A stretch of 32,000 nucleotides of DNA, from positions 1,050,001-1,082,000 of the forward strand of contig NC_009073.1 of NCBI RefSeq assembly GCF_000015805.1, written 5' to 3'. The notes beneath the pieces were generated by a model that saw only the letters and a program-made list of their open reading frames with translations, ran no database searches and had not been told where the DNA came from. Below are positions 1 to 32,000 of this stretch, in pieces. The DNA is from Pyrobaculum calidifontis JCM 11548 (GTDB lineage: Archaea; Thermoproteota; Thermoprotei; Thermoproteales; Thermoproteaceae). Both the position numbers and the translations under genes were made by a program. Positions within the stretch are counted from its first letter, which is position 1. Each line of letters starts with the position of its first letter.

Positions 1-1476
1 CCGCAGAGCTTCAACTCTTCTATCCAGGTAGGGGGAAGGCTCTGGGTAGGGGACCCCTACCACGACTACCGTGGTTAAGTAGTTTTTGCCGCCTGCCGTG
101 TACTCGACGCCCTCTGTGTACCTCCCCCTCGCCACGGCGCCGATGAAAAACTTCTCGGGTAGAGACCCCCAGCTCACTCCGTCGCCTCCCTCGTACCAGT
201 GGGGTATGGAGAAGCGGAGGTACTTTCTAACGGCCTTCATGACCTCGTACGAGGGGAATACTGCCAATACGCCGCCTGGGGAGAGGTTTACCACGGCCGC
301 TATTCTCTCCGCTAGCTTGAGGTACATCTCCTCTCCCCTTTCTTGATATCTCGTGGTGACGCCTATGTCGATTACCGAGATGTAGTTCTCCCGCGGTATG
401 TACTGCCTAAAGCTTATGTCTAGAGAGTAGTAGTCCCTAAGGCCCAGCATTTCGGAGAACAGCTTGATGGGCAAAGTGCCGCTTATGTATATAGTGTTCA
501 CGGCCTCTTCTACGGCTTTTTTGACTATCGAGACGGGGTCTATGGGGGTTAAGACCAGGGCCTTTGAGGAGTCAACTGTCCTCACCTCGGCTATGTACCC
601 CAGCCTGCTCTTCAGCGCGTTTCTGAGCTCTCTCACTAATAGTAGCGGAGTGTACGGGCTCTTGCCCTCCTCCGCCTTTCTCTTAACGATTTCTCTCACT
701 GCGGCGTCTAAGTTCACGGCCTCTAGCTCGCCGAGTAGGTCGGGCACTTCGCCTGACGTCTTTCTGACCAGGGTCAAGAGGCGGTATATGGCGCCGGCCT
801 CTTCTACAAGGCCGTACTTCCTGCACTCTCTATAGGCGGCTCTCAAGTCTTGTTCTGTGGCTGTGAGTGTGTAGATGCTTGTCACAGAGTCGAAGAGGGC
901 GTGTGCCTCGTCCACGATTACCACCTTGCCCTTTAGATTTCTCTCCCAGCCAAATACGTAGTAGTACGTGGAGACGGCTACCGTTGCCTTGTCTAACCTC
1001 TCTTTTGCATATTCATAGGGACATGTGCGCAGTGCGCAGAGGTATTTCACGTAGGTATTCACGTCGCGGAGAGACACGTCCACCTCTTTCGGGGGGTAGT
1101 ACTCGCATTTGCCCATGGCCTTTAGGAGGTTGCACTCGGCGAGGAAGGCTAGGTACTCCATTTTCTTCATCTGGGCGTAGCAACACATGTCCTGCCTGCT
1201 CTTGATCACCACGTAGTCCACCTCGACGCCCCTCTCCCTCAGTCTGGCGAGCTCGCGCAGGGGGGCTACAAGCTCGTTCCTCGTCCTCACGGCGTAGTGT
1301 ATCTTCACGCCTGTCTCAAGGGCGTATTTCACAGCAGCGCTTAACACAGCAGCCGTCTTGCCGAGGCCAGTGGGCGCGTTTATTAACGCCGGTCGCCCCC
1401 TCCTCAGCGCCTCGTATACGGTTAAGTAGATCTCTCTCTGGAAGGGCCGCGGCTCTTGGTAGGGGAAAATGTCCAC
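1..1476 (-). CDS. xpd: XPD/Rad3-family superfamily-2 DNA helicase with FeS-cluster domain; N-terminal part only, gene continues past the left window edge
   Basis: Absent from the ORF track because it is open at the window edge. My manual minus-strand translation from GTG 1476 reads [41 protein letters not shown] (Walker A), then a Cys-rich insert ([29 protein letters not shown]), then VIVDEAHAL (DEAH box). The frame stays open to nt 1. An in-frame TAA at 1500-1498 bounds the start. Confidence 0.85.
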
Positions 1477-1479
1477 AAG

Positions 1480-1503
1480 CTTTTTTACGATGGTGTTTTA
1501 TCT
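1480..1503. promoter_or_regulatory. Two TATA-like boxes in the 31-nt spacer between the divergent xpd and NAPRTase starts
   Basis: cttttttacg (1480-1489) is centred about 24 nt upstream of ATG 1508. gttttatct (1495-1503; agataaaac on the minus strand) is centred about 23 nt upstream of GTG 1476. Each box lies nearer to the other gene's start. Confidence 0.45.
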
Positions 1504-1507
1504 ACTT

Positions 1508-2668
1508 ATGTTCTACACAGCGTCGCCGCAGGAGATTTTGGAGGGAAGGACGACGGACGTCTACTTCACGCGTACGGTTGAGGTGTTGAAAAACGCCGGT
1601 TTAGACAAGGTGAGAGTGCGGGCGGAGTTTCACGTGGCGTCGCTTCCCAGGGAGTACAAGTGGGCCGTCTTCACGGGGCTGAGGGAGGTGGTGGATCTTT
1701 TGAAGGGGCGCAGTGTGACGCTTTACGCGTTGCCGGAGGGGACTCTCTTCTATGAAAACGAGCCTTTGATGGTCATCGAGGGGCCGTACGTGGAGTTCGC
1801 GGTGTTGGAGACGGCCATATTGGGCATCGTGCGCCACTACTCGTCGATTTCCACTAAGGCGGCTCGGATAAAGAAGCTCGTCGGAGACAAGGTCTGTCTG
1901 TTTTTTGGGGCGCGGGCCCTCCACCCCGCCATTCAGCCGATGGCGGATCGCGCGGCTTACTTGGGCGGGTGCGACGGCGTGAGCACCGTGCTTGGGGCAG
2001 AGAAGCTGGGGGTAAGGCCGACGGGCACAATGCCGCATGCCCTAATGATAATATTTAAGGCTGCCATGGGCGACCACGCCCTCGCCTGGGTGTGGTTTGA
2101 CAAGACTGTGCCGCAGGACGTGCCGAGGATTATCCTCGCCGACACTTTCTTAGATGAGCGGGAAGAGGCCTTAATGGCCGCCAAGCTCCTCGGCGAGAGG
2201 CTATACGGCGTGAGGCTGGACACACCCGGCAGCAGGCGCGGCAACATGAAAAAGATAGTGGAGGAGGTTAGGTGGACTCTGGACCTCCACGGGTATAGGC
2301 ACGTGAAAATATTTGTCAGCGGCGGCGTGGACGAGCAACAGATCGCGGCGTTGAGAGACGTGGCGGACGGCTTCGGCGTCGGGACCTCTATAGCATTTCC
2401 GCCCTCTGTAGACGTTTCAATGGACATCGTAGAGGTGGAGGTGGAGGGCAAGTGGGTCCCCGTCACCAAGCGGGGGAAGCTCCCCGGGTTTAAGCAACTC
2501 TACGACTGTGGTGGGAGACGCGTAATGGCTCCTTGGAACGCCGAGAGGCCCTGCGGCGAGCCCCTCCTAGTCAAGTGGTTAGACAACGGCGTACCTGTAA
2601 GAGATTTGCCCAGCGACAGAGAGATAAGAGAGTATGTGTTGAGACAACTCGGCTCAGTTCAGCTCTAG
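1508..2668 (+). CDS. pncB: Nicotinate phosphoribosyltransferase, archaeal type
   Basis: ORF 1469-2668. Motifs [58 protein letters not shown] and MDIVEV follow the order I recall for the Thermoplasma-type NAPRTase family. Start set to ATG 1508 ([13 protein letters not shown]) on family N-terminus and TATA spacing; the longest ORF starts at 1469. Confidence 0.88.
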
Positions 2669-3742
2669 CTACTTGGGTACGGGCTTTAGTAGGAGGCTGT
2701 AGGTGGCTTCTCCTGTGTAAACCGCTGTGTAGAGCTTGAGGAGCCTTCTGCCGATCAGCTTGACCACAGTCCTGCTCTTTGACAAGTAGTTGGCGGCTCG
2801 GGAGAGTACCCTGGTCTTTTTCACCTCTTCTACATACGGCTTTACAAGCTCCTCATATACCTGGCTCGCGTACTTCCCCTTGCCGTATATCTTCAATGCG
2901 GCGTAGGCCGCCAGCGCCGCCAAGGCGCCTGAGGCAACGGCGTAGTATATGCCTTCCCCCGTGGTGGCGTCTACGAGGCCCGCCGCTTCGCCAGCCAGTA
3001 TTACGTTTCCTCTGCCCACGCCCTCGACGTGGCCCAGGGAGAGGGGGTGGCCGAGGATTTGGCCTGGCTTATACCCCGCGGATTCTGCATATTTTGCGAC
3101 GAGCTCCCTCAAGTCGAGCCACTTGCCCCACCCAGTTCCAGCGCCTATGTTGGCCCCGCCTTTTAGGGGGAAGATCCACGCGTATCCCACTTTTCCCACT
3201 GTGTTTATCACTGCGTCGAAGTCTATTATGCATATGTCTCGTGGGGGGCCGCTGGCGATGGTCATGTAGGCTATGCCGTGGCTTTTGTGGCCCTTGTAGT
3301 TGTACACCCCTATGGAGCGGGCCACGGCGCTGGTGGCGCCGTCTGCCCCAATGATCACCTCTCCGGCGTATTCGCCGGCTCTTCCCACCGCGGTGTTGTC
3401 TCTGACCTCAACCACTTGATCTTTTACGTACTCTACCCCGCTCTGTTTTAAGAGGGCGTAGTCGAAGTCGGGCCGTCTCGTGACTAATATGGGCTCTCTC
3501 CTCATCTCGTACCTATACCCCGCGGCTTGTACCACTATGGTGTCACACCGCCCATACACGGGGTACTCTACTCCCAATGCATTTAACAAGCGCTGTGTCC
3601 TAGGCGTGAGGCCGCCGCCGCACGGCTTCTCCCTAGGCGGCTGTAGTCTGTCGACTACCACTGCCTTGAGGCCGAGCCTGCCCGCCACAATGGCGGCGGT
3701 GGAGCCGGCGGGGCCTGCTCCCACTACTACAACGTCGTACAT
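2669..3742 (-). CDS. FAD-dependent oxidoreductase of the geranylgeranyl reductase family
   Basis: ORF 2669-3772. N-terminal dinucleotide fold MYDVVVVGAGPAGSTAA; length and GADG/GEAAG motifs fit GGR-like flavoproteins. Start set to ATG 3742, about 25 nt from the TATA at 3763-3776. Its stop directly abuts the NAPRTase stop. Confidence 0.8.
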   Translation of the reverse strand: MYDVVVVGAGPAGSTAAIVAGRLGLKAVVVDRLQPPREKPCGGGLTPRTQRLLNALGVEYPVYGRCDTIVVQAAGYRYEMRREPILVTRRPDFDYALLKQSGVEYVKDQVVEVRDNTAVGRAGEYAGEVIIGADGATSAVARSIGVYNYKGHKSHGIAYMTIASGPPRDICIIDFDAVINTVGKVGYAWIFPLKGGANIGAGTGWGKWLDLRELVAKYAESAGYKPGQILGHPLSLGHVEGVGRGNVILAGEAAGLVDATTGEGIYYAVASGALAALAAYAALKIYGKGKYASQVYEELVKPYVEEVKKTRVLSRAANYLSKSRTVVKLIGRRLLKLYTAVYTGEATYSLLLKPVPK

Positions 3743-3762
3743 CGGGGCGTTGTATAAGCTCA

Positions 3763-3776
3763 AATAAATCATTTAT
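3763..3776. promoter_or_regulatory. AT-rich TATA region shared by divergent genes (GGR-like gene and Cys-cluster protein gene)
   Basis: aaataaatcatttat lies between the minus start at 3742 and the plus-strand start candidates at 3779/3788/3815. Confidence 0.45.
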
Positions 3777-3778
3777 CT

Positions 3779-4201
3779 GTGCGACACGTGTGGGGCGATT
3801 TGAGGTGGTTTGAGGTGAAGTTCAAGTGTATAAAGTGTGGCATATGTTGCATAGGCACAGAGATGGAGCTCACGGCTGAGGACATAAGGCGAATCGAGGC
3901 CGCGGGGTACAAGATGGAGGATTTCGTGGTGGAGAAAGACGGCGTGTATAGGCTGAAGAACGTTGATGGGCACTGCGTCTTTTACGACCCTGCGACTAGG
4001 ATGTGCAAGATATACGACATAAGGCCCATAGGGTGCCGCCTGTACCCCCTCGTGTTCAACGGCAGCAGCGTAGAGGTGGACAAGACTTGTCCCACTTGGC
4101 ACACGGTGCCGAAGAGCGAAGTAGCCCGCCTAGGCCCCTACGTGGTTGAGTTTTTGAAGGAGGTCGAGCGCGCTAAGGTGAAAATTAAGCTAAGGCTTTG
4201 A
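3779..4201 (+). CDS. YkgJ-type CxxCxxCC cysteine-cluster (putative Zn/Fe-binding) protein
   Basis: KCIKCGICC near the N-terminus, plus later HC, MC, GC and TCP cysteines, typical of the UPF0153/YkgJ family. Start is uncertain: GTG 3779, GTG 3788 or GTG 3815. The 3' end overlaps ribB by 17 nt. Confidence 0.65.
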
Positions 4202-4823
4202 CCTCCTCGCCGGTGAGGAGGGGTATGCCCAACGCGTCGGCAAGTCTCTTGGCCTCGGCGAGGGACATGGCCTCTCTACTGTCGCCGAGCGCTTCAATTA
4301 TGACCACAGCTGGGGGGAGGCCGGCCGCCTGTGCGAGAATTAGGGAGAGCTCCGTGTGGCCCCACCTGGCGCCTATTCTGCCGCCTAGGACTGGGACGTG
4401 GCCTGGGAGGTAGAAGTTGTTTACAAACTCCTCCCTCGCCCGCTCCGGGTCTTTCAACGCGAGCGACACCACTCTCGCCAGCTCGTTTATAGTCACCGCC
4501 TTGTCCACGTCTCTAACCCCCGTCTTGGTCTTCACGTGGTTTACATATCCCATAAAAGCGGGGTCGTCTCCATACGGCGCCTTTGTCTGAAAGCCCTTGG
4601 CCTTGTACAAGTCGCTTAAGAAGTCTAGGCCGAGCGCCTTTCCCACCTGGTACGTAGTGGCAAAGCATAGGAGCCCCCCGGCGTTTTTTCTAAGCCAGTG
4701 CACGAGGTCTGGAGTGACGGCGTCTGCCCTAACCACGTAGTCCACCTCAGCCTCTCTTCCATCGCCGTCGTAGATCATGACGAGCCGCCCCTGTCTAAGC
4801 GCCTTTAAGGCCTCTTCGATCAT
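4185..4823 (-). CDS. ribB: 3,4-dihydroxy-2-butanone 4-phosphate synthase
   Basis: 212 aa. [16 protein letters not shown] (acidic substrate/metal loop), GLLCFA and RWGHTELS motifs are characteristic of DHBP synthase. Confidence 0.88.
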
Positions 4824-4862
4824 CTGTCAACTCTAGGTGAGGTGTTAAATACTTTGTGTAAA

Positions 4863-5516
4863 CTATTTTTTACACTGGACGCGGTACGTCAGCACTACCT
4901 CCTGTCCGCATTCGCAGGTTTTCACAGACTGGAGGACCAGCGAGTAGGGCATGTCCTCCTTAGTGGGGTACCCCTCCCCCTCTACTAGGGACACTCCTCT
5001 GCCGAATATATACGGCGTGATTGTCAACACCACCTCGTCCACGAGACATCTGTGTAAAAACTCCCAGTTTGTCCTCCCCCCGCCCTCGAGGAGGACCTTC
5101 CTCACGCCCCTCTGGTAAAGCGTAGAGAGAACCCACGCGGGGTCCACTTTTTCGCCGTCTGCCACGTACACCTCCACGCCCCTCGCCCTAAGCTCGACTA
5201 TCTTCTCCGCCGGCGCCTTCGCCGTAGTGAAGACGAGGGTTGGGGCCGAGTTGTCGAACATGCGGAGGCTGGTGGGCACCTTAAGCGCGCCGTCGATGAG
5301 GACGCGCATTGGGTTTCGACCCTCCACGTACCTCACTGTGAGCCTGGGGTTGTCTACAATGGCCGTGTTGGCCCCGACGATTACCGCATCTACCCTCGCC
5401 CTGAGCTCGTGGAGGCGCCTTAGGTCGATGGGGCAGGAGAGGCGTGAGTAGCCGGTGGCGCTGGCAATTCGCCCGTCCAGCGTCGTTGCGGCGGCCAAGT
5501 AGACGTACGGTCTCAT
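4863..5516 (-). CDS. arfC: 2,5-diamino-6-ribosylamino-4(3H)-pyrimidinone 5'-phosphate reductase (RibD C-terminal-domain type)
   Basis: 217 aa. RPYVYLAAATTLDGRIA, VIVGANT and LLEGGG motifs match the RibD_C/DHFR-like reductase fold. Its start interlocks with the arfA stop (tcat at 5513-5516). Confidence 0.82.
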   Translation of the reverse strand: MRPYVYLAAATTLDGRIASATGYSRLSCPIDLRRLHELRARVDAVIVGANTAIVDNPRLTVRYVEGRNPMRVLIDGALKVPTSLRMFDNSAPTLVFTTAKAPAEKIVELRARGVEVYVADGEKVDPAWVLSTLYQRGVRKVLLEGGGRTNWEFLHRCLVDEVVLTITPYIFGRGVSLVEGEGYPTKEDMPYSLVLQSVKTCECGQEVVLTYRVQCKK

Positions 5517-6178
5517 TTGAGCACTTTCACTCCCACTACGCCGTGGCTTCTCAAGTAGTCCAACGCCTTTGTGGCTTTCACAAACGCCGTGTAGGGCCTC
5601 TTAGCTACGCCGACTCCAACACGCACAGGCACTGGGACTCTTTCGGCTATTTCATATGCCGCCTTGGGCTCGGGGAGGAGAACTGCCACGTTGTCCCCGC
5701 CTAAGTACAGGGCTATACACCCAAGCCTTTTGCACAAATCGCCGAGGTCGCTGATTATGTGGAGAATTTGTAGGTAGACGTGGAGGGGGCCATTTGCCCT
5801 AGTTACGTGTGTACTGTCCACCATGTCCATATGCGCCAACACGGCGTAGTTGTCGCCATCTCCTGCGGCTTCTCCACAGCTCAAATACGCCTCATATGGG
5901 GTGGGGCCAGTGCCAATGCAGTACTCCACGGGGACGGGGGACGCCTTTTTCAACTTATCAACCGCTTTCTCTATGAGCGTCGTTGGTATGTTGTTCACGA
6001 GGGCCACGGCGGCGTCGTAGCGGGTGTGGTGGGGAAAGGCGCCGATAGAGGTAAAGTGCCTCCACAGGGCCATGTGTAGCCCAGCTTGCACTCTCTGTAT
6101 TATGTGCTCTCGGCGCGGCCCCAAGCTCTCAGTCCACTCTCTATAGCCTCGCAGAGTTACAACGGCCACTCTGTGCAC
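5513..6178 (-). CDS. arfA: GTP cyclohydrolase III (archaeal, FAPy-forming)
   Basis: 221 aa. VVTLRGYREWTESLGPRREHIIQRVQAGLH, TPYEAY and LGGDN follow the pattern I recall from the MJ0145-type enzyme (YGPWT..PRRE..LQ..L, TPYEA, GGDN). Confidence 0.82.
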   Translation of the reverse strand: MHRVAVVTLRGYREWTESLGPRREHIIQRVQAGLHMALWRHFTSIGAFPHHTRYDAAVALVNNIPTTLIEKAVDKLKKASPVPVEYCIGTGPTPYEAYLSCGEAAGDGDNYAVLAHMDMVDSTHVTRANGPLHVYLQILHIISDLGDLCKRLGCIALYLGGDNVAVLLPEPKAAYEIAERVPVPVRVGVGVAKRPYTAFVKATKALDYLRSHGVVGVKVLK

Positions 6179-6194
6179 AGCCGGTCAACTCCAG

Positions 6195-6247
6195 TTTTTT
6201 AAATATGTTGAAAATGTAAACTCTTGGAGACTGTGGAGATATATAGG
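6195..6247. promoter_or_regulatory. Divergent promoter pair for arfA and the creatininase-family gene
   Basis: ttttttaaatat (6195-6206) is about 22 nt upstream of the minus start at 6178. gagatatatagg (6237-6247) is about 23 nt upstream of ATG 6265. Confidence 0.55.
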
Positions 6248-6264
6248 CGCTGGGAATCGTCCAC

Positions 6265-6906
6265 ATGCTTTGCCTACTTCCGGTGGGCTCCTACGAACAA
6301 CACGGCCCCCACCTGCCCCCCACCGTAGACGCCGAGGTCGCCCTGTATGTGGCAAAGAGGCTTGCGGAAGTTACAAACGGCGTGGTACTGCCGGCGGTGT
6401 ACTACACCTGTAGCGCAGAGCACCAAGGCTTCCCCCGCACAATTTCGGTCAAGTGCGCGACCTTTATCCAGTACCTCGAGGATCTGTTGAGGTCTGCCGC
6501 CAACACGTGTGAGAGGGTGGTGGTCGTGGTGGGCCATGGAGGAGTGGCGGAGGTCGTCACGCTCGTGGCACAGCAGCTAAACTACGAGCTTGGGCCAAGG
6601 TTCCTCCCCCTGCCAGTGTGGCGCTATGTAAAAGTCCGCGACCACGCGGGCACAGACGAGACCAGCGTGTACTTGGCGATAGGCGGCGCTGTTGGCAAAA
6701 TGGAGGAGGTGTGCGAGGGGGATGTGTCCCTATTCGGCGTTATGAGGGTCTCCGCGTTCTCTAAGACGGGGGTTGTGGGGTGCCTCCGCCCGGCAGAGGT
6801 CTCCGCCGAGCGAGGCAGGGCTTTGCTGGAGGAGGGGATAAGCCAAATGGCTAAAAAAATTGCCGAATTTATTCGCATTTCTTCACAGCCTCCACGAGCT
6901 CCCTAA
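6265..6906 (+). CDS. arfB: Creatininase-fold amidohydrolase, probable FAPy deformylase of archaeal riboflavin synthesis
   Basis: LPVGSYEQHGPHLP is the creatininase-family metal-site motif. The gene is divergent from arfA in a riboflavin cluster. An in-frame TAG at 6244 leaves ATG 6265 as the only standard start. Confidence 0.65.
   Translation: MLCLLPVGSYEQHGPHLPPTVDAEVALYVAKRLAEVTNGVVLPAVYYTCSAEHQGFPRTISVKCATFIQYLEDLLRSAANTCERVVVVVGHGGVAEVVTLVAQQLNYELGPRFLPLPVWRYVKVRDHAGTDETSVYLAIGGAVGKMEEVCEGDVSLFGVMRVSAFSKTGVVGCLRPAEVSAERGRALLEEGISQMAKKIAEFIRISSQPPRAP
6853..6859 (-). terminator. Oligo-T tract (T7 on the minus strand) just downstream of the small acidic protein gene
   Basis: A7 on the plus strand at 6853-6859, which is T7 on the minus strand 10-16 nt past the TAA at 6869-6871. 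Archaeal termination commonly uses oligo-T. The tract lies inside the arfB coding sequence. Confidence 0.35.
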
Positions 6907-7060
6907 TGGCCTTGACGAGGTCGTTTAGTCCAGCGATTTGTATTGTCACCACGGCGGCGCCCCTTGCCCCTTCCTCTTCGTCTTTGATTTGGGAGAGGAT
7001 TCTCTCAAGCTCGTCGTCGCCCTCCTCGTCTTCCTTTTTCTTCTTCTTGAGTATCGACAT
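6869..7060 (-). CDS. Small (63 aa) Lys-tract/acidic protein, unknown function
   Basis: MSILKKKKKEDEEGDDELERILSQIKDEEEG followed by the amphipathic tail VTIQIAGLNDLVKAIRELVEAVKKCE. ATG 7060 is about 27 nt from ccatatagtag (minus sense of 7082-7092). The ORF track extends it to 7072. Confidence 0.5.
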   Translation of the reverse strand: MSILKKKKKEDEEGDDELERILSQIKDEEEGARGAAVVTIQIAGLNDLVKAIRELVEAVKKCE

Positions 7061-7100
7061 GTCTACTATCAACTTTTAAGCCTACTATATGGAGATAGAT

Positions 7101-8111
7101 ATGAAGGTGGTGTTCTCCCCCGTGTTTAAGTTGCACAAACCGCCGTACAGCCACCCCGAGGCTCCCGACAGACTCGACGCAGTGTTAAAAGGCGCCGAGG
7201 AGGCCGGCGCCGCCGTCCAAGCGCCAAGGGCCAGAGAGGACGTGTGGAACCTCGTGTCGCTGGCCCATGAGAGGGGGTACATAGAGTTTGTGAGAAGGCT
7301 GTGTAAAGAGGACTATGCCCAAATCGACGGCGACACGTACGTCTCCTCTGGCACATGCGAGGCAGCGGCCTTGGCAGTAAGCGCTATGGCAGACGCCGTG
7401 GACGCAGGCGAGACAGTTTTGCTCGCAGTTAGGCCGCCCGGCCACCATGCGGGGTTTGTGGGGAGGGCGCTGACGGCCCCAACGCAGGGCTTCTGTATCT
7501 TCAATACTGCGGCAATTGGCGCATTGTACAAGGGGGAGGGCGTCGCTGTGGTAGACATCGACGTACACCACGGAAACGGCACACAAGAAATTCTCTACGA
7601 CAAGGACCTACTCTACATCTCTACGCACCAGCACCCAGCCACGCTGTACCCAGGCACGGGCTACCCAGACGAAGTAGGCACAAGCAAGGGGGAAGGCTTC
7701 AACGTCAATATACCGCTCCCGCCTCTCACTGGAGACGACGCGTACGCCGAGGCAGTAGAGGAGGTTATAGAGCCAATCTTGCGGCAGTACGACCCCAAGA
7801 TCATAATCGTGTCCCTGGGATGGGACGCACACAGAGACGACCCCTTGGCCAACATGGGGCTGACGATAAACGGCTACCTACGCGCAATTTCCACCATACT
7901 CAAACTCCAAAAGCCCACGATCTTCTTACTCGAGGGAGGCTACAACAGAGACGTGTTGAGGAGAGGCACTGCGGCGCTGATAAGGCTGGTGGACAAGGGC
8001 GAAGAAGCCGCCGGAGAAGCGCCTTCAAAGACCGACGCCAAGGTATACGAGAGGTTTAGGAGAGAGCTCGGCGAAGTAAAGAGGCACGTCTCAAAACACT
8101 GGCGCCTATAG
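7101..8111 (+). CDS. Zn-dependent histone deacetylase-family protein (AcuC / acetylpolyamine amidohydrolase-like)
   Basis: [33 protein letters not shown] and LEGGYN are the classical HDAC/arginase-fold deacetylase motifs. ATG 7101 is about 24 nt from acttttaagcc (7072-7082); the longest ORF starts at 7089. Confidence 0.85.
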
Positions 8112-8963
8112 CAGTTTCTCCACCTCTCTGCGGAGGAGCGGGCCCACCTTAACTTCGGCAAACTCGTTCAAGATACTGTCTGTACAAATCAGCCTATCGA
8201 CGCAGCTCTTCGCCTTCTCCCTCGCGTCTTTTAACAACTGGCAGTGGGTAACCGCGGCGTAGACCTCAGACGCCCCGAGAGTCCTCGCCGCCTTACACGC
8301 GTCCACTAAAGTTCCGCCCGTCGACAAAATGTCGTCGACTATGGCCACCCTGGCCCCCCTCAGCTCCAAGTCCCTACGGGGCATGAGGGTGATGGCCCCA
8401 GTCTCCCTATCCCGGTACTTCTCAAAGTACGTATAAGGCACGCCGAGGATGCGGGCGACGGCCTCCGCCCTGTGAAGCGAGCCGAAGTCTGGGCTTACCA
8501 CGGCGTCGACGCCCTTCAGCCTCTCCGCAAACTCCTCGGCGGGGTACACATTCCTCACGGCGACACGCGGCACGTAGTCGGCAATATACGGCTTGTGGAG
8601 GTCCACAGCCACTAAGGCCCCCACCGAGAGATTCGCCAAAGTCTTCAACAGAGCCTTAGCGCTGATGGGCTCCCCCGGCCTAAACCGCCTATCCTGCCGC
8701 GCGTAGGGGAGATACGGCGCCACTACGACGACCCTCCCCACCCCCATGTCGTTCAACGCGTCGAGGGCCAAGAAGAGCTTAAACACGCTGTCATTTACGC
8801 CGGGGTACAGCCTAGCGACGAGAACAACCACAGGCCCAGCCTCGGGCACTCTCACCAAAACCTCCCCATCGGGAAAAGTCCTCTCCTCCACCTGCACAAC
8901 TTTCCCCAGCCCCTCAAAATGCTCGGCTATGTCGAGGGCGTTCTGGAACGTAAGTATGTGCAT
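8106..8963 (-). CDS. prs: Ribose-phosphate pyrophosphokinase
   Basis: [15 protein letters not shown] and the PRPP-binding loop [16 protein letters not shown] 8963 lies 25 nt from aaaataaatag (minus sense of 8983-8993). The track's GTG 8999 would overlap the upstream gene. Confidence 0.85.
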
Positions 8964-8986
8964 AGGCGTATACAAAGCACGGCTAT

Positions 8987-9760
8987 TTATTTTGTCCACT
9001 TCACGGCCTCTTCCAACGCTTTAGACACGCCGCTTGTCTTCATGGCGACAACTATGAGGCGGTCTGACCCCCTTCTGTACTCCTCTCCGTTGAAGTCTCC
9101 GTAGGCGGCTTCTACGACGAAGCCAACTGTGGACAACATAATGCGTAACTCTCCCAAGCCGTATAGAGTCAGCTCTAGGACGCGCTCTCCCAAGTACTTC
9201 CCAGCCTTGTATATCTGCCTCACCTCTCTAATCTTGGAGTGTAGGGGGTTGTAGTGCGCCGTGGACAAGACCCGGTAAGGCCCCGCGGATATCCAGAAGT
9301 TCCACGTCTCTCCCAGCGCCGCGTATATGTCCTCTATCTTGGCCTTGTTGGCCACGTCCACTAGGAGCCTGCCCCCCGGCTTAATTATTCCAGAGAGCCA
9401 AGTCAAAATCTCGAGGTCTGCCTCCGGGCCAAACATCCCCAGCGTGGAGTGCATTATATACGCCCCGTGGAAGGCCCCCCTCCTAAACGGCGGATTTCTC
9501 ACATCGCCAGCAACGACGTCGCCAAACCTCTTGGCATACTTCAAATACTTGACATTAATGTCGACGCCCACGACGCTGTCCCTCGGCATGTGGGCCATGT
9601 GCCGCCCGTGGCCGCAGGCGACGTCGAGGACGCGTTTACCCGGCGAAATGCCCAAAGCCTTTTGAATAAACAGAGCCTCCTGCCTAGTCGCCTCCTCGCC
9701 TCTGTAGTACTGCATAAAGTCGAGGTATACGTCGTCGAAGAATTCGGCAATCCAACTCAC
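8987..9760 (-). CDS. Class I SAM-dependent methyltransferase
   Basis: Motif [12 protein letters not shown], motif II-like [11 protein letters not shown] and post-I acidic residue VVGVDIN. GTG start at 9760. Confidence 0.78.
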
Positions 9761-9778
9761 GGAGGTGTAGCAGGGCGA

Positions 9779-10807
9779 CTACTTAACAATTGCCGCGAGG
9801 TCCTCGGGGCGCCGCGCCTCTCTGTGGCCAGAGGCCTTCCTAAGCCTGTTCATTATGGCGAGGCCAATCCCCCTCTCCTCTACGGCGGGCACTACGCCGA
9901 TGTCGACGCCCAATTTGTCCAATTGCCGGAGGGCGTCGTATAAATTCTTCGCCGCCTCGTATAAATCGCCGCCGAGCGGAATCGTGCGTTTCGCCTTGGG
10001 GCACTCCCCCACGCACAACACGGCCACCCTAAGCCCCCTGGCCTCTAGCCACTTTACGGCTTCCTCCAAGTCGAAGTGGACTATCACAAGCGGCGTCTCG
10101 GGGGCGTAGTGCCTATACTTCATCCCAGGGGCCAGCGCCACGTCGGCCTCGGCCAGCCCCCGGGCCACCGGAGGCACCTCCACTCTGCCAAAGAATTTCT
10201 CAAGCTCTTCCACAGTGAAGGGGCCAGGCCGTAATAAGACCGGCGGAGTCCTCGTGACGTCCACTATGGTTGACTCAACGCCGAAGAAGGTGGGCCCCCC
10301 ATCCACAATTAAGTCAACCTCGTCGCCCAAGTCCTCTAAGACGTGCTCAGCCGTGGTGGGACTAGGCCTGCCCGCCCTATTGGCGCTGGGACCGGCGATG
10401 GGCGCCCCCAGCTCTCTTATAATTGCAAGAGGGATAGGGTGGGCAGGCGCCCTCACGGCAACGGTGTCTAAACCAGCTGTGACACACCTAGGGAGAACCC
10501 CCCTGGACTTAACCACCACAGTGATGGGGCCAGGCCAAACTCGCCGAAGGATATCCCTCAACTCCGGCGGAATATATGCCACAGTCTCAGCCATCTCCAC
10601 AGAGTCCACGTGGACAATGAGGGGGTTGTCCATGGGCCGCCTCTTCACTTGGAAAACCTTTCTACACCCCGCCTCACTGTAGGCGTGGGCAAAGAGGCCA
10701 TAAACGGTCTCAGTAGGCGCCGCCACTACGCCGCCTCTCCTAAGCACCTCGGCCGCCCTCTTCACAACGTCCGGGTCCGGCCTAAGAGGGTCGCATTTGA
10801 CCAACAC
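9779..10807 (-). CDS. sua5: L-threonylcarbamoyladenylate synthase (YrdC domain plus Sua5 C-terminal domain)
   Basis: 342 aa. VVAAPTETVYGLFA, KRRPMDNPLIVHV and SANRAGRPSPTTAEHV are YrdC/Sua5 motifs, followed by a Sua5-type C-terminal domain. tttataaaa (10825-10833) is about 22 nt upstream of GTG 10807. Confidence 0.9.
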   Translation of the reverse strand: MLVKCDPLRPDPDVVKRAAEVLRRGGVVAAPTETVYGLFAHAYSEAGCRKVFQVKRRPMDNPLIVHVDSVEMAETVAYIPPELRDILRRVWPGPITVVVKSRGVLPRCVTAGLDTVAVRAPAHPIPLAIIRELGAPIAGPSANRAGRPSPTTAEHVLEDLGDEVDLIVDGGPTFFGVESTIVDVTRTPPVLLRPGPFTVEELEKFFGRVEVPPVARGLAEADVALAPGMKYRHYAPETPLVIVHFDLEEAVKWLEARGLRVAVLCVGECPKAKRTIPLGGDLYEAAKNLYDALRQLDKLGVDIGVVPAVEERGIGLAIMNRLRKASGHREARRPEDLAAIVK

Positions 10808-10870
10808 AGTGGAGCCACGGTGGGTTTATAAAAGGCTGTAAAAGGGGAAAGGCGAGGAAAAAGGACGGGT

Positions 10871-12052
10871 TTACCTCCGCCTAAGCGCCACGTAGGCCGC
10901 GGCAACCGCCACAGCCGCGAGGGCAACGGCGCCGATCAGCCCGCTGGCGGCCGCACTGACCTCACCACCACTGGCTCCGGCCGATTGCGCGTTGTCCCCC
11001 GAGGGCTCGTAGGCCGCGCCCTTTGCCAACTGCTCCGCCAGCCACGCCTCCACGTCGTGCGGCGGCTCCTTGTATATCGGTGTGTAGTCCTTGATTAATA
11101 TGTCAAATCTGCCGCCGCCTATTCCACATCCCAGCTCAAGGATTAGGGAGTGGTTCCCCGCGGCCTCTCTCACCGCCTTCGCCAACTCCGCCTTTGTCAT
11201 ATTGGCGCAGACCGATTTGGCGAACGAAATGCCGTACGTGGGCACACCGAGGGTGCCGCTCTCGTGCATAGCGGCCCACACCGAGGGAGCCCACTCCAGC
11301 GTCGCCAAGACCGCCCAGACACGCCACCTAACCTCCAAATCGGTGAGATTGACCGGCTTGTCACAGGATAGGCCAAACCTGTTAAGCCCCTTCTCAACGG
11401 CCTCCCTCCTCTCACGACAGAGCTGGCGCAGGAGGACCTCCATGGCCTTCCTCGTGACATTCTTAGTCTCATCTACCCATTTCGACTTTTCGAAGTAGGC
11501 ATTCACGTTGAGGAGGTATTTTGTCACGTTTTCCCCTGCCCACTCCTCTGGGCCCCAGGGCACTACGAAGACGATTATCGTGGCGTTTGTCTCCACTGAG
11601 GGCAAGGTGGGCCTATGCCTCACCACGGCGTATGCCACTGGGGGCTTTAGTGAGAATACGCCGGTGGCCGTGGCGTTGGGGAATAGGGAGTCCACAAGGC
11701 CCTTAAGGGCGTAGGACAGGGCCGGCGGGGCTCCCTCGGAGCTGGCGTTTATGCCCAAGTGGCGAAGGACGGCGCCCTCCACGCCGCCCTTGAACACCCA
11801 GACTTGCGGCGTGCCCCACGCCTTTGGCTCCACTACCACGAAGGGCCCGGCCTTCGTCACGTTGAAGTCCTCTGGGAAAAACAACACCGACCCAGCCAAC
11901 GCCCAAGCCGCCAAGGCCCACACCACAAACGCCGCCCTCACAGCCGCCCCACCCCACCCAGAGAAAAAGCTAACGTACCCAAAGTACATACTACGTCCAA
12001 CTATTTGGTGTGTTAGGCTAAACAGACTGAATATGTAGCCAACTGAAGTCAT
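10871..12052 (-). CDS. Hypothetical surface glycoprotein with an N-terminal hydrophobic segment and a C-terminal TM anchor
   Basis: About 10 N-x-S/T sequons (NVT, NAS, NAT, NVT, NLT, NMT, NHS and others). The C-terminus is GLIGAVALAAVAVAAAYVALRRR, preceded by a Gly/Ser/Ala linker. I recognise no family. Start is uncertain (ATG 12052 or ATG 11989). Confidence 0.6.
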   Translation of the reverse strand: MTSVGYIFSLFSLTHQIVGRSMYFGYVSFFSGWGGAAVRAAFVVWALAAWALAGSVLFFPEDFNVTKAGPFVVVEPKAWGTPQVWVFKGGVEGAVLRHLGINASSEGAPPALSYALKGLVDSLFPNATATGVFSLKPPVAYAVVRHRPTLPSVETNATIIVFVVPWGPEEWAGENVTKYLLNVNAYFEKSKWVDETKNVTRKAMEVLLRQLCRERREAVEKGLNRFGLSCDKPVNLTDLEVRWRVWAVLATLEWAPSVWAAMHESGTLGVPTYGISFAKSVCANMTKAELAKAVREAAGNHSLILELGCGIGGGRFDILIKDYTPIYKEPPHDVEAWLAEQLAKGAAYEPSGDNAQSAGASGGEVSAAASGLIGAVALAAVAVAAAYVALRRR

Positions 12053-12088
12053 CTATGCATAGTTATTCCCATAGCACGCAGAACGGCC

Positions 12089-12421
12089 CTAGCAACAAAG
12101 TATATCACCCATCCGAACTGGCGTATTACTCAGATAACACGCGTTGGTCGACGTAGCTGGACCACCGCTATTTCCATGTTGCGCTATCGGCTCTGTAAGA
12201 AAAACGTGTAACATAGTACCGAGATCCAAATTCTCATGACGGCTTGGCATCACTTTTACGTGTAAGATTATACATCCAGACGTTATTCCGTTGAAAACGG
12301 TTTTTAACAGTAGCCACGTAGTTACGTACACCTGGGCCATGGCCGCCGTGGATAGTATTAGCGCCGTTACTGCGGCGGTGTGTATGAGCTTGGGGTTTAA
12401 CATGGGGTTTGAATTTCCCAC
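12089..12421 (-). CDS. Possible small secreted Cys-containing protein in an AT-rich island (weak call)
   Basis: From ATG 12403 the N-terminus MLNPKLIHTAAVTALILSTAAMA-QVYV looks like a signal peptide. Composition and codon choice (tta, ata, aat, gtt) differ from neighbouring genes. No family recognised. Confidence 0.35.
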   Translation of the reverse strand: MGNSNPMLNPKLIHTAAVTALILSTAAMAQVYVTTWLLLKTVFNGITSGCIILHVKVMPSRHENLDLGTMLHVFLTEPIAQHGNSGGPATSTNACYLSNTPVRMGDILCC

Positions 12422-12492
12422 CTTTTCCGCTTCGATGTTTGTTGAAACTTCTTTCTTAAAGTTACGTATTAAGGGCTTCGCGTGTAGTTACT

Positions 12493-12504
12493 GATTTAAA
12501 TATT
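12493..12504 (+). promoter_or_regulatory. TATA-like box for the dehydrogenase operon
   Basis: gatttaaatatt is centred about 23 nt upstream of ATG 12521. Confidence 0.55.
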
Positions 12505-12520
12505 GTGCTAATTCCCCTCC

Positions 12521-13330
12521 ATGGACGTAACCGTGGTTGGCATGGGCAACATGGGATTTGCGTTTGCGAAGAGGGCGCACGCCCAGGGGTTCTCTGTCTA
12601 CTGGTGGAATAGGACTAGGGAGAAGGTAAAGGGCGCGCCCGGCGTTGAGCTAAAGAGGCTTGAGGAGGCGAGGGGTCTCGTGGTTGTGTTTGTGGCAGAC
12701 GACCAAGCCCTCTACTCCGTGGTGGACAAACTGGGCGGTGAGTACGTGGCTCTGGCTGGCACATACTCGGTCGACGCAGTTAGGAGGGCCGTAGGGGCGC
12801 TGGCGTCTAGGGGCAAGAGGGCTTTTGCGATGCCTGTGGTGGGTAGCCCCAGGAACGTGGAAAACGGCGACGCTATATACCTAGTGGGGGCCTCCGAGGA
12901 GGTGTATACGCAGCTGAGGCCCCACCTCGAGAAATTCGGCGTGTTGTTCTATGTCGGGGACAGCGTAAAGGCGGCTGCTCTCAAGTTGGCGTACAACGCG
13001 CTCTTGATATCCACGGTGGCCGCGCTGGGTGAGTCTCTGTCTCTGGCGCTGAAGTACGGCATATCGGCGGACGCGTTTAGAGAGCTTCTTTCGCACACTG
13101 TGTTTAAGGAGGTGGCGGCGCGCTACGTGGAGAGAATGTTGGGCAAGACGGCCCCAACCTTCACCGTCAGAAACGCGGCTAAGGACATGCGCTACGCCTC
13201 CGCCGCGGCGGGGGAGGCCGGCGTGGGGAACGTGGCCATAAGCGGCGTCAAGGCCTTGTACGAGGTCCTAACGGCGCTGGGGCTCGGCGACGAGGACTAC
13301 GTGAAGGCTGGGTTGCTGGAGACGAAATGA
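12521..13330 (+). CDS. NAD(P)-dependent beta-hydroxyacid dehydrogenase family (3-hydroxyisobutyrate / 6-phosphogluconate dehydrogenase-like)
   Basis: Rossmann motif VTVVGMGNMGFAFAKRA and the family motif AAALKLAYNALL. Length 269 aa. Confidence 0.8.
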   Translation: MDVTVVGMGNMGFAFAKRAHAQGFSVYWWNRTREKVKGAPGVELKRLEEARGLVVVFVADDQALYSVVDKLGGEYVALAGTYSVDAVRRAVGALASRGKRAFAMPVVGSPRNVENGDAIYLVGASEEVYTQLRPHLEKFGVLFYVGDSVKAAALKLAYNALLISTVAALGESLSLALKYGISADAFRELLSHTVFKEVAARYVERMLGKTAPTFTVRNAAKDMRYASAAAGEAGVGNVAISGVKALYEVLTALGLGDEDYVKAGLLETK

Positions 13331-13581
13331 CGCCGGTGGAGTACCTCGTCCTCCTATTAGGCTCCTTCCTCATGCTCCTCCTTTTTCTCTACATGTTTTG
13401 GAGAGAGACCGCGGCGAGGGGCAGGGAGAAGCCGGCCGAGACGTATACAGTGGTTAAATGTGGAGATGGGACGGAGCGGAGGCGTAAGTACCAGGAGGGA
13501 GACTTCGTTGGGAAGCCCGTGGAGGATTGCCCAGGCGGAGTGGTGGTGGGTATATATAAGGAGGTGCAACAAGAGCGTTGA
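13327..13581 (+). CDS. Small membrane protein (one N-terminal TM, two-Cys soluble tail), unknown function
   Basis: TM segment YLVLLLGSFLMLLLFLYMFW, then a charged tail with VVKCGDG and EDCPGG. ATGA overlap with the upstream gene and TGA/ATG interlock with the downstream gene. Confidence 0.55.
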   Translation: MTPVEYLVLLLGSFLMLLLFLYMFWRETAARGREKPAETYTVVKCGDGTERRRKYQEGDFVGKPVEDCPGGVVVGIYKEVQQER

Positions 13582-14876
13582 TGTTGCCCTACAAGTCGGC
13601 AATCCCCATAGCCGAGGCGTTGCGGAGGGGCGAGGGCAAGGCCACAGTTAGGGGGTGGGTTTATAGGAAGAGGACGCTTAAGGAAAAGGTCTTCCTTCTC
13701 CTGAGAGACGCCACGGGGGTTATCCAGCTCGTCGTCCCCAGGGCCAAGTTCCCGGAGGCCGAGTCGTTGAACTTGGAGTCGTCTCTGGTGGCCACTGGGG
13801 TGCTTGTCAGAGAGCCCAGGGCGCCTGGCGGCGTTGAGCTACATGTGGAAAGCATAGACTGGGTCTACGTGGGCGAGCCCTATCCAATAAATGAAGACGC
13901 CGCGGTCTCAGACAGCGAGTACCTCCTCGACGTTAGACACCTCTGGTTGAGGAGTAGGAAGATGCAGGCCATACTGAAGATTAGGCACACCGTCTTTGGG
14001 GCAATACATGACTACTTTAGGCGGAGGGGCTTCTACGAGGTGCACCCGCCGATGTTTATAACGGCGGCTGTGGAAGGCGGGGCCACTCTATTCAAGGTGG
14101 AGTACTTCGACCGCACGGTATATCTCACGCAGAGCTCGCAGTTCTACCTAGAGGCGTTGATCTACAGCCTAGAGAAGGTCTACACAGTGGCTCCAAGCTT
14201 TAGGGCGGAGCCATCTAGGACTAGGCGCCACCTCACCGAGTTTTGGCACGCCGAGATGGAGATCGCGTGGGCGCACATGGACGACGCGGCTAAAGTCGGC
14301 GAGGAGGTGATAGGCCACGTGGTTGAGAGGGTGCTGGACGAGAGGCAGGATGAGTTAAAGCTCTTGGGCAGGAAGGTTGAGGCTCTAGAGAGGGCAAAGC
14401 CGCCATTCCACTGGCTCAGCTACGACGAGGCTATAGAGGTGCTGAGGAAGAAGGGCTTTGCGCTGAGCTGGGGCGACGACATAGGCGCAGATGAGGAGAG
14501 GGCCCTCACTCTTGAGTTTGACAAGCCCATAATCCTCCACGGGTTCCCCGAGAAGCTCAAGGCCTTCTACCACAGGAACAACCCCCAGAGGCCGGAGGTT
14601 ACGCTGAGCTTTGACGTGCTTCTCCCAGAGGGATACGGCGAAGTTATAGGCGGGGGAGAGAGGATATACGACGCCAAGGAGCTCGTGGAGAAGATAATCC
14701 GCTTTGGGCTAAACCCAGAGGACTACCAGTGGTACATCGACTTGAGGAGGTACGGCTCAGTGCCCCACGCCGGGTTTGGCCTCGGCGTAGACAGACTCGT
14801 CATGTGGATAGCCGGCGCAGACCACATAAGAGACGTGGTCCCATTCCCCCGTGACATTAGGAGGACAAGGCCCTAG
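13581..14876 (+). CDS. asnS: Class IIb aminoacyl-tRNA synthetase, most likely asparaginyl-tRNA synthetase
   Basis: OB-fold N-terminus VRGWVYRKR..VFLLLRDATGVIQLVV, motif 2 FRAEPSRTRRHLTEFWHAEME and motif 3 GFGLGVDRLVMWI. SRTRRHLTEFWH and GATLFKVEYF resemble archaeal AsnRS more than AspRS. ATG 13581 is preferred over the track's TTG 13578. Confidence 0.72.
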   Translation: MLPYKSAIPIAEALRRGEGKATVRGWVYRKRTLKEKVFLLLRDATGVIQLVVPRAKFPEAESLNLESSLVATGVLVREPRAPGGVELHVESIDWVYVGEPYPINEDAAVSDSEYLLDVRHLWLRSRKMQAILKIRHTVFGAIHDYFRRRGFYEVHPPMFITAAVEGGATLFKVEYFDRTVYLTQSSQFYLEALIYSLEKVYTVAPSFRAEPSRTRRHLTEFWHAEMEIAWAHMDDAAKVGEEVIGHVVERVLDERQDELKLLGRKVEALERAKPPFHWLSYDEAIEVLRKKGFALSWGDDIGADEERALTLEFDKPIILHGFPEKLKAFYHRNNPQRPEVTLSFDVLLPEGYGEVIGGGERIYDAKELVEKIIRFGLNPEDYQWYIDLRRYGSVPHAGFGLGVDRLVMWIAGADHIRDVVPFPRDIRRTRP

Positions 14877-14877
14877 A

Positions 14878-15438
14878 GTGTTTATAACGGGGACGCCGGG
14901 AGTTGGGAAAACCACGCAGTGTAAAAGGCTAGCCCCCCTCTTGCACACAGAGTGTATATCCCTTGGCGAAGCCCTCCTCTCCTCGCCCTACGTTAAATAC
15001 GTCCCCCACCTCGACACTTACGAGATAGTGGACATGGAGAAGGCCAAGAGGTATGTGAAGCCTCTACTGTCGAAGGGCAGAGTCTTAGAGACCCACGTCG
15101 TCGAGTTAGTGGATGACGTAGACGTCGTGTTTGTGCTAAGGAAAGCCCCCGACGTGTTATACGCCGAGTTGGCCAAGAGGGGGTGGCCCACGAGGAAGGT
15201 CGTGGAGAACGTGTGGGCAGAGATACTAGACGTGGTATACGTGGCCGCCAGAGAGAGGTGGGGCAAGGTGTTTCAGATAGATGTCACGCGTAGGAGCCCC
15301 GAGGAGACCTCTGCCCTCTTGATGAAGTGCCTCTCCGGCGAGTGTGTAGACGAGGAGGTGGACTGGCTGTCCTACGCCGAGAGGAGCGGGTTTCTCGACT
15401 TTATTGAACGTCTGTCTCGCTCGGAGGGCTTGTCTTAA
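14878..15438 (+). CDS. Fap7 / adenylate kinase 6-like NTPase
   Basis: From GTG 14878 the N-terminus is (M)FITGTPGVGKTT (P-loop). VVFVLRKAPDVLYAELAKRGW, ENVWAEILDV and C-terminal VDW parallel archaeal Fap7. The start lies 1 nt after the asnS stop. Confidence 0.8.
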   Translation: MFITGTPGVGKTTQCKRLAPLLHTECISLGEALLSSPYVKYVPHLDTYEIVDMEKAKRYVKPLLSKGRVLETHVVELVDDVDVVFVLRKAPDVLYAELAKRGWPTRKVVENVWAEILDVVYVAARERWGKVFQIDVTRRSPEETSALLMKCLSGECVDEEVDWLSYAERSGFLDFIERLSRSEGLS

Positions 15439-15805
15439 GGCTTTTCTTCTCCACGAGCACGAGCAGGGCCCAGCCCTGCGCCGTCAGCCTCTTCAACACC
15501 CCCCTGAGGCTGTTCTTAGGGGATGTGAGCACGACGTAGTGCACAATGCCGTCGCTGACTAGCAGTCTTGCAAAATACCTACGGCCCACGGCGTCTTCCA
15601 AGGCTATGTCTAATGCGTATAAGCCGCCGAGGTGCGGCAAGGCCTCTGCTACGTCCGTCTGAATGGAGTCGAGGACTTGGCGGTATTTGTCAACTCTTCC
15701 CGCCACTTCTCTCAACCCGGCGATCTTTAGGTCTAGAAGAGCTACGCCGTAGTCGCGGCCGACCTTTAGAACTGCGACAGACTTCACACTCACAACAAAC
15801 ACCAC
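15401..15805 (-). CDS. Hypothetical protein (134 aa)
   Basis: GTG start 12 nt downstream of the DUF354-like gene, same strand. Composition is ordinary for this genome. No family recognised. The 3' end overlaps the Fap7-like gene by 38 nt. Confidence 0.5.
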   Translation of the reverse strand: MVFVVSVKSVAVLKVGRDYGVALLDLKIAGLREVAGRVDKYRQVLDSIQTDVAEALPHLGGLYALDIALEDAVGRRYFARLLVSDGIVHYVVLTSPKNSLRGVLKRLTAQGWALLVLVEKKSLKTSPPSETDVQ

Positions 15806-15817
15806 GAGTTAAAAAGC

Positions 15818-16807
15818 TTATCTCACAACATCTTTCACTACCTCGAAGATGAGGCCCGTCGGGTCTTCCAACCTCGGCGGCGTGGCTCTCCCGCTCTTCA
15901 GCGCATCTCTCAACGCCTTTACGCAACCCTCCTCGTCTTTGCACCGGAACAGAGGGGCGCCCCTTTCCTGGAGGTACCGGTCAATGTAGTAGTCCTCTGG
16001 GAAGTAGGAAAGCGCTGGGACCCCCAGGAGGGCGGCCTCCGTTGCCATGGTCGCGCCCCCAGAGACCACCGCCGCGGCGAAGTATGCCAAGTCTAAGTGG
16101 TCCACGGCGTGTGTGAGATTCACCACGCCCTCCTCCACTTGGTCATCGTACCGCGGCACGTTGACCACCTGGTACCCCATTTCGACGGCGAGCTTCATAA
16201 GCCTCCTGCGGAGCGACGCAGAATTCCACCGGTAGTACGCCGCGTGGCTCTCCTCGGGTCTAAAAACCACGTACCGCCCTGGGGCTAGGCCAAGGCTCTC
16301 CACTGTAGAGGCGTTGGGCCTAAACCTCGAAATCCACATGTACTCAAACACCCCGTCGAAGGTCACCACGCGCCGAGGACAATACCTAGCCCACTCCTCT
16401 GCGGGTATTGCCGAGGGGGCTATAAGCACGTCGGATAGAGGCAGGACGAGCCTGTTTACATGCACTGCGTGGGGAGTGTCGTTTAACACCACGAGGGGCT
16501 TCCCGAGGCCGAAGACGACCCTCGCCGCGTCAGGCGAGGGGAAGCTCAACATGCCGTCCACGCCCTTGGCCACCTCCACTAGCCCCAGCTGCCTCTCCAG
16601 GCCGAACACCAGCTTCTCGTACGTGTTCTTGCCGTATTTCCCAACGCAGAGATGTGGCACGTTGTACATCTTCAACATGTCTTCCACATGCATATACTCT
16701 CTACACGTCACCACCACCTCTATGCCCCTCCGCCGCCCCTCTACGTGGAGAACTGCGGCTATACGCGCCTGCTTGGGGGTCAACGCGTCGAAGAGCAACT
16801 TAGTCAT
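15818..16807 (-). CDS. DUF354-type protein (GT-B / UDP-GlcNAc 2-epimerase-like fold), unknown function
   Basis: 329 aa. The layout FDALTPKQ...[10 protein letters not shown]...VGKYG...[16 protein letters not shown]...[19 protein letters not shown] matches my recollection of the archaeal DUF354 family. Confidence 0.6.
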
Positions 16808-18512
16808 GTACGTAGATAAAAACGTCGGGACCGATCTTTTTCACAAACCCATACCTAAAGAACTGCGCATAGGCACCGACCTCTACGCCCCTTAGCACAG
16901 CCTCGCCGAGGCCAACCTCCTCCACCTTTCGGCCGGGGGCCCACGGCCGCACCACTCTGACCTCCACGGGGTCAACAACCCATTGGATAATCGGCGCGCC
17001 TATCTTCCTAGCCTCCTCGAGACTGAGGCTGTGCAAGCGGCCGTAAGCCACGCCGCCTTCAACCCTCTCAATCTCCACGTTGGCTAACTCCATGAGTCTA
17101 ACCACTGCCCCCTCCTTCACGTCTTGGCGCTGTACAAACACCTCGACCCTGCCCGGCCCCAGCCTATACACCCGCTCCCCCCGCTCCCTGAAGCTGGGGT
17201 GATAGGGCACCTTTGCCACAAGCTCCCTATCGGCTTCAAAGACGAGCCTCACGGGGTCGGCCACGTACATGTAGCGGTTTGCCACAGGCTCTATTTTCTT
17301 CCTATTTAGGGCAAAGAGGTTGGAAAGGGCGACGGTGGAGTCAGACGGCTTTATGCCCACTGTGAGGATGAGCTCCCATATGGCCTCTGGGAGTATCCCC
17401 CTGGCCCTAAGCCCGGCCAGCGTGGGCAAAGTGGGGTCGTCGTACCTCACCTTGAGGGCCTTGAGCTTAGACTTGCTGAGGGTGGCGCCCTCGATTTTAA
17501 GCCGGCCGAAGTGGATAGTGACAGGTTGCTCCCAGCCGAAGTGCTTAAAGACGTAGGACTGCTTCACGGTGTTGACGCTGTGCTCCTGCGCCCTCAGCAC
17601 GTGGGTGACGCCCATTAAGTGGTCGTCGATAGAGACGGCGAAGTTATACGTAGGCCAGACAATGTACTTATCCCCCACAAGGGGGTGGGGGGTCTTAGAC
17701 GTGTCGATGATTCTAAAGGCCACCCAATCTCTCACGCTTGGGTCTGGGTGCGACAAGTCAGTCTTTATCCTCACCACGGCCTCCCCCTCCCTAAACCGGC
17801 CCTCCAACATCTTATCCCAAAGCTCTAGGTTCTCCTCGGGGCTCTGCGACCTGTGGGGACAAGCCCTCCCCTCGTTTCTCAGCCTCCTCCACTCCTCCGG
17901 CCTACACAAGTCCACATAGGCGGCACCCATGGCCAAGAGCCTCTTGGCGTAGTCGTAGTACACCTCCATGCGCCTCGACTGTATATACTCCTCGTCCCAA
18001 GAGACGCCGAGCCACCTCAGATCCTCTCTAATGGCCTCGTAGGCGTTTACCTCCTCAGTAACAAGAGGCCTCTTAGTCCTGGGATCCGTATCCTCGAACC
18101 TGAGGATAAACCGCCCCCCGTACTTGAGCCGGTAGGCGTAGTTCAAAATCGCCGGCCTGGCGCTGCCCAAGTGGAGCACAAAGTCCGGGTTGGGGGCAAA
18201 TCGCACTACCACGCCGCCTTTAACCTTAGGCAGATCGGGGAGGGCCTCGATACCCGGCCTCTTCTGCTCCGGCCTCTTCTCCTCCAGGGCCTCAGGCCAC
18301 TTCTCCTCGAGAAGTCTCCTCTGCTCCTCTAGAGACATGGCGTTTACCCGCGCCACCACCGCCTCCACAACTTCCTTCACTTCCCTAGCCCTAGGCCTAA
18401 GCTCGGGGACTTCGGCCATTATCTTGGCCATAACTGCCTTTACGTCGGCCTTTCCGCCGTATTTAACTGCGTTGGCTAAGGCGTATTTAAGCGCGACTTC
18501 TTCAATGTTCAT
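16800..18512 (-). CDS. gltX: Glutamyl-tRNA synthetase, archaeal type
   Basis: 570 aa. [25 protein letters not shown] (HIGH-like), RFEDTDP and LSKSKL (KMSKS-like). Confidence 0.92.
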
Positions 18513-19185
18513 TGGCGTAGTACCTGTCCACCTCCTCTAAGTCCTTGAGACTGTCCACAGAGCGCCAAAACACGTCTTTAAACACCACGGCCCTCAGCCG
18601 CCTCTCCTTCGCCAGCTTTGGGAAAAGCGTCTCTTCAATGTTGCCGCGCTCCGGCAACTCCTCCAGCACCCTGCGCCGAAGCACATATACCCCGGCATTT
18701 ATGAAGAATCCGTCTAGCAACGGCTTTTCGCGAAATCTAACGACGTACCCCTTTTCGTCGAACTCCACTATGCCGTAGGGGCTCCTAAGCGGGACTAGGG
18801 CGATGGCGCCGTCTGCTTCGCCAAGCGACTCGGCCAAGACGTCCACGGGCAAGTTCGTCAACACGTCTCCGTTTACCACTACAAAGACGTCGCTGTTTAT
18901 GAAGAGGGAGGCATTTCTAATTGCCCCGCCCGTCCCCAGCGGCTCCTCTTCTACGCTGTAAAAAATCCTCACCCCATAGCGCCTCCCGTCGCCCAAGGCC
19001 TCGAAGACCTTATGCCTCAGATACCCCACGGCGAGGATTATGTCGCCTATGCCGAAGCTCTTCAGCCACTCAATCTGCCTCACCAAGATGGGCTTCCCGC
19101 CCACGGGAAGCAGAGGCTTCGGCGTCTCCGAGGTCAGAGGGGCGAGGCGCTTGCCGAAGCCGCCCGCCAAAATCACGGCTTGCAT
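18502..19185 (-). CDS. Sugar-phosphate nucleotidyltransferase (glucose/mannose-1-phosphate NTP-transferase family)
   Basis: [34 protein letters not shown] is the canonical NTP-transferase N-terminus. ATG 19185 is about 27 nt from the AT-rich element at 19204-19219; the track's GTG is at 19197. The 3' end overlaps the gltX start by 11 nt. Confidence 0.85.
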
Positions 19186-19203
19186 AACCGCAGTCACGCC
19201 CCC

Positions 19204-19219
19204 TTATTTATATTTAAAT
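19204..19219. promoter_or_regulatory. Strong AT-rich TATA element serving divergent leaderless genes
   Basis: ttatttatatttaaat. Its centre is about 26 nt from ATG 19238 (plus) and about 27 nt from ATG 19185 (minus). Confidence 0.6.
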
Positions 19220-19237
19220 GAGCCACAACTTAGGGCT

Positions 19238-19447
19238 ATGATATTTCACACGTCTCAACTGCCGGCAATTGAGGAGGTGGAGGAGATCTTGAGGCGGTAC
19301 CGGGTGAAGCCTCTGGTGGTGAAGGGGTCGCTGGTCAACTTCGTATGGCCGCCGCAGCCCACCGGAGTTCCGCTTGACTTACTCAAGCGGCTTCCCCGCG
19401 ACGTCTACGTCGTGCTTAGGGGCAAGACGCTGATAATTGTGCCATGA
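19238..19447 (+). CDS. Hypothetical small protein 1 of the interlocked four-gene cassette (69 aa)
   Basis: MIFHTSQLPAIEEVEEILRRYRVKPLVVKGSLVNFVWPPQPTGVPLDLLKRLPRDVYVVLRGKTLIIVP. The start is supported by TATA spacing. The track's upstream extension (19040-) is antisense to the nucleotidyltransferase gene. Confidence 0.6.
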   Translation: MIFHTSQLPAIEEVEEILRRYRVKPLVVKGSLVNFVWPPQPTGVPLDLLKRLPRDVYVVLRGKTLIIVP

Positions 19448-19575
19448 TGCGGAAGATGAAGGTGGAGGATCTGCCAATCGAGCCCAAGGTGAAGGAGGTC
19501 TTGTTAAAAGTGCTGGGGCCGGGGGAGGAGGTATACGTCGAGCAAGTGGGAGGCAGAGTGAGGATCATCATATGA
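19444..19575 (+). CDS. Hypothetical micro-protein 2 of the cassette (43 aa), absent from the ORF track
   Basis: Read by hand: MMRKMKVEDLPIEPKVKEVLLKVLGPGEEVYVEQVGGRVRIII. Its ATG overlaps the upstream TGA (ATGA at 19444-19447) and its TGA overlaps the downstream ATG (ATGA at 19572-19575). Confidence 0.5.
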   Translation: MMRKMKVEDLPIEPKVKEVLLKVLGPGEEVYVEQVGGRVRIII

Positions 19576-19997
19576 TAGTGGTCAAATCGTCTAATGTGGA
19601 GAAGTTCGCCTGGCATGTGAGGTCTCTTCTTCCCCAGCTTGAGTCTACGCCGATGCTTCTCGCAAAGCGGCAGGTGGGGAACTACGTCATTGGGCTCGGC
19701 ACCTTGGGCTATTTATACACGACGCTGTCCTACGTCCTAGAGGTGTTGATAGAGGCGGATAAAATGGCCGACGACTTAAAGCTGAGAGACTACACCCTCG
19801 TGATAGGCCCCGAGGCCAGCTACATCACCACGACGCCGTTGCCCGAGGTGTTGCCGCCATTGCCACAGCCGCGCGAGGTGCCCCCAGTGCCGAGGGAGGA
19901 GGTGGCCATAAACACCTTCGGCTGCAGAGAGGCGCCGCGAGGCATGGTCAGCTTCTGCATAGGCGACGTAGAAATCGCGTACTACCTACCACAATGA
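19572..19997 (+). CDS. Hypothetical protein 3 of the cassette (141 aa) with an internal Pro-rich linker
   Basis: MIVVKSSNVEKFAWHV..., linker TTTPLPEVLPPLPQPREVPPVPREE, and a small C-terminal module with two Cys. The track's N-terminal extension (19437-) is Gly/Arg-rich junk overlapping ORF 2 in another frame. Confidence 0.6.
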   Translation: MIVVKSSNVEKFAWHVRSLLPQLESTPMLLAKRQVGNYVIGLGTLGYLYTTLSYVLEVLIEADKMADDLKLRDYTLVIGPEASYITTTPLPEVLPPLPQPREVPPVPREEVAINTFGCREAPRGMVSFCIGDVEIAYYLPQ

Positions 19998-20323
19998 TAT
20001 ATTTGACTCTGTCTGAGCTAGAGTCGCTTCTGACGTCGATTAGAAACTACGCGGAGAAGTACAGGACGACCAAGCCTGTGCTTGAGGCAGTGGAGGAGCG
20101 GTGGAAGAAGTTCGAAGAGCTCGCCTTCGCCTTCGGCGTCGAGCTAAAGCCCGCCGAGGGGGTTGAGTTCTACTCCGGCGGCCCCCTCCCGGACAACGCC
20201 GAGTTTGTTAGACGTCTAGATAGGCTAATAAGCACTATTAAGAAAATTAGGGAGATTTATGGAGATGTAAAAGTTATCGTAGATATTGATATAAATGTCA
20301 AAAAAGTCACAATCAAAATTTAA
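19994..20323 (+). CDS. Hypothetical protein 4 of the cassette (109 aa)
   Basis: ATGA overlap at 19994-19997. Helix-like N-half (LSELESLLTSIRNYAEKY, EERWKKFEELAFAF) and an Ile/Val/Lys-rich tail VKVIVDIDINVKKVTIKI. No family recognised. Confidence 0.6.
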   Translation: MIYLTLSELESLLTSIRNYAEKYRTTKPVLEAVEERWKKFEELAFAFGVELKPAEGVEFYSGGPLPDNAEFVRRLDRLISTIKKIREIYGDVKVIVDIDINVKKVTIKI

Positions 20324-20327
20324 ATAG
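20315..20327 (+). promoter_or_regulatory. TATA-like box for the CBS/DUF309 gene pair, overlapping the stop codon of cassette gene 4
   Basis: aaaatttaaatag is centred about 25 nt upstream of ATG 20346. Confidence 0.5.
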
Positions 20328-20345
20328 ACAGGAAAAAGACATCAT

Positions 20346-20762
20346 ATGCCTCTGATAAGGCGTAGGGAAATACCCCTAAGAGTCTCTGACATAATGGTAA
20401 AGGAGGTTGTGACGGCAAAGAAGGACGAGAAGATAAAAGACGTGGCCCTCCGGATGTATGAAAAGAAGGTTGGCAGCGTCGTTGTTGTAGACGAGGAGGG
20501 CAAGCCAGTGGGCATAATCACCGAGCGCGACATGGTCTACGTATGCGCCCGCGGACTCTCCCCCGACACGCCCGCATGGATGGTTATGACAGAGAACCCC
20601 GTTACAATCAACGAGAACGCACTAGTGACAGAGGCCATGGAGAAGATGCGACAACTCGACATACGCCACCTCCCAGTGGTAGACTCCACGGGCAAGCTCG
20701 TTGGCATCATATCCTTTAGAGACGTGTTAGACACCGCGCTGCTGTTGACGTCCATTAGATGA
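20346..20762 (+). CDS. CBS-domain pair protein
   Basis: 138 aa with two CBS repeats (VSDIMVKEVVTAKKDEKI..GSVVVVDEEGKPVGIITERD and MTENPVTINENALVTEAMEKMRQLDIRHLPVVDSTGKLVGIISFRD). Confidence 0.85.
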   Translation: MPLIRRREIPLRVSDIMVKEVVTAKKDEKIKDVALRMYEKKVGSVVVVDEEGKPVGIITERDMVYVCARGLSPDTPAWMVMTENPVTINENALVTEAMEKMRQLDIRHLPVVDSTGKLVGIISFRDVLDTALLLTSIR

Positions 20763-21280
20763 GGTATTTGCTCATAGTGGAGAACCCCGGCTACACAGTC
20801 AAAAATAGGCCGCATTTGTTAAAGGAACTCAGGGCGCACCTCCCAGTCATAGCCCTCAGAATCGCCACTCGGCACATAGAAGTAGATGTGAAAGGCGCCG
20901 ACCCCCAAGAGGCCAGGAAAATTGTCGAGAGGATTTTGGGAGGATCTGTGGTAGAGGTAGTGGACATAACCTTTGAAGAGGTCAAGGGCGGCGTAGAGGA
21001 CTACGTCCGGCTCTTTAACCAAGAGAGGTTTTGGGAGGCCCACAACGCCCTCGAGGGGCTTTGGAGATCCACCAGAAACCCCACGTTGCAGGGGCTGATC
21101 ATGCTCGCCGCTGCGTTCGTAAAACTGCAAGAGGGGCAGTTGGACAAGTTTGAAACACTGATAAAAGAGGCGGTGGGCCTAATAACAGAGGACGTGGGGT
21201 GTATAAGGGCCAAGGAGCTGAGGGAGAAGGCCTTGGCCGCGTTGGTACAGAAGGCGCCTTTTAGAATAGAATGCTCTTGA
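20759..21280 (+). CDS. DUF309-domain protein with an extra N-terminal domain of unknown type
   Basis: The C-half FNQERFWEAHNALEGLW...LQGLIMLAAAFVKLQEG fits the DUF309 helical motif. I do not recognise the N-half (about 80 aa). ATGA overlap with the CBS gene. Confidence 0.6.
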   Translation: MRYLLIVENPGYTVKNRPHLLKELRAHLPVIALRIATRHIEVDVKGADPQEARKIVERILGGSVVEVVDITFEEVKGGVEDYVRLFNQERFWEAHNALEGLWRSTRNPTLQGLIMLAAAFVKLQEGQLDKFETLIKEAVGLITEDVGCIRAKELREKALAALVQKAPFRIECS

Positions 21281-22025
21281 CTTTCTCAACGAGTCTGGGC
21301 AATATCTCCTCCACTCTCCCCCGCAGTATGTAGTCGGCGAAAAAGTCGTAGTACGTCTCATCTGCGTTTATTATGACGAGCTTTGCCCCCCTTTTCTTTG
21401 CCACCACGGGTAGCTGGTTGGCTGGATACACGGCGAGGGACGTCCCCACGGCTAGGAAGACCTCCGCTATTTCCGCGAGCATAAAGGCCTCCCGCAACGC
21501 GTCTTGCGGCAGAGGCTCGCCGAAGAAGACCACATCTGGCTTTAAAACTCCGCCGCACCTGGGGCACCTGGGCGCCCCAGCCGTGCGCCACTTCAATGCC
21601 TCGCGTAGTGGATACCTCATTCCACACTTTGTACAAACGGCGTCTCGCAACGCGCCGTGGAGCTCTACCACGTTTTTACTGCCGGCGGCTTGGTGCAACA
21701 TGTCCACATTCTGCGTAATTACGGCGCAGAGCTTTCCCACCCGCTCCAGCTCTGCTAATGCGTAGTGGGCTGGGTTCGGCTTTACGTCAAAGGCGGGCAG
21801 TAGGTATTGCACAAAGAGGTCCCACACCTCGTCTGGATGCTGGTGGAAGTAGGAAATCTCGAACTTCTCGGGGTCTACAAACCGCCACACGCCTTGGGGC
21901 CCTCTAAAGTCGGGAATGCCGCTCGCCGTAGACACTCCGGCGCCGGTGAGGGCCACAGTGCACCCAGACCTAGCTATGAGGGAGGCGACTTCATCAATTT
22001 CTCCAGCTGAGACATCCACCTCCAT
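21261..22025 (-). CDS. cobB: NAD-dependent protein deacylase, Sir2 family
   Basis: LTGAGVSTASGIPDFRGPQGVW, ITQNVDMLH and the Zn ribbon CTKCG...CPRCGG. Confidence 0.9.
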   Translation of the reverse strand: MEVDVSAGEIDEVASLIARSGCTVALTGAGVSTASGIPDFRGPQGVWRFVDPEKFEISYFHQHPDEVWDLFVQYLLPAFDVKPNPAHYALAELERVGKLCAVITQNVDMLHQAAGSKNVVELHGALRDAVCTKCGMRYPLREALKWRTAGAPRCPRCGGVLKPDVVFFGEPLPQDALREAFMLAEIAEVFLAVGTSLAVYPANQLPVVAKKRGAKLVIINADETYYDFFADYILRGRVEEILPRLVEKVKSILF

Positions 22026-22549
22026 ACTACGTACAGCCAGTAGAAGTATAAAAGCCCTAACGTGATTAGTCCAAGCACTACATAAAACGTAGCACTATGT
22101 GGGCGAAAAACCACAAGGCCCTTGGCAACTTGGAATATGTACAAGTCCCTCGTAAACACCTCCACTAGGTAGACCCATGCGACGAATCCCACCACCGCCA
22201 GTAGCGCGACGCCGAGGACGAAGAGCGCGAGCCCGGCGATTTTTTCCACGTCAACCGTTGGCTGTAGCTGTGGAATCTGGGAGGCTAGGAAGAACCCAGC
22301 CGCTTGTAAAAACACGCCAGATACCACGTAGAGGAGTATGGCGGCGTCGTAAGAGTCTGTGGGCAAAAACTTGGCGGCGTCCCCAGCCGCCGACTTTAGG
22401 CTGTTAAGCCCCCGGCGGAGTTGCATCAGCACGGCCCCCACCGCCACTACATACGCGGCGCCTGCCAGAGAGGAGAGCAGTAGTTGGCCGACCACGCCGG
22501 CGGCTAAGGAGACTATGTACAACGCCAAGGCGGCCACGATTAGCCGCAT
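21974..22549 (-). CDS. Polytopic membrane protein (4-5 TM), unknown function
   Basis: Hydrophobic segments throughout (IVAALALYIVSLAAGVV, AAYVVAVGAVLM, ILLYVVSGVFLQAAGFFLA, GLALFVLGVALLAVVGFVAWVYL, FYVVLGLITLGLLYFYWLYVVW). cctataaatag (minus sense, about 22571-22580) lies about 27 nt upstream. Its 3' end overlaps the Sir2 start by 52 nt. Confidence 0.6.
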   Translation of the reverse strand: MRLIVAALALYIVSLAAGVVGQLLLSSLAGAAYVVAVGAVLMQLRRGLNSLKSAAGDAAKFLPTDSYDAAILLYVVSGVFLQAAGFFLASQIPQLQPTVDVEKIAGLALFVLGVALLAVVGFVAWVYLVEVFTRDLYIFQVAKGLVVFRPHSATFYVVLGLITLGLLYFYWLYVVWRWMSQLEKLMKSPPS

Positions 22550-22602
22550 GTTTATAAAACGCGGCGTTGCTATTTATAGGTGACGAAGATGAACCCCCCT
22601 GA

Positions 22603-22998
22603 CTAGTGAAGAAGTCGTTGCTCGCCGAGTATTACAACCCTCGGCGTGGGGATGTCCGGCCTCAGCTCCACCACCTTGTCGCCGTAGCCGCAGCGGGGCG
22701 TCACGTCCAGCGGCTCTGCGTACACCCACCCCGTGGTCTCCGTGCCGCTCACCCACACAATTTTGAGAGGCAGGTAGGTGTTCTTCATCCAAAAACACCA
22801 AGTGGCGTTTCTCGGGAATAGAAACGCCATGCCCACTGCGCCGACGCCGCGGGGGTCGTACGACGTCACGTTCATGTAGCCTACCGTCCACCTCGCCGCG
22901 TGGTCAGCCACGTAGAGTTGGTAGGTCCCCCCGTCCAACTGCGCCGTGGCTACAAGCGCGAAGGGCGATATGAGGAGAAGCGCTATCCATACAGCCAT
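22603..22998 (-). CDS. Secreted DUF192-family protein
   Basis: Signal-like N-terminus MAVWIALLLISPFALVATAQ. The core GMAFLFPRNATWCFWMKNTYLPLKIVWV matches the DUF192 GMLF..FWMKNT..PLD pattern. Confidence 0.62.
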   Translation of the reverse strand: MAVWIALLLISPFALVATAQLDGGTYQLYVADHAARWTVGYMNVTSYDPRGVGAVGMAFLFPRNATWCFWMKNTYLPLKIVWVSGTETTGWVYAEPLDVTPRCGYGDKVVELRPDIPTPRVVILGEQRLLH

Positions 22999-23795
22999 TT
23001 CTCCACCCAGCTATTTATCAGCTTCTCCATCTCCCCGCTTTGAAGCATGTCGTAAATCACCTTGTCCACCACGAGCTTTAGGTCGTGTGCGCAGAGGGGC
23101 ATGGCGGCCGCGCTGTAGCGCACGCCCACGGAGAAGGCCTGCCTCAGCTCTGGGAACTTGGCGACAAGAGCCCGCCCAACCACGCCGCCCACCACAATGG
23201 CGTCTAAGTCGCCCTTCTTCAACGCCTCAACCATGTAGGGGTAAACCTTGTCATATCTCACAATCTTTGAAGAGTTGCCGAGAGTTTTCACAGCCCAATC
23301 CTCTTGCACCGTGCCTATCTGCACGCCTATTGCCTTGCCCCTCAAGTCGTCTACGCTAGCGACCTTCCCAGACCCCAGGGTAATAACCACGGAGCTGTCC
23401 ACTTGGTACGGAATTGAGAAAAGCACCTGTGCCTCCCTCTCGGGGGTTATGGCCATGTCAGCCAACACGAGGTCGACTTCGCCTCTTTTAACCGCCTCTA
23501 TCAGCCCTGAAAACTTAATGTCGCGTATCTCAAGCTGGACCCCAAGCGCGTTGGCGATCCTTTTGGCAATTTCAACGTCTATACCCACGATCTGTCCCCC
23601 CTCGACGTACTCGTAGGGGGGCCAATCCGCCGAAGTGCCAAGGATGAGCTTCCCCCTCTTCTTTATTGCGTCCACAGACGTGGGGCATGTGGGCGGGGCG
23701 GCTTGTTGTTGCTGAGCGCCCCAATTGGCCAAGGCGCCTAAGACAACTCCGATGACTAGCCCCAGCGCGAGTCCTACTATGACCTTGTAATCCAT
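22983..23795 (-). CDS. Membrane-anchored periplasmic-type solute-binding protein (family 3, polar amino acid type)
   Basis: N-terminal TM IVGLALGLVIGVVLGAL, then a Gln/Pro linker, then LILGTSADWPPYEYVEGGQIVGIDVEIAKRIANALG and DLVLADMAITPERE, typical of SBP_bac_3. Confidence 0.8.
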   Translation of the reverse strand: MDYKVIVGLALGLVIGVVLGALANWGAQQQQAAPPTCPTSVDAIKKRGKLILGTSADWPPYEYVEGGQIVGIDVEIAKRIANALGVQLEIRDIKFSGLIEAVKRGEVDLVLADMAITPEREAQVLFSIPYQVDSSVVITLGSGKVASVDDLRGKAIGVQIGTVQEDWAVKTLGNSSKIVRYDKVYPYMVEALKKGDLDAIVVGGVVGRALVAKFPELRQAFSVGVRYSAAAMPLCAHDLKLVVDKVIYDMLQSGEMEKLINSWVEKWLYG

Positions 23796-23909
23796 AAATA
23801 GTGAAATGTTGAGGGTTTTAATGTTGAAGCTCGGTCGGCTTGACTTGTGAAGAGGCTAGACGACACTGAAACTTTCAATTGACGCTGTGCACCGAAATTT
23901 ACACGTGGG

Positions 23910-23919
23910 CTATAAAAAT
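23910..23919 (+). promoter_or_regulatory. TATA box for a small leaderless ORF
   Basis: ctataaaaat is centred about 24 nt upstream of GTG 23938. Confidence 0.45.
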
Positions 23920-23937
23920 GGGGATACACATGCCGTT

Positions 23938-24129
23938 GTGAAAGCCTTCTTAGTAACCAAGAACCCGTCCACCCCCCTCCCAGAGGGCATAAAAGTGGTG
24001 TACATACCCTTTGTAGAAGAAGACGTGTTGTATATATTCGACGAGAGATTTGGATTCCTAGAAATCACTGGGAAAGAAAAAATCGGCGAGTTTATTGCCC
24101 AGAGAAGCGCGCAGAGAAGCTCTCAATAG
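23938..24129 (+). CDS. Possible small protein (63 aa), unknown function
   Basis: (M)KAFLVTKNPSTPLPEGIKVVYIPFVEEDVLYIFDERFGFLEITGKEKIGEFIAQRSAQRSSQ. The start is chosen by TATA spacing; the track ORF begins at GTG 23887. The last 38 nt overlap the convergent 378-aa gene. Confidence 0.35.
   Translation: MKAFLVTKNPSTPLPEGIKVVYIPFVEEDVLYIFDERFGFLEITGKEKIGEFIAQRSAQRSSQ
24077..24082 (-). terminator. Oligo-T tract (T6 on the minus strand) downstream of the 378-aa gene
   Basis: A6 on the plus strand at 24077-24082, which is T6 on the minus strand 10-15 nt past the TAA at 24092-24094. Confidence 0.3.
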
Positions 24130-25228
24130 AGGCAAAGAGGGCCTCTAGGTCCTCGTCAACAACGCCCACTCCTGGGTCAAAGGGCGAGTCCATCCCCGCC
24201 ACTCTGTCCTCGTGGGGCATGTATATGAAGAGCCTCTTGTGCGCAGTATTTGAGGCATACATAATTTCGCTAAACACGCCTCTGTGAAACATCCCCCGCA
24301 TAAACGGTCTATATACAACAACTGCGTCTGACTGAAGAATGTATCTAAAGTCCTTGTACCTAATTATGTTGTCAATGTCTCCCAACACCTCCTCCACCTG
24401 CTCCATGGGGATCTCCATGGGGTAGAGCTCTGCCTCGTCCTCTACGGCCGGCTTTATCCCAGCTGGGAGAAGCCACCTATCCTCGGCGTGTACAACAACG
24501 ACGTTTCCCCGCCTCTCTCCAGTTCTCAATATGCGTTCGTCCATGGTAAGAGGGTCGAAGGCAACCAGCCTCATATGCGCCTTGGCCCTAAACGAGTCTA
24601 TCTCTTTCCTGGCCTCTGGGTCCCGCCGCACGTTTGTTATAGGGAAGGAGAGGTAGAACCTGGGCCTCCTCCCGCCGATGGACACGCCGTATATGGTCTT
24701 GGCCGGGTGCTTCACGGCTATGACCACGTTGGGTATTCCCAAGGCTTTTGCGATTATGTCGCCTATGAGAATAGACGCCGTCCGCCAAGCGAAGACGTCC
24801 TTTAGCCGTAGCGCGGCGCCGGTCCTCTCCTTCGCCTCCCTGAGCTGTATCCGCCGCCAGATCACGTGCGCCTCCTCTATGAGAGTTAAAACGACGTCGG
24901 GCTTAAACGCCCTCAGCAGAGATATGTCTACGGCTGGGAAAAACCTGCTTTTGCGGAAGTACGGGAGATTCATGAAGATCGCGGCGTGGTCTACCCCCTC
25001 CTCCTCTGCCCTGGCGATGGCTCTTGCCGTTGCCTCCCGCCAGACTCTGTCCTGCCAGTAGTAGTCGTCGCTGTCGAGGAATATAAGCCAGTCCACCTCC
25101 CTCTTCAGCTCATCTTCGACGAAGTACATGCCGAGCCTCCCCTTGCCCTCTGCCTTGTGGCATTCCTCGAGCTCTCTTGCCACCTCGCGCATTTTTACGC
25201 CAGTGGTCCCAATGGCGAGTACTCGCAC
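24092..25228 (-). CDS. Two-domain hypothetical protein: archaeal adenylate-kinase-like N-half with degenerate P-loop plus nucleoside 2-deoxyribosyltransferase-like C-half
   Basis: 378 aa, GTG start at 25228. The N-half VLAIGTTGVKMREVA ... FKPDVVLTLIEEAHVIWRRIQLRE ... NVVIAVKH parallels the archaeal adenylate kinase layout, but GTTGVKM replaces GxPGxGKS/T. The C-half RFYLSFPIT ... DAVVVYRP..HRGVFSEIMYASNTAHKRLFIYMP resembles the NDT-like YLAGP ... D.G..fEiGyA..gKpv pattern. That it is coding is solid; the function is inference. Confidence 0.7.
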   Translation of the reverse strand: MRVLAIGTTGVKMREVARELEECHKAEGKGRLGMYFVEDELKREVDWLIFLDSDDYYWQDRVWREATARAIARAEEEGVDHAAIFMNLPYFRKSRFFPAVDISLLRAFKPDVVLTLIEEAHVIWRRIQLREAKERTGAALRLKDVFAWRTASILIGDIIAKALGIPNVVIAVKHPAKTIYGVSIGGRRPRFYLSFPITNVRRDPEARKEIDSFRAKAHMRLVAFDPLTMDERILRTGERRGNVVVVHAEDRWLLPAGIKPAVEDEAELYPMEIPMEQVEEVLGDIDNIIRYKDFRYILQSDAVVVYRPFMRGMFHRGVFSEIMYASNTAHKRLFIYMPHEDRVAGMDSPFDPGVGVVDEDLEALFASIESFSARFSGQ

Positions 25229-25244
25229 GTACCTGGGATGTAAC

Positions 25245-25258
25245 GTATATATATTTAG
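25245..25258. promoter_or_regulatory. Near-palindromic TATA element shared by divergent genes
   Basis: gtatatatatttag. Its centre is about 23 nt from GTG 25228 (minus) and about 29 nt from ATG 25280 (plus). Confidence 0.55.
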
Positions 25259-25279
25259 TACGCATCTACGCCTGTGAGA

Positions 25280-25588
25280 ATGTGTGAAATACTGGCTAAG
25301 TACCTAATCGAGTTAGTGGAGGGGGCAAAGGGGAATGTGGTATCATTTGTAGTGGGGGACGTGGCCAGGTGGGCTGAGACTAAGGTGAGGCCGACGCGCT
25401 CTGTGGTGTTTAAAATTACTAACATGGCGGAGGCCCTACTCGCGGCTGGGCTGTTGGAGAAAATTGGTAAGAAGTATATATTGAAGAGGGACTCCCCCCT
25501 GTGGGTCAAGGCCAAGGCAGGCGACGTGGAGGGGATGTGCGAAATTGTTGAAAACGCTCTTTTCAACTACTCCAAGGTAGTCAAGTAG
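25280..25588 (+). CDS. Small winged-helix-like protein (102 aa), unknown function
   Basis: MCEILAKYLIELVEG...; the segment VVFKITNMAEALLAAGLLEKIGKKYILKRD looks like a recognition helix plus wing. The track start is GTG 25274. No family assigned. Confidence 0.55.
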   Translation: MCEILAKYLIELVEGAKGNVVSFVVGDVARWAETKVRPTRSVVFKITNMAEALLAAGLLEKIGKKYILKRDSPLWVKAKAGDVEGMCEIVENALFNYSKVVK

Positions 25589-25595
25589 TCGTTAG

Positions 25596-25608
25596 AGATA
25601 AATAAAAA
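25596..25608 (+). promoter_or_regulatory. TATA-like box for the small-TM / ParA-like gene pair
   Basis: agataaataaaaa is centred about 22 nt upstream of GTG 25624. Confidence 0.5.
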
Positions 25609-25623
25609 CTCTCTCTTTGCCAC

Positions 25624-25833
25624 GTGAAGACTATAATCGGCTTAGTGGTCAACGCCGCCGCGTTTTTGCTCATCGGCATCGGCCTCCTCTACGTAGCCGT
25701 GCCGCTGTACGTTGCCAGCGTCGTAATTCTGCTGTGGCCAAAGAGGAGGCAAGTTGAAGAGAGGAAAGAGGCGGCCAGGGAGTTGACGCCCGACGAGATT
25801 AAGAGGCGGCCCGTGTCCGCGCCTGAGGTATGA
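25624..25833 (+). CDS. Small two-TM membrane protein with a charged C-terminal tail (69 aa)
   Basis: IIGLVVNAAAFLLIGIGLLYVAVPLYVASVVILLW, then KRRQVEERKEAARELTPDEIKRR. ATGA overlap with the ParA-like gene. Confidence 0.55.
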   Translation: MKTIIGLVVNAAAFLLIGIGLLYVAVPLYVASVVILLWPKRRQVEERKEAARELTPDEIKRRPVSAPEV

Positions 25834-26594
25834 AGAGCTTAATCTTCTTCTCTGGAACAAAGGGGGGCACTGGCAAGACTACGCTGGCGTTAAACACAGC
25901 AGTGGTGCTCGCCTATGCCTGGCGCAACGACGCCCAGTACCCAGTGGTATTGCTAGACCTCACCCCTGGGCTTGGCACAGCCTCCCTAATCCTCCTCGGG
26001 GACTACCTAGCCGCGTGGGGCCGCCCCTCGCTTTCTGACTACTTCGCCGGCAAGATCTCAGACCCCCTCCGCGCCTTCTACCTAAAGAGGTGGACCACAG
26101 ACAGGGGGGATTTCCAACTGGTCTTCGCCTACTTGACCCAAGACGTCAATGTGTCTAGGCGCTACCTGGAGTACTTGGTGCAAAACGTAGAGACGCGGCT
26201 TAGGCCCAAGCTTCTGGTGATAGACGCGCCTCCCATGGCTCAATCTCCCCACCTCTCGGGCCTGGTGAACTTCGTGGCGCCGGTGGTTACGCCGGACGTA
26301 TCCGCGATAGAGGCCACGAAGTACTACCTTGGCTCAATGGGGGGGACGCGGCTTAAGCCCGTCTTGAATATGTACATGCCTGAGTACCAAATAAGCGCCG
26401 TATACCTAGCCCACTGGGAGCGCGTAGTAGAGCGCTCGCTGGGCGAGCCGCCTCACATAATCCCCTACGACAAGGCGATACAGGCGGCTAGGCAAGCCCT
26501 TGAGATAGAGGTTTTGAAGCTTAGGCCAGGCGAGTCGCCGGGGGTCAAGGCGATACTGGAATACGCGAAGTACCTCACAACGAAGCTTCTTTAA
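25830..26594 (+). CDS. ParA/MinD-family (SIMIBI) P-loop ATPase with deviant Walker A
   Basis: FFSGTKGGTGKTTLALN (deviant Walker A with signature Lys), VVLLDLTPG (A'), LLVIDAPP (Walker B). 254 aa. Confidence 0.8.
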   Translation: MKSLIFFSGTKGGTGKTTLALNTAVVLAYAWRNDAQYPVVLLDLTPGLGTASLILLGDYLAAWGRPSLSDYFAGKISDPLRAFYLKRWTTDRGDFQLVFAYLTQDVNVSRRYLEYLVQNVETRLRPKLLVIDAPPMAQSPHLSGLVNFVAPVVTPDVSAIEATKYYLGSMGGTRLKPVLNMYMPEYQISAVYLAHWERVVERSLGEPPHIIPYDKAIQAARQALEIEVLKLRPGESPGVKAILEYAKYLTTKLL

Positions 26595-27333
26595 CGCAGC
26601 TCTCCGCCGCGTGTAACACAAGTGGGAGAGTCTTTAAGCTACGCACAATGTACGCCCTGCAGGGTATAGACTCCACAAACTCCTTTTTCACGTAGACACC
26701 ATGTCTATCCACGAGCACGGCGCCGTAGCTTGCCATCAAGGCGCCTAGGAAGTCTTCGTACATGTCGTCGCCTATGTGGAGATATACGTCGGGGACCACG
26801 TCTCCCAGCAATATCTGCCGAGCCGCCTCAAATATCTGCACAGAGGGCTTGACGTAGCCAACGTCGTCTGCGTACAGTTGCAAGTCCACCAGCTGGGCTA
26901 TGCCCAAGCTCTCCAACAACCTCTTAGTCGCCCTAGACCGCCAGAAGAGGACATTTGAAATAATGCCTATCTTATACCCCTCGTCTTTTGCCAACTTAAT
27001 CGCCTCAACGGCGTCGCCCTCTGGGGCAATTTCCAAGCTCCCAACCGCCTGGTCTATGGCCTCTTGCACTTGGTATACGTCGAAGGCGGCGTTTATGCCC
27101 CTACTGCGGAGCTGCCTCTGCATGTCGAGCAGTACGTAGACCGGCGGCACTACCTCGTGCTTTTCTCTCCTAGCCAGCTTAATCTTCCTCCTCTCCTCGT
27201 TTACCAGCGCCTGAAGCGTCTGAAAAGGCGCCCTGCCCCCTAGGCTTTTGTAAATTACGTCCACAACAGTTTTTAAGGCAGGCTCCACTGGCAGAATTGT
27301 GCCCCAAACGTCTAGAGTTATCATCTTAATCAC
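26575..27333 (-). CDS. HAD-superfamily hydrolase, subfamily IA (haloacid-dehalogenase-like)
   Basis: Motif I ITLDVWGTI (DxxGT variant), motif II GIISNV, motif III GYVKPS, motif IV HIGDDMYEDF. GTG 27333 is about 23 nt from ttttataaa (27352-27360); the alternative is ATG 27324. Confidence 0.75.
   Translation of the reverse strand: MIKMITLDVWGTILPVEPALKTVVDVIYKSLGGRAPFQTLQALVNEERRKIKLARREKHEVVPPVYVLLDMQRQLRSRGINAAFDVYQVQEAIDQAVGSLEIAPEGDAVEAIKLAKDEGYKIGIISNVLFWRSRATKRLLESLGIAQLVDLQLYADDVGYVKPSVQIFEAARQILLGDVVPDVYLHIGDDMYEDFLGALMASYGAVLVDRHGVYVKKEFVESIPCRAYIVRSLKTLPLVLHAAESCVKEASL
27270..27276 (+). promoter_or_regulatory. TATA-like box for the large surface protein gene, inside the HAD coding region
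   Basis: tttttaa is centred about 26 nt upstream of GTG 27299. Confidence 0.4.
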
Positions 27334-29728
27334 GGTGTTTATATTACCCGCTTTTATAAATCTAAACGCCGCGGCGCCTCAGATAGAGCCGAGGTATGTA
27401 AACGCATACACATACACAAACCTCACGATATATACCAACGCCAGCGTCACAGTGGAACGGGCAGTGGTAGACTTCCAAATAGCCCTACGCGACAGAGTCA
27501 TAATAGGCCTAAAGCCCACTGCCAGCGACTACGTACTGCTGAAAATTGGAAACACGACGCATCAGCTCCGAGTACGAGCCGAGTGCAATATCACAATAGA
27601 GGCGGCCAATTTGACGAGCAGGTTAGCCGTGGCGGCCAATGCCACTTGCGCCGGCCCCCTCTCGATATACGTGAACGGGACCTGGGCGAGTAGAGGGAGG
27701 GTGGACTATGTGCCAGAGTACGCGGGGGTTTACGTCGTAACGGCGTCAAACGGCGTTTTCTACGAAAAGGCGAGGGTAGTGGTGTTGCCAAACGCCACGG
27801 TGAGAGGGAACGTCTTCGGCGAAGTAATGGAAATTAGGCTCAGCCCCCCGCCGCGTGCCGGCCTTCTGCGGCTGGGCCCGGCGACTGTCCAGGCCGCCTC
27901 GTCTGTCTCAATAGACACTTGGGGCCTCGGGGCGGGGAACTACACCCTAGCCCTCTACATGGGTGCCTGGTACAACCTCACCACGGTCACGGTAAAAAAG
28001 GCGGTGCCCAACCTCGAGCTCGACTACAAGCCGGAGTACATATACGGCGAGCCCATATCTATATCGGCGAGGGTATACGTGGGCAAGAGGGAGTACAGGG
28101 GAGTGGTGCAACTCTCCGTCGGAGGCCGGTTGCTGACCGGCTTCTCCCCCGCTAGTTTTACACTGCCCCTGCTCGACGCCGGAGTTTACCAACTGGTTGC
28201 GGCGGTGCAGGGGGATAGGAACGTTACCTCTCTATCGAGGACCTTTCAGCTCAGGATAGCGCCTGCACCCGTCTCCATTGAGTTGAGGATCAATGGGACG
28301 TACCTAAGCCCCTACGTGGTCAACTATGGGAAAATTCTAGCCGTAGACGCGTTGGCCCGCTCCCTGGTGAAGCCCTTGGGTACAGTGGAGCTGTATTTAA
28401 ACGGGACACCCGTCAAGCCCCTGGTAGATACTCTGAGGCTGAGGCCCGGGGTTTACAACCTCACCGCGGTGTTTAAGCCCGCCACGGGGAACTTCCGGCC
28501 GGCCTCTGCGTCGGCTCAAATATTGGTGATACCCTCGCCCCCCGAGGTCTCTATAAATCGGACGTTTTCCACAGTCTTCGGCCAGCCCCTGGCCATAGCC
28601 TTCTCCGTGTCTCTCTACGGCAGGCCTATAAACGCCACGGCGTATGTGGAAGTGTCTGGAAGGAACTACTATGCGAATTTCACAGTGGCCGTGGTAAACG
28701 GCTTGGGCAAGGTGGTGTTGAGGGACATCCCAGCTGGGGTGTACTCGGGCTTAGTGACAGTGGCCGGGATCGGCTTGTCTCCCCAGTCTAAGCCCTTTAC
28801 CGTGTTTGTCTCATCTGCCCTTGTGAAAGTGGCCTTAACCGCGCCCACTAGGGGGGTCTACGGAGAGGCTGTACCCATACGCGCATCTATTTACCCGCCG
28901 TGGGTGCGTGGCGTGTTGTACGTCGAGGTCAACAAGACAGTGGTATACGCGGGCAACTCCTCGGCGTACAGCGGGCTTTGGCTTCCGCCGCGCGGCGGCG
29001 TCTACCAAATCTCGGCGAGGTTCGAAAGCCTAGACCCAAACTACTCTGGGGCCGAGAACGTCACCTACATCTTCATCGACAGGGCGCAGTGCACCATACG
29101 TTTCTCTCTACGCGGCCCCTTCTCTCCAGAAGGAGCCGCCTACGTCCTAAGGCGGTATGTAGTGGAGGTGGGCACAGATCTGCCGGCCAAGATATACGTC
29201 AACGGCACAGCCGCGGGCGCGGCGGTGTTGTTCAACAGGACTGGGGTCTACAACGTGACTGTGTACTTCCCAGGGGACGCCAGGTACTACCCGTGCTCCT
29301 CCTCAGAGGCGGTGGTGGTGGTGAAGAACCCCTCCTCCGTGGAGATCTCTTCGCCGCGTAGAATATCTACAGTAGACGCCTCTCTCCCTATCTCAATCAC
29401 GGTCTCAAGCCCGGTGGGCCAGCGGTACGGAGACGTGGTAGTGTACAAGGTAAACAAGTCGGCGAACACAACCGAGGTGGAGACGGTGTTTGTCAACGGT
29501 AGCGCCTACGTGTACTTGAGGTTCCAAGCCCCCGGGGTCTACGAAATCGCGGCCGAATATTTGGGCAACGAGTTCAACATGCCGAGTAGGTCAAACGTAG
29601 TGGTAGTCACAGTGGAGAGGAGCGTTTTGGGAATTCCCATCTTCCTCCTCTCAATCTACTTGGGAAGCCTCGGCGCAGGCATCGCCGCCGCCGCCGTCGT
29701 GAGGTGGTTTTTCAGGAAGTCTGTTTAG
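27299..29728 (+). CDS. Large secreted, C-terminally anchored surface glycoprotein built of tandem Ig-like repeats
   Basis: 809 aa. Signal-like N-terminus MPQTSRVIILITVFILPAFINLNAAAP, more than 20 N-x-S/T sequons, a recurring G-V-Y-x-[VLI]-[TAS]-A beta-sandwich motif, and a C-terminal TM IPIFLLSIYLGSLGAGIAAAAVV followed by RWFFRKSV. Confidence 0.8.
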   Translation: MPQTSRVIILITVFILPAFINLNAAAPQIEPRYVNAYTYTNLTIYTNASVTVERAVVDFQIALRDRVIIGLKPTASDYVLLKIGNTTHQLRVRAECNITIEAANLTSRLAVAANATCAGPLSIYVNGTWASRGRVDYVPEYAGVYVVTASNGVFYEKARVVVLPNATVRGNVFGEVMEIRLSPPPRAGLLRLGPATVQAASSVSIDTWGLGAGNYTLALYMGAWYNLTTVTVKKAVPNLELDYKPEYIYGEPISISARVYVGKREYRGVVQLSVGGRLLTGFSPASFTLPLLDAGVYQLVAAVQGDRNVTSLSRTFQLRIAPAPVSIELRINGTYLSPYVVNYGKILAVDALARSLVKPLGTVELYLNGTPVKPLVDTLRLRPGVYNLTAVFKPATGNFRPASASAQILVIPSPPEVSINRTFSTVFGQPLAIAFSVSLYGRPINATAYVEVSGRNYYANFTVAVVNGLGKVVLRDIPAGVYSGLVTVAGIGLSPQSKPFTVFVSSALVKVALTAPTRGVYGEAVPIRASIYPPWVRGVLYVEVNKTVVYAGNSSAYSGLWLPPRGGVYQISARFESLDPNYSGAENVTYIFIDRAQCTIRFSLRGPFSPEGAAYVLRRYVVEVGTDLPAKIYVNGTAAGAAVLFNRTGVYNVTVYFPGDARYYPCSSSEAVVVVKNPSSVEISSPRRISTVDASLPISITVSSPVGQRYGDVVVYKVNKSANTTEVETVFVNGSAYVYLRFQAPGVYEIAAEYLGNEFNMPSRSNVVVVTVERSVLGIPIFLLSIYLGSLGAGIAAAAVVRWFFRKSV
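27352..27360 (-). promoter_or_regulatory. TATA-like box for the HAD gene, inside the surface protein coding region
   Basis: ttttataaa is centred about 23 nt upstream of GTG 27333 on the minus strand. Confidence 0.4.
27725..29545 (+). repeat. Tandem protein-level repeats (about 8 Ig-like modules) inside the surface protein gene
   Basis: Codons for G-(V/N)-Y start at 27725, 27935, 28181, 28448, 28736, 28997, 29243 and 29534. Spacing is 210-291 nt, about 70-97 aa, the size of an Ig-like domain. Each is followed by a similar strand, for example GVYNLTAVFKP, GVYQLVAAVQG, GVYQISARFES, GVYNVTVYFPG, GVYEIAAEYLG. Confidence 0.65.
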
Positions 29729-29765
29729 CACTGTAAAGAATTTAAAGAGGGTCGTGCGGGAGCGT

Positions 29766-30164
29766 GTGATCACAGCTCCGCCGGCCATCATAGTCGTCCC
29801 ACTTGCCTCAAAGGAGCAGGTGGGGCAAACGGTCAACTACGTGGTGTCAAAGGTGAAGCAGATCGGCGCGCCCATTAGACACGTACACTCAGACGGCCCC
29901 ATCTACCTCCCCTGCCGAACTACTCGGGACGGCCTCTTCGAGCGAGTGGACGTCTACTTGGCCACGTCGGCTGGGGACTTCGCCAACGTGTTGCCCGCGA
30001 GAGAGGAGATCAAGGAGGGGTTCGTGGAGAGAGTGGGATATGTGCACTTGGTGCAGGGGGTGGCCATTTTGTTTAAATACCACGCCGTGGGGGAGGTTAG
30101 GCTTGAGGAAGTGGTGGTCTACACCGTGGGCGCGGCCTATAGAGATTTTAAGCTTAACCTTTAA
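29766..30164 (+). CDS. Hypothetical protein (about 132 aa)
   Basis: ORF 29754-30164. GTG 29766 is about 24 nt from aaagaatttaaaga (29735-29748). The sequence (M)ITAPPAIIVVPLASKEQVGQ... has normal composition. No family recognised. Confidence 0.5.
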   Translation: MITAPPAIIVVPLASKEQVGQTVNYVVSKVKQIGAPIRHVHSDGPIYLPCRTTRDGLFERVDVYLATSAGDFANVLPAREEIKEGFVERVGYVHLVQGVAILFKYHAVGEVRLEEVVVYTVGAAYRDFKLNL

Positions 30165-30168
30165 ATAC
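30159..30168 (+). promoter_or_regulatory. TATA-like box for the csaA-uppS-dedA unit, overlapping the upstream stop codon
   Basis: ctttaaatac is centred about 24 nt upstream of ATG 30187. Confidence 0.5.
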
Positions 30169-30186
30169 ATGGACCGAGAAGGCGGC

Positions 30187-30510
30187 ATGGCCATTACCAT
30201 CGACGACTTTAAGCGCGTCGAGCTCCGCGTGGGGAAAGTAGTGGAGGCCTCGCGGGTGGAGGGGTCAAAAAAGCTGTTAAAGCTGGTGGTAGACATCGGC
30301 ACTGAGAAGAGGCAGATAGTGGCCGGCCTCGCGGAGTACTACAAGCCTGAGGAGATGGTGGGGAAGTACGTGGTAGTTGTGGCAAATCTCCAGCCCCGGA
30401 AGATCATGGGCATCGAGAGCCAGGGCATGTTGCTGGCCACCTGCGACAAGCCAGTCCTCTTGACCATTGAGAGAGGCGGTGACGAGCACGTGGGGGAGCA
30501 TGTATGTTAA
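30187..30510 (+). CDS. csaA: Stand-alone tRNA-binding domain protein (CsaA / Trbp111 / EMAP-II-like OB fold)
   Basis: MAITIDDFKRVELRVGKVVEA, KLLKLVVDIG, RQIVAGLAEYY and VVVVANLQPRKIMGIESQGMLLA are the hallmark strings of this family. The track's extension (30040-) is out of character (Trp/Cys/Arg-rich). Confidence 0.85.
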   Translation: MAITIDDFKRVELRVGKVVEASRVEGSKKLLKLVVDIGTEKRQIVAGLAEYYKPEEMVGKYVVVVANLQPRKIMGIESQGMLLATCDKPVLLTIERGGDEHVGEHVC

Positions 30511-31204
30511 AATCCCCACGCACATCGCAGTAATACCCGACGGCAATAGGAGATACGCCAAGAAGGTCGGACTAGACTTCTACCACGCCTACAAGAGGGG
30601 CGTGGAGAAGGTGAGGTCGTTCCTGCTTTGGGCCCTTGAGTATCGGGAGATTAAGAACGTCACCTTCTTCGCCCTATCCACTGAGAACCTCCAGAGAAGC
30701 CGCCTAGAGCTCGAGATCCTCTTTAGAATATTCGAGGAGGAGCTTCGGAAGACTCTGGAGGACCCCCTCATCCATGAGAACAGAGTAAGAGTCAGATTCA
30801 TTGGAGACATGTCGCTTTTGCCCAGTAGAGTTGTAAAGTGGGCCGAGGAGCTGGAGGCTGCCACAAAGAACTACGGCAACTACCACTTGACCCTCGCCCT
30901 GGGCTACGGGGGCCGCGCCGAGATTGTGAGATGTGTGAAAAGGCTTTTATCTGGCGAAGTGAAGCTGGCCGAGGTAACTGAGGAGTCTCTCTTCCAGTGT
31001 TTAGACACGAGGGATTTGCCCAACCCAGAGCCCGACGTGGTGGTGAGGACAGGCGGGGAGAAGAGGCTCAGCAACTTCCTCCTCTACCAGACGGCGTACT
31101 CGGAGCTGGTGTTTTTAGACAAGCTCTGGCCCGAGGTAGAGAGGGAGGACTTGGCCTACATTGTGGAGGAGTACTCGAGGAGGCAGAGGCGGTTCGGCAG
31201 GTGA
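30500..31204 (+). CDS. uppS: cis-Prenyltransferase (undecaprenyl/dehydrodolichyl diphosphate synthase family)
   Basis: HIAVIPDGNRRYAKK, FALSTENLQR and RTGGEKRLSNFLLYQTAYSEL. ATG 30500 overlaps the csaA end by 11 nt. Confidence 0.9.
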   Translation: MYVKIPTHIAVIPDGNRRYAKKVGLDFYHAYKRGVEKVRSFLLWALEYREIKNVTFFALSTENLQRSRLELEILFRIFEEELRKTLEDPLIHENRVRVRFIGDMSLLPSRVVKWAEELEAATKNYGNYHLTLALGYGGRAEIVRCVKRLLSGEVKLAEVTEESLFQCLDTRDLPNPEPDVVVRTGGEKRLSNFLLYQTAYSELVFLDKLWPEVEREDLAYIVEEYSRRQRRFGR

Positions 31205-31815
31205 TCCACTGCCCGCTCTGGGGGCTGTTCCTCGCGGTGTTTATATCTCACGCGGTGCCCCTGGCCCACCTGCCCGGCTACACTCTTGTGGCCGTATGTG
31301 TTGCGACAAGCCACAATTTGGCCGATTTAGCGGCGGCCGCCTTGGCGGTGGCGCTGGGCGCTGCCCTGGGGAAAGTCGTGGTGTTTTTTACAAGTCGTAA
31401 GATAGGCGAGGCTGTCATGGGCAGAGAGGCGGAGTACGCCAAGAGGTTGTTTGAGAAAATTTCGAAGTGGGGAATAGACTTGGCGGTCGTGGCCTTTGCC
31501 GCATCTCCACTGCCAGATGACGTCTTGTACATACCGCTGGGCATGGCCGGATACGACTTGAGGCGCTTCTTTGTTGCCGTGTTGGCTGGAAAGGCCGTCT
31601 TGGCCGTAATCCTGGTGTTCTTCTTCGGAGAGCTGGGCAGCCTCTTTTTAGACACGCTGGGTGTCGCTGGGGTGGCGCTGACCATTGGGCTGGCGGTCTT
31701 AGGCTCTGTGCTAGTGGCGAGGGTAAGGTGGTCCGCAGTGCTCCAGGCGTACGAGGCCGAGGGGGCCAAGGCGGCTTTAAAGGCTGCGTTTAAGTCGGCG
31801 TTTTCAAGAAAATAA
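31201..31815 (+). CDS. DedA / VTT (SNARE-associated) family membrane protein
   Basis: GTG 31201 interlocks with the uppS TGA (GTGA). Multiple TMs and the loop [20 protein letters not shown] are typical of DedA/TVP38. The track's extension (30997-) is an alternate frame of uppS. Confidence 0.68.
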
Positions 31816-31822
31816 TTTAATA
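31809..31822 (+). promoter_or_regulatory. TATA-like box for metG
   Basis: aaaataatttaata is centred about 26 nt upstream of GTG 31841. It overlaps the DedA-like stop codon. Confidence 0.5.
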
Positions 31823-31840
31823 CCACTGTTGCCCACCTCC

Positions 31841-32000
31841 GTGGCTAAGTACGTCATAGGCTCGGCTTGGCCGTATGTACAAACAGTGCCTCACCTCGGC
31901 AACATGATAGGCTCTGTCCTCTCCGCTGACGTATATGCCAGGTACCTACGGCTGAGGGGGCACGACGTGGTCTTTGTCTCTGGCAGCGACATGCACGGCA
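31841..32000 (+). CDS. metG: Methionyl-tRNA synthetase, N-terminal fragment (continues past the right window edge)
   Basis: Manual translation: (M)[52 protein letters not shown]. This is the class I HIGH-region pattern (P-Y-x-N/T-x-PHLG ... SADV.ARY.R..G..V.FV.G.D.HG) of MetRS. Confidence 0.85.

Follow-up and report, generated by a model that had tools for sequence, protein, structure and literature searches.

The window, the whole 32,000-nt stretch of Pyrobaculum calidifontis JCM 11548 DNA that was analysed, carries four small genes, here called g1 to g4, which form a genuine lineage-restricted orphan module and are a vertically inherited operon of Thermoproteaceae only. The explanation we prefer, with about as much confidence as doubt, is that g1-g4 are a leaderless, translationally coupled operon encoding a small soluble beta-hairpin hetero-oligomer. 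The four genes are as follows.

19238-19447, + strand: g1, 69 aa (ABO08564.1 / A3MV97; 7.9 kDa)
19444-19575, + strand: g2, 43-aa micro-protein, MMRKMKVEDLPIEPKVKEVLLKVLGPGEEVYVEQVGGRVRIII (WP_264317701.1 / ABO08565.1; 4.9 kDa)
19572-19997, + strand: g3, 141 aa (ABO08566.1 / A3MV99; 15.7 kDa)
19994-20323, + strand: g4, 109 aa (ABO08567.1 / A3MVA0; 12.6 kDa)

Coordinates, lengths and translations were re-derived, and agreed with the four ORFs of 69, 43, 141 and 109 aa described in an earlier sequence-only reading of this DNA. The 43-codon ORF was absent only from the track used in that reading; it is not unannotated, being deposited in GenBank and RefSeq. Databases already carry all four products as "hypothetical protein" (ABO08564-ABO08567; WP_264317701.1); for g2, record ABO08565.1 gives 42 aa from the second ATG and RefSeq WP_264317701.1 gives 43 aa, and the 43-codon form is also predicted by gene callers in metagenome contigs. 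A literature search by locus tags and by UniProt and RefSeq accessions found no paper on g1-g4, and an Rfam search of positions 18400-21400 at E up to 1 found no RNA element. None of the four had been thought to possess a transmembrane segment or signal peptide, and indeed no stretch of g1-g4 attains transmembrane-like hydropathy: the maximum 19-residue Kyte-Doolittle mean is 1.29 for g3 in the window (0.85-1.63 in orthologues), and below 1.3 in g1, g2 and g4. No class III signal peptide of the type found in archaeal type IV pilins and archaellins was detected in g1-g4, whose N-termini are not hydrophobic helices.

The four frames are intact and follow the order g1-g2-g3-g4 in 53 distinct related loci (56 loci in the tally of gene order). 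The median dN/dS is 0.08 for g1 (among Pyrobaculum pairs), 0.23 for g2, 0.12 for g3 and 0.09 for g4, a range of 0.08-0.23, whereas third codon positions have reached saturation. In g2, the variable columns at first, second and third codon positions number 31, 21 and 42 of 43, and the frame is unbroken in essentially all related loci, at a length of 43-47 aa. As judged by these comparisons, g1-g4 are real coding frames under purifying selection, and the family is, by sequence search, confined to Thermoproteaceae (Pyrobaculum, Thermoproteus and deeper lineages). The cross-genome check that the sequence-only reading had proposed thus found overlaps, gene order and the 43-codon frame conserved under purifying selection in two genera and in deeper lineages. 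Because frames, order and overlaps are conserved, neither a broken 43-codon frame nor scattered genes, the outcomes which that reading had set against its proposal, was the pattern observed.

Frameshifted copies occur in loci L012, L029, L030, L050 and L055. We considered whether these were pseudogenes, and read them instead as assembly errors, because L012 (the only one inspected) has a C12 homopolymer in a binned MAG and L029, L030, L050 and L055 are short, early metagenome contigs. The proposal of a four-gene module held for gene order and for the linkage of g1-g3, which are kept everywhere, but not for g4, which is absent from the locus in the one lineage (L018/L019) that retains g1-g3 alone. 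A strict four-subunit stoichiometry therefore cannot be universal.

The junctions between the genes, and the element upstream of them, are listed here.

19204-19219, no strand assigned: AT-rich TATA tract TTATTTATATTTAAAT, centred 26.5 nt before the g1 ATG (19238, + strand)
19444-19447, + strand: g1/g2 stop/start overlap ATGA; ATGA or GTGA in 47/50 scorable loci
19572-19575, + strand: g2/g3 stop/start overlap ATGA; 4-nt overlap in 44/51 scorable loci
19994-19997, + strand: g3/g4 stop/start overlap ATGA; 4-nt overlap in 35/50 scorable loci

ATGA is thus present at all three junctions, as had been claimed. The remaining g2/g3 junctions show a 1-nt overlap or a 2-3 nt gap, or lie in contigs with indels, and among the other g3/g4 junctions 12 Thermoproteus loci overlap by 1 nt (TAATG) and L017 by 14 nt. 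The A of the second codon is partly forced by an ATGA overlap. The further contention that so exact a fit would rarely arise by chance was not borne out within this one sequence: ORFs of 40 aa or more are joined by [AG]TGA 17 times in the window against 13.5 in shuffled sequence, and an ATGA junction in a single genome is therefore not statistically unusual. It is the comparative data, and not the window's own statistics, that put the four frames and their overlaps beyond chance.

All 15 compared loci have a TATA-like box whose distance to the g1 start does not change, in agreement with the suggestion of a TATA element ahead of g1 at leaderless-transcript distance. Leaderless mRNAs are the norm in Pyrobaculum. 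On the basis of archaeal promoter geometry, the tract TTATTTATATTTAAAT is the putative promoter of a leaderless g1-g4 mRNA. The divergent NTP-transferase gene has its conserved ATG (19185, - strand) at this same distance of 26.5 nt from the centre of the tract. There is no space for a terminator or promoter between the g1-g4 cistrons. The locus therefore displays the features of a leaderless coupled operon, with a TATA element 25-30 nt from the first start and stop/start overlaps kept in relatives.

The module was found in five genomic neighbourhoods. In Pyrobaculum, g1-g4 lie between an NTP-transferase gene and a CBS-DUF309 pair; in Thermoproteus, between PAPS-reductase and DUF309 genes; in an AZ2-like Thermoproteus lineage, thrB is inserted; in L017, g1-g4 stand behind a T2SSE ATPase cluster and are co-directional with it; and in L018, the module is divergent from the T2SSE ATPase cluster, which is inverted there. 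g1-g3 are contiguous in 5/5 neighbourhoods while the flanking genes change, and this movement of g1-g3, with or without g4, as a block is a better argument for linkage than the overlaps. The overlaps alone do not prove partnership, because thrB, CBS, DUF309 and GluRS/NTP-transferase genes overlap likewise: in one Thermoproteus lineage homoserine kinase (thrB) is wedged between g4 and DUF309, overlapping its neighbours by 1 and 4 nt, and the GluRS and NTP-transferase genes overlap by 11 nt. The region downstream of g1-g3 contains the following features.

20200-20345, + strand: AT-rich 3' third of g4 plus 22-nt spacer, GC 0.28-0.31
20346-20762: CBS gene, joined to the DUF309 gene by ATGA at 20759
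20759-21280, + strand: DUF309-domain gene, a recurrent downstream neighbour of g1-g4

DUF309 directly follows g4 in Thermoproteus (TAAATG) and is absent from the L017 and L018 contexts, and its linkage to g1-g4 is possible. Papers matching the term DUF309 were uninformative, the subset consulted matching other DUF numbers only. The GC content of 0.28-0.31 at 20200-20345 lies below the roughly 0.57 of g4 codons 1-75, and GC3 falls along g4 from 0.76 to 0.26 in the window, with a similar fall in orthologues. A conserved TATA-like AAAATTTAAATA (about 20310-20325) contains the g4 stop codon and sits some 27 nt ahead of the CBS ATG. This region is a candidate internal promoter.

On our reading of its alignment pattern, g1 would consist of an N-terminal MI-strand, a helix, two strands and a C-terminal beta-hairpin; invariant features are a WPP motif and the Pro closing that hairpin. 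g2 is basic at its N-terminus, continues with a short helix and closes with a C-terminal hairpin (EVYVE..G.RIRIIL); its pI is 8.1-9.8. g4 is made up of an N-terminal strand, a 40-residue helix, a loop with a conserved EGVEFY.GG motif, a second helix and a C-terminal hairpin; its AlphaFold model (pLDDT 81.8, with a weak tail) matched only generic helical bundles and hairpins in a fold search of the PDB. In g3, an alpha/beta N-domain (strand-helix-hairpin-helix-two strands) is followed by a Pro-rich linker and a C-terminal hairpin bearing the invariant Cys118 and Cys129.

19836-19892, + strand: Pro-rich segment of g3 (residues 89-107), PLPEVLPPLPQPREVPPVP, from alignments

The AlphaFold model of g3 has a mean pLDDT of 71.5 and is confident for residues 1-20 and 51-95. 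It contains a helix at 6-25, a hairpin at 29-43 and a helix at 45-68, the helices being 20 and 24 residues long. Residues 89-107, which the sequence-only reading had recognised as a Pro-rich linker, are a low-confidence linker of the model, and the adjoining stretch 107-115 has pLDDT <50. P95 and P98 are invariant in all alignments (A1, A5, A7), and P91, P96 and P105 vary little or not at all. The segment may be a conserved docking motif and not a passive linker. The central hairpin, which carries an invariant GLGTLGY, is highly conserved and has pLDDT 52-63 (blocks 21-50), and the C-terminal hairpin has pLDDT 48-56 despite high conservation. Hairpins that are conserved yet poorly placed show the pattern expected of elements needing a partner.

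The impression that none of the four can be placed in a family was reinforced by profile searches of Pfam, NCBIfam, PHROGs, PADLOC and the PDB, all negative, and by AlphaFold models with weak fold neighbours. Pfam, NCBIfam, PHROGs and PADLOC gave no usable match to g1-g4 or their orthologues from a distant lineage; when each member of the g3 and g4 alignments was scanned against Pfam, no family was matched by >2/13 members; and profile searches of the PDB, run with the alignment of each of the four families, gave noise only. The best PHROGs matches of g4 were weak (four to five, together with PADLOC, at E 0.025-0.32), with none for g1 or g2. The g4 profile, searched against 1.84 billion representatives, recovered three real clusters only, all from Thermoproteaceae, and three long coiled-coil proteins that also matched were judged spurious. 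The g3 single sequence and profile, searched against 5.8 billion proteins, returned Thermoproteaceae only. hhalign profile-profile comparison showed no paralogy among g1-g4. The common C-terminal hairpin and MI-strand start were considered as homology and set aside as resemblance only, for which hhalign gave no support; since no relation among the four was shown, the common hairpin motif may be superficial.

In our preferred explanation, transcription would start at or a few nucleotides from the g1 ATG to give a leaderless mRNA, and ribosomes ending one cistron would reinitiate at the [AG]TG that overlaps its stop and opens the next; the four products would thereby be made together and in similar amounts. 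Several of these small soluble products may lack the size or the packing to fold on their own. Every product would end in a hydrophobic beta-hairpin, and those of g1, g3 and g4 would open with a short MI-strand that leads into a helix. Strand pairing would then bring the g1-g4 products into one hetero-oligomer, with the g3 and g4 helices and the invariant g3 proline motif exposed as binding surfaces. The small size of g2 and the fact that prefoldin subunits, which assemble by their hairpins, are the best, though weak, fold neighbours of g3 would fit such pairing. We infer that the g1-g4 products are subunits of one complex. The weakest step is that this particle would be a non-enzymatic scaffold, adaptor or holdase, not an enzyme, and it may be linked with the DUF309 protein or with machinery at the cell surface. 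A bolder version, to which we give only a small chance, is a novel Thermoproteaceae-only particle in which the terminal hairpins of four unrelated chains would build a beta-sheet or barrel core with projecting helices and an invariant polyproline docking motif, serving a lineage-specific process such as cell-envelope or pilus biogenesis. These rod-shaped archaea are not known to have FtsZ- or ESCRT-based division machinery, and lineage-specific factors of their cell biology are being sought.

It is unlikely that g1-g4 are independent small proteins that form no common complex and merely share a transcription unit because the hyperthermophile genome is compact, with overlaps that reflect genome economy. 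The like overlaps that join unrelated genes (thrB, CBS/DUF309 and GluRS/NTP-transferase), the ability of g4 to vanish from the locus and the failure to detect homology among the four would all be consistent with this. However, g1-g3 stay contiguous and coupled in 5/5 neighbourhoods with all flanks differing, and neither a protein of 43 aa nor the conserved but poorly packed g3 hairpins can easily be understood as stand-alone folds. Another reading is a DNA-binding or regulatory unit, in which g2, perhaps with the C-half of g1, would be a minimal SpoVT/AbrB swapped-hairpin dimer and g3 and g4 its partners or targets. hhalign of the g2 family against four N-domains (AbrB/SpoVT/Abh/MazE), whose reference sequences are approximate, aligned 29 columns with P = 0.0099 and a probability of 4%, in the register expected for the AbrB fold (I-[DP]-P, helix and GxxxVYVE hairpin). 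g2 against the C-half of g1 gave P = 0.049, and g2 is basic. We consider this reading unlikely, given the low probability and the approximate references, the 3-residue gap that the alignment leaves in the first hairpin, the lack of relation between the g1 C-half and AbrB (P 0.53), the absence of SpoVT/AbrB from the Pfam matches of g2 at E up to 1-10 and the absence of any AbrB, MazE or VapB chain in PDB profile searches. The first hairpin of AbrB carries DNA-contacting arginines.

The neighbourhoods of L017 and L018 raised a further explanation, that g1-g4 encode a cytoplasmic accessory (chaperone or adaptor) of a type-IV-pilus-like or cell-surface machine, acting for example on a T2SSE-family ATPase or its substrates. 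In these two divergent lineages the module adjoins the T2SSE ATPase, a polytopic membrane protein of ~505 aa and small accessory proteins, and sequence inspection of a flanking 850-880 aa protein indicated a signal-like N-terminus and a C-terminal anchor. However, such a cluster is nearby in none of the >50 Pyrobaculum and Thermoproteus loci and is not in the 32-kb window, the four proteins have neither a class III signal peptide nor a transmembrane segment, and the modules of two lineages may adjoin the cluster through inherited synteny, not function. The cluster's 71-aa protein was examined as a paralogue of g1 or g4, and no homology was detected; the 850-aa neighbour was compared with the protein of a new S-layer preprint, which is a different, 292-kDa protein. 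We regard an accessory role of this kind as quite unlikely. Most improbable is that the locus was left behind or carried in by a virus, plasmid, toxin-antitoxin or defence island. As is typical of mobile elements, its genes are overlapping orphans of small size, and a few phage connector proteins were among the weak Foldseek matches. However, no PHROG or PADLOC match to g1-g4 fell below E 0.01, PADLOC and Pfam showed no toxin or defence domain, the 2.9 million contigs of IMG/VR contained no relative of the locus and the g3 model had no match at E <=0.001 among viral structures (BFVD). Moreover, the module occurs once, in conserved synteny, throughout Pyrobaculum and Thermoproteus; its housekeeping neighbourhood (GluRS, NTP-transferase, Sir2) is shared across the two genera, and it is under strong purifying selection. 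A viral, plasmid or defence origin of g1-g4 is effectively refuted.

Should the g1-g4 products make up one particle, this would be a new protein assembly that has relatives undetectable outside one archaeal family and includes a conserved 43-residue subunit. It would also be a tractable target in archaea whose cell biology is poorly understood, since all four genes could be co-expressed from about 1.1 kb. Newness here means only that g1-g4 lack a detectable relation to described families, and no new mechanism is claimed. Archaeal genomes commonly contain operons of hypothetical proteins restricted to one lineage, and g1-g4 have been in databases since the genome was deposited, and we therefore expect a moderate pay-off.

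Several known systems resemble parts of the locus. The DUF309 family (PF03745; TTHA0068-like, PDB 2cwy) is, like g1-g4, uncharacterised, and its gene is co-directional, abutting g4 in Thermoproteus and lying downstream in Pyrobaculum; however, it is another, widely distributed family, and CBS or thrB intervenes in some lineages. SpoVT/AbrB domains (AbrB, MazE and archaeal VapB-type antitoxins) are obligate dimers of ~45 residues with a strand, a proline-initiated helix and a GD/E-x-V-x-V hairpin. g2 aligns in their register, but the similarity is sub-threshold and three first-hairpin residues are deleted, and unlike mobile toxin-antitoxin pairs the g1-g4 locus behaves as a conserved core operon. 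Prefoldin (GimC) alpha/beta (1fxk and 2zdi) has small soluble subunits of helix, beta-hairpin and helix that oligomerise through their hairpins, and both prefoldin and g1-g4 comprise several different small chains. In prefoldin, one hairpin (beta) or two (alpha) are flanked by two long antiparallel coiled-coil helices, and the subunits assemble as an alpha2-beta4 hexamer with a double beta-barrel. Prefoldin gave the top Foldseek neighbours of the g3 model in the PDB (archaeal 1fxk, E 0.15; overall E 0.15-0.28, probability up to 0.97, TM-score 0.33-0.43, rmsd about 8 A). However, the g3 helices are shorter than coiled coils of ~40 residues, and g3 has extra strands, the proline linker and a second hairpin. 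Pfam assigned prefoldin neither to g1-g4 (E up to 1) nor to 13 g3 and 13 g4 orthologues (E up to 10), and PDB profile searches returned no prefoldin chain. In organisation the locus resembles the coupled operons of bacteria and archaea that have ATGA/TGATG overlaps, with which g1-g4 share 4-nt or 1-nt overlaps at every internal junction. Compared with such ordinary operons the mechanism is unremarkable, and what sets g1-g4 apart is a cargo without a known family, held together by three junctions that have been kept across genera.

Inspection of the stretch 18900-20700 for ORFs, by sequence reading and with the ORF list, identified four small genes with the coordinates, lengths and overlaps described in the sequence-only reading; at each g1-g4 junction the stop codon of one gene shares an ATGA tetranucleotide with the start of the next. 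These genes and their neighbours are:

16800-18512, - strand, glutamyl-tRNA synthetase (GluRS)
18502-19197, - strand, sugar-nucleotidyl transferase (NTP-transferase), as in the ORF list; conserved ATG at 19185
19238-19447, + strand, g1, 69 aa
19444-19575, + strand, g2, 43 aa
19572-19997, + strand, g3, 141 aa
19994-20323, + strand, g4, 109 aa
20346-20762, + strand, CBS-pair protein
20759-21280, + strand, DUF309 protein
21261-22025, - strand, Sir2 deacetylase

The CBS/DUF309 junction is likewise ATGA (20759-20762). The genome is tightly packed here, with overlaps of 11 nt between the GluRS and NTP-transferase genes (18502-18512) and 20 nt between the convergent ends of the DUF309 and Sir2 genes (21261-21280).

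Exact look-up showed that all four products are long-standing database entries annotated as hypothetical proteins (ABO08564.1, ABO08565.1, ABO08566.1 and ABO08567.1; UniProt A3MV97-A3MVA0); a literature search found no mention of their accessions or locus tags. The 43-codon ORF had been reported as missing from the track, and it is absent only from that length-filtered track: g2 is present in GenBank as a 42 aa protein starting at the second ATG and in RefSeq as a 43 aa protein (WP_264317701.1), and is also predicted by metagenome gene callers. We favour the 43 aa form, since orthologues start at an [AG]TG overlapping the g1 stop codon.

The suggestion that such overlaps exceed chance failed on single-sequence grounds: counting ORFs of 40 aa or more, there are 17 [AG]TGA junctions in the window compared with 13.5 in shuffled sequence. 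Comparative evidence is decisive in establishing g1-g4 as real genes. We collected 14 loci by genome scan (10 Pyrobaculum, 4 Thermoproteus), 33 more by metagenome scan, and deeper lineages by contig look-ups. The order g1-g2-g3-g4 was identical across all 56 loci, with g4 absent from the locus represented by contigs L018 and L019. Among 53 distinct loci, 4-nt overlaps were found at 47 of 50 g1/g2, 44 of 51 g2/g3 and 35 of 50 g3/g4 junctions; 12 further g3/g4 junctions (Thermoproteus) had a 1-nt TAATG overlap and one a 14-nt overlap. Codon-level analysis of Pyrobaculum pairs gave median dN/dS values of 0.08 (g1), 0.23 (g2), 0.12 (g3) and 0.09 (g4). Third codon positions were nearly all variable, and in g2 the variable columns by codon position were 31/21/42 of 43. 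The four genes, including the 43-codon frame, are therefore protein-coding and under purifying selection, with gene order and ATGA-type junctions also conserved in relatives. The few broken copies lie on low-quality contigs. In a binned MAG (L012 3780-3900), a C12 homopolymer in g1 and adjacent indels disrupt g1 and g2, and comparable breaks occur on short early metagenome contigs (L029, L030, L050, L055). Assembly errors, rather than pseudogenes, most likely account for these breaks.

The neighbourhood of the module varies between lineages. In Pyrobaculum, GluRS and NTP-transferase (-) precede g1-g4, which are followed by CBS and DUF309 and then Sir2 (-). In Thermoproteus, a PAPS-reductase/ferredoxin gene lies before g1 and DUF309 directly follows g4 (TAAATG), while in AZ2-like Thermoproteus a homoserine kinase gene (thrB; NCBIfam 239 bits, cutoff 194) is inserted between them, with a 1-nt overlap on the g4 side and a 4-nt overlap on the DUF309 side. 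Where present, DUF309 ends the run of co-directional genes that follows g4, and the intervening gene is CBS-pair, homoserine kinase or none (window 20346-21280; contigs L014 4746-4752 and L021 3398-4285). Tight overlaps at this locus also link unrelated genes, and because thrB, CBS and DUF309 are joined likewise, overlap alone is no mark of functional partners. Only g1-g3, usually with g4, stay together through all rearrangements, and this persistence is the real argument for a functional unit.

The tract TTATTTATATTTAAAT at 19204-19219 is centred 26.5 nt from the g1 ATG, the distance at which archaeal TATA boxes lie from the transcription start, so the g1 transcript should be essentially leaderless. 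It is the sole AT-rich box in the 52-nt NTP-transferase/g1 intergenic region (within 19183-19240), and its distance from the ATG of the divergent NTP-transferase gene (19185, -) is likewise 26.5 nt. Alignments with orthologues of this gene begin at that Met (MQAVILAGG) rather than at the GTG (19197) given in the ORF list. Since one tract is equidistant from both ATGs (19185, -; 19238, +), this suggests a shared symmetric bidirectional promoter giving two leaderless transcripts. In other Pyrobaculum species the spacer is longer and apparently carries two AT-rich boxes. Across the final third of g4 and the adjoining 22-nt spacer (20200-20345), GC content is 0.28-0.31 compared with approximately 0.57 in the first 75 g4 codons, and GC3 falls from 0.76 in these codons to 0.26 in the last 35, with a similar drop in almost every orthologue. 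The g4 stop codon falls within a conserved TATA-like AAAATTTAAATA / AAGATATAAAT, ~27 nt ahead of the next ATG. This is constraint at the nucleotide level, probably from a promoter lying within the g4 coding region. The final g2 codons (R-I/V-R-V-I-L; window 19557-19571) read AGGGTGATCCT in several species (e.g. contig L008 3986-4000), resembling the complement of the 16S rRNA 3' end (GGAUCACCUCA), and may hold a Shine-Dalgarno-like site for g3; in the window itself the stretch is GAGGATCATC, where this likeness is less clear.

Searches upheld the earlier statement that the proteins carry no motif placeable in a family. No usable match came from Pfam, NCBIfam, PHROGs or PADLOC, either for the window proteins or for a distant orthologue set, scanning every g3 and g4 alignment member revealed no recurrent family, and profile searches of all PDB sequences returned noise. 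Among 5.8 billion proteins, matches to the g3 sequence and to a wider g3 profile were confined to Pyrobaculum, Thermoproteus and "Thermoproteaceae archaeon" entries. A complete HMMER search with the g4 profile, covering 1.84 billion cluster representatives, gave three real clusters, all Thermoproteaceae; long coiled-coil proteins in this search were judged spurious.

As previously described, transmembrane-like segments are absent from all four proteins. g3 and g4 are acidic to neutral, g1 and g2 mostly basic. On visual inspection, each protein closes with a hydrophobic beta-hairpin (g1 DVYVVLRGKTLIIVP; g2 EVYVEQVGGRVRIII; g3 GMVSFCIGDVEIAYYL; g4 GDVKVIVDIDINVKKVTIKI) and three start MI-h-h-x-S/T followed by a helix. 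We treat this as resemblance only, as hhalign found no significant relationship between the families and the overlap itself dictates the A that follows the ATG. For g3, AlphaFold (21 sequences, mean pLDDT 71.5) predicts strand 2-5, helix 6-25, hairpin 29-43, helix 45-68, strands 75-78 and 83-86, then a Pro-rich stretch and, at the end, a hairpin at 125-138. Residues 1-20 and 51-95 are modelled with high confidence; confidence is low for the central hairpin, despite its invariant GLGTLGY motif, and for the C-terminal hairpin. Flanking the latter, Cys118 and Cys129 (window 19923-19958) are invariant in every lineage; as intracellular disulfides are a known feature of Pyrobaculum, the two may form a stabilising disulfide or a metal/redox site. 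For g4, the model (27 sequences, pLDDT 81.8) opens with strand 2-5 and a 40-residue helix, and a loop then leads to helix 69-89 and two terminal strands.

We propose that a single leaderless mRNA would start at the g1 ATG, and that ribosome reinitiation at each [AG]TGA would co-ordinate synthesis of small soluble products. These could assemble through their terminal strands into a hetero-oligomer exposing the g3/g4 helices and the invariant g3 LPEV.PPLP motif as binding surfaces. Of the operon originally proposed, the conserved frames, order, TATA box and overlaps are established, while the single leaderless mRNA, the coupling and the complex are what we infer. We consider the chances of a complex about even; it would be a non-enzymatic scaffold or adaptor, and any particular cellular role carries much lower confidence. 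That the products are independent proteins merely sharing a transcript is rather unlikely: the overlaps with unrelated genes fit this, and the persistence of g1-g3 speaks for a unit.

An AbrB-like regulatory unit built on g2/g1 appears improbable. Against hand-typed reference sequences of AbrB/SpoVT/MazE N-domains, hhalign aligned g2 in the expected register (P 0.0099, probability 4%), a weak lead rather than a placement; the g1 C-half gave no alignment to such domains, and sequence comparisons placed the proteins in neither the AbrB nor the prefoldin family; a structural likeness to either is possible. Similarly improbable is a cytoplasmic accessory of a pilus-like machine. On contig L017, a pilin-like protein, a 504-aa membrane protein, a T2SSE ATPase and two small proteins lie upstream of the module, with an 853-aa surface protein on its other side; at the L018/L019 locus the T2SSE ATPase cluster is inverted. 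In both of these deep Thermoproteaceae lineages (L017 47-7851, L018 508-8083), the module has a T2SSE-ATPase/FlaJ-like membrane protein cluster on one side and, on the other, an 850-880 aa protein with, by inspection, a signal-like N-terminus and C-terminal membrane anchor. At L018 4643-5426 and L019 1013-1796, g1, g2 and g3 occur without g4, and a convergent large gene abuts g3. A mobile-element remnant is effectively refuted; IMG/VR contained no g1-g4 relatives, and the frames are under purifying selection.

The four genes are a real, conserved orphan module limited to one family, Thermoproteaceae. To a specialist they are a reasonable structural-genomics target and no surprise. Their distance from known systems is maximal only in the sense that searches detect no relation. 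The cargo differs from that of known systems in belonging to no family tested, while the locus itself would work as other translationally coupled leaderless archaeal operons do, by an ordinary mechanism.
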